From: a virus
Taxonomy: Duplodnaviria; Heunggongvirae; Uroviricota; Caudoviricetes
Length of the DNA stretch: 64,000 nucleotides
Virus record (IMG/VR): IMGVR_UViG_3300022910_000004
Direction: 5' to 3' (one strand)
Part shown: in pieces, positions 1-64,000 of the stretch
Numbering within the stretch: the first letter of the stretch is position 1
How the letters are laid out: every line of letters begins with the position of its first letter
Notes under the pieces: model-generated
What the model was told of the DNA's origin: nothing
Database searches by the model: none
The model's input: only the letters and a program-made list of their open reading frames with translations
Translations under genes and position numbers: made by a program

Positions 1-315
1 ATAGGAAATAAAATTATGATTCGGGGCAATCATGATGAAAAGTTTACAACTGAACAATGGCTAACGGTATTCAAGTCTGTTGAGAGTTTGGTTAAGTATA
101 AAGAGTATTGGCTGTCACATCCACCAATTCACCCTGCTGAATTACGTGGTAGACAAAATATTCATGGACATGTGCATCACGCTTCCATTAGAAACACTTA
201 TACTAATGTGTATGATGATAGGTATATAAATGTGTCTTGTGAAGCAATAAACGAAACACCAATTTCATTAGATGAAATTCGGTATGGTACTTACTGGAAA
301 AATAAGAGGTGTTAA
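1..315 (+). CDS. calcineurin-like metallophosphoesterase, C-terminal part; gene truncated by window start
   Basis: ORF is open to position 1; GNHD and GHVHH phosphoesterase motifs lie near the start of the translated part, so the N-terminal motifs must be upstream of the window. Confidence 0.5.
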   Translation: MGNKIMIRGNHDEKFTTEQWLTVFKSVESLVKYKEYWLSHPPIHPAELRGRQNIHGHVHHASIRNTYTNVYDDRYINVSCEAINETPISLDEIRYGTYWKNKRC

Positions 316-529
316 TGTGTCAACAAGAATTCTAGTCGAAAAAAGAGGAATTATTAAGTGCCTTCCTAAATATATCCCTCAATATAGTGTAGGTGATGAA
401 TGGTTTGATATTGATACAATTGGATTTTTCAGTCAATGTGAGGCAGAGGCATGTATAGACAACTATCTGGAGGGGAAAGATCCTAGATATCCATATTATA
501 TTTCATACCCAGAAGGACAACCAGCATGA
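272..529 (+). CDS. hypothetical protein
   Basis: 85-aa ORF in the same-strand gene train. Confidence 0.4.
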   Translation: MKFGMVLTGKIRGVNVSTRILVEKRGIIKCLPKYIPQYSVGDEWFDIDTIGFFSQCEAEACIDNYLEGKDPRYPYYISYPEGQPA

Positions 530-819
530 GCTACGTCAAAAGATTATTACTTGGTGGTACTCATGCTGGGGAGGTGGTATCTGTGGATGAGAATAGGGAA
601 CACCTATACATGTCCTCAGTAATTAGATATCCCTCCTTTCACAGTTTGGCTGAAAACAATATATGTAATATGAGTTTGCCGCCAAGAGAATTGTATAGGG
701 AAATGACTCTTCGATCTAGCAAGTATGAGATAAAAGTTTTTGTTTTAGATGGATTAGATCCTATAGAAGAGCTACTTTCTGGGTATCGTCCAATTGCAAA
801 GGTGATAGCTGATGACTGA
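526..819 (+). CDS. hypothetical protein
   Basis: 97-aa ORF; ATGA overlap with upstream gene. Confidence 0.4.
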   Translation: MSYVKRLLLGGTHAGEVVSVDENREHLYMSSVIRYPSFHSLAENNICNMSLPPRELYREMTLRSSKYEIKVFVLDGLDPIEELLSGYRPIAKVIADD

Positions 820-1090
820 AGAACAAAAAGCTCTCCAAAGAGTTGTATGCGCAGCCAATCGTAACAAAGCAGGTTTTGTGCTTCTCGGCGCGAGACACTG
901 GGATAGTTGGATGTGTAAAACCATTGATGCTCTGGGTTATAATGACCATGATTGGGAACAGGGATTTATAGATCAATTTGGAAACTTCCTCACTCGGGAG
1001 GAGGCAGCAGTAATAGCCAAACAGAAAGACCAATTGAAAGGTATGTATAACACTGTTAGTGAAGCTTTATTTAGTGAACACTTATACTAG
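812..1090 (+). CDS. hypothetical protein
   Basis: 92-aa ORF; 4-nt overlap with upstream gene. Confidence 0.5.
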   Translation: MTEEQKALQRVVCAANRNKAGFVLLGARHWDSWMCKTIDALGYNDHDWEQGFIDQFGNFLTREEAAVIAKQKDQLKGMYNTVSEALFSEHLY

Positions 1091-1098
1091 GAGATTGA

Positions 1099-1560
1099 AT
1101 GAGACTTATAGTAGCAGGTGGGCGGGAGTTTAATAATTATAAATTCCTCTCCAAGAAACTGGACCGTATTCTCAGTAATACCAAGGGGCCTATAACCATA
1201 ATTAGCGGGGGTGCTCTTGGGGCTGACAAGCTTGGGGAGGATTATGCAGAAGATAACGATCTATCAATAGTTAGAATGCCTGCTGAGTGGGGTAAATATG
1301 GAAAGTCTGCTGGGTATAAACGTAATAAGCAGATGGCTGAAATAGCCACTCATTGTGTATGTTTCTGGGATGGAGAAAGTAAAGGTACTAAACACATGAT
1401 AGATATTGCTAAGGCTAAAGGATTACCCCTTAGGGTTGTTAAGTATAAGAAGCCCAAGAAAAAGGCTTCTGAGTATTTTATGGGGAATCCTCTGGATTAT
1501 GATATGAATGTTTGGGAAAATCAAATTACTGCCTATGACTTAGGCTATGATTGGGGATAA
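1099..1560 (+). CDS. SLOG-superfamily protein (DUF2493/YspA-like)
   Basis: Rossmann-like IISGGALGAD glycine-rich motif and overall size; assignment from memory. Confidence 0.4.
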   Translation: MRLIVAGGREFNNYKFLSKKLDRILSNTKGPITIISGGALGADKLGEDYAEDNDLSIVRMPAEWGKYGKSAGYKRNKQMAEIATHCVCFWDGESKGTKHMIDIAKAKGLPLRVVKYKKPKKKASEYFMGNPLDYDMNVWENQITAYDLGYDWG

Positions 1561-1783
1561 TATGAATACAAATAAAAAATATGGTGGAAAATTGAAGAAC
1601 TGTACTATGCCTCTTTTAGGAATATGGGTATGGGGTAATCTTTACGATGATCCAAACAAACGCTGGGAAGATGGTAAACAAGTACGTACCAGTGCTGTAG
1701 TGGCAATTGATGAAGAGAACAAGAAAATAGAAACATTAAACACAATTTATGATTATGAGGTAGCTGATTATGGGACCCCGTGA
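1547..1783 (+). CDS. hypothetical protein
   Basis: 78-aa ORF. Confidence 0.4.
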   Translation: MIGDNMNTNKKYGGKLKNCTMPLLGIWVWGNLYDDPNKRWEDGKQVRTSAVVAIDEENKKIETLNTIYDYEVADYGTP

Positions 1784-2130
1784 AGATTATGCAGTGATAT
1801 GCCAACACAACTTAAGTGAACTTACTCGTGAAGTGGAAGAATACCAGAAAAATGGTTGGAAATGCACTGGAGGCATTTGTGTGGTATCTGTTGCAGGATA
1901 TAGTTGTATGTTCTACCAAGCTATGGTTAAAATGATTTTTAGCTAACTGTTCATGAAACATGAACAAGGATATTTAATGAACATAAGAAAGAGATTAAAA
2001 CAAAGAGTTAAACCCTTAACGGAACGACAAAGAAATAGGAGAAGATGTGTAGAATTCTCTTGTATGTTAAGGAGAGTACTGGGGAAAAGATGGACAGTTC
2101 CATTTTCTGGTTATCACCCTTGGGTGGTTT

Positions 2131-2388
2131 GTGAGGCGGAAGTACATGAGTGAAGATCTAAAAGAATTTCAAGCAAAAATGCAAACTACATTAGAATGGG
2201 GCTCAAGTCCAACTATTGAAAATTTAAAGAGTTTGTCTGAAAAGCTGGGATATCCATTACAAGATATACCAACCCCAGTAGATACGAATGCAGTATTCAT
2301 GCATTTAGTGTCTATCCTTGCTGTTAAAATATCTACAGTAGAAAGCGAAGTGAAGTACTTAAGACGCCAATTAAGAAGAATTGGTTAA
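2131..2388 (+). CDS. hypothetical protein
   Basis: 85-aa ORF. Confidence 0.4.
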   Translation: MRRKYMSEDLKEFQAKMQTTLEWGSSPTIENLKSLSEKLGYPLQDIPTPVDTNAVFMHLVSILAVKISTVESEVKYLRRQLRRIG

Positions 2389-2456
2389 ATGGTTCATATA
2401 CAAACCCGTAAACCCTTTATTGGTACATATAAACTACAAATTGGTAAGGAGAGATA

Positions 2457-2609
2457 ATGATTAAAATATTAGGATTTGCTTTATTTGGGTTGGTATACGC
2501 GATAGCTCAACCAAATAAGACATTAAGTGAGTGGTGTACTATAGGATTATTCTTTGTCGGCTGGTGCTCATTGCTGGCTATAGTCGTAGCCTTTATGCCG
2601 ATTAAATAG
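2457..2609 (+). CDS. small membrane protein (50 aa, two hydrophobic segments)
   Basis: ATG at 2457 after an AGGAGA RBS; MIKILGFALFGLVYAIAQ...IGLFFVGWCSLLAIVVAFMPIK; below the ORF-track size cutoff. Confidence 0.35.
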   Translation: MIKILGFALFGLVYAIAQPNKTLSEWCTIGLFFVGWCSLLAIVVAFMPIK

Positions 2610-2618
2610 GAGAATAGA

Positions 2619-3110
2619 ATGAGTAAAGTGGTTTATGCACCAAATCCATCAAGCCATAAAGGGAATGGTATTAATGTATTTCTTGCCGGAAGTATTGATA
2701 TGGGTAAGGCTGAAGACTGGCAACCAGTAGTAGCCAATATCCTAGAACAACTGCAAGAAGTGGGTGAGATATACAACCCTAGAAGATTAGACTTTCAACC
2801 AGATGCAGTACAGTCGATTGATAATGCATATTTCACTCAGCAAGTGCTATGGGAACTAGATCATCTTGAAAAAGCTGATGTAGTATTTATGTACTTAGAT
2901 CCAGCGTCTAAAGCTCCTATATCCCTATTAGAACTTGGATTACTGGCCAGAAGTGATAAGCTGATAGTGTGCTGTCCAAAAGGCTTCTGGCGTAAAGGTA
3001 ATGTGGATGTACTGTGTAACAGAATGGGTATATGCGTACTCGATAAGATGGATACAGCCATAAAAGCTTTGTGCCATATAATTCACTGTAAATATCTTGG
3101 AATCTACTAA
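2619..3110 (+). CDS. nucleoside 2-deoxyribosyltransferase-like protein
   Basis: VFLAGSI near the N-terminus followed by a conserved W, typical of the NDT/Rcl family; GGAGAATAGA RBS before the ATG. Confidence 0.4.
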   Translation: MSKVVYAPNPSSHKGNGINVFLAGSIDMGKAEDWQPVVANILEQLQEVGEIYNPRRLDFQPDAVQSIDNAYFTQQVLWELDHLEKADVVFMYLDPASKAPISLLELGLLARSDKLIVCCPKGFWRKGNVDVLCNRMGICVLDKMDTAIKALCHIIHCKYLGIY

Positions 3111-3349
3111 TGAATAGATCAATGCGTAGACATCACAAACAAAGGATGAAACTAAAGTTCCGTAAAAGGAATAAGCTACACCATTATTGGGCTGATGGGG
3201 TTAAATCTGAAGGAATCTACTGCAAGACTAAATGTACTTGCTCTTGCTTTATGTGTGGTAATCCTAGGAAATGGGGTAAAGGTAGTAATACCAGAACCTT
3301 AACCAAAAGAGAAATCATAGCTAATGAACACCTGAAAGAAGAGAGATAA
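3110..3349 (+). CDS. small basic Cys-rich protein (possible zinc binding)
   Basis: CKTKCTCSCFMCGNPRKWGKG; Arg/Lys-rich N-terminus. Confidence 0.35.
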   Translation: MNRSMRRHHKQRMKLKFRKRNKLHHYWADGVKSEGIYCKTKCTCSCFMCGNPRKWGKGSNTRTLTKREIIANEHLKEER

Positions 3350-3424
3350 GATGCACATATTCCTCATATTTACTTTATTAGCATGTATTGGGGACTATAC
3401 GCATCTATGCTTAAGGGATAACTC

Positions 3425-3979
3425 CTATCCCTTATACCAATCCTTAACTAACTCCTGCCTATACGGATAATACCCAAGAAAGAAATACCTAGGATTAATA
3501 GCAAACATCCTATCCCCATCCTTATCCAATTCAATACCCACTTCCCTAATTAATCCGCTATCCTTCAAAGACTGTAAAGCAGAATAAACAGTAGTACGCC
3601 CACACCCAGTCCCTTTCAATATATCCCCTATACTGGTATACACTAAATTATTATACCCCACCTCTCTCCCTAAGTAGAAGAAGATACAAAGCTCTGAAGG
3701 GTGTACCTGCCTATCAATAGCTAAATCTAATAAACTTCCCCCCACCCATAGGTTATACCTCCTTTTACCAATCTTATAAGCCACAGCCTGATTAAACTTA
3801 ACCCTATTAGTAATGCTCATAATATCCAAGGGCTCTGAATACTCAACATCCCTAGTGATGCTGGTATAAGCCACTCTATCAATTAACTCCCCAGTCTCCT
3901 CATCTAGGCAAGTCTCCATCTGGTTACCATCCTCATCTGTGTAAACCGATAGTACACTAAGTCTATTCATATCCCTCAT
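3425..3979 (-). CDS. winged-helix DNA-binding protein, divergently oriented (candidate replication initiator or regulator)
   Basis: 184-aa ORF on the opposite strand; wHTH-like TGCGRTTVYSALQSLKDSGLI; located directly beside an iteron-containing non-coding region. Confidence 0.55.
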   Translation of the reverse strand: MRDMNRLSVLSVYTDEDGNQMETCLDEETGELIDRVAYTSITRDVEYSEPLDIMSITNRVKFNQAVAYKIGKRRYNLWVGGSLLDLAIDRQVHPSELCIFFYLGREVGYNNLVYTSIGDILKGTGCGRTTVYSALQSLKDSGLIREVGIELDKDGDRMFAINPRYFFLGYYPYRQELVKDWYKG

Positions 3980-3988
3980 TAACCCTCC

Positions 3989-4301
3989 AAAATATCATAG
4001 TGTTCGGTGGAGCGAACAACTCTTAAAATTCACAAATCAAAATATCTATATCTTTCAATAACTTGAAAAAGTGGCCTTTGTTTTGCTTATATAATAAAGC
4101 AACGCATTATTAGCACATGTAATTATCCCATTTTCCCCCCACAGAAATCAACTCATTTATATCTATTAAGAAATATTCTCAGATAGAAAATATCTATAGG
4201 AAGTACCTAAGTAGCGTCTCTCTGGGCATATCTATGGGCGAGGTGCTGAGCACTCCCCCATCGTGACATAAAAAATAATTCTACAATTCTAAAATATCAT
4301 A
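3989..4301. repeat. four direct copies of AAAATATC(A/T)ATA (iterons), plus partial ATCTATAGG copies out to 4640
   Basis: copies start at 3989, 4039, 4187 and 4291; spacings of 50, 148 and 104 bp are near-integral multiples of 10.4 bp; further partial copies at 4159, 4229 and 4631. Confidence 0.5.
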
Positions 4302-4783
4302 AAGGGCTTATTTAGTTTGGCTTAGTTATTGCTAGTGATTGAGCCTTTGATCATACTATAGTCTATACTTATGATAGTAAATCCTTAGATAAGTAATAAC
4401 TAATTGACAATAAACTAGATATAGTATTAGGGATACTAGATATAGGGCTTAACCAACCCCGAGGCTATAGATGAGCAACACATATGAGTGGTACTAGTAG
4501 ATAAGGCTCTATAGAGCGAGTAAATAGCTATAGGATAATAAGCTCTAGGCCTTGATAACACTAGTTTACAGCCATTTTAAGCTATCTGTATAAGACAGTA
4601 TTAGATTAGGTATTAATGAGCTATAAGACTATCTATAGGAGGTTTAAATAATGGTATCTTATGCTTATTCGACGGCATTACTGGCCTAGTGTGTAGATAG
4701 GTAACAAATAAGGGATATAATAGATAAATACTAAAGTATTTAATAAATAATCGAAAATAAATAGACATTTAGTGAAAATTAGC

Positions 4784-4811
4784 TTGCAAAGGGTAAAATA
4801 GGGCGTATAGT
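4784..4811 (+). promoter_or_regulatory. sigma70-like promoter candidate (TTGCAA-16-TATAGT)
   Basis: -35/-10 hexamers with 16-nt spacer at the right edge of the non-coding region, facing the downstream genes. Confidence 0.3.
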
Positions 4812-4878
4812 AACTACATAAGGTAGTTAATAACAGTAAGTAAACAGCAAGATAACCAGTAACAAGAGATAAGACATC

Positions 4879-5007
4879 ATGAAAAGATATTTATTTAGTT
4901 TGATGGTGATTGGTCTAGTAGCTCATGGGATAGGCTCAGTAGGGGCTAGTACAGTGACTAAGTACAATACCAACGTAGACGCTAAAATTGAACAAGCAAC
5001 CAAATAA
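4879..5007 (+). CDS. small secreted/membrane peptide (42 aa)
   Basis: MKRYLFSLMVIGLVAHGIGSVGAS... signal-peptide-like. Confidence 0.3.
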   Translation: MKRYLFSLMVIGLVAHGIGSVGASTVTKYNTNVDAKIEQATK

Positions 5008-5102
5008 GTAATAGGTGATTAAGATGACAGCATTAGTGATTATGACAGTATTGACTTTAGTTGTATTGGCTTCTATTGAAATAACGATCGAGGCTAAATA
5101 AG

Positions 5103-5447
5103 ATGACAACTTCAATTCAAGAGACAATCAAAGTTCTACAAGATCAAGCAGACAGTTGTATTTCTTTCCTTGCAAATCCTTGCCTATGTGATCAACCTTG
5201 TGTAGTGGGTCGTGATGGGCTTTGGATTAGTGATTTGGAAGTTGTAGACGGTAAAACAACAGGGAAGCATTCAATTACTAGTGACGCTACTAAAGCTCAA
5301 CGCTTTACAAGAGCTAACGCCGAAGTAATTGCAAACACTACACAAAACGGTAATGGCTTTTTTAAGGTTCAATCTAAAGCAATGGCTGTACAAGAATGTC
5401 TTGAAAGTACTAAATCAGCTCTATCAATGTTCGACAAAGTAATTTAG
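5103..5447 (+). CDS. hypothetical protein
   Basis: 114-aa ORF. Confidence 0.5.
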   Translation: MTTSIQETIKVLQDQADSCISFLANPCLCDQPCVVGRDGLWISDLEVVDGKTTGKHSITSDATKAQRFTRANAEVIANTTQNGNGFFKVQSKAMAVQECLESTKSALSMFDKVI

Positions 5448-5519
5448 TCTGTTTTCTCGCTAGTCTTGATAACACAGGGCTAGCCGGTAAATTGTACTAA
5501 CAATCACAACAGGTGAATT

Positions 5520-5855
5520 ATGACTACTCAACGTGACATAACTGTAGAAGTATTTAAGGCAAACGGTATTGGCTTCAATCATAACGCCTTTTTAGCTTTC
5601 TGGGATGATGGCTATAGAATTATCGCTATCAGGGATGAACATATAAATATCAATGATTTGTTACTATTAGCCGATAAGCTAAAAGAAAAAACCCGTATCC
5701 GTAAACAGGGCGCATGGGGTTGTGGTATTGCTTTGAATGGTGAGCCTATCTATGAAACTTTTATTTGGGGTTTTGTAGGGGATGATTATATCGGTAGTGG
5801 TTATGATATTGATCACATTACTGAATTGAGCAATAGACACGTGTTTAAGGGCTAA
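5520..5855 (+). CDS. hypothetical protein
   Basis: 111-aa ORF. Confidence 0.5.
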   Translation: MTTQRDITVEVFKANGIGFNHNAFLAFWDDGYRIIAIRDEHININDLLLLADKLKEKTRIRKQGAWGCGIALNGEPIYETFIWGFVGDDYIGSGYDIDHITELSNRHVFKG

Positions 5856-6023
5856 GGTGTAATATGGTAATTCCGAACTTAGAACAATTGATTAGTGTAA
5901 AAAGGGCCGCTAGTGGTTTTAAACTAGATGAGGAAGACATTTATTATCTGAAACAACTAGTCAAAATTATCGAACAACAGCAACAAAGTGCAGGTATAAC
6001 TCCAATCACTATAGGACAATAAA

Positions 6024-6227
6024 ATGGAATCTCTCCTATTAATAATGACCCTCTGTAGCCTCTCCACTGGTCAATGTGACAAGTATATTATTGACCAACA
6101 TCTGACTATAGAGGATTGCAATAAATACCGTATAGACACCCTTATTGCTCACTCTGAGGGTGAAAAGAAGGGCAAGTATGGCGGTTATATACAATCGTTA
6201 GATTGTACAATTGAGGATAATGATTAA
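6024..6227 (+). CDS. hypothetical protein
   Basis: 67-aa ORF. Confidence 0.4.
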   Translation: MESLLLIMTLCSLSTGQCDKYIIDQHLTIEDCNKYRIDTLIAHSEGEKKGKYGGYIQSLDCTIEDND

Positions 6228-6304
6228 TCAACCTTCTAACCTTTCTATAAGAGGTTAGCGGGGTGACTGTTCACCATCCAATTAATTTAAAGGAGATTTA
6301 TTAA

Positions 6305-6640
6305 ATGAAAAATGTATACAAACTATTTTTAGGTTTTGTAATGCTTGGCTTAATGGCTATGAATGCTAGCGCTAACACTTGGGGCGCACCTTGTCAAGTT
6401 TACCCTCATGGTGGTACGGGTGTTAATGCTCATGATTTTTTAAACCCCTCAAACCTTACCAATGCAACAGCAATTGCAAACTTTCACGGCTGGTTTACTT
6501 ACAACATCCAAGCACTTACTAGTGAGCAGTGTCAATCTGGAGCGGTTTGGACTTACTTTACATTTGATAGCAACCCACCACGCAATGGCGTAGGCGCTTA
6601 TACTGGTTATGTGCATTTTATGAGACAAGACTGCCCATAA
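6305..6640 (+). CDS. secreted protein with signal peptide
   Basis: N-terminal LGFVMLGLMAMNASA cleavage-like site; GGAGA RBS. Confidence 0.5.
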   Translation: MKNVYKLFLGFVMLGLMAMNASANTWGAPCQVYPHGGTGVNAHDFLNPSNLTNATAIANFHGWFTYNIQALTSEQCQSGAVWTYFTFDSNPPRNGVGAYTGYVHFMRQDCP

Positions 6641-6761
6641 TTAGTTATTACTAAACAATATAACACAAGGATGTGTTATGACAAAATAGTATTTGCATAG
6701 TTTGTATTTTTAGATAAACTTGTTAACAAGAGATAAGCAATTAACCTACTAGGAAAACATC

Positions 6762-7244
6762 ATGAAAACTAAACAATCTCATATTAAAGCAGTTTTTTCT
6801 AAAAGTGTAAGTAATGCCAAAAATTACTATAATGAAAAAGAGTTAATTTCACTCTATAAGATAATTGATAAAAAGACAGAAACTTGTGTAGTAGATTGTC
6901 GTGTCTATTCAGGGCGTAGTCGTAGTAGTTCCACCCTGTACGCTTCAATTTGGGTTAAGACTGGTGCTAAATGTAAACAACTTCCAAATGATTTTACTAG
7001 CGGTACAAGTTCGGCTGGTGGTTGGGGCTATGACAAAGAAAGCAGCGCAATAGCTGGTGCAATTGCAGATGCTGAAATAGGGCTTTTTGGTACTGCTTAC
7101 CCAAGATCTAGCTATTCTCAAGAAGATAAGAAAATAGATTTTAAGAAACGTGTTTATATTGGTGGTACTGGTTGCCATGAGGAAGCATTACTCGCTATAG
7201 CTTATGCAGCGGGTTATTCTGATTGCATATTAGCTAAATATTAA
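6762..7244 (+). CDS. hypothetical protein
   Basis: 160-aa ORF. Confidence 0.5.
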   Translation: MKTKQSHIKAVFSKSVSNAKNYYNEKELISLYKIIDKKTETCVVDCRVYSGRSRSSSTLYASIWVKTGAKCKQLPNDFTSGTSSAGGWGYDKESSAIAGAIADAEIGLFGTAYPRSSYSQEDKKIDFKKRVYIGGTGCHEEALLAIAYAAGYSDCILAKY

Positions 7245-7293
7245 TACCCAAATTTCCCAATAATCAATTTTTAATATATTAAAGGTAGATCTC

Positions 7294-7758
7294 ATGAAAA
7301 CACAAAAAACTGTAGGATTTTTAAGCCAACATCACATTAACGAAGTTAAAGCGCTTAGAAAGTTGGAGGCTTTTAATTTAGGTATTAAATACAATAAATC
7401 GTCAACTAAACTGCTGACGGTAAAAAGTAGAAAAGAATGTCTTTTTAAAATAGATCAAGATATTAGGGATTTATTTAATAATTCCGATTATTCAAATAGA
7501 ATTGTATTGAATTATCCCCAAAAAAGACAAACAAAACGTAGAATAGTAAATAATGTTTTACATAATTCTACTCTAGCTATTAAAAAGACTTTTGAACAAG
7601 CATTAACAAAAGAATCTTATATTAAAATGTTGGCCTCTCTATACCCCAATGAGTTTTCTAGCTCTGTTAGAGCGCCTAAAGCTGCTATTTGGAACAAATC
7701 AATGGCAGAACGTAAAGCACTGGGCCTTAAAGTTTGGGCTAACCCTTACACACGTTAA
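7294..7758 (+). CDS. hypothetical protein
   Basis: 154-aa ORF. Confidence 0.5.
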   Translation: MKTQKTVGFLSQHHINEVKALRKLEAFNLGIKYNKSSTKLLTVKSRKECLFKIDQDIRDLFNNSDYSNRIVLNYPQKRQTKRRIVNNVLHNSTLAIKKTFEQALTKESYIKMLASLYPNEFSSSVRAPKAAIWNKSMAERKALGLKVWANPYTR

Positions 7759-7850
7759 CTCTAAACTAATAGGAAATTTATACCTTTGTTGAGGTTAGCA
7801 TGTTATATATTTTATTCTTAATATTTTGTATTTATTTTGTTGCTAGCCTA

Positions 7851-7879
7851 TTGACATTCATTTTATTATGGATAATAAT
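7851..7879 (+). promoter_or_regulatory. sigma70-like promoter candidate (TTGACA-17-AATAAT)
   Basis: perfect -35 hexamer in an AT-rich 160-bp gap upstream of the 7919 gene. Confidence 0.35.
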
Positions 7880-7918
7880 GACCTTACTGTATGAAACAAT
7901 TTTAAATCAATTTAGGAA

Positions 7919-8209
7919 ATGATCATGAACAAACCAGCCACTAATGTATATCCTATAACTTCTCGTTTTGAATATAAAATTGTTAATTTAACTGAATTAA
8001 TTCAAGCCTTGCGTATTGCTTACGTTGCTGCTTGCAAGGCTATGGGACTCGCAAGAAAGCTTAAGAATAAAGCAGCTAATGCAAAGCATAGAAGCCGCGC
8101 AACAAGCCTTAAGAATAAGATTTATGGTGAGTTGAGAAAGTACGACAAAGGTACACTTTCAATTTTTGAATCAATAGCTTATCGTGGTGTATTGATTAAT
8201 AAATTTTAA
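7919..8209 (+). CDS. hypothetical protein
   Basis: 96-aa ORF. Confidence 0.5.
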   Translation: MIMNKPATNVYPITSRFEYKIVNLTELIQALRIAYVAACKAMGLARKLKNKAANAKHRSRATSLKNKIYGELRKYDKGTLSIFESIAYRGVLINKF

Positions 8210-8220
8210 TAGGTGATATT

Positions 8221-8436
8221 ATGTGTAATTACAGTCTAAAAGATGCATTAACTCTGGCTTTGCGGGACGGTGTAATAACTGCTTACGAATTTAATCAATG
8301 TGAAGAATTCACAGAAAAGACAATGTATTTTAATTCAAATCCACTAGCTAAAGACAACGGTGAATACTTAGAATTAGAAGAAAAAGTCAAGCCTATAGTT
8401 AATAAAGCTTGGAAAAATTTAGACAATTATATCTAA
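8221..8436 (+). CDS. hypothetical protein
   Basis: 71-aa ORF preceded by the conserved initiation motif TAATAGGTGATATTATG. Confidence 0.5.
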   Translation: MCNYSLKDALTLALRDGVITAYEFNQCEEFTEKTMYFNSNPLAKDNGEYLELEEKVKPIVNKAWKNLDNYI

Positions 8437-8447
8437 TAGGTAATATC

Positions 8448-8621
8448 ATGAATAACACAATTTACAAAATTATTGACCAAAAGAAAAATCAACAAGTCGG
8501 TCGTGATTATCAGGCGCATGAGCATCATTTGGCACTAAACAAAGCGGATAAACTAGACATTCAATGTAAAGAAGTTCGTTATGTTGTTGAAACTTTTCTC
8601 AAACAAGAAACCAAACATTAA
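8448..8621 (+). CDS. hypothetical protein
   Basis: start chosen at the internal ATG preceded by TAATAGGTAATATCATG (same motif as neighbours) rather than the track start 8409. Confidence 0.45.
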   Translation: MNNTIYKIIDQKKNQQVGRDYQAHEHHLALNKADKLDIQCKEVRYVVETFLKQETKH

Positions 8622-8632
8622 CAGGTGGTATC

Positions 8633-8875
8633 ATGGTTGTTTTTTGTAACAGTAAAATGCAGCAAATTTGGGATAAATACTATAGAGATTTACCAGATAG
8701 CCTTTTTATAGCAATTGTGACAGATTATATTAACGATAATTGTTGGCCTAAAAATACTATTTGGAATCTTTTAATAGGATATCAATTTTGTTTAGAAGAC
8801 AACCTATTACCAAAGAATAAAACACTGGACGAAATGATTTCTTTAATGGCTAGATCAAATTTATACAACTTTTAA
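8633..8875 (+). CDS. hypothetical protein
   Basis: 80-aa ORF preceded by TAACAGGTGGTATCATG. Confidence 0.5.
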   Translation: MVVFCNSKMQQIWDKYYRDLPDSLFIAIVTDYINDNCWPKNTIWNLLIGYQFCLEDNLLPKNKTLDEMISLMARSNLYNF

Positions 8876-8885
8876 GGTGAATTAA

Positions 8886-9146
8886 ATGAAAAAACTAACA
8901 GCTTCAAAACTAAATGAAATAGTTGGTTATCCTGTAAAAGTTAATAAGGGCGTGTTTACTGTAGCTAAACCTTATTTCTACAGAACATCAAGCCTAGGTC
9001 AATTTAGAGAACGATTGTCTGAAAAACTACAGGCTGCAAATTTAGAGGTAAAGTTTCTAGACGCGGGTAATGTCTCGAAACCGTTTAAAGGTGGTGCAAA
9101 CGTTTGGAATCAATCACATTATTTTATAAAGGTGGAAATACTATGA
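8886..9146 (+). CDS. hypothetical protein
   Basis: 86-aa ORF. Confidence 0.5.
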   Translation: MKKLTASKLNEIVGYPVKVNKGVFTVAKPYFYRTSSLGQFRERLSEKLQAANLEVKFLDAGNVSKPFKGGANVWNQSHYFIKVEIL

Positions 9147-9313
9147 AACAATCTATGACAAAGCAACAAAAAGAAGCTCATAAAAAATTGCGCAAATCTC
9201 GGAGAAATCCACGAGGCAAGCAATTTTTAGCAGCGTAATTGAGAAGTAAATTTCTCAATCATTTTAAAATTTAACAATTTTGAGTGTTTTACTGCTCAAC
9301 TAGAGGATTTATT

Positions 9314-9634
9314 ATGAGTCATTTAATTATTGGGGAAGGTCAAAACAAAGCTTTATTTTTAGAATTTATTCAGTTTTGTGATAATAAACCTAAAGATGAG
9401 GTTATTAATCATGAAGGTTGGGATGATTGCGCAGTGGGGCAATTCTTTAGTACTAAAAGTGTAGCGTTTATAGGTTATTCTCAGATGCCTTTAGTTGATA
9501 CACTTTTGGGCAGTTTTAAAGGTTCTAAACAATCATTGCATTGGTTAGTTGGTAGTGGGATATGTCCTAGCACTTTTGGAGAATTCACAGAATTTCTAAA
9601 GTCTTATTTACCAAAAATTAACGAAACAGTTTAA
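9314..9634 (+). CDS. hypothetical protein
   Basis: start moved to the ATG after GAGGATTTATTATG (motif also used at 9741 and 10532). Confidence 0.5.
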   Translation: MSHLIIGEGQNKALFLEFIQFCDNKPKDEVINHEGWDDCAVGQFFSTKSVAFIGYSQMPLVDTLLGSFKGSKQSLHWLVGSGICPSTFGEFTEFLKSYLPKINETV

Positions 9635-9641
9635 CTTTATT

Positions 9642-9717
9642 GCGCTGTTAGTTTAATGGATAGAACAGGGGATTTCTAATCCCTCGGCGGCGGGTTCGAC
9701 TCCCCCACGGCGTACCA
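9642..9717 (+). tRNA. tRNA-Arg (anticodon UCU)
   Basis: cloverleaf folded by hand: acceptor GCGCTGT/ACGGCGT (two G-U pairs), D arm GTTT/GAAC, anticodon stem GGGGA/TCCCT with loop TTTCTAA (TCT at 9675-9677), T arm GCGGG-TTCGACT-CCCCC (one mismatch), discriminator A and encoded CCA. Confidence 0.8.
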
Positions 9718-9740
9718 ATTTAATACAACGAGGATTTATT

Positions 9741-9941
9741 ATGAGTAAAACAATTAAAGTGAGCCTTACTACAGTTTATGATAAAAATGGCAAACCTTCT
9801 TTAAAAGAGGGTAGAACTGTGATTCAAAAGGTAGAACATCATTACATATCCGGTAAGGTTTGTACAAATACTGGTGATATCTGGAGCCATGTACCTAATC
9901 CCAATCAAAAAGAATCAAATTATATTGCTATTCGAGATTAA
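9741..9941 (+). CDS. hypothetical protein
   Basis: 66-aa ORF after GAGGATTTATTATG. Confidence 0.5.
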   Translation: MSKTIKVSLTTVYDKNGKPSLKEGRTVIQKVEHHYISGKVCTNTGDIWSHVPNPNQKESNYIAIRD

Positions 9942-9946
9942 CCAAA

Positions 9947-9974
9947 AGCCCGCCTTAGAGCGGGTTTTATTTTA
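9947..9974 (+). terminator. rho-independent terminator
   Basis: GCCCGC-cttaga-GCGGG hairpin followed by TTTTATTTTAT. Confidence 0.6.
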
Positions 9975-10027
9975 TCTTAAGTTTAGTAAACGTTATAGAT
10001 AGTTTATTTATTATAAGATAATGTTCC

Positions 10028-10055
10028 TTGTAAGTTATTGATTTAAGTATATAAT
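10028..10055 (+). promoter_or_regulatory. sigma70-like promoter candidate (TTGTAA-16-TATAAT)
   Basis: consensus -10 hexamer; sits between the terminator and the 10085 gene. Confidence 0.45.
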
Positions 10056-10084
10056 TAGATAAACAAACACAAAGGTATTAAAGA

Positions 10085-10522
10085 ATGTCGGTCTCAAAAA
10101 TATTAAGAATAGTTGATATTAATGGCCAAGGAATGCACAGAGCTGGTGGCACATCTTTGGCTGAGAGAGTAATGTATAACTATTGGATATCAGTAGATAA
10201 CTCCAAACATCCTTTACCTTTTGATGATAAGATTCTCTGGGAATGGTGGGTAGACACAGAAAGTATGGAAGATTGTTTATTTGCTTTCTCTGATAGAGAT
10301 CAGTATTTAAGATGGGTATATGATCCACAATGGAGAAAAGAATTTGAAAATCTTGGGGCTAAACTTTTGGTTATTAGTATAGACGAAGGCGATCATTGCA
10401 AAGGTGAGAGACAAGCTATATACAAAAGGGCTGAAGTTATTGCAGTTAAAGAATTTTCTCCGTATGCTTTTGATGATCCTATTTTAGAAAAAGAAATCAA
10501 CGATTATTTACAAAGTATTTGA
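10085..10522 (+). CDS. hypothetical protein
   Basis: 145-aa ORF. Confidence 0.5.
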   Translation: MSVSKILRIVDINGQGMHRAGGTSLAERVMYNYWISVDNSKHPLPFDDKILWEWWVDTESMEDCLFAFSDRDQYLRWVYDPQWRKEFENLGAKLLVISIDEGDHCKGERQAIYKRAEVIAVKEFSPYAFDDPILEKEINDYLQSI

Positions 10523-10531
10523 GGATTTATT

Positions 10532-10687
10532 ATGATTATATTATATGCTTTAACTGCTGTTTTCCTTTTGTTGGTCGCTTGTACAACAGCACATAACTTC
10601 TCAAGTAGAATTGTGCTCATGCTACCCGCTTTAGTGTTAGGTTTTATTTACGTTAACCTAGTTTATGAAGGGGTGAACAAAATATGA
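10532..10687 (+). CDS. small membrane protein (51 aa)
   Basis: GAGGATTTATTATG start context; hydrophobic MIILYALTAVFLLLVACTT...; ATGA overlap with the next gene. Confidence 0.35.
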   Translation: MIILYALTAVFLLLVACTTAHNFSSRIVLMLPALVLGFIYVNLVYEGVNKI

Positions 10688-11136
10688 AAATTTTAATTGT
10701 CTTTATTTTATTGCTGTTTTCTTCTTGTATGAAAGCTGATGAGCTTTTGTTGGGACAAGAGACATACCATTTTCAAAAGTATATGTGTGCTGGCTGCAAA
10801 CCATACAGAGAAGATAACCCATTAATTGGATATAGCACAGAAAATTATGCGTTTATTGCTATGAAAAATAGCTATGACAATGATAGTATTGTGATTGTAA
10901 GAAAATTTAGCTGGAATTATACAGGCAGAATAAGACCATTTATTGCGGCAGGTTTTGGTACAGGCTATGCGCAATATGCGCCAGCTACTAGTATCGGGAA
11001 TGTGACAGCTCTAGGGTATATGGGTTTTGACTGGCATCCTGATAGAGATAAATGGGGTTATGTTATAACCGTAGTCCCGAGAAAGTTTGTAGGAATAGGC
11101 CTTAGATTTACAATCAATTGGGGGGTTAACCAATGA
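10684..11136 (+). CDS. lipoprotein
   Basis: signal peptide ending in lipobox LFSSC. Confidence 0.5.
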   Translation: MKILIVFILLLFSSCMKADELLLGQETYHFQKYMCAGCKPYREDNPLIGYSTENYAFIAMKNSYDNDSIVIVRKFSWNYTGRIRPFIAAGFGTGYAQYAPATSIGNVTALGYMGFDWHPDRDKWGYVITVVPRKFVGIGLRFTINWGVNQ

Positions 11137-11339
11137 TTGATATGAAAAATACATACTCCTTTATTATTTGGTTATGTGGAGTTATCGGTAAATTTGTCTG
11201 TGATGTTGGCGAATATATTTTGGTGAAAGTTGTTCCTGTAGTTTTTGTGTTGGCAATAAAGTTAATACTATTTATTGTGATGGTTTTCTTTTGTTCGTTA
11301 TTTCTTATTAAACTATTTGATGTCAGTGAAAAACCTTAG
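11133..11339 (+). CDS. small membrane protein
   Basis: two hydrophobic segments; ATGA overlap. Confidence 0.45.
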   Translation: MIDMKNTYSFIIWLCGVIGKFVCDVGEYILVKVVPVVFVLAIKLILFIVMVFFCSLFLIKLFDVSEKP

Positions 11340-11348
11340 GAGGTTATC

Positions 11349-11699
11349 GTGGATTTAGATACACTTATTAAATTAAAAGAAGTTTTATTGACACTTAAAG
11401 CAGGTCAAATTGGAGACAAATTTTTAGGTATTTGTGGCAATATCCCTAGTAATATTAAGGCTGAGTCATTAAAATATTTTTATTCTACTTGGGATAAATG
11501 GCCAGAATACTCTGGGTATATGGGATATCCTGTAAAGCATGGAGAACATTTACCTGTTAGTGCTTTCTTCTATGTTGAGGACTGTTGGGAAGGGGAATAT
11601 GGAGAAGCTAGATATCGTTTAGTTGATTGGTTACTTGAGCAAATAGATAAGGATTTACAAATCCCATCTAAAGATGCCTCTGAAGCTTTAATATATTAA
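11349..11699 (+). CDS. hypothetical protein
   Basis: GTG start after AGGAGG RBS. Confidence 0.5.
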   Translation: MDLDTLIKLKEVLLTLKAGQIGDKFLGICGNIPSNIKAESLKYFYSTWDKWPEYSGYMGYPVKHGEHLPVSAFFYVEDCWEGEYGEARYRLVDWLLEQIDKDLQIPSKDASEALIY

Positions 11700-11780
11700 G
11701 GTAATACCAAAGCTTAGACTAAACGTAAAATCGCCACAAAGCTTTCCTATGAGCTTTAAACACTATTATAAGGAGTACAC

Positions 11781-11981
11781 ATGCAATCGCCTTTATCAGT
11801 ATTTGCTTTATTCATTAAGCTTGTTATCACTTTCTTATTTTTTATGGCTATTGGTTATTTACTAACAGGCACCATAGAACCAAAAGATTGGAACACTATA
11901 ATGAATGTTGATATAACAATTTTATATTGTTTGTGTACTGTTTATATAATATTTTCACATAAGGAAACAAAATCTAAATAA
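11781..11981 (+). CDS. small membrane protein
   Basis: hydrophobic 66-aa ORF; AGGAG RBS. Confidence 0.4.
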   Translation: MQSPLSVFALFIKLVITFLFFMAIGYLLTGTIEPKDWNTIMNVDITILYCLCTVYIIFSHKETKSK

Positions 11982-12398
11982 TATGTGCTATACTGAATAT
12001 AGATTAGTCACTTAATGACTAGACTGGTTTATAAACAGTCTCGGATAGGAGTTTTCTGGGTAAACCTCTTTTGTACTATCTTAAAGTTCATAAAAGGCTC
12101 GAACAAACTTGGGGAAGTGGGACAAATGTCTCAGAGGTGACAAGGCTATGATGCTGACTAAAGCAGAAGCACCTCTCGGAATACAGGATTAGTATTGCTT
12201 GTATTCTATTCCGCACTTGAGATACAGTGTGCTACATGCAATGTAGAGAATTATACGGCTCCATTAGTATAGATTCTGAGAATTCTTCAATGGTTCCTCT
12301 AAGGCTAGTTTAATCTGGTATGAGGGGCTATAGCGGAAGTCTATTCAGAATTTACTCACCATTAGTATAGACTATAATTAATCCAGTCGGAGGTAAGA
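11982..12398 (+). other. 417-nt non-coding, hairpin-rich region upstream of an HNH endonuclease gene (candidate structured RNA / long leader)
   Basis: no ORF of 60 aa or more; multiple perfect hairpins (TAGTCA/TGACTA, GACTG/CAGTC, GAATACA/TGTATTC, CTACAT/ATGTAG); CCATTAGTATAGA repeated at 12261 and 12359. Confidence 0.3.
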
Positions 12399-12956
12399 GT
12401 GGCTACGTTAACCCTAAGTCAATTCAGTGATAAGTTATTCTCTGGATTCTATGGCAGACCCAAAGATCAATCTCTCATTCATCTAAGAAATAATTTCTTG
12501 GTTATGAAGGGTTCTGTTAATAAAAGTAAAGCTGAGTTAGTTAATAAATATATTGAGTCTTCAATAGAAAAGTCAGAGGATGTTTTGGAAACTAAACAAC
12601 AAAGCGCCCTAGAAAGCTCAGAATCGGATTTTGATCTATTGGTTGCTGGTAAGTTAAGCCAATTAAAATGCTCTGCTGAACGCCGTGGTAAAGAGTTTGA
12701 TTTGACGTTTAATGTAGTTAAGCGTTTAATGAAGCGGAAGACTTGTTATTACACAGGGCTTAAATTCCAAGCCTCTCCAAATCTACATCTAACTATTGAT
12801 CGTGTGGATTTTACGAAAGGGTATGTTATTGGGAATGTTGTAGCCTGTAGTAATTGGGCTAACCAAATGAAGAATCAATTAATCGAGCAAGAGGGTAGTC
12901 CTTTATTAGGTAATCCTAGACTGCTTAAAAGATTTCTTAATAAATTAGGAGAATAA
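12399..12956 (+). CDS. HNH-family (homing-type) endonuclease
   Basis: GTG start after GGAGGT; C-terminal CYYTG...LTIDRVD...GNVVACSNWANQMK HNH-like core. Confidence 0.5.
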   Translation: MATLTLSQFSDKLFSGFYGRPKDQSLIHLRNNFLVMKGSVNKSKAELVNKYIESSIEKSEDVLETKQQSALESSESDFDLLVAGKLSQLKCSAERRGKEFDLTFNVVKRLMKRKTCYYTGLKFQASPNLHLTIDRVDFTKGYVIGNVVACSNWANQMKNQLIEQEGSPLLGNPRLLKRFLNKLGE

Positions 12957-13061
12957 TATGGACGATTGGTATGAAGATGCGTTAGACAATGAATGGGACT
13001 TAGAAGATCTCCTTCCAGAAGATGATCTTTTAGACAATGATTTCGATGAAGGGGAATACTT

Positions 13062-13403
13062 GTGAGATGTCTAATTTTTATTATAACCTTGTTGCTGTTT
13101 TCTTGTTCAGAAAAAGAAGAACCATTTTTAGTATGGTCTAAAGTAAAGATGTATGAAGTAGTGGAGATAAATGAGAGTAAGCATGTTTATGGACTTGTTC
13201 TGAAAGATTTTCAAACAGGCGAGTATTGGCAGGGATACTCCATTGGAAAGTCCTGTCGTCCTCCAATGGGCGTTAGATTAGAATTCATTGAGAGGCGCTA
13301 TAAAACAACCACAGAAGATTGGAGAATACTTGTGGGTGTTGAGGAAATGTGTGAGAGGCTATCACAGGGTAAATATAAACTTGATTGGCAAATGGTGTAT
13401 TAG
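13062..13403 (+). CDS. lipoprotein
   Basis: signal peptide with lipobox LLFSC. Confidence 0.5.
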   Translation: MRCLIFIITLLLFSCSEKEEPFLVWSKVKMYEVVEINESKHVYGLVLKDFQTGEYWQGYSIGKSCRPPMGVRLEFIERRYKTTTEDWRILVGVEEMCERLSQGKYKLDWQMVY

Positions 13404-13612
13404 TGAATACAGTGATTATTAATGGTGTGACTTACATACCAAAAGTAGATAAAGATGTTTTTAGGAGAAATCTTGTCGATCTCCTAAACCGCCTAACCTA
13501 CTACGCTAATGCTCCTTCAGATAATGAGAGAACAAAAGGCATGGCAGATGCCTACTACACTGCTGCAAAAGCGCTAGAGAGTATTTTAGATAACTACGTT
13601 GAAATGAAATAA
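13385..13612 (+). CDS. hypothetical protein (TTG start)
   Basis: 75-aa ORF; first codon is TTG. Confidence 0.4.
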   Translation: MANGVLVNTVIINGVTYIPKVDKDVFRRNLVDLLNRLTYYANAPSDNERTKGMADAYYTAAKALESILDNYVEMK

Positions 13613-13623
13613 AGGAGAAGTAT

Positions 13624-13932
13624 ATGATTGATATCACAGGTGTTGATTTAAAAGAATTTGTTAAAAAGGTTTATGAACTATCTAAACCACAAGGTTTAGG
13701 ATTCTTGCATTATGAGTCTGGTGGATTGTCTGATGAAGAAGCCCAGTTTATTGTGGATAACTGCTACAATCCCACAAGATTTGCTGTTGCTATGGATTAT
13801 GTGAAAGGTCGTGCATGTAAAATGACTGTTCATAAAAATGGCGACAAACTTGAGATCAAGGATAGTTGGTATGATCACTCTGAGAATCAATTAAAAGAAT
13901 TGCTCTCTCATTTTGGTTTAGAGGTGGCTTAA
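13624..13932 (+). CDS. hypothetical protein
   Basis: GGAGAAG RBS; 102 aa. Confidence 0.5.
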   Translation: MIDITGVDLKEFVKKVYELSKPQGLGFLHYESGGLSDEEAQFIVDNCYNPTRFAVAMDYVKGRACKMTVHKNGDKLEIKDSWYDHSENQLKELLSHFGLEVA

Positions 13933-14819
13933 TGGAATTATTAAGACCACAATTAGCAGCCTCAGATGTGCCAGACATTTATACAGAAGTTAGTTGGCCT
14001 AAGATTATCCAGCCTAAATTGGATGGTATCTGTTGCTTGGCAGTGAATGGGCAGGCGTATAGTCGTACAATGAAACTGATTCCTAATCAATACGTACAGA
14101 AAGTGTTTAAGGAATTAAACCTTCATGGTACACATGGGGAATTGATGGTACATGGTGACTTCAATGATGTACAGTCTGCGATTATGCGTGAAGAGGGAGA
14201 ACCAGACTTCTACTACGTAATTTATGATAAATGGAATAGTGAAGATCATTATGGATTTAGAAAGGCCCACCTAGAACAATTTTATGTGGAAAATATCTGG
14301 GAGAAAGGGGGATATGAAAAACATATTCATTTAATAAAATCCTTCTACGTAACCAATCCAACAGAGTGTGAGGATAAACTTGAGCAATATATCAATTTAG
14401 GTTATGAGGGCGGAATATTACGTTGCCCCTATAGTCTTTATAAACAAGGTAGACACACCCTTAAGTCTCAGGGACTTTTAAAGCTCAAAAAGTTCTATGA
14501 TGATGAAGCAATCATTATTGGCTATGAGGAAAAGATGACCAATGAGAATGAAAAGGTTAAAGATGAGCGTGGCTATTCTAAACGTTCAAGTCATAAAGAG
14601 AATATGGTCCCTGCTGGCGTACTTGGAGCATTAATCGTTAAGTGGAAAGATGTTGAGTTTAAAATTGGTAGTGGGTACAACGATGAGCAGCGTAAAACTC
14701 TTTGGGATACCAGAGATGCGCTAATTGGACTCCCTGTCACATTCAAGTATCAAGAATTGTCTAAATATAAAGTACCAAGATTTCCTGTATTTAAGGGAAT
14801 TCGATTAGAGTATGTATAG
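13932..14819 (+). CDS. lig: ATP-dependent DNA ligase
   Basis: motif I KLDG (QPKLDGICCL), motif III GELMV, motif IV EGGILR, motif V LLKLKK. Confidence 0.85.
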   Translation: MELLRPQLAASDVPDIYTEVSWPKIIQPKLDGICCLAVNGQAYSRTMKLIPNQYVQKVFKELNLHGTHGELMVHGDFNDVQSAIMREEGEPDFYYVIYDKWNSEDHYGFRKAHLEQFYVENIWEKGGYEKHIHLIKSFYVTNPTECEDKLEQYINLGYEGGILRCPYSLYKQGRHTLKSQGLLKLKKFYDDEAIIIGYEEKMTNENEKVKDERGYSKRSSHKENMVPAGVLGALIVKWKDVEFKIGSGYNDEQRKTLWDTRDALIGLPVTFKYQELSKYKVPRFPVFKGIRLEYV

Positions 14820-14876
14820 CTATTTATAATTTAAGCAAGTAGTATTACCCTCCCCAAGAAAAACTGAGGAGGGATT

Positions 14877-15113
14877 ATGCAATTAGATGAGAAAATAGTC
14901 AAAATTGATAATGGAGACCTCTATCAAATTAGTGATTTGTCTCCCTTAGAGATAGAAATAATTTGTAAAAGGTATTGTTTACTCGAAAGACAAGTCAATA
15001 GTTTGATAGCTACAAATAAGAATCTAGTAGATGCCTGCCTTTTGTATAAAGAGTCTATTGACAAGCTTATTCAAGAGAGTGACAACTTTAAGAAATCTAT
15101 CAAATATAATTAA
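14877..15113 (+). CDS. hypothetical coiled-coil protein
   Basis: GAGGAGGG RBS. Confidence 0.45.
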   Translation: MQLDEKIVKIDNGDLYQISDLSPLEIEIICKRYCLLERQVNSLIATNKNLVDACLLYKESIDKLIQESDNFKKSIKYN

Positions 15114-15121
15114 ATCCTTAT

Positions 15122-15158
15122 AGCCCTGCTTACAGAAATGTAATGTGGGGCTTTTTAT
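15122..15158 (+). terminator. putative rho-independent terminator
   Basis: AGCCCT...GGGGCT stem with long loop followed by TTTTTATT. Confidence 0.4.
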
Positions 15159-15275
15159 TGCCTAAAATTTCACTTAAATCAGCAAAAGTTTAGGTAAATT
15201 ACTTACATATATCTAATTAGTATTAAACGGATGTCAAGCTAGTTTTATATATTATTTAAATCAGTAAAAATAAAT

Positions 15276-15304
15276 TTGACTTACTTTTAGTTATTAGTTA
15301 ATCT
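15276..15304 (+). promoter_or_regulatory. sigma70-like promoter candidate (TTGACT-17-TAATCT)
   Basis: AT-rich 220-bp gap with upstream A/T tracts. Confidence 0.45.
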
Positions 15305-15339
15305 GGCATCTCTAAATTAGTGACGAAGGAGTTATGAAT

Positions 15340-16299
15340 ATGAATCAGATTGTTAATCTCGTGCCAAAGAAGAGTGAACAGTTTGTACCTTGGGAAGGAC
15401 TAGGTACTAAAATAAATGTAAAGGATTCATTGAAGACGACCATGAAAAACGCTGGCTTAGACTGGCAAGCGAAGCGTACCCCTAACTTATACGCTGTATC
15501 CGCAGATACCATCATAAAAGGTAGTAAATCTGTAATATATCGTTCAGATAATAATCTAGAGTTAGGCGTTGTTACTGATAAGTACAAAATTGCACAGCCA
15601 GAGGATATTGTTAAGCTCTATAAAGATTTGATCGATCTTAAAGGTTGGAAATTGGATGTACTTGGCACCCTAGATGGCGGAAAGCGTATCTGGGCTTTGG
15701 CCAAAACAGACTCATCTTTCTTTGCTGGAAATGATGAAGAGGATATTGTTGACATTCATTTGTTACTAACTACCACATTTGATGGGAATAGTAGCACTCA
15801 AGGTAAGTTTATTGGTTTGAGAAATATTTGTGGACAAAGTTTAAGTCTTGCAGTGGGTGAAAACTCTGGACTAACAAAAATACGATTAAATCATAAGGCT
15901 GAATTTAATCCTAAATTTATGACACAAAAATTGAATGTGTTGCCGAAAGCTTCAGAGGTATTTGAAGGACAAGTGGCAACGTTATGTAATAAGCCTATCA
16001 ATGATGCCCAAGCGGCGAGATTTTTGATAGATATGCTGGAAGGTGAAGGTGCAGACCCTGATGATTTATCAGTAAGACAGAGAAATCTTGTACTGAAAGT
16101 GCTCGAATTATATCAGGGCAAGGGTATTGGTAGCAAGTTTAAGTCCTCAAGAGGCACAGCTTGGGGTTTACTCAACGCACTGACACAACATGTAGATTAT
16201 GATGTTGGACTTAACACCAATAACATTATTCGCTCAGCTTGGTTTGGTTTAGGGGAAACCCTCAAAATCAAGGCAATGACCAAACTACTTAAAATTTAA
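15340..16299 (+). CDS. DUF932-family phage/plasmid protein
   Basis: N-terminal ...VPWEGLGT...AGLDWQAK pattern characteristic of DUF932 (from memory); start placed at the second ATG for RBS spacing. Confidence 0.45.
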   Translation: MNQIVNLVPKKSEQFVPWEGLGTKINVKDSLKTTMKNAGLDWQAKRTPNLYAVSADTIIKGSKSVIYRSDNNLELGVVTDKYKIAQPEDIVKLYKDLIDLKGWKLDVLGTLDGGKRIWALAKTDSSFFAGNDEEDIVDIHLLLTTTFDGNSSTQGKFIGLRNICGQSLSLAVGENSGLTKIRLNHKAEFNPKFMTQKLNVLPKASEVFEGQVATLCNKPINDAQAARFLIDMLEGEGADPDDLSVRQRNLVLKVLELYQGKGIGSKFKSSRGTAWGLLNALTQHVDYDVGLNTNNIIRSAWFGLGETLKIKAMTKLLKI

Positions 16300-16332
16300 T
16301 TATATCATTTAATGCTAATTGGAGGACTTATT

Positions 16333-16626
16333 ATGTCTAATTTACTTTGCACAGCTTGCAATCAACGTAAGAAAGAAGAGAATTTCAGTCAACAATCTAT
16401 TTTAAATAATACCCCAGTATGTGCAGGATGCGATGTAAAGATGCTAATGAGGAGAATAGAAATCTCTAAGGATACTATTATGGCGGCTAAGAAGCAACAA
16501 CAAGCTGTTGTTGAAGTGGCTAAGACCCTTGATAGTCCTCCTAAAAAGCCTATTAAAACAACTTCACTCGCTTTGCTGAAGGGGATATTGCAGGGAGGTG
16601 AAGGGGCTTTAATAAATGCTTCTTGA
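16333..16626 (+). CDS. zinc-ribbon protein
   Basis: CTACNQ...CAGCD. Confidence 0.45.
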   Translation: MSNLLCTACNQRKKEENFSQQSILNNTPVCAGCDVKMLMRRIEISKDTIMAAKKQQQAVVEVAKTLDSPPKKPIKTTSLALLKGILQGGEGALINAS

Positions 16627-16653
16627 CAGTATGTAATTTTTTTACTAATCTAA

Positions 16654-16684
16654 ATAAGCGGCAATTAAGCCGCTTATTTTATTC
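16654..16684 (+). terminator. rho-independent terminator
   Basis: AAGCGGC-aatta-GCCGCTT followed by ATTTTATT. Confidence 0.7.
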
Positions 16685-16699
16685 AGGGGATTTTATATT

Positions 16700-16903
16700 A
16701 TGATAAGAATATTTTTAGGAATTTATTGGAAATGGAGATTGAGTAAAAATTATAAGCAATTGGAAATACTGAAAAAGCTAAGAAGTGATTGTTCCCCTTA
16801 TCCCCATTTGATGGAAGAAGTAGAAGAATTGATCTTTGAATGCAAAAAACTTGTACTTATCGCGGAAAGAGAATCTCTTAAATATAGAGGCTCTGTTATA
16901 TAA
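16700..16903 (+). CDS. hypothetical protein
   Basis: 67-aa ORF. Confidence 0.4.
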   Translation: MIRIFLGIYWKWRLSKNYKQLEILKKLRSDCSPYPHLMEEVEELIFECKKLVLIAERESLKYRGSVI

Positions 16904-16984
16904 TTATTTAATCTAAGATATTAGTTGAATTTCTTTATCAGATTCATTACAATTACTTAACTTAAACAGTCAGAGGTTTACAAA

Positions 16985-17296
16985 ATGAATGCTTATAAAA
17001 TGTCAATCTCAGAACGTAGAGCACTTCTGGATTCCAGTCTAAAACGTGGGCGTATTGCCAGTATTGCATGGAAAAAAGCTTCTGGTGAGGCTACTAAACG
17101 TAATTTTACGGAAAAGTGTCTTGATGGATTTAGAGATGGTATAGAAAATGCAAAACCTAATCCAGTCAAAGACAAGCCTGAACTCTATACCGCTTGGGAT
17201 TTATCTAAAAGAGATTGGTCAAATGTAAATCTGAACAACTTGATAAGTGTAGCTCTTGATGGGGAGACATGGGAATTTGGGGCAGAAGATGTCTGA
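16985..17296 (+). CDS. hypothetical protein
   Basis: 103-aa ORF. Confidence 0.45.
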   Translation: MNAYKMSISERRALLDSSLKRGRIASIAWKKASGEATKRNFTEKCLDGFRDGIENAKPNPVKDKPELYTAWDLSKRDWSNVNLNNLISVALDGETWEFGAEDV

Positions 17297-17618
17297 GAAT
17301 CCTTATATTGAAACAGTAATAACTAACACTATTCGTAAGTACAATCCTAATTACGGTGATAATAGGGTTTGTGAATGTGGTCATACTTATGACAGGCATT
17401 TTGATTCATATGAAAATATGAGCCCAGTCGGTTGTAAGTATTGCCCCTGTGGCACTTTCGTAGAGGCGAATCTCATACTTAGGCATACACCTTTTGATAT
17501 TTATCAAGTACCTAATGAGTGCGTATTTGTTCTTGATATTGTGAATTGGATTAATAAGCAAGAGGACAAAGAAGTCTACACTAAACTTTTGGTTGCTTTG
17601 GGTGAGGAGATTTACTAA
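17289..17618 (+). CDS. Cys-rich (zinc-binding?) protein
   Basis: CECGHTYDRH...CKYCPCG. Confidence 0.45.
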   Translation: MSENPYIETVITNTIRKYNPNYGDNRVCECGHTYDRHFDSYENMSPVGCKYCPCGTFVEANLILRHTPFDIYQVPNECVFVLDIVNWINKQEDKEVYTKLLVALGEEIY

Positions 17619-18076
17619 TGCCAGTAGAAATAATTAAGGGTGACCTTCTTGATGCCTTCGATAGAGGTGAAGTTGATATAATTGGCCATGTAGTAAATTG
17701 TCAAAGTGTGATGGGATCAGGAATTGCTTTAGCTATTAAGAATCGTTACCCAAATGTTTATAAAAGTTATTTAGATTCATTCCCAGAAGCATTGAAAGAG
17801 GGTGTGACAAAAGACTTAATGCTTGGTCACGTTGAAGTTATTGATGGTGTTGCAAATATGTATGCCCAATTTAAATACGGGGCAGACAAGCGGCATTTAA
17901 ATTATGGAGCTATATCTCAATGTCTTTCGAGTCTGGCTATGTATGGAGATAAGAGTTACATCTTTGGCTTTCCTTATAAAATGGGTTGTGATCGAGCTGG
18001 TGGGGATTGGTCTGTTGTTTTAGAAATGATAGAATATTACTTTAACGATGTTAGAGTTAAAATCTATGAACTATAA
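17618..18076 (+). CDS. macro-domain protein, TARG1/OARD1/DarG-like (ADP-ribose binding or hydrolase)
   Basis: IIGHVVNCQSVMGSGIALAIK matches the HxxNxxxxMGAGIA macro-domain signature. Confidence 0.65.
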   Translation: MPVEIIKGDLLDAFDRGEVDIIGHVVNCQSVMGSGIALAIKNRYPNVYKSYLDSFPEALKEGVTKDLMLGHVEVIDGVANMYAQFKYGADKRHLNYGAISQCLSSLAMYGDKSYIFGFPYKMGCDRAGGDWSVVLEMIEYYFNDVRVKIYEL

Positions 18077-18737
18077 ACTCTATCAAATGTCTCCATCCAT
18101 CTTCGTTGTTGAAATGGATAATGCCGAAGATCTTGCACATACATTTTTAAGAGTGCAGGAATTTTATGAAAGTGAGAATGATGATTTCAGAGAAGGCGTT
18201 TTTACCATTGAAGAGTACAAGAAGTGGTATTGTACTCAAAGTTATGATGGGACATTTAGCTATGCCAAAGATTGGGTCGGATTTAATATCCATTCAAGTG
18301 TAATTGAACGGTGTTATGCTTGTTCCAGAGAATTCACTAAAGATGATATTTTCTTTTTAAGCATTTGTGCCAGCATAAAGAACCAAATAGGGGATAATGG
18401 ATACTATTTGTGTGGTATTAAAACATGTGATAAAGAAACTTTAGACCATGAGTTGGCTCATGCGCTGTTTAGTACTAATTTAGAATATCGACAAGTAATG
18501 ATTGATGCAGTGTTAGCAATAGATCGTTTGAATTTAGATGTTATTTTCACTACCTTACAAGATGAGGGATATTCGTTTTCTGTTGTTATAGATGAAACAC
18601 AGGCACATTTAAGTACTGGTCTGGTGAATATCCCAGAAACAGAGTATTTGTTAGGGTTAAGAAAACAATTTAGCAGTATCTTCAATAAGTTTATAAAAGA
18701 ACTTGGAGATCCTATATTAATAATGAGAGGAGCATAA
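18066..18737 (+). CDS. HExxH zincin-like protein (SprT/DUF45-like metallopeptidase?)
   Basis: DHELAHALF motif; several Cys; start ambiguous (18048, 18066 or 18087). Confidence 0.4.
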   Translation: MNYKLYQMSPSIFVVEMDNAEDLAHTFLRVQEFYESENDDFREGVFTIEEYKKWYCTQSYDGTFSYAKDWVGFNIHSSVIERCYACSREFTKDDIFFLSICASIKNQIGDNGYYLCGIKTCDKETLDHELAHALFSTNLEYRQVMIDAVLAIDRLNLDVIFTTLQDEGYSFSVVIDETQAHLSTGLVNIPETEYLLGLRKQFSSIFNKFIKELGDPILIMRGA

Positions 18738-18741
18738 TTTA

Positions 18742-18999
18742 ATGAATAAGGCACTAATTTTAATGATGATTACTCTTTGTCTTGTAGGCTGTGGAGACAA
18801 GTCTTATACAGATGATAGTGAAAATTATAAATTACCACCAGAACTCTCTGCATGTAAAGTTTACTATCTAGGTCAAGGCGGACTGCAAACAGGAATAACA
18901 GTAGTGCATTGCCCAAGAGCAGATACTACAACGTCTTATACACAGTCTTGTGGAAAAGGTTGCACAAGACATATTAATACTACAGTGGCGAGCTATTAA
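18742..18999 (+). CDS. lipoprotein
   Basis: lipobox LVGC. Confidence 0.5.
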   Translation: MNKALILMMITLCLVGCGDKSYTDDSENYKLPPELSACKVYYLGQGGLQTGITVVHCPRADTTTSYTQSCGKGCTRHINTTVASY

Positions 19000-19000
19000 T

Positions 19001-19948
19001 ATGAATTTAATTATGAAATGCCTATTCGGTAGCCACCTTTATGGTTTGAACACACCCACTTCAGATAAAGACTATAAAGGAATCTATTTGCCAGACAAAG
19101 ACAATTTGTTGCTTGGAAATTATGCCAAGCATTATTCTGAATCTACAGGTAATGATAAGACTAAGAATACTAAAGATGATATTGACGTGGAGATATTTTC
19201 TCTTCCCTATTTTATAGAACTTGCCTGTAAAGGCGAGACTGTAGCTTTGGATATGCTTCATGCAAGAGAGGAAATGTTTGAGTCTAATATTGGTGAAATA
19301 TGGTGGGAGCTAAAAAATAGACGTAAGATGTTCTACACCAAAGATATGAAGTCCTATATTGGCTATGCTCGTAAGCAGGCTAATAAGTACGGTATCAAAG
19401 GTAGTCGTATGGGGTCTGTTGAAGGAGCTATGAAAGCTTTAGCTAAACTAACACCCAATTGGAAATTGAGTCAGGTTTGGGACAACTTGCCCACAGATGA
19501 GTTTTTAATAAAAGTTACTATGAATGATAAATCCTCTGCAAAACCTTTAAATTTTTATGAGGTATGTGGCCGAAAGTACCAAGACACTTTATTTGTTTAC
19601 CAAGCTTATGAGCTTATAGAGGGGATCTATAAAGAGTATGGGGATAGGGCTAGACAAGCTAAGAATGATGAGGGCGTGGATTGGAAAGCTGTTAGTCATG
19701 CACTAAGGGCTTCTTACCAAATGCTTGGTATTTTGAATGATGGAGATTTTGAATATCCTCTCCCCCAAACAGAATTTTTGTTGGCGGTAAAAACAGGGCA
19801 GCTTAACTTTGTAAATGAAGTTCAGCCAGAATTAGATTCTCTTATCGTTAAGATCGAAAAGATGTCAGCGGAAAGTAGTTTACCAAATAAAGTTGACAGG
19901 AATTATTGGGATCAATGGTTATTAAATGTTTATAGAGAATATCTTTAG
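19001..19948 (+). CDS. Pol-beta-fold nucleotidyltransferase (unknown substrate)
   Basis: GSHLYGLNTPTSDKDYKG (GS...[DE]x[DE]) plus downstream DIDVE; start placed at the ATG following the stop of the lipoprotein gene. Confidence 0.5.
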   Translation: MNLIMKCLFGSHLYGLNTPTSDKDYKGIYLPDKDNLLLGNYAKHYSESTGNDKTKNTKDDIDVEIFSLPYFIELACKGETVALDMLHAREEMFESNIGEIWWELKNRRKMFYTKDMKSYIGYARKQANKYGIKGSRMGSVEGAMKALAKLTPNWKLSQVWDNLPTDEFLIKVTMNDKSSAKPLNFYEVCGRKYQDTLFVYQAYELIEGIYKEYGDRARQAKNDEGVDWKAVSHALRASYQMLGILNDGDFEYPLPQTEFLLAVKTGQLNFVNEVQPELDSLIVKIEKMSAESSLPNKVDRNYWDQWLLNVYREYL

Positions 19949-19957
19949 GAGAAAACA

Positions 19958-20830
19958 ATGACAATACAATTATTCATAGATGGGGTAGAAGTTCCTGTAA
20001 AAAAGATTAAATTTTCTGATGGGGGATCTAATGTAAAATTAGAAGTTCCTGAAGGATTATCTCCAAGAAGATACATATGCATTACAGTTGACCCAATTAC
20101 ACCCGCAGATAACTATTTGTGGGAAATCGGTTTGGTTATGTATGCTTTGGAGGTATTGTTTCCAGATTACGAAACAAAGACTATTATAAATTTACCATAT
20201 CTACCTCACGGCAGAGCAGATAGAGTGTTTGAAAGAGGTAATCCATGCCCTCTAGAATGTTTCTTTGATGAATTCCTTTGTTGGGAATTAGATAATATTG
20301 AGATTCATTTAACTGATCCGCATAGTGACTTTTATAAAAATTATGCAGATAATCTCGCTTTTGAAGTGAAAGAGCAGTACCAATGTTTTAGAGATACAGT
20401 TTTTGGATTCCAGTCTGGAGATTATTTAATAAGTCCTGATAAGGGGGCCAAGACTAAGATTCATCAACTTCAACAGTACTTAGATTCTCGCTGGGTGGCT
20501 TCATTTGTTGTTGAGGCGGAAAAAGTGAGAGATCCATCCAACGGTAAAATATTAGAAACTACTTTACCTGAAGGTATTGATCTTACTAATAAGGTATGTT
20601 ATATTGTCGATGACATTTGTGATGGAGGTGGAACATTCATCCCTCTCGCTGAGAAGCTTAAAGAAGCTGGAGCAAAAGAAGTTCATTTGTACGTCACTCA
20701 TGGCATATTCGCTAAAGGTTTGGATTTGTTTAAAGGTAAAATAGATAAGCTTCATGTATACCAAATAGTAAGTAATTATGTTACAATGATTGATATTATG
20801 AACTTTAATCAGGGGAAAGAGGTAAAATGA
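19958..20830 (+). CDS. ribose-phosphate pyrophosphokinase homolog (Prs-like; candidate ADPR-PP synthetase of NARP1 type)
   Basis: PRPP-binding loop YIVDDICDGGGT; divergent N-terminus lacking canonical Prs motifs. Confidence 0.65.
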   Translation: MTIQLFIDGVEVPVKKIKFSDGGSNVKLEVPEGLSPRRYICITVDPITPADNYLWEIGLVMYALEVLFPDYETKTIINLPYLPHGRADRVFERGNPCPLECFFDEFLCWELDNIEIHLTDPHSDFYKNYADNLAFEVKEQYQCFRDTVFGFQSGDYLISPDKGAKTKIHQLQQYLDSRWVASFVVEAEKVRDPSNGKILETTLPEGIDLTNKVCYIVDDICDGGGTFIPLAEKLKEAGAKEVHLYVTHGIFAKGLDLFKGKIDKLHVYQIVSNYVTMIDIMNFNQGKEVK

Positions 20831-21105
20831 TTATGTTTAGCGATCACTGCCAAAAATGTGGACACAGCCTAGAGTGTATGGCCGGTGAATCTGCACACCC
20901 CTCTAATTGGTATTGTCCAAACAAGAATTGTGAGAAAGACGCTCAAGAACTTAAGATAAAATATCTTAAAAGTAAACGAGATCACCTAATTGATGAAGCA
21001 CAGAAGGCAGCACATGCCTACTTCGTTGAGTGTGATATTGGGAAGGAGCGTGAAAAGGCTGGCGAGATATATGAAAATATCCGTACTGCTGGAAGAGTTT
21101 ATTAA
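20827..21105 (+). CDS. zinc-ribbon protein
   Basis: CQKCGH...CPNKNC. Confidence 0.45.
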   Translation: MIMFSDHCQKCGHSLECMAGESAHPSNWYCPNKNCEKDAQELKIKYLKSKRDHLIDEAQKAAHAYFVECDIGKEREKAGEIYENIRTAGRVY

Positions 21106-21136
21106 CAATTAAGTAAATTTATATTAGGAGATAATT

Positions 21137-22858
21137 ATGCCATTAGCACAAACAGATAGTTATAAGCTTTCACACAAAGGGTTTATGAATAAAGGTACAA
21201 CTAAGCTTTATTCAAATATGACCGCCCGTTCTGGCAAACATTTCCCCGTCCTGCAAGATCGTTGGGATGGTAAAGTAGTAGTATTTGGATTTCAAAAGTT
21301 TGTCATTGAATTCCTGATTAATGAGTGGAACAGTAAGTTCTTTCAAATGCCTAAACATAAGGCTATTAAGAAATTCAAACGCCTTGTAGATGCTTACCTT
21401 GGTAAAGATGCTGTTGATATGGCACACTTCGAAGCTTTGCATGATATTGGTTATTTACCTTTGCACATCAAGTCTATTGATGAAGGTAATCGTGTAAATA
21501 TTAAAGTTCCTTTGTGGACTATTACAAATACTCATCCAGATTTTGCATGGTTAGTGAACTATCTCGAAACTGTGATGTCTTGTGAGTGCTGGAAACCAAT
21601 TACCACAGCTACGATTATCTCTGAATATCGTAAACTGATTAATGAATATGCACTAAAGACCACTGGCAGCTTAATGGGCACACAGTTCCAGATTCATGGT
21701 TTTGAATTCCGTGGAATGGCAAATCGTCAAGATGCAGCAAGCTGTGCAGCCGGAATGTGCTTATCTACAAATGGTACAGATACAATTCCAGCTTTAGAAT
21801 TAATTGAAGAGTACTACTTCACTGATATTGAGAAGTACTTTGTGGCAACTTCTGTGCCAGCAAGCGAACACTCTATTGCGTGTCTTGGAACTGCTGTACA
21901 AGGTGAATTAGAATCCTATCGTAAATGGATTACTGTAGACTATCCTACTGGCATTGTAAGCTTGGTAAGCGATACCTACGATTATTGGAAAGTACTAACA
22001 GAGTATCTCCCAATTCTTAAGCCCGATATTCTTGCTCGTCCAGTTAATGAGATTGGTTTGAGTAAAGTAGTTATTCGTCCTGATTCTGGTAACCCTGCGG
22101 ATATTATTTGTGGAGATGTTTTCACAGATTTAACTAAAGACTGTAAAGATTTTGACACTTTCAAACGTTGGGCGTTAGAAATCATTCGGGAAGAAGTGGG
22201 AGATGATACTCCTCATGGAGAGTGTGGTGAATGTAACCCAAACAAAATCTTCAAATGGCAAGATAAGTACTATGATGTACATGCAGAAATTGAATGGAAT
22301 CGTTATGATAAACAATACTATTATATGGAGGACGAACGCATCACTAGTGTGGAAGAAATTGAACTTACACCAGAACAAAAAGGCTCTGTAGAACTCCTCT
22401 GGGAGACCTTTGGAGGCACTGTAACAGAGCAGGGATACAAAGTATTAGACAGTCACATAGGATTGATCTATGGTGATTCTATTACACTTAAAGTGGCTTT
22501 AGATGTAATGGAACGATTAGCAGCCAAAGGATTTGCCTCAACAAACATAGTGTTTGGTGTAGGCAGTTATACAATGCAGTATCTAACTCGTGATAGCTTA
22601 GGTATGGCAGTTAAAGCCACCTATGGCGAAGTTGATGGTGTTGGTTATGAGTTGTTTAAAGATCCAATTACTGATAGCGGTATGAAGAAGTCAGCAAAAG
22701 GATTGTTACGTGTGGAAAAAGAGGGAGATGATTACGTTCTATATGATCAGCAAACTCTAGAGCAAGAGGCTACAGGGGAATTAACTTCTCTGTTTTTGAA
22801 TGGGAAATTGATGAAACAAACTACATTCGAAGAATGTCGTAATCGTCTTTGGAAATAA
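21137..22858 (+). CDS. nadV: nicotinamide phosphoribosyltransferase family protein (NadV/Nampt-like; candidate Namat)
   Basis: 573 aa; type-II PRTase RPDSGNPADI motif; adjacent to Prs-like gene. Confidence 0.75.
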   Translation: MPLAQTDSYKLSHKGFMNKGTTKLYSNMTARSGKHFPVLQDRWDGKVVVFGFQKFVIEFLINEWNSKFFQMPKHKAIKKFKRLVDAYLGKDAVDMAHFEALHDIGYLPLHIKSIDEGNRVNIKVPLWTITNTHPDFAWLVNYLETVMSCECWKPITTATIISEYRKLINEYALKTTGSLMGTQFQIHGFEFRGMANRQDAASCAAGMCLSTNGTDTIPALELIEEYYFTDIEKYFVATSVPASEHSIACLGTAVQGELESYRKWITVDYPTGIVSLVSDTYDYWKVLTEYLPILKPDILARPVNEIGLSKVVIRPDSGNPADIICGDVFTDLTKDCKDFDTFKRWALEIIREEVGDDTPHGECGECNPNKIFKWQDKYYDVHAEIEWNRYDKQYYYMEDERITSVEEIELTPEQKGSVELLWETFGGTVTEQGYKVLDSHIGLIYGDSITLKVALDVMERLAAKGFASTNIVFGVGSYTMQYLTRDSLGMAVKATYGEVDGVGYELFKDPITDSGMKKSAKGLLRVEKEGDDYVLYDQQTLEQEATGELTSLFLNGKLMKQTTFEECRNRLWK

Positions 22859-22879
22859 TTAAATATCGGGAGTAGTAAA

Positions 22880-23101
22880 ATGGGACTTAATGTTTTTGGT
22901 AAATTGCTAACTGTGGATGATGCTATCTCTTCTTTACAAAAGACAGTAGATAAGCTGAAAGATGTTATTGGCGTTCGTGATAATGCTATAACAGAAAACA
23001 CAGCTAAAGTGGCCGACCTTCAGAGGGAAGTTGCAGAACATCAATCTGAAAAGGAAAGAGCCCAAGCAATTTTAGAAAAATTAACTAATTTGTTAAGTTG
23101 A
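22880..23101 (+). CDS. coiled-coil protein
   Basis: 73-aa heptad-rich ORF. Confidence 0.4.
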   Translation: MGLNVFGKLLTVDDAISSLQKTVDKLKDVIGVRDNAITENTAKVADLQREVAEHQSEKERAQAILEKLTNLLS

Positions 23102-23111
23102 GGAGATAATT

Positions 23112-23327
23112 GTGGTGGACCCTGTTGAAATAAAAGCCTCTAGGGATAGGGTTGCCAGAAGACTAGAGCGACTTAACTCTTTAAAAGATAAGATAGAAAA
23201 TAGACACTCTGGAAGAGAAATTTGGTTTACCTACCATGCTGGTTGGGATCTTGGATATCTTAAAGGGCAAATCTCTATTTTAGAGGAAATGGAAGATTTG
23301 CTCAATGATCTTGTTAGAGATAGTTAA
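23112..23327 (+). CDS. hypothetical protein (GTG start)
   Basis: GAGGAG RBS then GTG. Confidence 0.4.
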   Translation: MVDPVEIKASRDRVARRLERLNSLKDKIENRHSGREIWFTYHAGWDLGYLKGQISILEEMEDLLNDLVRDS

Positions 23328-23343
23328 TAAAGAATTTAAGTTA

Positions 23344-23373
23344 TAGACAAAGCTTAAGTAAAGGTGTTATAAT
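23344..23373 (+). promoter_or_regulatory. extended -10 promoter candidate (TAGACA-18-TGtTATAAT)
   Basis: TGnTATAAT at 23365-23373. Confidence 0.4.
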
Positions 23374-23404
23374 AAATTTTATTTTAAACTAAGGAGAATA
23401 GATT

Positions 23405-24289
23405 ATGAATGAACAATCCGTATCAAAACTTGCTAAATGGGGAATTATTTCTATTATAGCAATTATTGTGCTCGCTGTGTTAAGTCCATTTAACACTGTC
23501 CCCACTGGTACTCGTGGTGTAGTAACTCAGTTTGGTGCTATTAAAGGTATTGAACAAGAGGGTTTAGTAATCCTACCTCCTTGGCAAAAACTCTCTGTAT
23601 TCAATACACGAGCAGAAGAAGCCACTATCGAGAAGGCTGTAGGGGCTACAAGTGATACACAACCAGTATTTGTTAGTCTTACTGTACGCTATAATGTCTT
23701 CCCAGACCGTGTAGCAGAAGTATATGAGAAATACTCTCGTGATGGAGACTTGTCTTCATATGTACAGACAGCAACTGCTGAAGTATTTAAGGCAGTAACA
23801 GCCAAATACACTGCACCAGACCTTATTAGTCAACGTGCAAAAGTATCAACTGATATTGTAGAAGCTTTGTCTAAGAAACTGTCTTTATATGGTGCAAACG
23901 TAATAAACGTTGATATGCGTAACTTTGAGTTTTCTGCCACTTATATGACAGCAATTAATCAAAAGGTTACTCAAGAGCAATTACGATTAGTAGCAGAGAA
24001 TCAACTGAAGACGGTGGAAGCAGAGCAAAAGCAGAAAGTTGCTATTGCTGAAGCAGAAGCTAATGCCGCTCGTGCAAAGGCTGATGGTGAATCTTACGCT
24101 AACTTAAAGATTGCATCAGCTCAAGCTGAAGCACTACGAATTCAGAATGCTGCATTAGCTCAAAATAAAGATGTGTTAGAGCTTCGTCGTATTGAAGTAG
24201 AAATGAAAAAAGCTGAAAATTGGAATGGTGCCCTACCACAAAATATTTATGCTGGTGCCCCAATTCCCTTTATGAACTTTCCTAAATAA
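23405..24289 (+). CDS. SPFH/band-7 (prohibitin/HflKC-like) membrane protein
   Basis: N-terminal TM then TGTRGVVTQFGAI...LPPW core; Ala/Glu-rich coiled coil at C-terminus. Confidence 0.65.
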   Translation: MNEQSVSKLAKWGIISIIAIIVLAVLSPFNTVPTGTRGVVTQFGAIKGIEQEGLVILPPWQKLSVFNTRAEEATIEKAVGATSDTQPVFVSLTVRYNVFPDRVAEVYEKYSRDGDLSSYVQTATAEVFKAVTAKYTAPDLISQRAKVSTDIVEALSKKLSLYGANVINVDMRNFEFSATYMTAINQKVTQEQLRLVAENQLKTVEAEQKQKVAIAEAEANAARAKADGESYANLKIASAQAEALRIQNAALAQNKDVLELRRIEVEMKKAENWNGALPQNIYAGAPIPFMNFPK

Positions 24290-24334
24290 GTAAGGATCGC
24301 TTAAGATAGAATAGGATTAATAATAGAGTTACTA

Positions 24335-24362
24335 GATGCTTCGTAAGAGGCATCATTTTTAA
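24335..24362 (+). terminator. putative terminator
   Basis: GATGCTTC...GAGGCATC imperfect hairpin then ATTTTTA. Confidence 0.35.
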
Positions 24363-24408
24363 ATGCTTAATGAGTTTTTAAGAATGATAAACAAATAGGA
24401 GTACAGAT

Positions 24409-25119
24409 ATGGCAAATAGTCTTGGCGATAGAATGAAGGGTTATGAACATGTTAATCGTAACTTCTTGATTAAAAGAATGCCTGTGGTTATCCGTTTGGA
24501 TGGAAAAGCTTTCCACACTTACACTAAAAACTGTGGAAAGCCTTATGACTCAGATTTGCATATTGTTCGTAAGGCGACTCTGGAACATCTTTGCAAAGAA
24601 ATACAAGGTGTTATTATAGGGTATTCTCAGTCAGATGAGATATCCCTTGTTCTTAAAGACTGGCAGACATTCAACACTTCTGCTTGGTTTAACAATAACA
24701 TCCAGAAAATTTGCAGTGTATCGGCCTCAATGTGTACGATGAGGTGGAATAGTGCAGTTAATTTCATGAACTATGATATTGGGCATATTGTTTTAGAGCC
24801 TTGTGCTATGTTTGACTCAAGAGTGTTCAATCTTCCCAAAGAGGAAGTAGTGAATTATTTAATCTGGAGGCAACAAGATTGGGAACGTAACTCTGTCCAA
24901 ATGTTGGCCCAAAGCTTATACTCTCACAAAGAGTTACAAGGTAAAAGCTGCTCCCAATTGATTACTAAAATCGAAGAGGAATTTAATATTATCTGGGGAA
25001 ATTTTTTGCCTTGGAAAAAGCAAGGTGAAATTTGGTTTGGTGGGAAAACACAAGAGAGTTTTCTTTTTAAGAATAATCGTGTCCTTATTGAGGAAGAACT
25101 TAATTTGGAGTTGAATTGA
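24409..25119 (+). CDS. tRNA-His guanylyltransferase Thg1-like protein (3'-5' nucleotide addition)
   Basis: RLDGKAFH and GYSQSDEISLVL match the Thg1 catalytic core. Confidence 0.7.
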   Translation: MANSLGDRMKGYEHVNRNFLIKRMPVVIRLDGKAFHTYTKNCGKPYDSDLHIVRKATLEHLCKEIQGVIIGYSQSDEISLVLKDWQTFNTSAWFNNNIQKICSVSASMCTMRWNSAVNFMNYDIGHIVLEPCAMFDSRVFNLPKEEVVNYLIWRQQDWERNSVQMLAQSLYSHKELQGKSCSQLITKIEEEFNIIWGNFLPWKKQGEIWFGGKTQESFLFKNNRVLIEEELNLELN

Positions 25120-26276
25120 TGAAACGCTATTGGACATCTTTGCTCGCCACTTATGTTTTAGACTGGACAGTCCCTAATGCTATACGGGAGATTGTCCAAA
25201 ACTGTCTGGATGACCCAAGTACATTTGAATATGATCTTAGTGGCCCTACTATCGAGCTTACCTCTAAAGGTGTTCAATTAAACCCTGCTACACTCCTTAT
25301 GGGGGCTTCTGGCAAGCGAGGGGACCCTACGGTAGTGGGTGGCAAGGGAGAGGGCTACAAAGACGCGCTATTGGTCTTATTGAGGAACGGACATAAGGTC
25401 ACTATTAAGAATGGTAACAAGCTATGGATACCTTCTTTTGAATACACTGAGATGTTTGATCAAGAAGTCTTGTGTGTTACAGAGACAGACCTAGAAGATA
25501 ATGAGGACCTCACTTATCTTATTGAGGGGATAACTCCAAAGCTTAGAGATAGTATCATTCATGATTGCCTATACTTACAAGATGACCTTGGTGAAGTTAG
25601 GGAAGGTAGTATTGGTAGGATATTAGTTGATAGGCCCAATAAACTCTACGTAGGTGGCCTATTCGTCACAGACATAACAGGACATAAATATTCTTATGAT
25701 TTTGCTCCTGCATACCTCCCTTTAAACAGGGATCGTAAGTCTGTTGATAGTTGGAACTTGGCCGCTAATACCACCAAATTGCTGGAAGAGGCTTTTCCGC
25801 CTAAAGAAGTGGCAGAGATGGTCAGAGATCGTGTTCGAGATACTGGAGGTTATTACGCCAGTATAAAAAGCCAAGCCGTGGCCGAAGAGGCTTATAACTT
25901 GGTTAAAAAAGAACATGGAGATACTGTTGTTATTGCATCTAATACAGATGAAGAGCAACAACTTAAGAAGTCTGGGTATGATAATGTAAAAACTATCTAC
26001 GATGATAATTATAGACAGCTAGTAAAATCTAGTGTAGAATACCAAAGCAATGTTAATAAATTAGAAGTTAAAGTGTTAGAGGAAGATAAGCGTACACCCA
26101 TTGAAATGTTAGAAGAATTCTATTTAGCTATTGAAGATTGTCTTGATTTTGAGGGGCGAGACTTATTTGACGATTTGATGGACACTTTTAATGATCGTGG
26201 TGTAGTGTTTCTTCGTAAAGCAAGTCAAGTTACAGCCAAGACCACATTAAAAGAAGAGGAAGAAATTCCTTTTTAG
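25116..26276 (+). CDS. GHKL/Bergerat-fold ATPase-like protein
   Basis: N-box EIVQNCLD (ExxxNxxD) and glycine-rich GGKGEGYKDALLV. Confidence 0.4.
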   Translation: MMKRYWTSLLATYVLDWTVPNAIREIVQNCLDDPSTFEYDLSGPTIELTSKGVQLNPATLLMGASGKRGDPTVVGGKGEGYKDALLVLLRNGHKVTIKNGNKLWIPSFEYTEMFDQEVLCVTETDLEDNEDLTYLIEGITPKLRDSIIHDCLYLQDDLGEVREGSIGRILVDRPNKLYVGGLFVTDITGHKYSYDFAPAYLPLNRDRKSVDSWNLAANTTKLLEEAFPPKEVAEMVRDRVRDTGGYYASIKSQAVAEEAYNLVKKEHGDTVVIASNTDEEQQLKKSGYDNVKTIYDDNYRQLVKSSVEYQSNVNKLEVKVLEEDKRTPIEMLEEFYLAIEDCLDFEGRDLFDDLMDTFNDRGVVFLRKASQVTAKTTLKEEEEIPF

Positions 26277-26290
26277 TATAGGAGATAACA

Positions 26291-27475
26291 ATGACACCTT
26301 TTGAGCAACAAGGTTGGACTAAAGATAGTCTATTTACCGTAGATAACAGTTCATACTTCAGACAAGGTGAGATTATTTGGCTACATAAAGATGATAAATC
26401 AAGTAGTCCATATTTTACAAATGGTGAGATGACATTTTCCAAATGTCTATCTGGGCTAAAGTACTTAGGAGAAAAAGGTAAAATGAGTAGAGATAAAATT
26501 ACGGATAAATCTTCTTATAAGCCAAACTCTATGCCAGACATTACTAAGTTTAAGCATACTGCGGTAGTAAAGTTCTATACTGATGGAAGATTATATGGAA
26601 AAGAATATCATTATCTATGTGATGACTCTATCTTAAGGAAGTATATAGATAGCGATGGCCCTTTTGACCATACTGCTATTGTTAGTGGCGAGTCTAAGAA
26701 AATTTCAGTTAGATCGGTATTACCAAATTATCTTTCTGAAAAGGCGACTAAGGCTCTTCCAGAGGTAGCCTTTACATCACCAATCTTGACAGATTCAGTA
26801 AAAATTAAGGTTACAGTATCTAACCCTAATGAGTTAAAAGTAGGTAGTAGAGTTAAGATAAGAAAGGGTACAAGATATTATGGAAATTCTACCAGAAATC
26901 CGGCAGAGGTTGAAGGTACTGTTAACGAAATTAAATCTTCCGGTTGGTTTCATGTTATATGGGATAATGAGGAATCAGAAGATTATGAATATCCAGATTT
27001 AGAATTGGTTGAAAATAAAGTAGAAAAAGATTTGAAAATATCTTCATCTAATGCTAAAGTGGAATCTAGTGCTTCACAATCTGTAAAGCTGGTTTGGGAT
27101 AAAGAGTACTTAATGAGAGTTGGTGGTTATTGGAAAATGCCTGATAATATGGGTGTTTCTGAAACAGATGTTAAACTTAAACAAGAGGATGTTAATATGG
27201 GTGTACGTAGAACAGTAACAATTGAATTGATTGACGATGATAAGGGCTTGGATGTATCTGATGCTCTTGTTGCATCTTACGAAAATGTCTTGATTGAGAC
27301 AGATACTGAAAGTGCAATTCGTGAGATTTTGATGACCAAGAATGTTGCCAAGAAATTGGAAGAACACAATGTTAAACGCATGGCTACAGTAGATTTAGAT
27401 ATTCTTAATCGTACAGGTAATGAAGTTAAGCTCCGTTCAGTACAGCTTAATCAACTTCGTTGGAATGTAAAATAA
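26291..27475 (+). CDS. hypothetical protein (394 aa)
   Basis: GGAGA RBS; no recognisable motif. Confidence 0.5.
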   Translation: MTPFEQQGWTKDSLFTVDNSSYFRQGEIIWLHKDDKSSSPYFTNGEMTFSKCLSGLKYLGEKGKMSRDKITDKSSYKPNSMPDITKFKHTAVVKFYTDGRLYGKEYHYLCDDSILRKYIDSDGPFDHTAIVSGESKKISVRSVLPNYLSEKATKALPEVAFTSPILTDSVKIKVTVSNPNELKVGSRVKIRKGTRYYGNSTRNPAEVEGTVNEIKSSGWFHVIWDNEESEDYEYPDLELVENKVEKDLKISSSNAKVESSASQSVKLVWDKEYLMRVGGYWKMPDNMGVSETDVKLKQEDVNMGVRRTVTIELIDDDKGLDVSDALVASYENVLIETDTESAIREILMTKNVAKKLEEHNVKRMATVDLDILNRTGNEVKLRSVQLNQLRWNVK

Positions 27476-27507
27476 GCTAAACTAAAAGGTAGTATCATAG
27501 TAAAACA

Positions 27508-27538
27508 CAAAGGCCAGTAAATGGCCTTTGTCGTTTCT
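27508..27538 (+). terminator. rho-independent terminator
   Basis: AAAGGCCA-gtaaa-TGGCCTTT then GTCGTTTCT. Confidence 0.55.
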
Positions 27539-27565
27539 GTAACTTAGAAAAATAGGAGATATTGT

Positions 27566-27967
27566 ATGTATCAAGATTCTAATAGCTATTATTTGAGTGA
27601 ATATTATAAAGAGCAGGAAGAGTCAGAAAATAGATTTTTACTGAGTCTGCCTGAAGTTCGATCAGCTTGTGTAGATCTTGCAAAGAATATTATGAATGGC
27701 TACGCCGATAGTGACTCTTATCACTGGGCTTACGGTCCCTATTTTGATAGTGATACAGGAGAATATGATTCGGAACTATTAGCCGTATTAGAAGACTGGT
27801 ATCAAGATGACTTAGACCCTCTAGATGAACCATTACTAAGAGTATATGCAGTAGATGCATTACAAGCTGCTGTAGACATCCTTTACAATATGAGTATTGA
27901 TGACATACTTGAAGATGGATATCCCTTTAGTAAATTATTAAATGAGGTAGTTGAAAAGAATGAGTAA
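27566..27967 (+). CDS. highly acidic protein (candidate DNA mimic/anti-restriction)
   Basis: 133 aa with dense D/E/Y runs (DSDSYHWAYGPYFDSDTGEYDSE...). Confidence 0.45.
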   Translation: MYQDSNSYYLSEYYKEQEESENRFLLSLPEVRSACVDLAKNIMNGYADSDSYHWAYGPYFDSDTGEYDSELLAVLEDWYQDDLDPLDEPLLRVYAVDALQAAVDILYNMSIDDILEDGYPFSKLLNEVVEKNE

Positions 27968-28190
27968 AAGACTTTATACATATGAACTGAAGGACAAAGA
28001 ATATCCTGAAGATATTGTGAAAGTAGTCTATACTTCGAATAGTTGCAGTTGTTCTTATGATTGTTATGAAGATGAGTTGGACTTCTATATTGAAGATGAG
28101 TGGTATGGCAAAATAGAATTAAGGGGCAAACAGAAAGAAATAATCTTTGGGTTACTTACTTCTGAGTATGATATAAAGGAAATTAAGTAG
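27951..28190 (+). CDS. hypothetical Cys-containing protein
   Basis: 79-aa ORF. Confidence 0.45.
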   Translation: MKRMSKRLYTYELKDKEYPEDIVKVVYTSNSCSCSYDCYEDELDFYIEDEWYGKIELRGKQKEIIFGLLTSEYDIKEIK

Positions 28191-28201
28191 GAAGGTGAGA
28201 T

Positions 28202-29896
28202 ATTAGCTGTATAGAAAAGATAAAGCATGAAGTAGATCATTGTACTTCTGCGAAAGGATTACAGGTCTTTTATGATGATGGTAGAGGTAAATACACTGGT
28301 TATTGTTTCTCTTGTGCAGCCAAAGGATTAGAGGCGTACGTAGAAAACCCTTATGACGAAGGGTATGAGCCAGAACCACCAAAGAAAAAGACTAAGGAAG
28401 AAATTGATGCAGAGATTCGGGAGATTAAAGAGTTAAAACACCCTGAATTTACTTATAGAGGGATTCCTAAAGAATACTTTAAAAAGGCAGGCGTAAGATT
28501 AGCTTATAGTGAGTTTGATGGATTAACTCCAAATTCTTTTAACTTTCCTTACTCTTTAGGGGGAAATCTAAAAGGTTACAAAACAATTTTACTGAATAAA
28601 AAATTGCATTGGTCGGTAGGAGAAATTGTTGGTTGTGATCTTTTTAACTGGGAAGTTGCGAAGAAGAGAGGAACCAAGCGTTTATATGTGACGGAAGGGG
28701 AATGGGATTGTCTTTCCTTGGAGTACATGCTAGACCATACGTTTGGGCAGAATGGAAAGTATAGACATGCTGTTGTCTCTATTCCTCATGGAGCCGGTAG
28801 TGCCGCCCCTACCTTAGGGAGAATGCGTAAGGAAATAGAGGAACTGTTTGATGAAATTGTTTTAGTATTTGACAATGATGAAGCTGGGGTTAATGCGGTT
28901 AAAGAAGTTCAAAAAGTATTGCCAAATGTTCTAGAAGCTCCACATGTCACTGGTGTTAAGGACGCTAATGAGGCATTACAGTCTGGCGATTATAAAAGCT
29001 TTATTGAATTTGTTAAATGGAAAGCTCGTAAACCTCCAATACAAGGTGTGGTTACAGTTAGTCAGGCAATGGAAAGGGGAATTACCAAACCTGAGTCTGG
29101 TTTATCTCATCCTTGGGAAAAATTATCGACCGTAATGTATGGTCAAAGATTTGGGGAGGCTACTTGTGTTGCTGGATGTGTAGGCGGTGGTAAAACAGCC
29201 ATAGCTCATGAATCTAGTGCTCACAATGCAAATTTCCATAAATTGCCAAGCTTCGTCGCTTTGCTGGAAGAAGATAATATCAAAACCTGTTGGAACATTG
29301 CAGCTAAGATAGATTCTATTCCTTATAACAGACCGGAAGTCTTTGAGAAAAACAAAGAACAATACTATGAGACTATGAAGAGCTTGGAAGATAAGATCTT
29401 TATGTGGAATAGTCAAGGGAATTCTAGTTACAGATTTGATTTACCAGAAATACTGAATGCTATTCGATTTAATAATGCAGAGTATGGATGCAAATTTGCT
29501 TATATCGATAACATGACCAGATTAGTGGATACGATGCCAACAGCAGAAGCTAATGAGTTTATCAACAGATACTCAAGTGAAATTGCAAATTTGGCTAGTG
29601 AATTAGATATGCATATTTATGTGCTATCACATTTGAATCCTCCTAAATTTGGTCGAAGTCATGAAGAGGGTGGAGAGGTATTGCCAGCTCAACTTACAGG
29701 AAGTAGGGGTATCATGAGATCGTTCTCTAACATTATAGGATTTGAGAGAAATAAATTTGGAGAGACCAAACACAATTCTTTCTTGTCTCTTATAAAAAAT
29801 AGAGATTATGGTAATGAGCAAAAAATTAAATCTCAGTACAACCCTGACACAGGAAGATTAAAGGAATATGAATGGGAAGGAGAAACTTTATGGTAG
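28202..29896 (+). CDS. bifunctional primase-helicase (T7 gp4-like); N-terminal zinc-binding domain encoded upstream of the first ATG
   Basis: open frame from stop at 28196-28198; HC(x17)CFSC zinc-finger at 28230-28320; Toprim VTEGEWD and VFDNDEAG; Walker A AGCVGGGKTA; no ATG/GTG/TTG before 28604. Confidence 0.8.
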   Translation: MSCIEKIKHEVDHCTSAKGLQVFYDDGRGKYTGYCFSCAAKGLEAYVENPYDEGYEPEPPKKKTKEEIDAEIREIKELKHPEFTYRGIPKEYFKKAGVRLAYSEFDGLTPNSFNFPYSLGGNLKGYKTILLNKKLHWSVGEIVGCDLFNWEVAKKRGTKRLYVTEGEWDCLSLEYMLDHTFGQNGKYRHAVVSIPHGAGSAAPTLGRMRKEIEELFDEIVLVFDNDEAGVNAVKEVQKVLPNVLEAPHVTGVKDANEALQSGDYKSFIEFVKWKARKPPIQGVVTVSQAMERGITKPESGLSHPWEKLSTVMYGQRFGEATCVAGCVGGGKTAIAHESSAHNANFHKLPSFVALLEEDNIKTCWNIAAKIDSIPYNRPEVFEKNKEQYYETMKSLEDKIFMWNSQGNSSYRFDLPEILNAIRFNNAEYGCKFAYIDNMTRLVDTMPTAEANEFINRYSSEIANLASELDMHIYVLSHLNPPKFGRSHEEGGEVLPAQLTGSRGIMRSFSNIIGFERNKFGETKHNSFLSLIKNRDYGNEQKIKSQYNPDTGRLKEYEWEGETLW

Positions 29897-29905
29897 AGGA
29901 ACACT

Positions 29906-32038
29906 TTGAAAAAGATAACAAACTGGGCTAATGCTTCTGTAGCAGACTTAGAATCGGATGGTTTACTGGATGAAGCCACCAAGATCCATGTTTTATCATT
30001 TAAACTATCTGATAAGACAATTAAAAGTATTGAGGGAGATAATAAAGAGCGGCTGATTGCCTTCTTCAAATATCATATAGATAATAATATTCCAATTGTT
30101 ATGCATAATGGTATTTGCTTCGATGTGCCTTTAGCAGAAGAAATCTTAGGAATTGATTTATCTAACCTAATGGTTATTGATACTTTAGCAGTGAGTTGGT
30201 ATCTCAATATTGAACGTCAGAAACATGGTTTAGATTCGTTCTTAGAGGACTATGGAATTGCCAAACCTAAAATTGACGATTGGGAAAATCTTACTTACGA
30301 AGAGTATAAATTTAGATGTGAAACAGACGTTGAGATTAACTACGAACTTTGGGAGGATTTAAAAGATCGTTTAATCGATATGTATGAAAGAGTGAAGCTT
30401 GCTGTTGATATTGGTGATGTAGACGGTAAGCGAGTGGAGGGAGAAGTTTGTCATATCGATCAGTACAAACAGTCAAGTTCTGTTGAAGATTACATTGATA
30501 GGATTTTACAATTTCTTTGCCACAAAATGGATATAAGTCGTCTGAAGGAAAAGACACGATTCAAGGCTGATGAGGAAGCAATTGATGCAGGTATTGCTGA
30601 GCTAGAAGGATTTATTGATGCTGCTGCAAAAGAGCTTGAGAGTGTAATGCCTCAAGTGCCCAAATACACTAAGAAAAACAAGCCAAAAGACTGTTACAAG
30701 AAGAATGGTGAGTTGAGTGTATCAGGATCTAACTGGGAAGCAGCACTAGCTAAGATTGGTCAGAAGGATGATGATGGAAATGAACTTGTCATTGTGGTCA
30801 GTGACATTGAATTGAAAGTTCTTAACAAGTATGAGCCCCCAAATATTAATGGTAGTCAACAAATTAAAGACTTCCTATTTTCTAAAGGCTGGGTGCCAGA
30901 AACATTTAAGTACGACATTAAGGATAGCGATAAGACAGCTTGGGTTGAAAGTGGTTATAAAAAGCATCTTAAACCTGTGCCAAGGAAGATCCCACAAATT
31001 AACAGGGATGGTGACGATGGTAAGGAGCTGTGCCCTTCTGTATTAAGGCTAGCAGAGGTTGTGCCAGAGATTATGGCCTATGCCAAGTACAGTGTGATAA
31101 AGCATCGCTATGGCGTGCTGAAGGGTTTTAAAAGGGATTTGTCAGAGGATGGATTTCTAGTAGCAAGAAATGGAGGATTTACCAATACGCTGAGGGAAAA
31201 GCATAGGGAATTGGTTAATTTAGTATCAGTAAGTAAACCCTTCGGAAAATATATCCGTGGAAGTTTAATTTCTGAGAAAGGGAAGATTTTGTGTGGTAGT
31301 GATATGAGCAGTCTGGAAGACAGAATTAAACATAATTTCATGATACCTCATGACCCTGAGTATGTTGAGATTATGTCGGTCAAAGGTTATGACCCTCATT
31401 TGCAGCTAGCAGTACTTGCTGGATTACTTTCTCCCGCAGAGGAGGCTCGATACAAAGAGCTTAAGAAAAGGGATGATTTATCTCCAGAGGAGAAAGCAGA
31501 ATTCACAAAGTTAGGGATTATTAGACAGACAGGTAAAGGTGGAAATTATGCTTGCCAGTATGGAAGTGGCGCAGAGACTTTATCAAGACAATCTAAGATT
31601 CCATTAGCGACAGCTAAAAAGGTTGTAGAAGGTTACAAACAAATGAATTGGTCAATCGAAGCTATTGCTGATGATCAGTGTGTGATAACAGATGCTAGGG
31701 GACTTAAATGGTTAATTAATCCTATCAATGGTTTCTGTTACAACATTCGTAGTAACAAAGATAGATTCTCTACTCTATGTCAAGGAACAGGAAGTTTCAT
31801 GTTTGATATGTGGGTGGACAGATTCTTAGAAAAAATGAAAGAGAAATGGTCTGTAAAAAGATTATCAGGACAGTTTCATGATGAATTAGTGGTTTCATTT
31901 AGAGACACAGAAGAAAACAAGCTCGCTGTAAAAGAGATGTTAAATGCTGCTGTGGAAGAAGTGAATACAACTTTCATGCTGAGAAAGAAACTTGGTTGTG
32001 ATGTACAATTTGGTACACGATATTCAGAGATTCACTAA
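29906..32038 (+). CDS. family A DNA polymerase with N-terminal 3'-5' exonuclease (TTG start)
   Basis: Exo DLESDGL and MHNGICFD; motif A CGSDMSSLEDRI, motif B KGGNYACQYGSG, motif C QFHDELV. Confidence 0.85.
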   Translation: MKKITNWANASVADLESDGLLDEATKIHVLSFKLSDKTIKSIEGDNKERLIAFFKYHIDNNIPIVMHNGICFDVPLAEEILGIDLSNLMVIDTLAVSWYLNIERQKHGLDSFLEDYGIAKPKIDDWENLTYEEYKFRCETDVEINYELWEDLKDRLIDMYERVKLAVDIGDVDGKRVEGEVCHIDQYKQSSSVEDYIDRILQFLCHKMDISRLKEKTRFKADEEAIDAGIAELEGFIDAAAKELESVMPQVPKYTKKNKPKDCYKKNGELSVSGSNWEAALAKIGQKDDDGNELVIVVSDIELKVLNKYEPPNINGSQQIKDFLFSKGWVPETFKYDIKDSDKTAWVESGYKKHLKPVPRKIPQINRDGDDGKELCPSVLRLAEVVPEIMAYAKYSVIKHRYGVLKGFKRDLSEDGFLVARNGGFTNTLREKHRELVNLVSVSKPFGKYIRGSLISEKGKILCGSDMSSLEDRIKHNFMIPHDPEYVEIMSVKGYDPHLQLAVLAGLLSPAEEARYKELKKRDDLSPEEKAEFTKLGIIRQTGKGGNYACQYGSGAETLSRQSKIPLATAKKVVEGYKQMNWSIEAIADDQCVITDARGLKWLINPINGFCYNIRSNKDRFSTLCQGTGSFMFDMWVDRFLEKMKEKWSVKRLSGQFHDELVVSFRDTEENKLAVKEMLNAAVEEVNTTFMLRKKLGCDVQFGTRYSEIH

Positions 32039-32047
32039 GGAGTTAAT

Positions 32048-32251
32048 GTGAGTAATAGACGACATAAACATAATGTCAAAGAGAAATTTGTTGGTGATGT
32101 GCCTAAGGCTTCTATTGGTTTAGGTGATCACATGACAAGGGATGGTTTCTATCACCCAACTAAAGGGTGGCGGAAACTTCGCAAGGAAGTAAGCTGGAAC
32201 TTTCTAAATAAACTGTTAAGTAAATTAAATTTAAATAAAGAGACAAACTAA
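32048..32251 (+). CDS. small basic protein (GTG start)
   Basis: 67-aa ORF. Confidence 0.4.
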   Translation: MSNRRHKHNVKEKFVGDVPKASIGLGDHMTRDGFYHPTKGWRKLRKEVSWNFLNKLLSKLNLNKETN

Positions 32252-33159
32252 TGAGTTATATACCTAAATCACAAGGCAGTGCAAAACAAGCTGGATCATA
32301 TTCTAACGTAGCTCCAAATGGAGTTGCTTATAAATTTCCAATTCCAGAGGCAGGGAACCAATCAGCTCGTATTAGCTTGATTGTGGACGTTGGTACACAA
32401 AAGCGCGAAGACTTTGTTGATGAAGCGACTAAAGTTGTCACCCCACAAAAACCATGTCAACAAGTAGTTATATTTGCTGACCTAGTAGATCAAGTGGTTG
32501 ACTACGGTGGTGATATTGGAGAAAAACAATATCGTTTAATGCTAAATAAAAATTTCCGTGGAGATATTCAGGGAGTAAACTTCACTGCTGTTCCACCACG
32601 AGATGCTGAGGGTAAATTAATTGAAGGTAAGGTGTGGACATTCCATCCACAAAACTTGCTTACTAAGATTGCCAAGGCAACAGGTAATGATCATATTCTA
32701 GGTACTGATGCCAATAACAATATGAATATTGCAGAATTACTTGGTGCAGCATTCTACGCTGATGTTGAAGTGACAAGTACCAAAGATAAGAATGGTAAAA
32801 AAGACGATAAAGGAAATGTTATTGTTTACAATAACGTTAACTTTAAAGGTGCTAGCAAATTGCCAATGGTTAAAGGTAAACCAGTAGAAGTTGAAGAACT
32901 CACTACTAAGCCACTTATTATAAACCATAACAACGTTACTAAAGAAACCTTAGTGTTCTTGCGTGGCAAAGTAATTGCAATGATGAAAGCTGCTCCTGAA
33001 TATGAAGGAAGTGTTTTACAGAAGCTTTTAGAATCTCCAGAAGCATCTAAGCCTGTAGAAGAAGATGAGCCACAAGCCCCAGCAGCTAAACCTGCTAAAG
33101 CTGCAAAGGCAAAAGCTGCTCCAGCAGAAGACCAAGGGGATGACGATAGTCCATTCTAA
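32251..33159 (+). CDS. ssb: single-stranded DNA-binding protein (candidate)
   Basis: Pro/Ala/Lys-rich linker and acidic C-terminal tail EDQGDDDSPF (compare SSB DDDIPF); sits between polymerase and exonuclease. Confidence 0.55.
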   Translation: MSYIPKSQGSAKQAGSYSNVAPNGVAYKFPIPEAGNQSARISLIVDVGTQKREDFVDEATKVVTPQKPCQQVVIFADLVDQVVDYGGDIGEKQYRLMLNKNFRGDIQGVNFTAVPPRDAEGKLIEGKVWTFHPQNLLTKIAKATGNDHILGTDANNNMNIAELLGAAFYADVEVTSTKDKNGKKDDKGNVIVYNNVNFKGASKLPMVKGKPVEVEELTTKPLIINHNNVTKETLVFLRGKVIAMMKAAPEYEGSVLQKLLESPEASKPVEEDEPQAPAAKPAKAAKAKAAPAEDQGDDDSPF

Positions 33160-33172
33160 TTAGGAGATAAGT

Positions 33173-33382
33173 ATGAGTAAGTTAGTGGCAGTATTTTCGC
33201 TCGCTATCTTACTTATTCTTTACTACCCAAGTTTAGTAATTATAACACTTATTGATGCAGTGTTTGAGTACAATCCATTATTAACAAGCAGTTTTATCTT
33301 ATTGCTTGTTAATTTTTGGAATGACAATAGTGTTTATGTTGGATCATATTGGGAATATATAAAGGATAAGTGGAATGAGTAA
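33173..33382 (+). CDS. small membrane protein
   Basis: hydrophobic 69 aa. Confidence 0.4.
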   Translation: MSKLVAVFSLAILLILYYPSLVIITLIDAVFEYNPLLTSSFILLLVNFWNDNSVYVGSYWEYIKDKWNE

Positions 33383-34373
33383 GGGATTGATAGCAGTGGT
33401 TGATGCTGATTATATCAAGCATACGGCTGCATCTGCGGGAGAAAGAAGGGCAGTACAAGTAACTCATAGAGCTACTGGAGTGATTAGAGAGTTTGCAAGT
33501 AGAACAGAATTCTATGGTCACTGGGCCAAGAAGTCTGGGGGTTGGTTAGCTGAAGAAAATAAGAACAGAACTTCTCCTTATTTGGTAGAAGAGTTCGATT
33601 ATGAAGATGTTCAGTATCCAGAACCTTTAGAAAATGTTTTGCACACAGCGAAATTAATGTGGGAAGGTTGTGGAAATTCTATTGGTGCAACTAAGTCTTA
33701 TGGATTCTTGGGTGAAGGCGAAAGTTTTCGTGTAGCCCGTTCTACAGTAGAACATTATAAGGGTAAACGAAGTGATTTAATAAAACCAATTCATTTGCAA
33801 GATGTACACGATTATCTTGAGAAAAGATTTAAATGTGAAATCGTTCGAGACATTGAAGCAGATGATCGAGTTGTACAAGAGTGCTATCAGCAAGACAATA
33901 AAATTATTGTTGGAGTAGATAAAGATTACTATGCTCAGCCTATCAAGTTCATGAATATGAACAGAATTGATGAGGGCATTCAAAATGGTGATCAGTTTGG
34001 AAAACTTTGGTTGACTGAAAAAGGTGATGTACGTGGTATTGGGAGAATGTTTCTCTACTTCCAAGTAGCATTTGGAGACGATTCTGATTGCTATCATGCT
34101 AATTCTGGTACAGAAACTAAGTGGGGTGAGAAGTCTGCATATAAAGCTTTGGTAGATTCAGTAGATGACAAATCAGCTTTAGAAAATTTAATTGGTGTTT
34201 ATAAGAAACTTTATCCAGAGCCTACTATTATTGAGGGGTGGAGAAGAGATAAATTAAATATCGATTGGTTGTACATGATAAGAGAAAATTTTGATCTAGC
34301 TCGTATGCTAAGATTTGAAAATGACAAAGTGGATATCAAAGATATCTTTGATAAATTGAAAATAGAATATTAG
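33375..34373 (+). CDS. 5'-3' exonuclease, T7 gene 6-like
   Basis: acidic-cluster pattern VVDADYIKH...EADDRV...VGVDKDY and C-terminal ARMLRFEN resemble T7 gp6 (from memory). Confidence 0.6.
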   Translation: MSKGLIAVVDADYIKHTAASAGERRAVQVTHRATGVIREFASRTEFYGHWAKKSGGWLAEENKNRTSPYLVEEFDYEDVQYPEPLENVLHTAKLMWEGCGNSIGATKSYGFLGEGESFRVARSTVEHYKGKRSDLIKPIHLQDVHDYLEKRFKCEIVRDIEADDRVVQECYQQDNKIIVGVDKDYYAQPIKFMNMNRIDEGIQNGDQFGKLWLTEKGDVRGIGRMFLYFQVAFGDDSDCYHANSGTETKWGEKSAYKALVDSVDDKSALENLIGVYKKLYPEPTIIEGWRRDKLNIDWLYMIRENFDLARMLRFENDKVDIKDIFDKLKIEY

Positions 34374-34382
34374 GAATAATGA

Positions 34383-34589
34383 ATGACTAAATTAGAAGAA
34401 ATTCAAAAGCAACACAACGAAGCTTTGTTTTTGCAGAAACATCATGAAGAGCTTTCTAAAAGCTTCCTTCGTAATACAGTTGTTTTGGAGGGGATGTATC
34501 AGCAAGAACAACAACGTTTAGCGGCTGAGCAAGAAGCTGCACAGGCAGAAGAAACAGTTATTACTTCCTCTTCTGAGGACTATAAATAG
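34383..34589 (+). CDS. small coiled-coil protein
   Basis: 68-aa ORF. Confidence 0.4.
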   Translation: MTKLEEIQKQHNEALFLQKHHEELSKSFLRNTVVLEGMYQQEQQRLAAEQEAAQAEETVITSSSEDYK

Positions 34590-34598
34590 GATTTATTT

Positions 34599-35126
34599 AT
34601 GGATAAGTGGGAGCCTTGGAAATGGTATCCACAAGTCTGGAAGAATAAAACAGCTTTTTTCACTTATCTCAGAGGATCTTTGAGAAAGGCTGTTTGGAAT
34701 CAGAGCCCCATTAAGATTATATTTAAAAATGGGGCATGTTCCAAACCTCCAGAAGGGTATACAGGGAGAGCCAAGTCAGGCGCTTATTGTGCATTGAGTG
34801 GTGAATGGGAAGGTAAAAGTAAGTTAGAGGTAGATCATATCTCTGGCAATGTGTCAATTAATGATGAATCAGAAATACTAGAGTTTTTGAAGCACTTAAT
34901 TCCTCCCCCAAACAGTTTGCAATTAGTTACACCAGAAGCACACAAAGCAAAAAGTTATGCAGAAAGACAGGGACTAAGTTTTGATGAAGCAACTGTGCAG
35001 AAGAAAGCTATTGCAATCTTAAAAGAGCAAAGTGGAAAGCCTTGGTTAATTGAGCGGGGAATTGTTCCAGCTAGTTCTGCTCCGAAACGAAGAGAACAGA
35101 TAGTTAATTACCTTAAGGAGAATTAA
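34599..35126 (+). CDS. HNH/endonuclease-VII-like nuclease (candidate junction resolvase)
   Basis: CALSG...LEVDHISGN...NLQLVTPEAHKAK HNH core. Confidence 0.5.
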   Translation: MDKWEPWKWYPQVWKNKTAFFTYLRGSLRKAVWNQSPIKIIFKNGACSKPPEGYTGRAKSGAYCALSGEWEGKSKLEVDHISGNVSINDESEILEFLKHLIPPPNSLQLVTPEAHKAKSYAERQGLSFDEATVQKKAIAILKEQSGKPWLIERGIVPASSAPKRREQIVNYLKEN

Positions 35127-35473
35127 TGAAATACAAATACAGTAAGTTAGCTAGGAAAATATGTACGGGGTTATCTTGGGAGTGCTTAATAGACTATCAA
35201 GCTAAGTTTAATTTTTGCACAGGCAAAACTGCTGGGGCTATTTTAGGTTTGATCTCAGAAGCGATGCTAAACCCAGAAACATATTTTGATATAAGATCAA
35301 AATTGAAAGTTACAGAACAGCAGTTTAATGCCATAGGTGGAATTCAGGATCATTTGAAAACAATAATCTCAAAATTACAGTTTGATTTTATTTTCATAGA
35401 GGGTTATACAATAGTATATAAACCTTATGGATATGTAACTAGAGATTGGATGATAGTAGATGAAACAAATTAA
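35126..35473 (+). CDS. hypothetical protein
   Basis: 115 aa; ATGA overlap. Confidence 0.45.
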   Translation: MKYKYSKLARKICTGLSWECLIDYQAKFNFCTGKTAGAILGLISEAMLNPETYFDIRSKLKVTEQQFNAIGGIQDHLKTIISKLQFDFIFIEGYTIVYKPYGYVTRDWMIVDETN

Positions 35474-35846
35474 ACCCTTTGAAACATGGATAATCCGGCA
35501 TAAAGAAACAAGACAAATTTGGTCTGCACCTTCAGGTAAAACAAGTTGGAAAGCCACAGGTCATGCTAAAAATGCTTGGGCCTCAATGATTAGTGGATAT
35601 AATACAGTATATCAACAACAACGTTGTGAAGAGCTTGGTGTAGAAAAAGTATTTGATAGACAATATAAAGATGTCAATTACTATCGAGTTCCTTATTTTG
35701 ATGAGCAAAGTGTTTATGAATTAGTTAAGCTCGAAACAAGTACATTAGATAGATTAACCATTGCGGAGAATTTATTGAAAATGTGTTTGGGGAGAGTTGA
35801 AAATTTAGAATTAGAAAATTCAATAAAGGAATTTCTAAATGTCTAA
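35460..35846 (+). CDS. hypothetical protein
   Basis: 128-aa ORF. Confidence 0.45.
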   Translation: MKQIKPFETWIIRHKETRQIWSAPSGKTSWKATGHAKNAWASMISGYNTVYQQQRCEELGVEKVFDRQYKDVNYYRVPYFDEQSVYELVKLETSTLDRLTIAENLLKMCLGRVENLELENSIKEFLNV

Positions 35847-36024
35847 ATTAATATTTCATGTCCCTGAAAGTGGTGGATATACAGTTGCTACCCTTAATGA
35901 TGAAGAAGTATATCGTGGAGATGATAGAGCAGGACCACTTTTATGGGAGATTCTTAAGTGGTATGGCATTGGATATGAAACACGAGAGTACAGAGATATT
36001 CTCTATGAGGAGAAATTTAGTTGA
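35839..36024 (+). CDS. hypothetical protein
   Basis: 61-aa ORF. Confidence 0.4.
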   Translation: MSKLIFHVPESGGYTVATLNDEEVYRGDDRAGPLLWEILKWYGIGYETREYRDILYEEKFS

Positions 36025-37028
36025 ATGAAATTAAAAACAGTTTAAAGGATGAAGATACTCGTTTAAAAGTTGCAAAGATGGCAGAAACAGAAACGGGTAT
36101 TGCCATATCAGAAAAACTTGGAATTGCTCAAAGAACCATTTATGATTTCCTAGCAAAAAATACTTGGGATAAATGGTGGGAATGGTATGAGAACATGTCT
36201 TCTTCTACAGAAGATGATTTAGAAATCAGTGTTCAAGCTAAAGCTGAAATAACTCATAAACCAATTAAGTTTCCTTATGAAAAGTTCAAATCAAGAGAAA
36301 TTCATAAGAGAGATATAAACGAAGATAATAGTAGGGTATTGCTTATTTCTGATATGCACATTCCCTATCATCACCCAGATACATTAAAGTTTTTAAGTCA
36401 CTTGAAGGATAAATACAATCCAACAAGAATTATCTGTTTAGGGGATGAGCTTGATAAACATGCTTTAAGTTTCCATGATAGTGATCCAGATTTACCAAGC
36501 GCTGGTGACGAATTGAAATTAGCCTTGCCGGTTATTCAAGAGTTGAAGAAATTGTTTCCTGTAATGGATATTCTTGAGAGTAATCATGGCAGTTTGGTTT
36601 ATCGTAAAGCTAAGCATCATGGAATACCAAGACAGTATTTAAAAAGCTACAACGATGTGTTAGGTGTTGATGATCAGTGGCAATGGTGGTTTGATATGAC
36701 TATCGATCTACCTAATGGAAGTAAGTGTTATCTACATCATGGCAAGTCTTCTGACGTAGTTCAATTGTCCCAACAAATGGGCATGAATGCTATTCAAGGA
36801 CATTACCATGAGAAGGCTTATGTTGGGTACTGGGCAAATCCAAATGGATTGTTTTGGGGATTACAGGCTGGTTGTTTAATTAATGATTCTACATACGCAT
36901 TTAATTACAACAATTGCAATATTAAAAGACCAATTATTAGTACAGCTTTAATCATCGATTCTATGCCTGTACTAGAGCCAATGATTTTAGATCAGAATGG
37001 TGATTGGATACAGGAAAATAAATTATGA
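36021..37028 (+). CDS. calcineurin-like metallophosphoesterase
   Basis: DMH, GDELD, SNHG, HHGK and GHYH motifs in canonical order. Confidence 0.65.
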   Translation: MNEIKNSLKDEDTRLKVAKMAETETGIAISEKLGIAQRTIYDFLAKNTWDKWWEWYENMSSSTEDDLEISVQAKAEITHKPIKFPYEKFKSREIHKRDINEDNSRVLLISDMHIPYHHPDTLKFLSHLKDKYNPTRIICLGDELDKHALSFHDSDPDLPSAGDELKLALPVIQELKKLFPVMDILESNHGSLVYRKAKHHGIPRQYLKSYNDVLGVDDQWQWWFDMTIDLPNGSKCYLHHGKSSDVVQLSQQMGMNAIQGHYHEKAYVGYWANPNGLFWGLQAGCLINDSTYAFNYNNCNIKRPIISTALIIDSMPVLEPMILDQNGDWIQENKL

Positions 37029-37735
37029 GTCTTAAAATGGGAGCACTAAATAATACCAAAGTGATCTTATTAAATGGCCCTAAGCTATGTGGAAAGGACA
37101 TAGCTGTTTCTCACCTCAAAAAGGTGGGGATACCCTTAGTGGTTAGGGAGTGCAAAGATAGCTTACATAAAATCACTCAACAACTATTCTGTGTGTCAGA
37201 AGAAAGATATTGGGAAATATATAATAATCGGGAGACTAAAGAACTCCCTTTACCAGAATTTAGTTTAGACATTAATTCTATTGAGCTTGATAAGCTTGGT
37301 GATATTCTGAAATATGACTTGTCTAATAGAGTAGGTAGAGCATTTAGAAAAGATGCAGGAATTATTTTTTACCACAATATTAATTTGTCTGTCCGCGAGG
37401 CGGTAATTTATGTCTCTGAATTAATTTGTAAACCAAGATTTGGTGATGAGTATTTTGGTAAAGCAAGAGCTAATGCTATTCAGGACAATGAAATTGTTAT
37501 TGATGGTAGTTGTGGTTTTAAAGAAGAACTTGCTCCATTGATTAAGAAAGTTGGAATGGAAAATATCCTACTGATAAAAATTTATAGAGGCGGTTGTACT
37601 TTTGACGGTGATAGCAGAAATTACATTCCAGATGGTGTAATTCACAACACTAAGATAATTGGAAACAATTTTAGTGAGGACTCTTATTTGGAAAGTATTG
37701 AACAAGCAGTGAGAGAATTTTTATGTCTACAATAG
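37025..37735 (+). CDS. deoxynucleoside monophosphate kinase (T4 gp1-like)
   Basis: P-loop LNGPKLCGKD and overall collinearity with T4 dNMP kinase (from memory). Confidence 0.55.
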   Translation: MSLKMGALNNTKVILLNGPKLCGKDIAVSHLKKVGIPLVVRECKDSLHKITQQLFCVSEERYWEIYNNRETKELPLPEFSLDINSIELDKLGDILKYDLSNRVGRAFRKDAGIIFYHNINLSVREAVIYVSELICKPRFGDEYFGKARANAIQDNEIVIDGSCGFKEELAPLIKKVGMENILLIKIYRGGCTFDGDSRNYIPDGVIHNTKIIGNNFSEDSYLESIEQAVREFLCLQ

Positions 37736-38274
37736 CAATAGATGTAGACTGCACTATTTGTGACACTGGTGATTGGTGGCTTGCTTACTTATGGGAGAAG
37801 TATCGACTAACCCCTGAAGGGGAAAGTATTTGCAATTTTAATGGAGTTAAACCTTACAACTTATCTGAAATGTTTCAGTTGAATGGGGATGATCCACTGA
37901 AATTCTTTAAGAGTCCTACAGTATACGATGGTAGAAGCCCAAGAAAAGACGCTTTAGAGTGGATTCCAAAACTTAAGGAATTAGGGCATAAAATAGTATT
38001 TGTCTCAAGGATAATTCCTGAACATGCACTATCTAAAACTAACTTTCTAAATAAATGGTTTGACCATGATGGAATTATATTCACTGCCACTAAACAATAC
38101 ATCAAAGCTAATATCTTTATTGACGACTGCTATGAAGTATTAAATACACTAAGTGACGAAACATTAAGTATAAAGTTTAGACTGGACTATATGGAAAAGA
38201 TAAAACCCACTAGACCTTATCTTATTCAGTTTAATTGGGAACAAATCTACAATCACATAAGGGGCTTAAGTTGA
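37723..38274 (+). CDS. HAD-family 5'(3')-deoxyribonucleotidase
   Basis: motif I DVDCT and motif IV IFIDD. Confidence 0.65.
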   Translation: MSTIAIDVDCTICDTGDWWLAYLWEKYRLTPEGESICNFNGVKPYNLSEMFQLNGDDPLKFFKSPTVYDGRSPRKDALEWIPKLKELGHKIVFVSRIIPEHALSKTNFLNKWFDHDGIIFTATKQYIKANIFIDDCYEVLNTLSDETLSIKFRLDYMEKIKPTRPYLIQFNWEQIYNHIRGLS

Positions 38275-38816
38275 AGCAAAGAATACTGAAATGGATGTGT
38301 GCCATAGGGCAAAACCCCTATGAGCTTATAGGATTAGATAAGGGGCTCTTACTACAAAGGTTTAAGTCGAGATATGAACTTAAGATAGAAGAGCTTCAGG
38401 AGCAACTGGAGGCCCTTGAAGAGGGTAATTTTGTTGAGTTTCTTGATGGTATTCTGGATGAATACGTCTACTTATCTCAAGACATGGTGGAGTTGGAAGC
38501 CTTGGGGTTTAAGGTGAATGAAGCGTTTAACGCTGTCTTAGATAATAATGAGACTAAATTGACCACCTCAGAGGACTACATATTAATTCAACATGCCTTG
38601 AAAGTTAAAGATGCTGGAGAGAATAACTGGTACGTAGATGCTAACGTATTCAATGATGAAACTTATTACTGTCTAAAGAACCACAGTAATGATAAAGTGG
38701 CTAAATTCATTGATCATGAGAAGCCGGATATCAGTCAATTTGTACCTATCTCTTTACAAAACTTAACACAGGCTGAAAGCGATACCAGACTCCCCTCAAT
38801 AGGAAATGTGTCGTGA
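38271..38816 (+). CDS. hypothetical protein (start uncertain: TTG 38271 overlapping upstream stop, or ATG 38235)
   Basis: AAGGGG RBS 6 nt before the TTG. Confidence 0.35.
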   Translation: MKQRILKWMCAIGQNPYELIGLDKGLLLQRFKSRYELKIEELQEQLEALEEGNFVEFLDGILDEYVYLSQDMVELEALGFKVNEAFNAVLDNNETKLTTSEDYILIQHALKVKDAGENNWYVDANVFNDETYYCLKNHSNDKVAKFIDHEKPDISQFVPISLQNLTQAESDTRLPSIGNVS

Positions 38817-38849
38817 ATATAGCAAATAAAAAGACGGGAGGAAAATATA

Positions 38850-39896
38850 TTGAAATACCTGAGTGAAGTGAGGGGACGATCGGGTACAGTTGCTCGTGTG
38901 GTAGCCTATTCCCAAGCGGCAAGTAGTGGGACCAACTTGATCACATTTGAGTACGAAGCTTATCGTGGGATTTTGGCAGAGTTAAACACTCATTGTATGT
39001 TGCCTAAGAACGCTGAAAGCTCTCGTGCAGTTCCTATTAAGAAGCGTATAGAGGCGATTAGGAATAGTCCTTATGTTCCTATTGTCTTTGGGTCTAATAA
39101 GGCTGGAATGCAGGCTGGGGAAGAAATAGATACCTTAGTAAAAGTATTTAATCCAGAATATGATCCAGAACTTGGGGATGATGGTTACCGTACAAAAGAG
39201 GTTGCGTGGAAAGTTTCTGCTAACAGAGTAGCGGATATCATGCAAGCTTGGGAAGATGCTGGATATCATAAGCAAATCGTTAATCGTATTGGTGAAGCCT
39301 TTACTACAGTGAAGGGTGTCCTCACTGCTACTGAATGGGATAACTTCTGGCACCTTCGTAGAGATGAGATGGCTGATCCGGCTATTAAAGAATTAGCTGA
39401 TTGTATGTGGAAGGCTAAGAAAGAAGTTGAAGATAATGGATTGATTGAAACACTTCAGGCTGGGGAATGGCATACTCCTTATGTGAAACATGCTCGTTGT
39501 CCTGAAAGTGGTAAATTTGATTACATCTTAGAAACAGATGTTGAAGGGGTATTTAAGTCTTTAACTTTAGAAGAAGCTTTAAAAATATCTTCAGTAGCTT
39601 GTGGACAAGTTAGTTTTAGAAAGCTCGATACTTCAGAAGAAACTGTAGAACGTGTCTGGGATAGATTGATGGGTGGTGCAATTATCCATGCTTCTGTTAC
39701 ACAACATCAAGGGACTCCTATGAGTATTCCTGTATATAGTGAGCAAGTAGATACATGGGAAGGTCTCTTTAATGAGGATGGTATTACTCATATAGATAAG
39801 AATTATCAGAAGTGGTCAGCACAGTTCAAACATTGGATTATGTTTAGAAAGACCATTCCTAATGAAGTATGTTTAAATTATGTAGAAGGTGAATAG
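38850..39896 (+). CDS. ThyX-like (flavin-dependent thymidylate synthase family) protein, divergent (TTG start)
   Basis: segments NAESSRAV and W..LRRDEMADPAIKELA align with ThyX blocks NELSGRY and LR.D..A..EI from memory, but canonical RHR is THC here. Confidence 0.35.
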   Translation: MKYLSEVRGRSGTVARVVAYSQAASSGTNLITFEYEAYRGILAELNTHCMLPKNAESSRAVPIKKRIEAIRNSPYVPIVFGSNKAGMQAGEEIDTLVKVFNPEYDPELGDDGYRTKEVAWKVSANRVADIMQAWEDAGYHKQIVNRIGEAFTTVKGVLTATEWDNFWHLRRDEMADPAIKELADCMWKAKKEVEDNGLIETLQAGEWHTPYVKHARCPESGKFDYILETDVEGVFKSLTLEEALKISSVACGQVSFRKLDTSEETVERVWDRLMGGAIIHASVTQHQGTPMSIPVYSEQVDTWEGLFNEDGITHIDKNYQKWSAQFKHWIMFRKTIPNEVCLNYVEGE

Positions 39897-39899
39897 AAT

Positions 39900-40337
39900 A
39901 TGCCAGTGAATTATCTTAGCTTCAAGGATTTAGAGAAAGTATTAGGATTTAAGAGCGCAAAAGAAACAAACAATATCAAAGAGTTTGAAAGAATTATATT
40001 TGAAAATGGGGCTGATATAACTAAGCCCTATAAAATAGAAGATTGTTTTCATCGCCCTCGCACAAGCAACATTGCTTATAATGGACTTCGTGTGGTATTC
40101 CAAGAACGATTGGACAGAGATTGGGTGACAGGCAAAGCAGCTTCTTTAGATGCTTATGTAGAAGCTTCTGGAGATATCTCAATGGTTAGGGAATTACAAT
40201 CCCTTAATCCAAGAAATGATACTTCGTGGGATGAAGAAAAACATTTGAGTATTGAAATCCCTGAGGACACTCCTTTTGACAAAGAAGCGCCTGAACTAGA
40301 AAACAAAGAAGCAGTAATATTGAGGGAAATTGATTGA
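39900..40337 (+). CDS. hypothetical protein
   Basis: 145-aa ORF. Confidence 0.45.
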   Translation: MPVNYLSFKDLEKVLGFKSAKETNNIKEFERIIFENGADITKPYKIEDCFHRPRTSNIAYNGLRVVFQERLDRDWVTGKAASLDAYVEASGDISMVRELQSLNPRNDTSWDEEKHLSIEIPEDTPFDKEAPELENKEAVILREID

Positions 40338-42181
40338 TTAAAGATAAAGATTCAGTAGTAGAGTATAACGGTATCCTTATTGATTATTCCAGAGATAAGT
40401 TGATACCGGAAAAAGGTCTGGTCCTCCTTACGAAAAAGGGATTTTATAAAAAGGAACATGAAGACTCTCCACAAGAGTCTTTTGCAAGAGCTGCAACTTG
40501 TTATTCTTTTGGTGATTATGATTTTGCTCAACGAATCTATGACTATGCAAGTCGAGGCTGGTTTACTTTCGCCTCTCCTGTGCTCTCTAATGCAGTGGAT
40601 GTTGACTGGCCTTCTTTTAGAAATCATCAGTTTGATGAAGCTGGTGAATGGTTAGAGGAAAACGTAACTCCAGATGGTTTACCAATTTCTTGTTTCTTGA
40701 GTATGATCACTGACAATAAAAAAGGTCTAGTGGATTCAAGTACAGAAACACGTTGGTTGAGTATGATGGGAGGCGGCATTGGAATTTATGCTAACAACAG
40801 AGCCCCTGATGAAAAGTCTACAGGAGTTATGGCTCATTTACGTGGATACGATGCTGATGCTTTATCGTATAAGCAGACAGAATCTCGTAGAGGAAGTATC
40901 GCTGTATATTTAGATATCGATCATCCAGAAATATTATCTTTCTTGGAGATGCGTAATCCAGTTGGTGGTGATGCTAATAAGAAATGCTTTAACCTCAACA
41001 ATGCGATAAACATAACTGATAAGTTTATGAGAGCTGTTATCAAAGGTGAAGAGTATGAATTGGTTGATCCTAAGCACGGAAATACAGGAAGAAAATTAAG
41101 TGCTCGTGAAGTTTGGAAAATGATTCTTCAATCTCGTTATGAGACTGGTGAGCCTTACTTAAACTTTATCGACACAATTAATAAAAGTATTCCTAGTTGG
41201 ATTACCAAACCCACTTACAAAGTTGTGCAAAGTAATCTATGTAATGAAATTACTTTAATGACAAGTAAGAAGCGTACAGCGGTTTGTTGTTTATCAAGTT
41301 TAAATTTAGATAAATATGACGAATGGAAAGAGACAACAATAGTACAAGATATTGTTAGACTTCTTGACAATGTACTGGAATACTTTATTCGATTAGCTCC
41401 CCCAGAGTTAAACAAAGCTGTTTACTCAGCAAGTAAAGAGAGGGCAATTGGTTTAGGTACTTTAGGTTTTCATTCTTACTTACAAAGTAAACGTATTCCT
41501 TTTGAATCTGGGGGAATGAACAGTGCAGCTAGCGAAACTTATAAAATATTCTCGTATATAAAAAGAGAAGCTGTTAAAGCCAGTAAGCAATTGGCAACTG
41601 AGCGTGGTGAGTGTAGTGATTGTGCTGGCAGTGGGATGCGTAATAGTCACTTAATGGCAATTGCCCCCAACGCTTCAAGCAGTGATATGGTAGGTGTATC
41701 TCCTAGTTGTGAACCTCTATCAGCTAATGCATTTTTATCTGAAGGAAGAGCTGGTAGTTTCTTGATTAAGAACCACCACCTCAAAAGTGAGTTACAAGAG
41801 TTGGGACTTGATACAGAGGAATTCTGGGATCAAGTTGAAAGGGAGAAGGGAAGTATTCAAGGAATTAAAGGTCTTCCTGATTGGATGTATGCAGTCTATA
41901 AAACTTTTGGTGAAATTGATCCAAAATGGATTATTGAACTAGCCTCAATTAGACAGCCTGAGGTATGTCAAGGAATGTCTAACAACATTAAAGTTAGAAA
42001 GGATATTACTCTACAAAAAATGAGTGACATTCATATACTTGCTTGGTGGAAGGGACTAAAAGGTTTGTATTATTGTCGAGCAGAAAAACCTGTACAGACA
42101 TATAATGTGGATACATCTCAACCCTTAAACAAGGTGAATGTAGAAATTAATTTTGAGGAGTGTATTTCATGCTCGGGTTAA
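40334..42181 (+). CDS. nrdA: ribonucleoside-diphosphate reductase large subunit (class I, no ATP cone; TTG start)
   Basis: SNLCNEIT catalytic motif, YYCRAE, C-terminal CISCSG redox pair. Confidence 0.85.
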   Translation: MIKDKDSVVEYNGILIDYSRDKLIPEKGLVLLTKKGFYKKEHEDSPQESFARAATCYSFGDYDFAQRIYDYASRGWFTFASPVLSNAVDVDWPSFRNHQFDEAGEWLEENVTPDGLPISCFLSMITDNKKGLVDSSTETRWLSMMGGGIGIYANNRAPDEKSTGVMAHLRGYDADALSYKQTESRRGSIAVYLDIDHPEILSFLEMRNPVGGDANKKCFNLNNAINITDKFMRAVIKGEEYELVDPKHGNTGRKLSAREVWKMILQSRYETGEPYLNFIDTINKSIPSWITKPTYKVVQSNLCNEITLMTSKKRTAVCCLSSLNLDKYDEWKETTIVQDIVRLLDNVLEYFIRLAPPELNKAVYSASKERAIGLGTLGFHSYLQSKRIPFESGGMNSAASETYKIFSYIKREAVKASKQLATERGECSDCAGSGMRNSHLMAIAPNASSSDMVGVSPSCEPLSANAFLSEGRAGSFLIKNHHLKSELQELGLDTEEFWDQVEREKGSIQGIKGLPDWMYAVYKTFGEIDPKWIIELASIRQPEVCQGMSNNIKVRKDITLQKMSDIHILAWWKGLKGLYYCRAEKPVQTYNVDTSQPLNKVNVEINFEECISCSG

Positions 42182-42393
42182 ATACAGCAAAAGACTTCTT
42201 TGGACAGGAGTTAAAAGTTGGAGACAAAGTGGCAAGTCTAATAAAAGATTATCGAGGCTTGACTAAAGCAGAAGTGATAAAGATAACACCTCAAAATATT
42301 AGAGTGACATATAAAACTCACAACAATTATGTCAGAGAGTATCTTTGTCCTTCTGATTGGGTAGTTAAGGAACCAGATAATGTCAATATTTGA
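42160..42393 (+). CDS. small ORF overlapping the nrdA end
   Basis: 77-aa ORF. Confidence 0.3.
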   Translation: MYFMLGLNTAKDFFGQELKVGDKVASLIKDYRGLTKAEVIKITPQNIRVTYKTHNNYVREYLCPSDWVVKEPDNVNI

Positions 42394-43384
42394 AGAAAGT
42401 TTAAGTTATAGACCTTTTAAATACCCATTTGCAGTCGAGGCGGAAAAGAAGCAATTCATTGATACTTACTGGCATGAGGGGCAAGTAGATTTACAGGATG
42501 ATTTAAGGCAGTACTACTCCAAGGATGGATTAAAAACCCCTAACTGTACACATGAATACAACAAATATATTTTAGATACATCTTTGTTATTCTTTACTCA
42601 GTTAGATATGAATGTAGCTCAGGGATATGTAGACTTATTACCTTACACAAAGAATAATGAAATTAAAACTTTATTTATTCAACAGGCAGCAAAGGAAGTA
42701 CGTCATCAAAGGGCTTACGCATTAGCTGGGGAAACGTTTGGGTTTACGGATGCAGACTGGAATGCATTCAGACAGTATAAGGAAATGACTAGTAAGATTG
42801 ATGTGATGTCTTTTAGTAGTCTGCCGTTAAGCACTCCTCTTGGGTACGCCCTAAAGCTTACACAAGTGCTTTTAGGGGAGGGTATAGGATTGTTCGCTCA
42901 ATTCACTGCCCTCTTGAACAAGAAGCGTTATGGATTACTAATAGGCTTTAATGACATTAATCAATGGAGTTTATTGGATGAGTTTCTTCATGTTGAGAAT
43001 AACCTTGCTGTTCTTAAGCATGTTATTCCAGACTTGACTGAAGCAGAGAAGACCGACCTCATTCAAACGACTAAAGTTATGGTAGACGATTTTGTTGCGG
43101 CAGAACATGCCATCATTGATCTCTACTACGAGAAGGGTAGTTTGGAAGGAATTGATAAGGAGGACTTCAAGAACTACATTAAGTACTTAGGAAAGAATAT
43201 CCTATTTAAGGCAGGTTATATTGGAAGTCTTGAAGTTCCAGTAAACCCTTTAAAGTGGATGGATAGTATGCTAAGTGCTGAAAGGCATGGGGCATTCTTT
43301 GAGAAACGTGTTACAGACTATTCTCACAAGAAGCTTGAAGGTGAAATAGATTATAGTAAATACCAAATCTTACTTGACAGCTAG
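42380..43384 (+). CDS. nrdB: ribonucleoside-diphosphate reductase small subunit
   Basis: 334 aa; KEVRHQ iron-ligand motif; follows nrdA. Confidence 0.75.
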   Translation: MSIFEESLSYRPFKYPFAVEAEKKQFIDTYWHEGQVDLQDDLRQYYSKDGLKTPNCTHEYNKYILDTSLLFFTQLDMNVAQGYVDLLPYTKNNEIKTLFIQQAAKEVRHQRAYALAGETFGFTDADWNAFRQYKEMTSKIDVMSFSSLPLSTPLGYALKLTQVLLGEGIGLFAQFTALLNKKRYGLLIGFNDINQWSLLDEFLHVENNLAVLKHVIPDLTEAEKTDLIQTTKVMVDDFVAAEHAIIDLYYEKGSLEGIDKEDFKNYIKYLGKNILFKAGYIGSLEVPVNPLKWMDSMLSAERHGAFFEKRVTDYSHKKLEGEIDYSKYQILLDS

Positions 43385-43402
43385 TTAAGTATAGGCGATA
43401 CT

Positions 43403-43441
43403 AGCCCCATATGACTTAGGTTGTGTGGGGCTTTTCGTTTT
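43403..43441 (+). terminator. putative rho-independent terminator
   Basis: AGCCCC...GGGGCT stem then TTTCGTTTTT. Confidence 0.45.
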
Positions 43442-43454
43442 TGGAGGATAGTGA

Positions 43455-43718
43455 ATGGTTATCGAAACTTACAATCTTAAATCTAATGGATCATTTTCTA
43501 TATTTAATGATCCTTATGACAAAGAGCAACACCCTAATCAACGGGGTGGATTAGACAAGTATATTGATGTACTAGATCATAGAACTGGGGAAATTAATTC
43601 TGTAAAGCTCTACATTAATAGTAAAGGGCTTCATTTTAAAAAGAATGGTTCACATTACTTATCAGAGTTTATTTTAGATTCTATATACGTTCCTTATCAA
43701 ATTGAGGTGTTGGTATGA
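43455..43718 (+). CDS. hypothetical protein
   Basis: GGAGGA RBS. Confidence 0.45.
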   Translation: MVIETYNLKSNGSFSIFNDPYDKEQHPNQRGGLDKYIDVLDHRTGEINSVKLYINSKGLHFKKNGSHYLSEFILDSIYVPYQIEVLV

Positions 43719-44017
43719 GTTCAGTAAAAGAGGATAAAGTGAAGCCTAGACTCAAGGTTAGCCTAACAGTAACTTCTTATCTGACTAAGACTGGTTTTGA
43801 GCTAAAGAAGTCGTTATACTTCTACAAGAACCCCAATCCTGAATACCTAATTGATGCCTTCAAAGAATGGGCTAAAGAGCGTGGATTGTATGCTATCACT
43901 AATCTTCATCTGCTTGATGATGGAATATACGAATTGGTAATAAGAAATATATCTTATGATTGGGATACTGGCACTCCTGATGACTGGGAATTTGAATTAA
44001 TTGAGTGGAGGGACTAA
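43715..44017 (+). CDS. hypothetical protein
   Basis: 100-aa ORF. Confidence 0.45.
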   Translation: MSSVKEDKVKPRLKVSLTVTSYLTKTGFELKKSLYFYKNPNPEYLIDAFKEWAKERGLYAITNLHLLDDGIYELVIRNISYDWDTGTPDDWEFELIEWRD

Positions 44018-45207
44018 TGGATATTGAAAAAATACAAAAATTTATAACTTCAGCAGAATCATTGAAGCGTAAAGTCACTACTGAATCGGCTGCTACATTT
44101 ATTGAAGCATCGCTTTACGTAACGAAAGAATTTATTGCTGAAATTACAGCATTGCAAGACCGCCTGTGCGCTGCTGAAAGTCGAATAACCGAATGGTTTT
44201 GTGAATCGTGCAATACAGTTTATCCGGCACCAAAAGGGTTCAACCTATTATGCAAGTGTGGGGATGGCACATTAAAGCCATCCAGCATGATTGAGCGGGA
44301 ATTGGTTAGACGTTTAGAGAATAGCCACATTGAGTGTAAGTCAATCTCTGATGACCGCGACCGCTTGCAGTCAATTGTCGATGAAGCGCAGGGGCAAGAG
44401 CCATTTGACTTTGACAGGATTACCAATGCCATCCACGACCTTTGCCTCAGTACTGATGCAGGAGTAGTGCCATCATGGAAAGATATTAATTCAATTCTTT
44501 GTTCACAAAAACTCTACGCCCTTCCTCCAATACCAGCTAAGCAAGTGCCAGATGGATATGTGCACGTGGATGAGGTCATTCAGCTTTGCAGAGACTTTAG
44601 TAGTCGCACCGGCTCAATCTATATCGGTGATGTTGAGGCGGCCTTAACGGGCATGCTGCAATCGCACCCAGAGCCAAAGCAATCAGTCGAGATAAATGAC
44701 CAAGAAATGCGCGAAGCTTATGAGTTGGCGTGCATGAAAAAATATGAATCGAATTTGGCCAGATGCTTTCTTCGGCTATATACGCCAGATAAGCAATCAG
44801 TCGAGATAAGCGGCGGGGGTGATGAACTTATCGGGTATATTCACGAAATTGACCTTGAGCATTTAAAAGAGACAGGTAAAGGCAAAATATATCGCGATGA
44901 AATCCTTGATTCATTAGCGGTTTATTCTAGGCCATCCCCCAATAAGGCAGATGTGCCGGAAGAAATTAGAAAGGAAATATTGATTGATGCGATTCGCTCA
45001 ATAGAGAAAAGTCACTTTAGAACAGTTGATGATCATGGTGCGAGCGAGCATGCACAAATTGTGCTAGGCCACTTACGTGGTCTTGCTGGATTACCGATGG
45101 TTTTTAAAAGCGACTTACCTGCATGGGATGGTGAAAAATATGCCATGCCCGAAAATAGTAATTTGTTGGCTAATTGTAAGCCGCTCCCACCGCTAAAGGA
45201 TGAGTAA
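44017..45207 (+). CDS. GC-rich (about 48%) horizontally acquired gene; zinc-ribbon protein of unknown function
   Basis: CESCN...CKCGDG; codon usage rich in GCG/CGC/CCG unlike flanks; internal repeat KQSVEI appears twice; C-terminus PLKDE duplicated downstream. Confidence 0.55.
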   Translation: MDIEKIQKFITSAESLKRKVTTESAATFIEASLYVTKEFIAEITALQDRLCAAESRITEWFCESCNTVYPAPKGFNLLCKCGDGTLKPSSMIERELVRRLENSHIECKSISDDRDRLQSIVDEAQGQEPFDFDRITNAIHDLCLSTDAGVVPSWKDINSILCSQKLYALPPIPAKQVPDGYVHVDEVIQLCRDFSSRTGSIYIGDVEAALTGMLQSHPEPKQSVEINDQEMREAYELACMKKYESNLARCFLRLYTPDKQSVEISGGGDELIGYIHEIDLEHLKETGKGKIYRDEILDSLAVYSRPSPNKADVPEEIRKEILIDAIRSIEKSHFRTVDDHGASEHAQIVLGHLRGLAGLPMVFKSDLPAWDGEKYAMPENSNLLANCKPLPPLKDE

Positions 45208-45208
45208 T
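45193..45208. repeat. direct repeat copy 1 (CTAAAGGATGAGTAAT)
   Basis: perfect 16-bp match with 45366-45381; contains the stop codon of the GC-rich gene. Confidence 0.8.
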
Positions 45209-45209
45209 T

Positions 45210-45380
45210 ATGAGAAAGTTTTTAATCATGACATTAGTAAAAATGCGTTGGATCTATTTTCACATTCACCCAAGCTATTTTAAATTTACAGTCAATGGTG
45301 AGCCGCATTTTCAAAACTTAAAGAACAACACAATACATAGTAATTATGTTTGGGTGGATGAACCACTAAAGGATGAGTAA
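45210..45380 (+). CDS. 56-aa ORF ending in the same PLKDE-stop as the upstream GC-rich gene (possible remnant or displaced gene end)
   Basis: in-frame ATG at 45210; C-terminus VDEPLKDE; lies between the two 16-bp repeats. Confidence 0.3.
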   Translation: MRKFLIMTLVKMRWIYFHIHPSYFKFTVNGEPHFQNLKNNTIHSNYVWVDEPLKDE

Positions 45381-45381
45381 T
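45366..45381. repeat. direct repeat copy 2 (CTAAAGGATGAGTAAT)
   Basis: contains the stop of the 56-aa ORF and the ATG of the 45373 gene. Confidence 0.8.
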
Positions 45382-45729
45382 ATGGAATGTGGAAATGATC
45401 TTGCTAAACTCTACTACGAGGCCCATATTACTATCGAACCTGTATTTGATGATAGACGCTTAGCTGCTTCTGCTATTGCTATTTCGTATGGCTTTAAATT
45501 AGCAGATCTTCTTATGAAGAAACGTTCTGAAGATACAGAGGAACGTTCAGCTAAAGACACATTTATGACAGGTCATAGCAAAAGTAGGCTTGACATTGAA
45601 TCTAGAACAAGAGATACTATCCTTCACCTTCAAAGGGCTGGTTACAAAGTTTGGCGATACAAGATAGAAGATACTTTACTTGATAGCCGAATTAAAGATG
45701 TTTTTAACTTACTAGGAGATGAAAAATGA
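45373..45729 (+). CDS. hypothetical protein
   Basis: 118-aa ORF. Confidence 0.45.
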   Translation: MSNMECGNDLAKLYYEAHITIEPVFDDRRLAASAIAISYGFKLADLLMKKRSEDTEERSAKDTFMTGHSKSRLDIESRTRDTILHLQRAGYKVWRYKIEDTLLDSRIKDVFNLLGDEK

Positions 45730-46025
45730 AAAAGATATTTTTACTGTTGATTTGCTTTATCCCAATGTTTACCTTAGCTGATACTATCCCTGCTGGTTAT
45801 TGTCAGGTAGAAGTGTGTAATAGAATTGAACGCTTTAGTTTAGACCCCTTCTCTCACCTAAAGGATCGTATTGGAGAAAGTTGTGTAGTCACTCTTGTTA
45901 GTAAAGAAGATGCTGTTGCTGATAAGAAGTTAAGCTCTGAGTCTCGTTGGTATCAGGGATCTACTATCAACCCAACTAAAGAAAGTGTTACTCGGGTTAA
46001 AAGAGTTATTCTTTGTGGGGAATAG
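45726..46025 (+). CDS. secreted protein with signal peptide
   Basis: MKKIFLLLICFIPMFTLA. Confidence 0.45.
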   Translation: MKKIFLLLICFIPMFTLADTIPAGYCQVEVCNRIERFSLDPFSHLKDRIGESCVVTLVSKEDAVADKKLSSESRWYQGSTINPTKESVTRVKRVILCGE

Positions 46026-46026
46026 T

Positions 46027-46230
46027 GTGATTCTTATTACCTATTTAGAAGAGTGGGCTTACGACAGCAAAGGTAGAAAATCTCATAAACTAACTTCACC
46101 AAAAATTATGGTGAGTCATGGGGTAGATCCAACCACTTCAAATAATGTTATAGTTCCTCAAGAGAGTTTAGACTATTACATTCATATAGGTGCTAAACTT
46201 GGATTAGATGGAGAGTACCATTTATGCTAA
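46027..46230 (+). CDS. hypothetical protein (GTG start; alternative start 45985)
   Basis: ORF continues from 45985 and overlaps the upstream gene. Confidence 0.3.
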   Translation: MILITYLEEWAYDSKGRKSHKLTSPKIMVSHGVDPTTSNNVIVPQESLDYYIHIGAKLGLDGEYHLC

Positions 46231-46436
46231 ATATTACAAGAGATAAATTAGAAGAGTTCCTTGCTAAGCTTAGGCTTGAGTGCAGCAAAAGGGGAGAAGC
46301 TCATGTTAGTTGGGGAGTGATTGGGCCTACTTTAATCGTTGATATCATTATTGATGGATTAAGGGATAGCTATTGCATTTACAACTCAGCTAATGGTGGG
46401 GTGACATTTGATCGCATTTGGAACGGTGTTATCTAG
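46224..46436 (+). CDS. hypothetical protein
   Basis: 70-aa ORF. Confidence 0.4.
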   Translation: MLNITRDKLEEFLAKLRLECSKRGEAHVSWGVIGPTLIVDIIIDGLRDSYCIYNSANGGVTFDRIWNGVI

Positions 46437-46448
46437 GAGAATACTTGT

Positions 46449-46727
46449 ATGATGATGAAATATGTTTGTTTTATTAATGAAGATGCTAACATAGAAGAAA
46501 TATTCCTATTTCCTAAAGTAGTTCATCATGACTGCTTTTCAGAGGATATTGATTTTATGAGAAATCAGAGTTATGGTGATTGGAACAGAATTGCTAGACG
46601 ACCAGTGTCGGCAGGCTTTGTTAGGTTTGTAGGAGGTAAGGTTGTTTGTTTTGGCAGAAGTGAAACCTTAAAATTATCCTCAAGACCAATAGATACTGAA
46701 ATTCTGAATAAACAACTGGGAGGTTAG
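46449..46727 (+). CDS. hypothetical protein
   Basis: 92-aa ORF. Confidence 0.4.
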   Translation: MMMKYVCFINEDANIEEIFLFPKVVHHDCFSEDIDFMRNQSYGDWNRIARRPVSAGFVRFVGGKVVCFGRSETLKLSSRPIDTEILNKQLGG

Positions 46728-46728
46728 T

Positions 46729-46941
46729 ATGAGAGATAAAGAAGTTCACGTATTCACAGAGAAAGGTGGGATGATAGCGCAAGGCCTTCCAATTGCTGAG
46801 GCAAGAAAAATAGCTAATAAGTATGCTAGGGAGAATATTGGGCAATCAGCTCACATATTCGGCATCGTAGAATCTCATTTATGTCCTGAAGTTCCACCAA
46901 CTGTCACTAAAGGATATTGGGCTCAACCGCAGGAGGAATAA
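46729..46941 (+). CDS. hypothetical protein
   Basis: 70-aa ORF. Confidence 0.4.
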   Translation: MRDKEVHVFTEKGGMIAQGLPIAEARKIANKYARENIGQSAHIFGIVESHLCPEVPPTVTKGYWAQPQEE

Positions 46942-46945
46942 TCCT

Positions 46946-47509
46946 ATGTGGTATAAAGTAAATTTTATAGTAAAGTATTGTCTATTCTGGCTCATTATCT
47001 TCTTATCATTAGATATAGTAGATAAGAGAGGAGAAATTCAAGACTACTTTAATACTCTACCTAATAACTCAGAGGTTGAGGAGTTGCATTTTCAGAACAC
47101 CTTAGCACTTGCTCAAGAGGAATTGGAAGAGAAGAAGCAAATACATTGTATGGCTGAGGCCGTCCTATACGAGGCTTACAGCGAGTCTAGAAAAGGGAAG
47201 GCTATGGTAGCCCAAACGATTTTAAATCGCTCCAAAGCTTACAGGAAGAGCCCATGCTGGGTTGTTAATGAGAAGAGGAATGGATATTGGCAATTCTCTT
47301 ACCATTATGACTTTAAGAAGAGGGATAAGTATGGGAAAAAGGACTGGAGAATGGCTGAGAATATTGCCGAAGAAGTGTTAGACAAGAACCATGTAACATC
47401 TGTTATGTTCTATAAGAGATGTGACACAGAGAATTCTGGATTTGATGGTCTTATACTACATTCAGTAATTGGTAATCATTGTTTTTATAAAGAGGATAGA
47501 AAGGCATGA
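46946..47509 (+). CDS. membrane-anchored cell-wall hydrolase (SleB/Hydrolase_2-like)
   Basis: N-terminal TM (FIVKYCLFWLIIFLSL) then AVLYEAYSESRKGKAMVAQTILNR...WQFS core. Confidence 0.5.
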   Translation: MWYKVNFIVKYCLFWLIIFLSLDIVDKRGEIQDYFNTLPNNSEVEELHFQNTLALAQEELEEKKQIHCMAEAVLYEAYSESRKGKAMVAQTILNRSKAYRKSPCWVVNEKRNGYWQFSYHYDFKKRDKYGKKDWRMAENIAEEVLDKNHVTSVMFYKRCDTENSGFDGLILHSVIGNHCFYKEDRKA

Positions 47510-47712
47510 ATAAAGATACAATACTGTTTGTAGAAGATACTGAGAGAGTATTTCATAAACTTCCTTTAGGTTTGGTAGACAAGATTTGGTGGGCGGAGAA
47601 TATTCTTTGGGTTGAATTTTCCAATAGTAGTAGAGGATCTGTCCATATAAATTACCAAGAGTGGAGTAGGCTTCAGGAAAAGCTCAGACATCTTAGGAAT
47701 AATGTGTTATGA
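47506..47712 (+). CDS. hypothetical protein
   Basis: 68-aa ORF. Confidence 0.4.
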   Translation: MNKDTILFVEDTERVFHKLPLGLVDKIWWAENILWVEFSNSSRGSVHINYQEWSRLQEKLRHLRNNVL

Positions 47713-47936
47713 GTCATACCGTAATTCTTAGTCTAACAGACCAAAAAGGTAGTCTCTACTATTTTGAGGGAAATTTCTATCATCCTATTGATTTGGTAGG
47801 GAGATCTATTGGTCAAGTTAAACGTGGTATTAGGGACTTCTGGAAGGCGAATAAAGAGAAGATAAAAGCTGATCGTGCCTTGCCTACATACAAAACGTTA
47901 GTACAAATATTTGACGAGCAATACCCAGAGGGATAA
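47709..47936 (+). CDS. hypothetical protein
   Basis: 75-aa ORF. Confidence 0.4.
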   Translation: MSHTVILSLTDQKGSLYYFEGNFYHPIDLVGRSIGQVKRGIRDFWKANKEKIKADRALPTYKTLVQIFDEQYPEG

Positions 47937-47938
47937 TT

Positions 47939-48208
47939 ATGACAATCGTAAATATAAATGAAAAATATCGAGTGAATATCGATGAGTGGAATCACACTTT
48001 GGAGAAATTCCGTGAGGGTGGGATAATTACTGTAGGTAAAAATATAGGACAGATGAGAGAGTCTACTTGGGAAACTGAGGGATATTACCCCAGCCTTCGT
48101 CAATGCTTGAGACGAGTCTGTGTATTAGAAAGTTTAGATGGTAATACAATATCATTAACTGAATACATCGACAAGCTTGAATTACTTCTTGGGGCATTAG
48201 AGCCATGA
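47939..48208 (+). CDS. hypothetical protein
   Basis: 89-aa ORF. Confidence 0.4.
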   Translation: MTIVNINEKYRVNIDEWNHTLEKFREGGIITVGKNIGQMRESTWETEGYYPSLRQCLRRVCVLESLDGNTISLTEYIDKLELLLGALEP

Positions 48209-48381
48209 ATATTGACAGATTAACATTAGGAGTTCTACTAATATTATCTAGTACTTGGGGAGGGAGTTATCTAACCTCTCTCATATACAAAACTTGGTTA
48301 TTATTTCCTGTGATATTTACTTCTGCAATGATATTTATTGTAGGTCTTATTATTTGTATAACTAAAGAGATTAAATGGTGA
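48205..48381 (+). CDS. small membrane protein (58 aa)
   Basis: two hydrophobic segments; ATGA overlap. Confidence 0.3.
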   Translation: MNIDRLTLGVLLILSSTWGGSYLTSLIYKTWLLFPVIFTSAMIFIVGLIICITKEIKW

Positions 48382-48560
48382 AAGTAGATAAAAATAAAGT
48401 ATTAGTAAAGAAAGTTGCAATGGCGATGAAATATGTTAAGCAAGGATGTCCCTTAAAGGATTTTCTGGAACATGATGAAATCGAGGAAGCATTAAAATTG
48501 CTGGTGGTAACGCACAAGTCTTTAGAAATTTTACAGGGTAAATCTTAATTGGAGATAGAT

Positions 48561-48800
48561 ATGAATAAAGAGTACAATTGTTATTTGGATAACACTAATG
48601 ATCCTATGGTTGAACATGAAGGAGAGTTTTATCCATTCTCTGGAAGTATTTGTGGATTTGAAAATACTGAGGAGGGATGGCAGGATATTATAACTTGGTT
48701 TATTCATAAATACCCTGATCTTCTCGCTTGCAATGAAGGGATTAAAGAAGCTCTTTCTCCACTGACATTTATTAAGACTATTTCAATTACAGTCCAATAA
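48561..48800 (+). CDS. hypothetical protein
   Basis: ATG after GGAGA RBS (track start 48549 is a TTG). Confidence 0.45.
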   Translation: MNKEYNCYLDNTNDPMVEHEGEFYPFSGSICGFENTEEGWQDIITWFIHKYPDLLACNEGIKEALSPLTFIKTISITVQ

Positions 48801-48802
48801 AA

Positions 48803-48832
48803 AAGCCCCAAGACCGTTAAGTCAAGGGGCTT
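48803..48832. terminator. bidirectional terminator hairpin between convergent plus- and minus-strand blocks
   Basis: AAGCCCC...GGGGCTT stem; A-run on the left gives a T-run for minus-strand transcripts. Confidence 0.6.
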
Positions 48833-48860
48833 AATAAAACATTCTTATTATTTATTGTAA

Positions 48861-49418
48861 TTATTCTTCAGGAGGAGTTCTTGTATTCTCGTACACTGCA
48901 TTAGCATGGAAGAGAACAGACTCCGTTGTTGCACTTGATGTAAAATTAAAAATATTAAAATATACACCATCATTAGTCATATATAGTTCAGCCCATTGTG
49001 GTACATAAGGTTGATCATGGTCTTTCTGCATACGTCTTTGTGCGTTTAAAATTATTGCCCCAGAACTCGAAAACTCTAAAGGGATATCACAAACTTTTAT
49101 AGCACTTGCTGCTACTGTATGCGAACCTATGTTCACACTAACCTCAATTTGAGCACTAACTAAATTCCCATATCGTGTACAAGAAACAACAGCACTCCCT
49201 GACAAACCAGATTCACTAAAGTTATTTGAGAAAAATGCATCCAATTCAACAGGAGCACTTCCTCCACCGCCAGTAGGATCTCTCCATTCAGCTTGAAATG
49301 GAGTACTCGATACTTTAGTTAGTACTTGTCCATCTTCACCATCTGATGGGATTCCTACAAAACTGTCTATCTGATCCCCTGTTGGTACATTAGGTACTAT
49401 TACATCAACAATACTCAT
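48861..49418 (-). CDS. virion/tail-associated protein (hypothetical)
   Basis: 185 aa, Gly/Ser-rich; last gene of the minus-strand block. Confidence 0.4.
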   Translation of the reverse strand: MSIVDVIVPNVPTGDQIDSFVGIPSDGEDGQVLTKVSSTPFQAEWRDPTGGGGSAPVELDAFFSNNFSESGLSGSAVVSCTRYGNLVSAQIEVSVNIGSHTVAASAIKVCDIPLEFSSSGAIILNAQRRMQKDHDQPYVPQWAELYMTNDGVYFNIFNFTSSATTESVLFHANAVYENTRTPPEE

Positions 49419-49756
49419 AATCTACTAACTCCTGTATCATATGCAACAGTGTAGGTTTCACTCCTATCACCATCTGTATCTGATGCATTGTAAACCCAGC
49501 AATCAATTACCCCTTTAAAATTTTTAGAATTAGTAACTGAAGGGGGAAGATTAAGATCTACTGCCCCTGTGGCAGGGGTAAATGTTACATAAGGAGAGCT
49601 TTCATTCCAGCTCCCTAAAACTGCTGGTGATGTCTTAAAAGGACGTATCTGAATTAATACAGAGTATCCTGTTAAATCTTTTGGTGTTGTTGAATTTATT
49701 TTGAATCGCCATCCCATTTGGAATTCACAGCCTTCAACCATTTGTACTGTCTGCAT
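49415..49756 (-). CDS. hypothetical protein
   Basis: 113-aa ORF. Confidence 0.4.
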   Translation of the reverse strand: MQTVQMVEGCEFQMGWRFKINSTTPKDLTGYSVLIQIRPFKTSPAVLGSWNESSPYVTFTPATGAVDLNLPPSVTNSKNFKGVIDCWVYNASDTDGDRSETYTVAYDTGVSRL

Positions 49757-50043
49757 TACTTTTTCCTTTCACTATCTATACTTTGTTGGATAGCATCCAT
49801 TCTCTGTTGCTGCGAGATGTTATAATTACTTTGATTTATATCAAGTCTATTTATCTGCCTTTGCAAATCTTGTCTGTCCGATTCAAACTGTTTCTTTAAA
49901 TCATCCTTGATTTGATTTATTCTTGTTGTGTCATTCCATTGAAGCACTGTTTGAGAGCACACATAGAATACAGCCAAAATAAAACAGTAGCTAATTACCT
50001 TCTCTACTAATTGCCATATCACTCTTACTGCTCCTGCCGACAA
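49756..50043 (-). CDS. membrane coiled-coil protein
   Basis: N-terminal TM then Gln-rich coiled coil. Confidence 0.4.
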   Translation of the reverse strand: MSAGAVRVIWQLVEKVISYCFILAVFYVCSQTVLQWNDTTRINQIKDDLKKQFESDRQDLQRQINRLDINQSNYNISQQQRMDAIQQSIDSERKK

Positions 50044-50044
50044 G

Positions 50045-50389
50045 CTATTCTTTCCTGCTTGTTCCCCTAATTAAAAGTAATATCGTATCAAGCTTAGCTT
50101 GCGTATCACTCGACATAGATTCCATTCTTCGGGTAAGCCTATCTTCTAAGGCTCTACCTTTCTCTTCTGTAAATGCAGCCCCTTGCATTGCATACATACG
50201 ACTATCCAATGTGTTAATGGCATTTTGTTGGTATCCAATTACCAAGACCATAGCACCTATTGCAACTTTCTCTAATATTCCAGAAAGCTGACTCTTGTCT
50301 TTAGATCCATCATTTCCCATTTGTTGAGCCATTGTATAATTTCTCTTTAGCTTTTTTCCAATCACGTATTGCGTTAAAGGAGGCTTCAT
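50045..50389 (-). CDS. single-TM membrane protein (possible holin/antiholin)
   Basis: VAIGAMVLVIGY hydrophobic segment; start uncertain. Confidence 0.35.
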   Translation of the reverse strand: MKPPLTQYVIGKKLKRNYTMAQQMGNDGSKDKSQLSGILEKVAIGAMVLVIGYQQNAINTLDSRMYAMQGAAFTEEKGRALEDRLTRRMESMSSDTQAKLDTILLLIRGTSRKE

Positions 50390-50594
50390 ATTTAAAAATA
50401 CAGGAAGTATTCTCTACATAACCTGTAGCCAATTGTCTTATTGTTTCTCCAGCATCTTTTGCCTGACAAGGGCTCACCAATAAACTATCTGGAATTAGAA
50501 CTGGTACTTCCTTTGTCTTGTATGTTGTGCATCCTAGTATTGATGATAATATCGTCAGGAAGCTTAGCATCAATATCAATCTCAGAGGCTTCAT
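50310..50594 (-). CDS. o-spanin (outer-membrane lipoprotein)
   Basis: lipobox SSILGC; two further Cys; start embedded in the i-spanin 3' end in another frame. Confidence 0.55.
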   Translation of the reverse strand: MKPLRLILMLSFLTILSSILGCTTYKTKEVPVLIPDSLLVSPCQAKDAGETIRQLATGYVENTSCIFKYEASFNAIRDWKKAKEKLYNGSTNGK

Positions 50595-50931
50595 TTTGTT
50601 TACCTGTTGGATTACTAATTACCGGCTTGGTACAAGGTTTGGAAGGGATATTATTAAGCTTTTTAATAAGCTCTTGTTTCTCTGCTTCCAAGCCTAGTAC
50701 TTTCTCTTGTTTGTCTGTTGAAATGGCATCATCTTGCTTAGCACCTTCTACAACTTTAGCTTTACTCTCAACAGACTCTTTATAGTCAGCTTGTAGCTTC
50801 GTATGCTTCTCTTGGAGAACTTTTAAGTCTGATTTAGTACTAAGGTATAGGAAACCCATAAGTGAGCCAAAAACGACAGCTACGAGAGTAATAACAAGTA
50901 ATATCTCTGTAGTTAATCCTTGCATGAACAA
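50485..50931 (-). CDS. i-spanin
   Basis: N-terminal TM then long charged coiled coil; overlaps the o-spanin gene. Confidence 0.55.
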   Translation of the reverse strand: MFMQGLTTEILLVITLVAVVFGSLMGFLYLSTKSDLKVLQEKHTKLQADYKESVESKAKVVEGAKQDDAISTDKQEKVLGLEAEKQELIKKLNNIPSKPCTKPVISNPTGKQNEASEIDIDAKLPDDIIINTRMHNIQDKGSTSSNSR

Positions 50932-51170
50932 TCCTCCTCTTGGGACTCTTGTTTAATAAAACTGCCAATCAATCCCATAACAGCCAACACCCCTGAGATA
51001 GCGCACATTACCCAGAAGGGCATGTAGTCCATGAAAGGGATGATTGCACCGAAACCAACAGAAGAGATGGCAATAAGTAAGTGAGTTATGAAACTATATC
51101 TTTTAAAGACTTTCTTCCAATTGGTTTCGATCTTCTGTCTCATTTTTAAACCTTTATTTGGTCCATGCAA
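50913..51170 (-). CDS. holin candidate (two TMDs, charged C-terminus)
   Basis: FITHLLIAISSVGFGAIIPF and FWVMCAISGVLAVMGLIGSFI then QESQEEDCSCKD. Confidence 0.5.
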   Translation of the reverse strand: MHGPNKGLKMRQKIETNWKKVFKRYSFITHLLIAISSVGFGAIIPFMDYMPFWVMCAISGVLAVMGLIGSFIKQESQEEDCSCKD

Positions 51171-51435
51171 ATTGTTGTACAGTTATGCTGTAAGTACCAG
51201 CAGATACACCACTGATTATCAAACTATCAATTGAAGCTGGGGATAGGGTAAAAGATTTATGCCCTGCCTCAAGAGTTAGGGTTTCATAAGTGGTAGACCC
51301 TTTTGGTCTAATCTGTACTACTGTAGGAGCGCTAGTTGTAAATCCCTCAAGAGTCACTTGTGTAATTAATAAAGAGGGACTTAAAGTAATTGTAGGAGAT
51401 GTACCGCCTGTATAGGCGATTGTTTGTGTTTTCAT
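51154..51435 (-). CDS. hypothetical Thr/Ser-rich protein
   Basis: 93-aa ORF. Confidence 0.4.
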   Translation of the reverse strand: MKTQTIAYTGGTSPTITLSPSLLITQVTLEGFTTSAPTVVQIRPKGSTTYETLTLEAGHKSFTLSPASIDSLIISGVSAGTYSITVQQFAWTK

Positions 51436-51446
51436 TATATTTCCTA

Positions 51447-53300
51447 TTAATTTAAGTAGGTAATTAAACCACCAGATGACATGAATTTGAGAGTTTTCTG
51501 TAATGAGCCTGTAGATGAACTTCCACCTAACACCACTGAGATAACTCCTCCAGCCGATTTGGTCACTGTAGCTTGGGTAACAATACCTGTTGCTGCTCTA
51601 CGTATCCAAATTGTCTGAGATCCAACAAAGTCTGTTACTATTTGACTATTTGCATTTATTTGGTTATTGGCAACACCTTGTGCAGCAGCGGTATTGAAAG
51701 TAACTTGATCACCATTAGCGAGAGTCATATAGTAATGTAAGTAGGTATTATCAGTAGCGACAGGGCTGGCTATTGTCTGGTAAGACTCTCCAGTTGCTGT
51801 AACGACGTTTATCGTACTTGTTGCTGTTTTTGCTCCATCTCCTACAAGCACTGCCTTGCCTGATCCATAACTAGGTATCACAGCACCATTGACACGTTGT
51901 GTCATTGTGAAGCTACCAGCACCTGAGGGTGCGCTAATTGCTGAAACAGCAACCCCATCAATTGTCATGGAGGTTAGAGTACCTAACACTGTGGTTGTTA
52001 TTGAACCACTTTGTCCATAACTAATGTTGGTAGGAAGGGAACTGATAGAAGCATTAAGAGCATCAATTGTCGCCCTAAGATCAGTAGCCATAACAATGTG
52101 CATTGGCTTAGCTGGATGTAATCCATCAATTGTTGCATAGCCAGTTGTTGGGGTGCCTACGTATGTATCTTGAATCCAGAGTAATGGATTGTTTACACCC
52201 CTTGTACCATTCATAGCACAAACAGCATTAATGTTGGTTCCTACTTCACCATCCATTGCAGCGTTAAATAGAATTGCATCTCCGCCTACATCCCAACCAG
52301 CACCAGTTACTGTTTGGTTAATCTCGTATTTCCAACCATCAGTTGAACTTGTTCTTGGCAGTAATTTCGTACGAATAATCTTCTGTACGCCATAACCTTT
52401 TAACTTAGTCCAAATAGCTCTTACCAATGTTGTCATTGTTGCTAAACTAGTAAAGTTACCAGTAGCTGTAAAGTCATTGGTCCCGTATTCATCCACAGCA
52501 TAAGTGGCGTATTTTGACCAGTATGCAAGACGATCTGAGGTGGCAGTGTTAAAGCTTTGTGCAGTTGTAGAAGATCTACAGAAGTTACAACCAGCTAATA
52601 TCCTACTAGGTGATCCATCCCCGATTAAAGCACGGTTAAAGAATCCATAAGCAATTGGGTTAGCTGAATCATCCCCAACCCCAGCACCAATACTATCTCC
52701 ATAACCATACACAATAGGGTCTGGGTTACCAATAGGCGTTCCCAGCATTATAGGACACCAAGAAGATGTTGGAAGTAAAGGAGTAGTACCTGTATAAGAG
52801 AAAGTACCAACAGCATCAACACTACTAACTACTGTATCATTTGCAGAGTTGGTCCAATAAACTTGTGTACCCGCCATAGCACTGGTATTACGAAGATCCA
52901 TTTGAGCCAGTTTAAGTCCTGTAGATGCAAGACTAAGTTTAGCTTTTAACCAGACAGTAGTGCCTCGATCAAATTTTGCTAAACCTAAAGAGGCTGCTGT
53001 AATACTATCTGTTTGACTATCATTAAGCCCAGCAGTAATTACCCATGTTCTAGATCCACCCTTGGTGACAGGAACTGTGTTCACTCCATTCTCAACAGCC
53101 ATTGAGACTATTGTAATGCTGTTACTAATGTTTGTAGTATTGCTACCACCACGCTGCCAACCCATATCAGAAAATCTGATATCAGACCAATCACCACTAC
53201 CAAAAGTGAATGGCCATCTTATGTATATTTCGTTTGAAGATGCTAGGGTGACTTCTGAAGAGAGTACGCCGTTCTGTAACGATGCGTAATATAATGTCAT
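51447..53300 (-). CDS. tail spike/fiber with SGNH (GDSL) esterase domain
   Basis: block I GYGDSIGAG, block III GTND, block V DGLHP; long Thr/Ser/Gly-rich beta-type flanks. Confidence 0.65.
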   Translation of the reverse strand: MTLYYASLQNGVLSSEVTLASSNEIYIRWPFTFGSGDWSDIRFSDMGWQRGGSNTTNISNSITIVSMAVENGVNTVPVTKGGSRTWVITAGLNDSQTDSITAASLGLAKFDRGTTVWLKAKLSLASTGLKLAQMDLRNTSAMAGTQVYWTNSANDTVVSSVDAVGTFSYTGTTPLLPTSSWCPIMLGTPIGNPDPIVYGYGDSIGAGVGDDSANPIAYGFFNRALIGDGSPSRILAGCNFCRSSTTAQSFNTATSDRLAYWSKYATYAVDEYGTNDFTATGNFTSLATMTTLVRAIWTKLKGYGVQKIIRTKLLPRTSSTDGWKYEINQTVTGAGWDVGGDAILFNAAMDGEVGTNINAVCAMNGTRGVNNPLLWIQDTYVGTPTTGYATIDGLHPAKPMHIVMATDLRATIDALNASISSLPTNISYGQSGSITTTVLGTLTSMTIDGVAVSAISAPSGAGSFTMTQRVNGAVIPSYGSGKAVLVGDGAKTATSTINVVTATGESYQTIASPVATDNTYLHYYMTLANGDQVTFNTAAAQGVANNQINANSQIVTDFVGSQTIWIRRAATGIVTQATVTKSAGGVISVVLGGSSSTGSLQKTLKFMSSGGLITYLN

Positions 53301-53336
53301 TATTTAATCCTTGTAGTAAAGCATTTACATGCTAAT

Positions 53337-53864
53337 TTAATTATCTTCATTAATACTCACTTCCCCTAAACACCATTTCATTTCTTTATCGCGTCTAGTA
53401 ACTATCCCCGAACAGTTATTATCAAGATTATGACAATCTAAAGTTTGTCCATTTCGTTTAACTTTAGTCCATCTAACCAACTCTCTACAAGCAGCTATAT
53501 GATCCCCCTCATTAAGTTTTCTTAACATAGTAGAATTAGTACAATTAGCTATTCCTACGTTGTAACAAAACGAGAGTATGCCAGCATGTTCATAATTACT
53601 TAACCAAGGCACACGAACAAATTTAGATAACTCTTGATCATGTTTAGTAAGATCTTCAGCAAACTGTTTATCACATTGTTCTTTAGTGAATGTTTGTCCA
53701 AGCTTAAGTTCTTTCCCTGTATGCCCATAGCAGCTTGTGAGGATGCCTATAGGATCTAAGTAAGTTTGCATTACTAATCCTTCTGAAGGGGCTATTAAAT
53801 AAGCCCCAGACAGTGCTACAGCGCCTGCAACACCTAATGCTGCAAGTCTTTTATAAAGGCTCAT
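53337..53864 (-). CDS. SAR endolysin (T4 lysozyme family with signal-anchor-release domain)
   Basis: Gly/Ala-rich N-terminal TM LAALGVAGAVALSGAYLIA; catalytic E-x8-D-x5-T (SEGLVMQTYLDPIGILT). Confidence 0.75.
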   Translation of the reverse strand: MSLYKRLAALGVAGAVALSGAYLIAPSEGLVMQTYLDPIGILTSCYGHTGKELKLGQTFTKEQCDKQFAEDLTKHDQELSKFVRVPWLSNYEHAGILSFCYNVGIANCTNSTMLRKLNEGDHIAACRELVRWTKVKRNGQTLDCHNLDNNCSGIVTRRDKEMKWCLGEVSINEDN

Positions 53865-53880
53865 TTTGATTACCTAAATT

Positions 53881-54639
53881 TTAAAGGTCACTGAATTTCT
53901 TACCAGCACCTGCGTTATAAATTGCAGTGATATCTGAACTTGACAATAATTGTCCACCCCAAACACCGATACTATCCATGTCAATAGATATTCCGCTAGA
54001 TGGATTGTTTATCTCACAGTCACCAAATATTATTCTTGCTGGTGCAGAATTGGGTTCATTAGCAGGTACACTATTACGAGTGATAGAAGTTAAAGATCCA
54101 CTACCTTGAGGTCCCCAATACCAACTAGTTCCTAAACCACCAGCGTTAGGATGAGATTGATAAGCAAAGAAATACCAAGTACTTGTGCTAAATGTTCCGG
54201 TTAAAAGAGTGGAGTAACTAAAGACTCTGTAAGTACCAAGAGCATTTTGTCTAGCTGCAAGAAACCCTAAATCGGTTCCCGATGAATCTTGAAACAGAAC
54301 AAGTCTACAATCGTTACTATTCGTGAAATTTGTAGCATTTAGTTTTGCCCAAAAACAAACAGTTGATGCATATCTGAAAGTGTTACCTGATCCACCAAAA
54401 TCTATTGGAGCAGGTGGTTGATATCTAACACTACCATGAGAAGATTTCATGTAACTTCCTAACCCAGCATTTACTGGGAAGGAAGAAGATGTTGATATAC
54501 TATTAGCAGCATATGGAGTTATACTATTATAAGAATCTGTAGTACTAGCTCCATCCAACCACATTATCAATCCGTTATAGAGTGGATGTCCAGATGTGAA
54601 AGTAGGTAACAAACTTATTCCTGTACTAACTCCAGCCAT
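53881..54639 (-). CDS. tail fiber-associated protein
   Basis: Gly/Ser/Thr-rich 252 aa; ATGA overlap with the long fiber gene. Confidence 0.4.
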   Translation of the reverse strand: MAGVSTGISLLPTFTSGHPLYNGLIMWLDGASTTDSYNSITPYAANSISTSSSFPVNAGLGSYMKSSHGSVRYQPPAPIDFGGSGNTFRYASTVCFWAKLNATNFTNSNDCRLVLFQDSSGTDLGFLAARQNALGTYRVFSYSTLLTGTFSTSTWYFFAYQSHPNAGGLGTSWYWGPQGSGSLTSITRNSVPANEPNSAPARIIFGDCEINNPSSGISIDMDSIGVWGGQLLSSSDITAIYNAGAGKKFSDL

Positions 54640-57600
54640 TATTTATTATCCTTAGAAGATAAGTATCCTCTCCAAGCATTACTACCAGCTTTAGTGAACA
54701 CTAAGATATCAGTACCAGAAGCAGTAAGCACTGGAGCAACACCACCAGCCCAACGTGTACCAGCAGGCCATGTCATAGTATAAGAACCACCATTCGTTAA
54801 TTCTAAAGTTAAAGCATAAACTCTAGTGAAAGTGCTTGGTGAAGGGAATGTCCATGTTGTATTTCCATTCACTGTAGCAATGACATGAACACCACTAGAT
54901 GCAGTAATACTAACAGAACCACTCACACTTCCAAGACTTTGGAAAAGTTGTTCTGGTGTAGTAATCTGAGTATCAATTTTTGAGTTTGCTGTAGTAGCAG
55001 TGTTACTTGCAGATGCTGCTAAACTATATGCAGAAGCTACAGCAGTATCACTTGCAGCAATTGCACCTGTTAAACTAGTAACAGAGTTAGTAAGTTGTGT
55101 TATACCATACGCTGAAGTAGAAGCTACAGGAAGACGAGACGTTGAAACCGTACCCGATGAAAGAGCACTAGCATTTAAACTAGTAAGACCTGAGCCATTT
55201 CCTGAGAAAATTCCTCCACTAGAAGTGATGTTACCACCAACTATATAGTTTCCAGCCTGTGTAAATATGAAAGCAGAACCAGCAGTACTTGCTGTACCAA
55301 AGTGTATTCCAATAGAATCATTTCCACCATAACCGGCACTACCACCAAAATAACTCAACCCTACACCTAATGAAGATGCAAATCTCCAAATTGGGTTTTG
55401 TGCGTTAGCTATGTAAACGTCACTTAAGAATCCACCACCAGCAGAAGCTTGAACATATCCACCAACAGCAAACACATTTCTCTGATACGTGTCACCAGAA
55501 CCATCGCGTTGAACTACTGTGGAAGCAGATGACGATGTGCTGATACCAAAAGCAAGTCTGCTGTTAGATAGAGTACCAGAAGTAATATTGCTCGCATTAA
55601 GATTTGTTAAATTTGCTCCATCCCCTTGTAATCCGTTTACTTGAACACTTCCATTAGAAATAACAATTCTGTTATTTGCATTAGCATCACATAGTCTGAA
55701 ATTTGTATTATCCCAAACAAGTAAACCTCGACTTACTCCACCTTTTTGTAAATTAAGAACGCCATTTGTAGCACCAGTATTCAATACTAAAGTATCTACA
55801 GCACTAGTAGCATTATAAAAAGTAGCACCATTGGTAGAAGTAATAGCACCAGCAACATCTAAAGTACTATTCATTACCACTGGAGAAAGAAATTTAATAT
55901 TTCTAGATTGGTTAGAGAACCCCATTTCTCCATTACCAGCACCCATACCCATCCATGCAACTTCAGCATTAGTGTTATCATGAAAACTATGATAAGCAAG
56001 CATAGAGGTTGCAGGACTATTGTTATCTGTAAATATTAAGGTAGGAGCAGTACTTGTTAAATTTAAACTAGCCGCTGTTACACTTGTATCAACTTCAATA
56101 GACCCAGTTTTTAAGCCACCACCAGAACCACTTGTACCTCGTAACTGGAAATATCCAGCAGCATCAAAGTAAAGTGTACCAGCACCAGCAGCACCTGTTT
56201 TATAAAAACCTATTAATGGTTGGTTTGCTGAGTCAGATTTAACTAGCATTCCACCATCTGTATAAGTGAGCGTACCATTACCTGTATAATCAGTAACAAA
56301 TTTACTGTTAGAGGTTATTACTCCATTTGTTGCTATATTTAAACGAAGAGCACCACTAGTGTAGAAATTTATTGGTAAGTAACTTCCTGTACCTGTCTTG
56401 GTTGCAGAAATTGCTGTATTAGTACCATCTGTATAAAATTGTCCGAGAGAAGAATTACTTGCATCAGAAGAACTATAAGTATTAAAAACCCCAGAAGTAC
56501 CTGTTCCGTTAGGAATTACACCAACACCTGTTGAAGAGTTTGCATTACTTGTTTGAAAAAGAGGTCTATTCGAATGAGTAGCATTATTAAAATCACCCAA
56601 TATTCTCTTAGCGCTTCCAGATAATGTCAAATTACCATTTAAGTCAACGTTAGTAAAATTACCAGTAGATCTTGTAGTGGCACCAATACTTGTGCCATTA
56701 ATTATCCCACCAGAGATAGTAACGTTGTTTGCATTTTGTAATGCAATAGTACCAAGATTACCTGTAGTACCTAAACGTGTGTCTACTGTAGTAACATCAA
56801 TTGCACCAATATCAGCAGCAGTGATGCTCAGCAAGTGCGTATGAGTTGTTCCTGTTACACTGTTTGTCGATGATGCAGAAATTGTAGAAGGTGTACCAAG
56901 TGTAAATGTTCTGTTAGCAGATAGATCTCCACCACCAGTCAAACCATTACCTGCTGTCAATGTTCTTGTAGTAGGGGTCGATCCTAAGTCAGCATTAGTT
57001 AATACTACAGTTCCAGTATATCCATTTACACTATTTACAACACCTGTACCACCTGTAGAAGAGTTAATAGTTACTGTATCACCAGTTTGAGTAAAAGAAA
57101 TATTACTACCAGCAATCAAACTTTTTATTTGTAAATCAACACCAACTTTTCCACTTACTAAACTTGCTGTACCAGCACCAACCGAAGAAATAGTGTTAGC
57201 TTCTGCACCAGCAGAGATTCCAGCTAATTTACTTTTCTCTGTGGTTGTATAATCTTCGGTAGAAAGACCTTTACCACTTACTACATCAACTTTACCATCT
57301 AAAGCTGTTTGCAATCCCGTAACATCTGCAATAATGTGTGTGTGTGCTGAAGGTGTGAAAGTAGATGGTTTACCAGTGATGTCGGCCCAAGCTACTGAAC
57401 CTGAAACAGAAGAAGGAACTAGCGTAGTCCCATTAAATTCATAATGAGATTCGTCAGCTTTCATTATAAGCTCAAACCCTCTAGGCAGAGCTGTATTGTA
57501 CCAAACACCATTACCACTAAAGTAAACGTGATTATCAGTTGTTAAAAAGTATGCTAATCCATCAGAAGCAGGAGTGGTAGAAATTGAACTAACAATTCCA

Positions 57601-57725
57601 TCTAATCGTCTATTAAGCAAAAAAGAAAACTTTAATAAGTTTTCATTCATGCCTGTGCCCCAAGCATTATCCCCATCACTCCATCCCCATTTGGTTTGGA
57701 AGAATGGATCTGTCATTTGTGTCAT
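54639..57725 (-). CDS. long tail fiber protein
   Basis: 1028 aa; extreme Gly/Thr/Ser/Asn content with repeated GxTGxxG segments. Confidence 0.65.
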   Translation of the reverse strand: MTQMTDPFFQTKWGWSDGDNAWGTGMNENLLKFSFLLNRRLDGIVSSISTTPASDGLAYFLTTDNHVYFSGNGVWYNTALPRGFELIMKADESHYEFNGTTLVPSSVSGSVAWADITGKPSTFTPSAHTHIIADVTGLQTALDGKVDVVSGKGLSTEDYTTTEKSKLAGISAGAEANTISSVGAGTASLVSGKVGVDLQIKSLIAGSNISFTQTGDTVTINSSTGGTGVVNSVNGYTGTVVLTNADLGSTPTTRTLTAGNGLTGGGDLSANRTFTLGTPSTISASSTNSVTGTTHTHLLSITAADIGAIDVTTVDTRLGTTGNLGTIALQNANNVTISGGIINGTSIGATTRSTGNFTNVDLNGNLTLSGSAKRILGDFNNATHSNRPLFQTSNANSSTGVGVIPNGTGTSGVFNTYSSSDASNSSLGQFYTDGTNTAISATKTGTGSYLPINFYTSGALRLNIATNGVITSNSKFVTDYTGNGTLTYTDGGMLVKSDSANQPLIGFYKTGAAGAGTLYFDAAGYFQLRGTSGSGGGLKTGSIEVDTSVTAASLNLTSTAPTLIFTDNNSPATSMLAYHSFHDNTNAEVAWMGMGAGNGEMGFSNQSRNIKFLSPVVMNSTLDVAGAITSTNGATFYNATSAVDTLVLNTGATNGVLNLQKGGVSRGLLVWDNTNFRLCDANANNRIVISNGSVQVNGLQGDGANLTNLNASNITSGTLSNSRLAFGISTSSSASTVVQRDGSGDTYQRNVFAVGGYVQASAGGGFLSDVYIANAQNPIWRFASSLGVGLSYFGGSAGYGGNDSIGIHFGTASTAGSAFIFTQAGNYIVGGNITSSGGIFSGNGSGLTSLNASALSSGTVSTSRLPVASTSAYGITQLTNSVTSLTGAIAASDTAVASAYSLAASASNTATTANSKIDTQITTPEQLFQSLGSVSGSVSITASSGVHVIATVNGNTTWTFPSPSTFTRVYALTLELTNGGSYTMTWPAGTRWAGGVAPVLTASGTDILVFTKAGSNAWRGYLSSKDNK

Positions 57726-57743
57726 AGCATCTCTCTTATAATA

Positions 57744-58604
57744 TTAATTTCCAATAGCGAGAAAGCTCACCGCTATTATACTTGGCCCACTTGCATCTCT
57801 GTGAAAGTTTGTAGTGAATCCGTTTTTCGATATGTTGTATGCAGACAAACTTACATCACCACGACCAATAGATTGGGCATAGTTCAAGTTAACCACAAAA
57901 CAATTTGTAGGGAAGCTTAAGCTAGTAAATACATCAGCGTCTTTGTTTGCGTTAATTTGCCCCCATTGCATTCTGAATCCTAACAACCATGAAGGAAACT
58001 GAATGTACCCATTTGAGGCAAGGTTGGCAGAAAACCCTAATTTAAATTTCTTAGGGGTTAAGTATTTATTATCATCAGTTGCAGTAATAGCATCTGAATC
58101 ATCAGCTTTAATTAATCCTGCCGCAGAAGCAGCAGCAGCTTGCGTAGTAGCTGTAAATACATTCTTACCCGCAGTACCACCACCAAGCAACGTTAATAAG
58201 TTATTAGCATTTGGAGAAGAGAGCAAACTTAGAAAATATGAGCTATACAATGAAGCAGCAACAGCACCAGATTTATCTAATGTCTTATGCCATGCAGATT
58301 CAGAAAGATCTGCTACAGGATCTGTTCCAGTATTATCTACTTTACAGATATAAAAATTTCCATCACTCCCTTGCACCCAGCTTTTATTAGCTATATATGG
58401 TGTAGATGCATCCCATAAATTCATACCATGCTGATTGTTGTGCGCAATTGCTTGGTCTTGTTTGTTATCAAGCCAGTTAAACCACTCTCTTGGTGGTTCT
58501 TCAATAATCCAGCCTTGTATAATCTTTGCATCAGATGGAGTTGTTTTAACTCCACCACTACTCCAGATTTTATTTATGTCTGAAGGTTTTGTAATTTCTG
58601 CCAT
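57744..58604 (-). CDS. tail fiber protein, paralog A
   Basis: N-terminal about 100 aa (ITKPSDINKIW...WVQGSDGN.Y.CKV) shared with the adjacent gene; divergent C-terminus. Confidence 0.55.
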   Translation of the reverse strand: MAEITKPSDINKIWSSGGVKTTPSDAKIIQGWIIEEPPREWFNWLDNKQDQAIAHNNQHGMNLWDASTPYIANKSWVQGSDGNFYICKVDNTGTDPVADLSESAWHKTLDKSGAVAASLYSSYFLSLLSSPNANNLLTLLGGGTAGKNVFTATTQAAAASAAGLIKADDSDAITATDDNKYLTPKKFKLGFSANLASNGYIQFPSWLLGFRMQWGQINANKDADVFTSLSFPTNCFVVNLNYAQSIGRGDVSLSAYNISKNGFTTNFHRDASGPSIIAVSFLAIGN

Positions 58605-58616
58605 TACTTTTTCCTA

Positions 58617-59258
58617 TTAAAGTGGGATAACACTATCAAAGAATAAATCGCCACTTGCGCCCGTATTGTATATTTTAACTGTGCCATCAGTACCTATAAG
58701 AGAGTAAGAAGGTCCAGCGCCACTGGCGATGTTGGTTAGAGATGCTCTTCGTGCAGCAGTTGGTCTATAAGCTGTTGGAAGAGTAAAGGTAGTAGTACCG
58801 TCTGTTCTTGTACCACCAGATATAGATCCATAAATATGTAATGAATTATTAAAAAATCTATATCTTAAACTTACGTTAGTCCAAGAGTTGGATAAGGTAG
58901 GAGTTTGTTCAGGACCAGCACCAGTACGATATATTGGAATACCCCAATAAGTAAAAGTAGTATCTGTTGTAGGGTTTTGGTTGGTGTTAGTTACTTTACA
59001 AGGATAGATATTTCCATCACTACCTTGAACCCAACTAGTACCAGCTTGATATTCTGTAACATCATCCCAAATAGGAACACCGTGTTGATTTATATGCGCA
59101 ATTGATTGATCGATTTTATTAATCATCCAATTGAATTGTTGCAGAGTAGGGATCTCTACAATATATCCTAAAGCTATTTTTGCATCGTCTGGAGAATGCT
59201 TGTCACCAGTAGCAGCCCATATTTTATTTATGTCTGAAGGTTTTGTAATATTAGTCAT
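58617..59258 (-). CDS. tail fiber protein, paralog B
   Basis: same conserved N-terminal domain; different C-terminal domain. Confidence 0.55.
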   Translation of the reverse strand: MTNITKPSDINKIWAATGDKHSPDDAKIALGYIVEIPTLQQFNWMINKIDQSIAHINQHGVPIWDDVTEYQAGTSWVQGSDGNIYPCKVTNTNQNPTTDTTFTYWGIPIYRTGAGPEQTPTLSNSWTNVSLRYRFFNNSLHIYGSISGGTRTDGTTTFTLPTAYRPTAARRASLTNIASGAGPSYSLIGTDGTVKIYNTGASGDLFFDSVIPL

Positions 59259-59267
59259 AATTTCTCA

Positions 59268-60068
59268 TTAATACTCTGTAGCTAAATAGCCACCTATGTC
59301 CACTGTAACTGCATCTGTTCCCCAGTTATAGCCGTATAAATACCCATATCCACTAATTACGTTTTCATCCCCAAAGCCCTTGGCATTTGGAACACCCTGA
59401 AATGCAAATACATTGCGTGCATCGTAATGCCCAAAATTAGATTTAACACCAATTGTCTTTGGGATTAATCGTGAAGGGTATCCACTAGAGTAAGAAACAT
59501 AATTAAGTAAAATTCTTTCAAATTTAGAAAGCACTCTACCAAAAAGTAAAGTGAATGATGCAGTGCCCTCTTGCAGTTGTGCAGGCGTATTCTCACCAAA
59601 TAAAAAGTTAACAAACGCAATAAGTTCTTCTGGAGTAGATGCTGTATTATTTTTTAGTATTTTAGCTTTAATAAAAAGTCTGAAAGAATTATCATCTAAA
59701 AGAATGTTTCCTCCAGAGGGTCTTCCATTACTATAGAATGGAGCCCCTGAACCAGCAACACTTAAACTTGAGAACCCACTCAAACCATCTACAGTAAGCC
59801 CCAAAAAAGAGAAAAAATTGTATAGGTCTGCTTGAATAAGTTCTCTATTCTGTCCAACAATTCTTCCAACAATATCTAGTTGTTCACCAACTGCTTCATC
59901 AATACTTCTCATTTGAAGTAGTTGCTTAAACATTTCTTGAACATTTTCTTGCTCCCCAACTAAGAGTTGCAAGTATCTATCGAAGACATCTTTATTTTTA
60001 AATTGTTGAGTAACTTCTAATCTAGCTTCTTCTAGAAAATCGTTTTCAACAATATCTGGTATAGCCAT
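59268..60068 (-). CDS. baseplate wedge/tail fiber attachment protein (gpI-like?)
   Basis: position between gpJ-like and fibers. Confidence 0.35.
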   Translation of the reverse strand: MAIPDIVENDFLEEARLEVTQQFKNKDVFDRYLQLLVGEQENVQEMFKQLLQMRSIDEAVGEQLDIVGRIVGQNRELIQADLYNFFSFLGLTVDGLSGFSSLSVAGSGAPFYSNGRPSGGNILLDDNSFRLFIKAKILKNNTASTPEELIAFVNFLFGENTPAQLQEGTASFTLLFGRVLSKFERILLNYVSYSSGYPSRLIPKTIGVKSNFGHYDARNVFAFQGVPNAKGFGDENVISGYGYLYGYNWGTDAVTVDIGGYLATEY

Positions 60069-60080
60069 TGTGATTTCCTA

Positions 60081-61541
60081 TTAGGTTGTGATATTTATAT
60101 TCACAGACTCAAAGCTAGCTATTGCATTAAAATCTATTGCTATGTTTGCCCCACTACTTGGGGATGGTGAAGTTCCAATATATAAATGATTTACTTGGTG
60201 ACCAAGAACACTATTTATTGGTGTATATAATCTTGATGTAATTACGTCATCGCCCACGTTAAAATTATCAGAGGCATATTTTATAATTGCATTTTGAATA
60301 TCTTCATTCCCTGTTGCAGGATAAACTGTAGGATCTATTGTAAGATCTATATCAACATAAATTGTAACTGGATTTGGAATTTCAAAATAAATTGTATGTT
60401 GAAATCCTTGGCTGTCTAAAATAGTTACAGGAGTATTACCAACAGGCCCAATACCTAAAGGCTTATTTCTCCAAATGGCTTCTGCAATGTCCGGCAGAGA
60501 ACCACCAGTAACAACAGCCATAAAACTATGAGGGGCTAGGTTATACGAGCCTGATAGTGCTAAAGGTTCATCTGTATCGTTTTCATAAACTCTAACATCT
60601 TCTACAGTATCAACAGAGAAAAGGGCAGAGTACAAACTATCAAGGATATTTGAACTTCTTAAGTACTTTGTGTTTCTGAATCTAACTCTCAACTCTTCGT
60701 CTGATTCTCTCACTCTTCCTTCAGCAGCAGCTAATGGGTTTGTTACGCTATCCCATCCTAAAACTGGGGTTTGTATAGTGGTAAGAGTATTTGCTTGTTG
60801 AGAGATAACACCAACTTCATCTGCTTGCAAATTACCAATTTTACTAACTTTAGTAATGGTAATATTATCTGAAGGAGTAAAAGTACTAACTTGGAACGGA
60901 TCTGTTTTAGTAATAACTAAAGTGGTTCCATCAATAGTACTAGTAACTGTTGGATGAGCTGTTAAAATGTTTGAAGATAATCCTGCCAATATTTCAGCAA
61001 CTGTAGCTGACCCATCGGAGGTGTAAGTAATCGTATTTACTGTAGAAGAAGTCGTAGAATAATTTATTGTGTAAGTAAAACTATTTACTGCCACAACACT
61101 GATAGTAATTGCTGAGGCATTGTAATTATTAAGTGCAACACTGCCTACAGTGTAAAATCTATTTCCTGTAGTGGTATCACTAACATAACTATTTGCTGGA
61201 ATCAGTGTACCGTTAGATCCTGAAAATAAACCTAATGCAGTTGATCTCGCTTCTGCTAATCGTGTTATTCCACCATAAGCAACTAAGTTATCTAGTGGTA
61301 TGCCTGTAGCTGTATTAGGATCGAAGGCAGAATAGACGGCTTGTCCTAATTCCCATAGTTGAGCATCACCTACAGAATCTAAATTTATTAGTCTACCAAT
61401 TGTCGAACTATCTGAAGTATCCACAACATCAGTTGGGCCTACCAGATCTTGAAATATGCCTACAGCTCTTGCTCTTTGTTCTGTTAGAATATCTTCTAAA
61501 CGTTTTATGACAAAGCCTGTAGAGGTTACGCCAAAGGCCAT
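60081..61541 (-). CDS. baseplate J-like protein
   Basis: 486 aa following gpW-like gene; N-terminal pattern consistent with Baseplate_J. Confidence 0.5.
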   Translation of the reverse strand: MAFGVTSTGFVIKRLEDILTEQRARAVGIFQDLVGPTDVVDTSDSSTIGRLINLDSVGDAQLWELGQAVYSAFDPNTATGIPLDNLVAYGGITRLAEARSTALGLFSGSNGTLIPANSYVSDTTTGNRFYTVGSVALNNYNASAITISVVAVNSFTYTINYSTTSSTVNTITYTSDGSATVAEILAGLSSNILTAHPTVTSTIDGTTLVITKTDPFQVSTFTPSDNITITKVSKIGNLQADEVGVISQQANTLTTIQTPVLGWDSVTNPLAAAEGRVRESDEELRVRFRNTKYLRSSNILDSLYSALFSVDTVEDVRVYENDTDEPLALSGSYNLAPHSFMAVVTGGSLPDIAEAIWRNKPLGIGPVGNTPVTILDSQGFQHTIYFEIPNPVTIYVDIDLTIDPTVYPATGNEDIQNAIIKYASDNFNVGDDVITSRLYTPINSVLGHQVNHLYIGTSPSPSSGANIAIDFNAIASFESVNINITT

Positions 61542-61551
61542 AAAAGCTCCA

Positions 61552-61914
61552 TTAAGGTGTTGGTGTGATTGTTATGGGGGCTGTAACTTGTCCAGTCTTT
61601 AATCTAACACTGAATGTACAACTATAAACTCTATTGCTTAGAGTAGAGGAGAAGGAAACTATCTCTTTAACAGCTTCCTCTTTTAAAATTTCTTGTTGGT
61701 AAATTAGATCAACATCTGCTTTACCAATCTTGGTGCCGAATATTCGTTGCCAGTAAGGAACTCCATAATTAACATCAAACCCATATTCAGATCTGAAAGT
61801 AAGTAATCTTATGGAAAGCCTCTGAGCTGTAACTTCAGGAGGTTCAATTGTCGCCTTGACCTCCCCATTAATAAACAACAAATCATTGGTTTCTTTGTCT
61901 AAAAGTAAATCCAT
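61552..61914 (-). CDS. baseplate wedge protein gpW/gp25-like
   Basis: DLLFINGEV...RLSIRLLTFRSEYGFDVNYG matches the GPW/gp25 signature. Confidence 0.6.
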   Translation of the reverse strand: MDLLLDKETNDLLFINGEVKATIEPPEVTAQRLSIRLLTFRSEYGFDVNYGVPYWQRIFGTKIGKADVDLIYQQEILKEEAVKEIVSFSSTLSNRVYSCTFSVRLKTGQVTAPITITPTP

Positions 61915-61923
61915 ATTGATCTC

Positions 61924-62661
61924 TTAAATAGGTGTGGATGTAACCGCAGGATCTGTACCAGCCTTAGCAACGAATGGATGAGTGTGATTGATAAGTGATT
62001 TACCACCAGCCTGCACATCCCCAGTGGCAGTGAGTCCACCGTTCAAACTTATATCTCCGTTCCAAGTAGTGTTATCTGCATCTACTGTAAGATTAGGTGT
62101 TTCTATGTGGGCAGATTGAGTAGCGTTAACTTCAGCAGTTTTACAATTGATTACAACACCGCCATTTGACTTTAGTCTAACTTCGACTTCATCAGCAGTT
62201 CCAAGATTATGGACAAGTACTGTATCTTTTGTTGAGTGTGGGTTAGTATGTTTCTTAGGATCGTTAACAGCTTTCTTCTGAGGAAAGAGTCCTAAAATGG
62301 CCATTGCATCTTTCTTATTGAATCTGGCCCAGTTCAATGGGTTAGCTGGTATGCCAGACCCCTGTTTAAAGCTCTCCAGAGCCCTCATAGAGAAGACTAA
62401 GAGAACGGTATCCCCTACGTTCACAGGAAGAATTAAAGCGCTTGTAGAGGTAGCTGGGAAGATATAAGGCACACCCAATATCTGGGGCCTTTCTGTGTGT
62501 GTAGAATCGACATTGGCTATATTAATTAAGGGTTGAACATCTATAAGTTGTTCTGCCTCACTTCTTACAGCAAGTATCACAGCCGGTATAGCTGTGTACA
62601 TGTCTGAAGTATGGAAATTGAAAGCATTGTTTAATACTTCCTGTAAAGAGATATCTCTCAT
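61924..62661 (-). CDS. baseplate central spike (gpV-like)
   Basis: 245 aa; position upstream of gpW; C-terminal Gly-rich with HTH metal-type motif. Confidence 0.45.
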   Translation of the reverse strand: MRDISLQEVLNNAFNFHTSDMYTAIPAVILAVRSEAEQLIDVQPLINIANVDSTHTERPQILGVPYIFPATSTSALILPVNVGDTVLLVFSMRALESFKQGSGIPANPLNWARFNKKDAMAILGLFPQKKAVNDPKKHTNPHSTKDTVLVHNLGTADEVEVRLKSNGGVVINCKTAEVNATQSAHIETPNLTVDADNTTWNGDISLNGGLTATGDVQAGGKSLINHTHPFVAKAGTDPAVTSTPI

Positions 62662-62662
62662 T

Positions 62663-63676
62663 TTAACCCTCTTGTGGGAACTCTAACTCAGGGCTTTGTT
62701 CAGCCTCTTCATCAGCTCTTCTTTCTGCGTCTGTAGAGATGGACTGTAGAACTTGAATATTAGCTTGGGATATTTCTGTCCCTCTGATATCCATGTACCA
62801 ATCATTGCCTCTGTAGTCTCCTGTATATCGGATTTCATCTACGATATACCAGCCCTTAATAATGTCGTCTTCAACTTTAATTATTTGACCACAGATGATC
62901 TCGGTATCAATTAATTTTCTAAACTGAATTCCACGTAACGCTGACTTATCAGTTATGGCTTTTTTGCCTTTATCACCTGTAACCGAAAATACATTATCGA
63001 TAAGACCTGTCTCTTTAGAGATCACAGGGGCATCACCAAAACTCTCATTCCAAGTGGTGCGCTTATTATTAACGTACAAAGTATTTCCATGAGTGTGCCA
63101 CTCTAAACCATAAGTAGCTGCCAACTCATTTAGCATTTGTGTAGGATTACCAGAGAGTGGGTATCCATAAATAACAGAGTTGTTTAAGTTAGTCCCAGAG
63201 AATACTCCACGACTAATCCCCTCTGTATTGGGGGCTCCATTCACTTTTGCTTTAACTTTAAAAGTTTTGAATATTGCTTTAACAACATCCTTAACTGTTT
63301 TGCCAGAAGGGACTAAACCAGACAGTTGGGTTTGAGTAAGGTCTACGTAACCTTCCCCCATAACTATCTGTGTAACTCTATCTGCCCCAACTTTTTTAGT
63401 GCTTGATCTTACGATTTGTCCTGAAAACAATTCTTGCAAGTCACCATCATTGTAAGCAACTTTAAATTGAGCAGCTAAGAAATCGTTATCCTCTAAAATT
63501 TTTACTTCATCATCATTAAGGTTATAAATTTCTATTGCTGCTGAGTTTGTTCTTTGACTGTTATCAGAGGTCCTACTTATATCAAATGTTATTTGATGAT
63601 TCTCTATAAGTAGGCCGTCATTAGAATTAACATCACCTACAATTAAACTGTATTTTCTGTTAATTTGTAATGGCAT
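62663..63676 (-). CDS. baseplate hub protein (candidate)
   Basis: 337 aa preceding the spike gene. Confidence 0.35.
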   Translation of the reverse strand: MPLQINRKYSLIVGDVNSNDGLLIENHQITFDISRTSDNSQRTNSAAIEIYNLNDDEVKILEDNDFLAAQFKVAYNDGDLQELFSGQIVRSSTKKVGADRVTQIVMGEGYVDLTQTQLSGLVPSGKTVKDVVKAIFKTFKVKAKVNGAPNTEGISRGVFSGTNLNNSVIYGYPLSGNPTQMLNELAATYGLEWHTHGNTLYVNNKRTTWNESFGDAPVISKETGLIDNVFSVTGDKGKKAITDKSALRGIQFRKLIDTEIICGQIIKVEDDIIKGWYIVDEIRYTGDYRGNDWYMDIRGTEISQANIQVLQSISTDAERRADEEAEQSPELEFPQEG

Positions 63677-63677
63677 T

Positions 63678-63947
63678 TTAAGTACTCAAATTATAATAAG
63701 ATAGGGTGTAATACTGTCCAAGATTTTCTGGATACAATTTATAATACTCAGTGCTAGGAGAACCTAAGCTCTCAAGCATGAAATACCCATTTAGATCAGG
63801 AATAACATAATCGAAAGTAAGAGGGTAGTAGGGTGTTAGTCCTATACCAGATACAATCAAGTTTCCAACAGAGTCTTTTAAAGACATCATATACAATTGC
63901 ATTTTTTCATTGTAGATAAATACAAGAGTATATGAATTTTGTTCCAA
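63678..63947 (-). CDS. tail/baseplate-associated protein
   Basis: 89-aa ORF; ATGA-type coupling to the hub gene. Confidence 0.3.
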   Translation of the reverse strand: MEQNSYTLVFIYNEKMQLYMMSLKDSVGNLIVSGIGLTPYYPLTFDYVIPDLNGYFMLESLGSPSTEYYKLYPENLGQYYTLSYYNLST

Positions 63948-64000
63948 GGATATTTTATAGGAATAGTAGGGTAGGTCATAAAGCGGACATGAAGTTTGAA

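Follow-up and report, generated by a model that had tools for sequence, protein, structure and literature searches.

Alleles of a mosaic phage gene differ by unrelated cassettes set between short islands of conserved DNA

The PeSL of T4-type phages consists of an early promoter and a stem-loop terminator, and its copies lie between small non-essential genes, where recombination inserts, deletes and replaces the flanked open reading frames (Arbiol et al. 2010, PMC2839356; Comeau et al. 2014, PMC4122927). Recombination at PeSLs accounts for differences between near-identical phages (PMC2839356; PMC4122927). The locus analyzed here lies in a 64-kb stretch of phage DNA, the whole of which we call the window. 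It resembles the PeSL in that short conserved expression signals recur between small genes. However, the signal at our locus, which we call the junction, is translational. That is, it offers a three-frame stop, a Shine-Dalgarno site and an ATG, it is about 20 nt long, and it overlaps the end of a coding sequence. A consensus scan of 43300-46200 detected no promoter-plus-terminator pair at 45181-45213 or at 45362-45384, where the two copies of the junction are located.

The gp38 adhesins of T2/T6-type phages have conserved glycine-rich motifs between hypervariable segments (Trojet et al. 2011, PMC3157838). The gene at our locus is like them in design, not by homology: short conserved motifs alternate with interchangeable segments, and this arrangement allows segments to be swapped between phages. 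In contrast to our gene, with which it has no sequence relationship, gp38 is an adhesin of the tail fibre, and its motifs make up a structural core. The variable units of our gene are entire small domains, which are found as standalone proteins too, and the gene belongs to an early accessory region. In cluster K mycobacteriophages, the SAS is a short conserved motif directly upstream of the starts of some genes (Pope et al. 2011, PMC3203893). The junction has a similar position relative to the ATG, but its sequence is unrelated, its hosts are different, and it occurs only twice in the window and three times in another phage contig (L008), so that we do not classify it as an SAS. Unlike the SAS, it also includes the stop codon of the preceding gene and serves as a marker of recombination breakpoints.

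Susskind and Botstein in 1978, and Botstein in 1980, are said to have described linker or boundary sequences as part of the modular theory of phage evolution. Mosaicism has been traced to Rad52-like recombinases of phages, which carry out a relaxed form of homologous recombination (De Paepe et al. 2014, PMC3945230). For efficient pairing, Red-beta needs at least 23-27 bp and RecA at least 31-34 bp (PMC3945230). The runs of perfect identity in the conserved islands of our locus are about 23-38 nt long, which adequately matches the minimal length needed by phage or host recombinases, and the exchange between diverged phages that probably took place here would likewise have used such short identical stretches. 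A Pfam scan of 20 large ORFs of the window identified no single-strand-annealing recombinase.

The polyvalent proteins of phages and conjugative elements carry several small domains per polypeptide (Iyer et al. 2017, PMC5512222). Our protein shows the same architecture of independent domains strung together, which recur singly or recombined, and a Lar anti-restriction protein is found in the neighbourhood of its family and in one fusion. It is, however, much smaller than the polyvalent proteins, and none of its domains matched a known conflict-related domain family.

The gene starts with an ATG that overlaps the TAA of the preceding gene. The predicted ORF 44017-45207 was confirmed, and its product is 396 aa long when counted from this ATG. 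The features of the locus are listed in Table 1. Among 5.8 billion proteins searched, P0002 was the sole full-length relative of the 396-aa protein, and the remaining 130 matches covered one module each. About ten members of the scaffold family are known in all, and the lineage of the window has two alleles only. A profile search with the scaffold family returned only 11 proteins, none with a new scaffold architecture. Among 50,697 phage records, neither megablast with the locus nor tblastn with the 396-aa protein or with its C-terminal domain gave a match.

Table 1. Features of the locus, all on the plus strand, with positions counted from the first letter of the window. L002 is a contig with the sibling allele; L005 and L008 are contigs of other phages with genes of the family.
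Feature	Position	Strand	Remarks
Mosaic multi-domain gene, 396 aa	44017..45207	+	ORF; rare uncharacterised phage protein family
Resident N-terminal coiled-coil module	44017..44177	+	160/161 nt identical to L002; common to sibling allele
Island 0 (LQDRLxAAE)	about 44150-44177	+	closes N-terminal module; conserved in L005 and L008; left crossover
Cassette 1, zinc-ribbon module (WFCESC...CKCG)	44178..44352	+	lacking in sibling allele (alignment with L002)
Island 1 (DRDRLQSIVDEAQGQEP)	44353..44402	+	49/50 nt identical to sibling allele
Cassette 2	44403..44510	+	unrelated to the sibling's cassette of the same slot
Island 2 (LYALPPIPAKQV)	44511..44548	+	38/38 nt identical to sibling allele
Cassette 3, GYVHVDEVIQLCRDFSSRTGSIYIGDV domain	44549..44655	+	module found in 30 proteins
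Island 3a (EPKQSVEI)	44656..44695	+	holds copy 1 of 19-nt direct repeat, 44677-44695
Cassette 4, extra segment between both 19-nt repeats	44696..44790	+	38-codon period; lacking in sibling allele
Island 3b (KQSVEISGGGDE)	44791..44843	+	holds copy 2 of 19-nt repeat, 44791-44809
Cassette 5 (IGYIHEIDLEHLKETGKGKIYRDE...)	44844..44930	+	shared with P0006 (L007) only, 70% nt identity
Island 4 (SPNKADVPE)	44931..44961	+	30/31 nt identical to L002, 29/29 to L008
Cassette 6, C-terminal domain (HFRT..D.GA...AGLP...DLP.WD)	44962..45180	+	elsewhere usually a standalone protein of 65-160 aa
Junction copy 1 (PLPPLKDE-TAA-TTATGA)	45181..45213	+	16-mer 45193-45208; right crossover of allele exchange
ORF56, small independent gene between both junction copies	45210..45380	+	called as gene in sibling contig L004
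Junction copy 2	45362..45384	+	16-mer 45366-45381, then ATG 45382; identical in L002
Downstream 115-aa gene	45382..45729	+	gene call; junction copy 2 at its start

The table shows that cassettes and islands alternate along the gene. The N-terminal module was modelled as helices (pLDDT about 84), and it resembles the phage backbone in composition (36.6% GC, GC3 0.24). The zinc ribbon of the form CxxC...CxC that had been predicted is present; this module alone is common to 22 proteins, and its Cys positions are invariant among them. The domain of cassette 3 (module C) occupies other slots elsewhere, since it follows island 4 in P0003 and P0005, and in one case, P0126, it is fused to a Lar domain. 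The predicted internal KQSVEI repeat was found to be the exact 19-nt direct repeat of islands 3a and 3b, and the core of island 3b is nucleotide-identical in the window, L002, L005 and L008. The model of the C-terminal domain (aa 311-390) had a pLDDT of 92.6 and no structural neighbour, and a PDB sequence-profile search with this domain gave no match. The same cassette is placed in different slots in different family members, and cassettes also occur as standalone proteins. The islands are protein motifs as well, being Pro/Gly-rich and linker-like.

The sibling contigs L002, L003, L004 and L030 carry a different allele of 287 aa at the same site, although they are 97.7-98.8% identical to the window over 43365-44177 and 45181-47320. 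The locus was therefore ancestrally occupied. The first 161 nt are common to the two alleles; after that, only five islands (31-53 nt, 87-100% identity) are shared, and the cassettes between them are unrelated. The breakpoint on the left falls within island 0, that on the right at 45208/45209 (PPLKDE-stop-TATG): the sibling has CTAAAAGAGGAATAAC at junction copy 1, and identity to the window returns at 45209. One allele has thus been replaced by another between these breakpoints. The gene had been regarded as foreign; its interior is compositionally foreign and was swapped in, but the gene itself is resident. ORF56 and junction copy 2 do not differ between the siblings, and no junction-flanked cassette was seen to be gained or lost within the lineage. 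No empty site was found. When synteny was sought through the flanking genes, homologues of the 115-aa gene were found in eight viral contigs and those of the 100-aa gene in one, none of them syntenic, and exact look-ups of the flanking proteins returned the two known alleles only.

In our best reading, which we hold with moderate confidence, cassettes of this resident gene were shuffled through short-homology recombination at linkers. The family seems to be built as beads on a string, in which the N-terminal coiled coil is followed by small independent domains that are parted by linker islands (LQDRLxAAE, QGQEPV, LYAxPP..VP, KQSVEISGG, SPNKADVPE and PPLKDE-stop). Homologous recombination at these DNA-conserved islands would reassort the alleles; this mechanism is read from the end states of the exchange. 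The window allele departs from that of the sibling through replacement of the whole stretch from island 0 to the terminal junction, and it has one extra cassette between its two copies of the KQSVEI island. The original prediction of a cassette replacement by short homology thus holds in that the interior was exchanged at short conserved sequences, of which the PLKDE-stop junction is one, but not as an insertion between direct repeats. The imported material probably stems from a pool of genes with about 44% GC that is common to phages of 37-52% GC, and such an import would explain the rise in GC content at the gene. If this reading is right, the locus illustrates, at base-pair resolution, the linker sequence idea of modular phage evolution, with linkers that act both within one gene, as coding sequence between domains, and between genes, as an adaptor of stop, ribosome site and start.

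The strongest competitor of this reading is that the joints arose by illegitimate recombination and were then selected for being in frame, and that the short sequences had no role in recombination. Here, the islands would be kept for the sake of the protein, as linkers, docking motifs or polyprotein processing sites, and the 16-mers of the two junction copies would be alike owing to the needs of a Shine-Dalgarno site, a stop and a start. The character of the islands as protein motifs agrees with this explanation, and the existence of the modules as standalone small proteins is compatible with a processed polyprotein. In addition, GGAG/AGGA-type Shine-Dalgarno sites precede all gene starts of this phage by 6-10 nt, and the sibling functions with a degenerate first copy of the repeat. 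On the other hand, no other gene junction of the window resembles the 16-mer, the junction is conserved in L008 even in a copy that is translated in another frame (AKG-stop), and the allele swap has its two breakpoints at islands.

The synonymous positions also speak against selection on the protein alone. As judged from the alignments, the islands are conserved at the nucleotide level: unrelated phages with 37-52% GC share the exact nucleotides of islands and junction. Among codons for the same amino acid, 51 of 57 were identical in the islands compared with 41 of 86 in a shared cassette (Fisher p = 1.5e-7), a comparison that is biased, as the islands were partly recognised by nucleotide similarity, and for which one cassette served as the only control. 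The value of dS was 0 for the islands (window vs L008), whereas it was 2.2 for cassette 3 (window vs L005), of which dN was 0.04; that is, synonymous positions are saturated in the shared cassette. This contrast is hard to explain through protein selection alone, and owing to it the linker idea is directly testable. Taken together, we consider the explanation by selection unlikely, but worth keeping in mind.

A stronger form of our reading is that linkers and junction make up a selected architecture for shuffling cassettes, which would be loosely integron-like but driven by general recombination. A pool of standalone phage domains (zinc ribbon, GYVHVDEV, HFRT/AGLP, Lar and others) would then be assembled combinatorially, either fused in frame via the coding linkers or arrayed as coupled mini-genes via the junction. 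If this were true, phages of very different GC content could quickly re-sort counter-defence modules. We regard this form as rather doubtful.

The 16-mer CTAAAGGATGAGTAAT is exact in both copies of the junction, which are 173 nt apart, and the repeat extends to 19 of 20 nt across 45189-45208 and 45362-45381. As had been predicted, it duplicates the C-terminal PLKDE-TAA of the 396-aa gene at the end of a 56-aa ORF. The repeat is not a product of chance: only five families of exact direct repeats of at least 16 nt exist in the window, two of them at this locus, and any such pair within 300 nt appeared in 1.5% of 200 first-order Markov simulations. Only these two copies of the 16-mer were found in the 64 kb when three mismatches were allowed. 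Junction copy 1 is identical to L005 in 30 of 30 nt and to L008 in 32 of 32 nt. As read from its sequence, the 16-mer carries stops in all three frames and an AAGGA Shine-Dalgarno site. The gene callers placed the start of the 115-aa gene at the ATG directly past the repeat, 8 nt downstream of AAGGA; the repeat had been thought to supply this ATG itself, but it gives the Shine-Dalgarno site and the stop. Homologues of the 115-aa gene (47-64% identity) occur in phages of 36-64% GC and do not share synteny.

In L008, the 20-mer junction occurs three times, at successive boundaries of small genes, and Lar anti-restriction genes adjoin. We scanned viral, genome and metagenome collections for the 18-mer and the 20-mer of the junction. 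In the viral collection L008 alone matched, and it is the one match that carries a gene of the family; the six matches in genomes and metagenomes are without such a gene and look like ordinary ribosome-binding sites. The exact 20-mer is thus rare in public data. We infer that the junction is a functional translation-initiation region. The repeat would represent two copies of the terminal junction of the family, a compact adaptor of three-frame stops, Shine-Dalgarno site and ATG that also joins small downstream genes. Bracketing ORF56, it may couple the translation of ORF56 and the 115-aa gene to that of the upstream gene. Translational bypassing between the identical 16-mers, as in T4 gene 60, was considered and rejected: the landing copy precedes the same stop codon, so that bypassing gains nothing.

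The original prediction was that the 16-bp repeat is the scar of a cassette insertion or replacement, and that either the 56-aa ORF is the displaced 3' end or the GC-rich module is a mobile moron; we take these together as an insertion model. The repeat is indeed exact and non-random, and the 396-aa gene coincides with the highest GC content in the window (mean 36.6%, sd 2.3; z = 3.3). The gene is 43.4% GC, however, not about 48%; a value of 47.7% is reached only in its peak 300-nt segment. With 44.2% GC and a GC3 of 0.39-0.41, the interior is supported as compositionally foreign, and genes of the family hold 42-46% GC inside genomes of 37-52% GC. The repeat does not bound the gene: the first copy is located at its 3' end, the second beyond it, and ORF56 is between them. 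The N-terminal 161 nt are backbone-like in GC, and the siblings hold another family allele with the same beginning, which contradicts a mobile moron at this site. Relatives with a gene of the same GC content and no repeat had been expected if the gene were ancestral, and the sibling allele answers this description by half, with 41.8% GC and a first repeat copy that is degenerate (12/16).

ORF56 (31.6% GC) is a real, independent gene. Its homologue P0134 in L015 is a standalone protein of 55 aa that is 75% identical to it and colinear from Met1, and the phage that encodes P0134 is unrelated and has no family gene upstream. Comparison of the two gave a dN of 0.21 with saturated dS, indicating purifying selection. 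These results are at odds with a displaced 3' end, and we judge the whole insertion model to be very improbable.

All the data come from metagenomic contigs, and assemblers might have joined different phages at short shared sequences; L030 in fact ends at 1783, just past island 1, a typical break at a polymorphic site. However, the window allele was recovered on three contigs from three sources (JGI, Logan and ENA), the sibling allele was identical on four contigs (two from JGI, one each from ENA and Logan), and the islands are far below the final k-mer (k141) of the ENA assemblies, so that chimeric alleles seem slightly less probable still than the insertion. Targeted hypermutation of the 3' part of the gene by a diversity-generating retroelement or the like, with the downstream repeat as a remnant of the template, can practically be dismissed: the presence of a repeat both downstream of a variable gene and at its 3' end superficially recalls VR/TR, but this repeat is no longer than 16-20 nt, what distinguishes the alleles is unrelated cassettes of unequal length and not point substitutions, and no reverse transcriptase was present among 20 large ORFs scanned, a subset of the window ORFs. 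Readings as a DGR, a defence island or a homing endonuclease were likewise rejected on the anatomy of the locus.

With regard to function, Pfam, PHROGs, PADLOC and NCBIfam had no family for the 396-aa protein, and the suggested role in defence or anti-defence therefore found no support. Pfam at E <= 0.1 gave nothing beyond a sub-threshold ATP-cone match. The same four collections, applied to the module homologues and neighbours, were uninformative except for Lar (PF14354 / TIGR03655), which matched neither the 396-aa protein nor ORF56 and was found only in neighbours (L005 3357-3536; L008 3982-4455) and in the fusion P0126. Ead/Ea22-like proteins of lambdoid phages resemble the 396-aa protein in being mosaic early-region coiled-coil proteins; Pfam gave no match to their family PF13935 for the 396-aa protein or for P0002-P0006. 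Our guess is that the 396-aa protein may be an accessory, possibly anti-defence, multi-domain factor.

The locus appears to show phage mosaicism in a clean, though rather ordinary, form, and mosaicism via short homology is already well known. The finding is modest in that the family is rare and none of the family searches predicted the function of the protein. Nevertheless, several uncharacterised small phage domains are now defined, one of which was confidently modelled without a structural neighbour. Because these domains circulate across phages of different GC content beside anti-restriction genes, they are reasonable candidates for counter-defence screens.

By their neighbourhoods, genes of the family are also weakly linked to Lar and DNA methyltransferase genes. 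PADLOC at E <= 0.01 gave no match for the 396-aa protein, ORF56, the flanking genes or the family members, except for a marginal match of AbiEi (E = 0.008) to the 115-aa gene. Finally, a PeSL-like promoter and stem-loop was observed at another mosaic boundary of this phage, 43374-43442, as the sole such pair in the scan of 43300-46200.

The gene at the center of this study (called the family gene below) is a real open reading frame of 396 aa, the ATG of which overlaps the stop of the gene before it. As originally predicted, it ends in an exact repeat, CTAAAGGATGAGTAAT, which encodes PLKDE-TAA in both copies and ends both this gene and the 56-aa ORF that follows (ORF56); the repeat extends to 19/20 nt. 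The internal KQSVEI repeat (AAGCAATCAGTCGAGATAA) was also found to be exact over 19 nt. Exact direct repeats of at least 16 nt form five families in the 64-kb window, two of them at this locus, and only 1.5% of Markov simulations (n=200) produced any pair of such repeats within 300 nt. Therefore, the 16-nt and 19-nt repeats are not due to chance.

Other parts of the original prediction required correction. The GC content of the gene is 43.4%, not 48%, although no other part of the window is as GC-rich (z = 3.3; overall GC, 36.6%). The peak 300-nt window is the sole stretch reaching 47.7%. The gene interior has 44.2% GC and a GC3 of 0.39-0.41, as against 31-37% and 0.23-0.37 in the neighbors, and the first 161 nt are the only backbone-like part (36.6% GC, GC3 0.24). 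The gene is not bounded by the repeat: the copies lie at its 3' end and downstream, on either side of ORF56. Nor does the ATG of the following gene come from the second copy, which gives that gene's Shine-Dalgarno site and the upstream stop; the called start is the ATG at 45382, with AAGGA 8 nt before it.

Among 5.8 billion proteins, the lone full-length relative of the 396-aa protein was P0002 (287 aa), encoded on four sibling contigs (L002, L003, L004, and L030) from other soil or rhizosphere samples. The gene order on these contigs is that of the window, namely 87-aa gene, 100/102-aa gene, family gene, ORF56, 115-aa gene, and onward. The similarity to L002 is shown in the table; it consists of two flanks and a series of short linker sequences (islands), between which the sequences (cassettes) are unrelated and differ in length.

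Coordinates of features at the family-gene locus
Feature	Position	Identity to L002, or occurrence	Remark
Family gene	44017-45207 (+)		396 aa
16-nt repeat, copies 1 and 2	45193-45208; 45366-45381		CTAAAGGATGAGTAAT
KQSVEI repeat	44677; 44791		AAGCAATCAGTCGAGATAA
ORF56	45210-45380 (+)		56 aa
115-aa gene	45382-45729 (+)
Left flank	43365-44177	97.7%	takes in first 161 nt of gene
Island 1	44353-44402	49/50	DRDRLQSIVDEAQGQEP
Island 2	44511-44548	38/38	LYALPPIPAKQV
Island 3a	44656-44695	39/40	EPKQSVEI
Extra cassette	44696-44790		absent from sibling
Island 3b	44791-44843	46/53	KQSVEISGGGDE
Island 4	44931-44961	30/31	SPNKADVPE
Right flank	45181-47320	98.8%	junction, ORF56, downstream genes
Zinc ribbon	residues about 40-125	22 proteins
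GYVHVDEV module	residues 165-221	30 proteins
Middle module	residues 232-321	3 proteins
C-terminal module	residues 313-390	73 proteins

The left breakpoint lies within island 0, the conserved motif LQDRLxAAE, which is also conserved in nucleotides in two other phage contigs, L005 and L008. The right breakpoint is at 45208/45209, where the sibling reads CCACTAAAAGAGGAATAAC-TATG and the window CCGCTAAAGGATGAGTAAT-TATG; from TATG on, the two are identical for 341 nt. The extra cassette of the window sits exactly between the two KQSVEI repeats. Since the sibling contigs carry a different allele at the same site, the locus was occupied in the ancestor, and allelic replacement of the gene interior accounts for the polymorphism. 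The first repeat copy of the sibling matches the 16-mer at 12/16 positions. Thus, it is the window's allele that has the perfect repeat.

Beside the swapped segment, the stretches 43882-44166 (285 nt) and 45209-45549 (341 nt) are free of SNPs against the sibling; across the flanks as a whole, one difference occurs about every 60-105 nt on average. Recent co-transfer may have left this trace, or it may be coincidence. The sibling similarity begins exactly at 43365, just after nrdB, at an element (43365-43442) composed of a promoter-like site, TTGACA-17-GATACT, and a 13-bp stem-loop with a T-run. Upstream of this point, an RNR large-subunit-type gene (PF02867) ends in the sibling, and the window has nrdB in its place. 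Position 43365 is thus a second mosaic boundary, at an element like the promoter plus stem-loop (PeSL) cassettes of T4-type phages.

The other family members, P0003 (L005), P0005 (L006), P0006 (L007), the L008/L031 gene, and P0109, carry the same linkers in the same order around differing cassettes. Their phages have 42-52% GC and nothing else in common with the window, and the nucleotide matches are restricted to the islands. The core of island 3, CAATCAGTCGAGATAAGCGGCG, is identical in the window, L002, L005, and L008; island 4 is identical to L008 over 29/29 nt; and at the 3' end 45184-45213 is identical to L005 (30/30) and the junction to L008 (32/32). The window and L005 share one cassette as protein, GYVHVDEVIQLC.DFSSRTGSIYIGDV (30/33 aa identical), in which most synonymous sites differ. 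Among codons for the same amino acid, 51/57 were identical in the linker islands and 41/86 in the shared cassette 3 (Fisher p = 1.5e-7), a comparison in which the islands were partly recognized by nucleotide identity and the control is one cassette. The dS value was 0 over 25 codons for the islands (window vs L008) and 2.2 for cassette 3 (window vs L005).

Cassettes also change slots: in the window and P0004 the GYVHVDEV module comes after island 2, and in P0003 and P0005 after island 4. The GC content of the family gene is 42-46% whether the host phage has 37% or 52%; therefore, the gene is GC-rich in the window and GC-poor in L005 and L008. This constancy points to a common, horizontally exchanged pool.

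ORF56 had been proposed as the displaced original 3' end of the family gene. This is contradicted by P0134 (55 aa), which is 75% identical to ORF56, colinear from Met1, and a standalone gene in the unrelated phage contig L015, where we found no family gene upstream and no other similarity to the window. The values for the pair (dN 0.21, dS saturated) indicate purifying selection, which also speaks against a displaced end. The homology stops at ...VWVD, after which the window continues into the junction (EPLKDE-stop) and L015 into SPESA-stop.

Each of the three frames has a stop in the junction 16-mer (TAA, position 2; TGA, position 9; TAA, position 13), which also has an internal AAGGA Shine-Dalgarno site, with an ATG 1-2 nt beyond. 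The Shine-Dalgarno regions at other gene starts of the window are ordinary and do not resemble the 16-mer. In L008, a 20-mer, CTAAAGGATGAGTRATTATG, occurs three times in succession, behind the family gene (3600), behind a 47-aa zinc-ribbon ORF (3750; in another reading frame, AKG-stop), and behind a 70-aa ORF (3965) preceding a gene with a Lar (restriction-alleviation) domain. In L005, a 59-aa Lar gene (Pfam E = 4.5e-7) follows the junction. Thus, the junction acts like a portable adaptor that joins small genes, one of which lies between its two copies in the window. Elsewhere the exact 20-mer is rare; the few matches in genomes or metagenomes come without the family gene and resemble ordinary ribosome-binding sites. 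In a short, otherwise unrelated contig (L012; ERZ1034377 NODE-39446), the junction sequence CTAAAGGATGAGTGATTATG lies within a perfect tandem repeat of 43 nt (67-159; 2.2 copies).

In the best-supported mechanism, homologous recombination would exchange cassettes, with crossovers in the linker islands and the terminal junction. Stretches of perfect identity extend for 23-38 nt, in agreement with the shortest segments reported to pair efficiently for Red-beta (23-27 bp) and RecA (31-34 bp) (PMC3945230). Such exchange is what the modular theory of phage evolution proposes for linkers, and it resembles PeSL-mediated shuffling in T4-type phages (PMC2839356), although the intergenic element here is translational, not transcriptional. 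The design of conserved motifs and hypervariable segments is like that of gp38 (PMC3157838). A further difference is that the intragenic units here are whole domains. In the main rival explanation, it is the protein that requires conservation of the islands, and illegitimate recombination followed by selection produced the joints. The linker-like peptides fit this rival, but it leaves unexplained the identity at synonymous sites and the frame-independent conservation of the junction. An insertion scar, an assembly chimera, and a diversity-generating retroelement are each contradicted by the anatomy and the sibling contigs, and both alleles were recovered identically in several independent assemblies, which speaks against chimeras.

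The original observation was real but mis-framed: the 396-aa gene was not inserted between repeats but is a mosaic gene resident in this phage, and the 16-bp repeat is the mark of a portable junction flanking a separate small gene. Phage mosaicism of this kind is known; here it occurs in a rare, uncharacterized protein family. The interest would be higher if the linker and junction architecture turned out to have been selected for shuffling counter-defense modules.

In a full HMMER scan of 1.84 billion representatives, the 396-aa protein had 132 matches, each to a single module except P0002. The C-terminal module is found elsewhere mainly as standalone proteins of 65-160 aa. Searches of the modules and their homologues against Pfam, annotated PHROG, PADLOC, and NCBIfam gave no match but P0126, a fusion of Lar and module C. 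The full-length AlphaFold model has a helical hairpin at the N-terminus, linkers with little order, and a C-terminal domain predicted with confidence. Family genes lie in early accessory regions beside Lar, DNA methyltransferase, and NinG genes. From this architecture and neighborhood, our working guess is a multi-domain accessory or counter-defense protein of the "polyvalent" kind (PMC5512222).

The window belongs to a metagenomic phage contig of 96.7 kb (ENA ERZ27228472 k141_1664580). A comparison with 50,697 deposited phages revealed no close relative; ribonucleotide reductase is the sole part resembling known phages (about 70% nucleotide identity to Rheinheimera phages). The family-gene locus lies directly past nrdB and heads a series of small unannotated genes. 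The genes upstream include those for DNA ligase, NAMPT, a PRPP-synthetase-like protein, a Thg1-like protein, RlaP, primase-helicase, and PolA, as well as nrdA/nrdB. The cluster at 18950-25119, with RlaP (RNA-repair polymerase-beta family), the PRPP-synthetase-like protein, NAMPT, an SPFH/Band 7 protein, and the Thg1-like tRNA-His guanylyltransferase, suggests NAD+ salvage and RNA-repair functions, possibly for counter-defense. Homologues of the 115-aa gene (47-64% identity) occur in viral contigs ranging from 36% to 64% GC that share no neighbors; it is another widely traveling small phage gene. An exact 17-nt repeat, GAGGATTTATTATGAGT (9303-9319 and 9730-9746), forms the Shine-Dalgarno site and ATG-AGT start of two adjacent small genes; like the 16-mer, it is a duplicated translation-initiation junction in this phage. 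An exact 29-nt repeat (58567-58595 and 59221-59249) encodes the N-terminus ITKPSDINKIW common to two adjoining minus-strand genes (57744-58604 and 58617-59258), which are probably paralogous tail-fiber-like proteins with a common anchor and differing distal parts.
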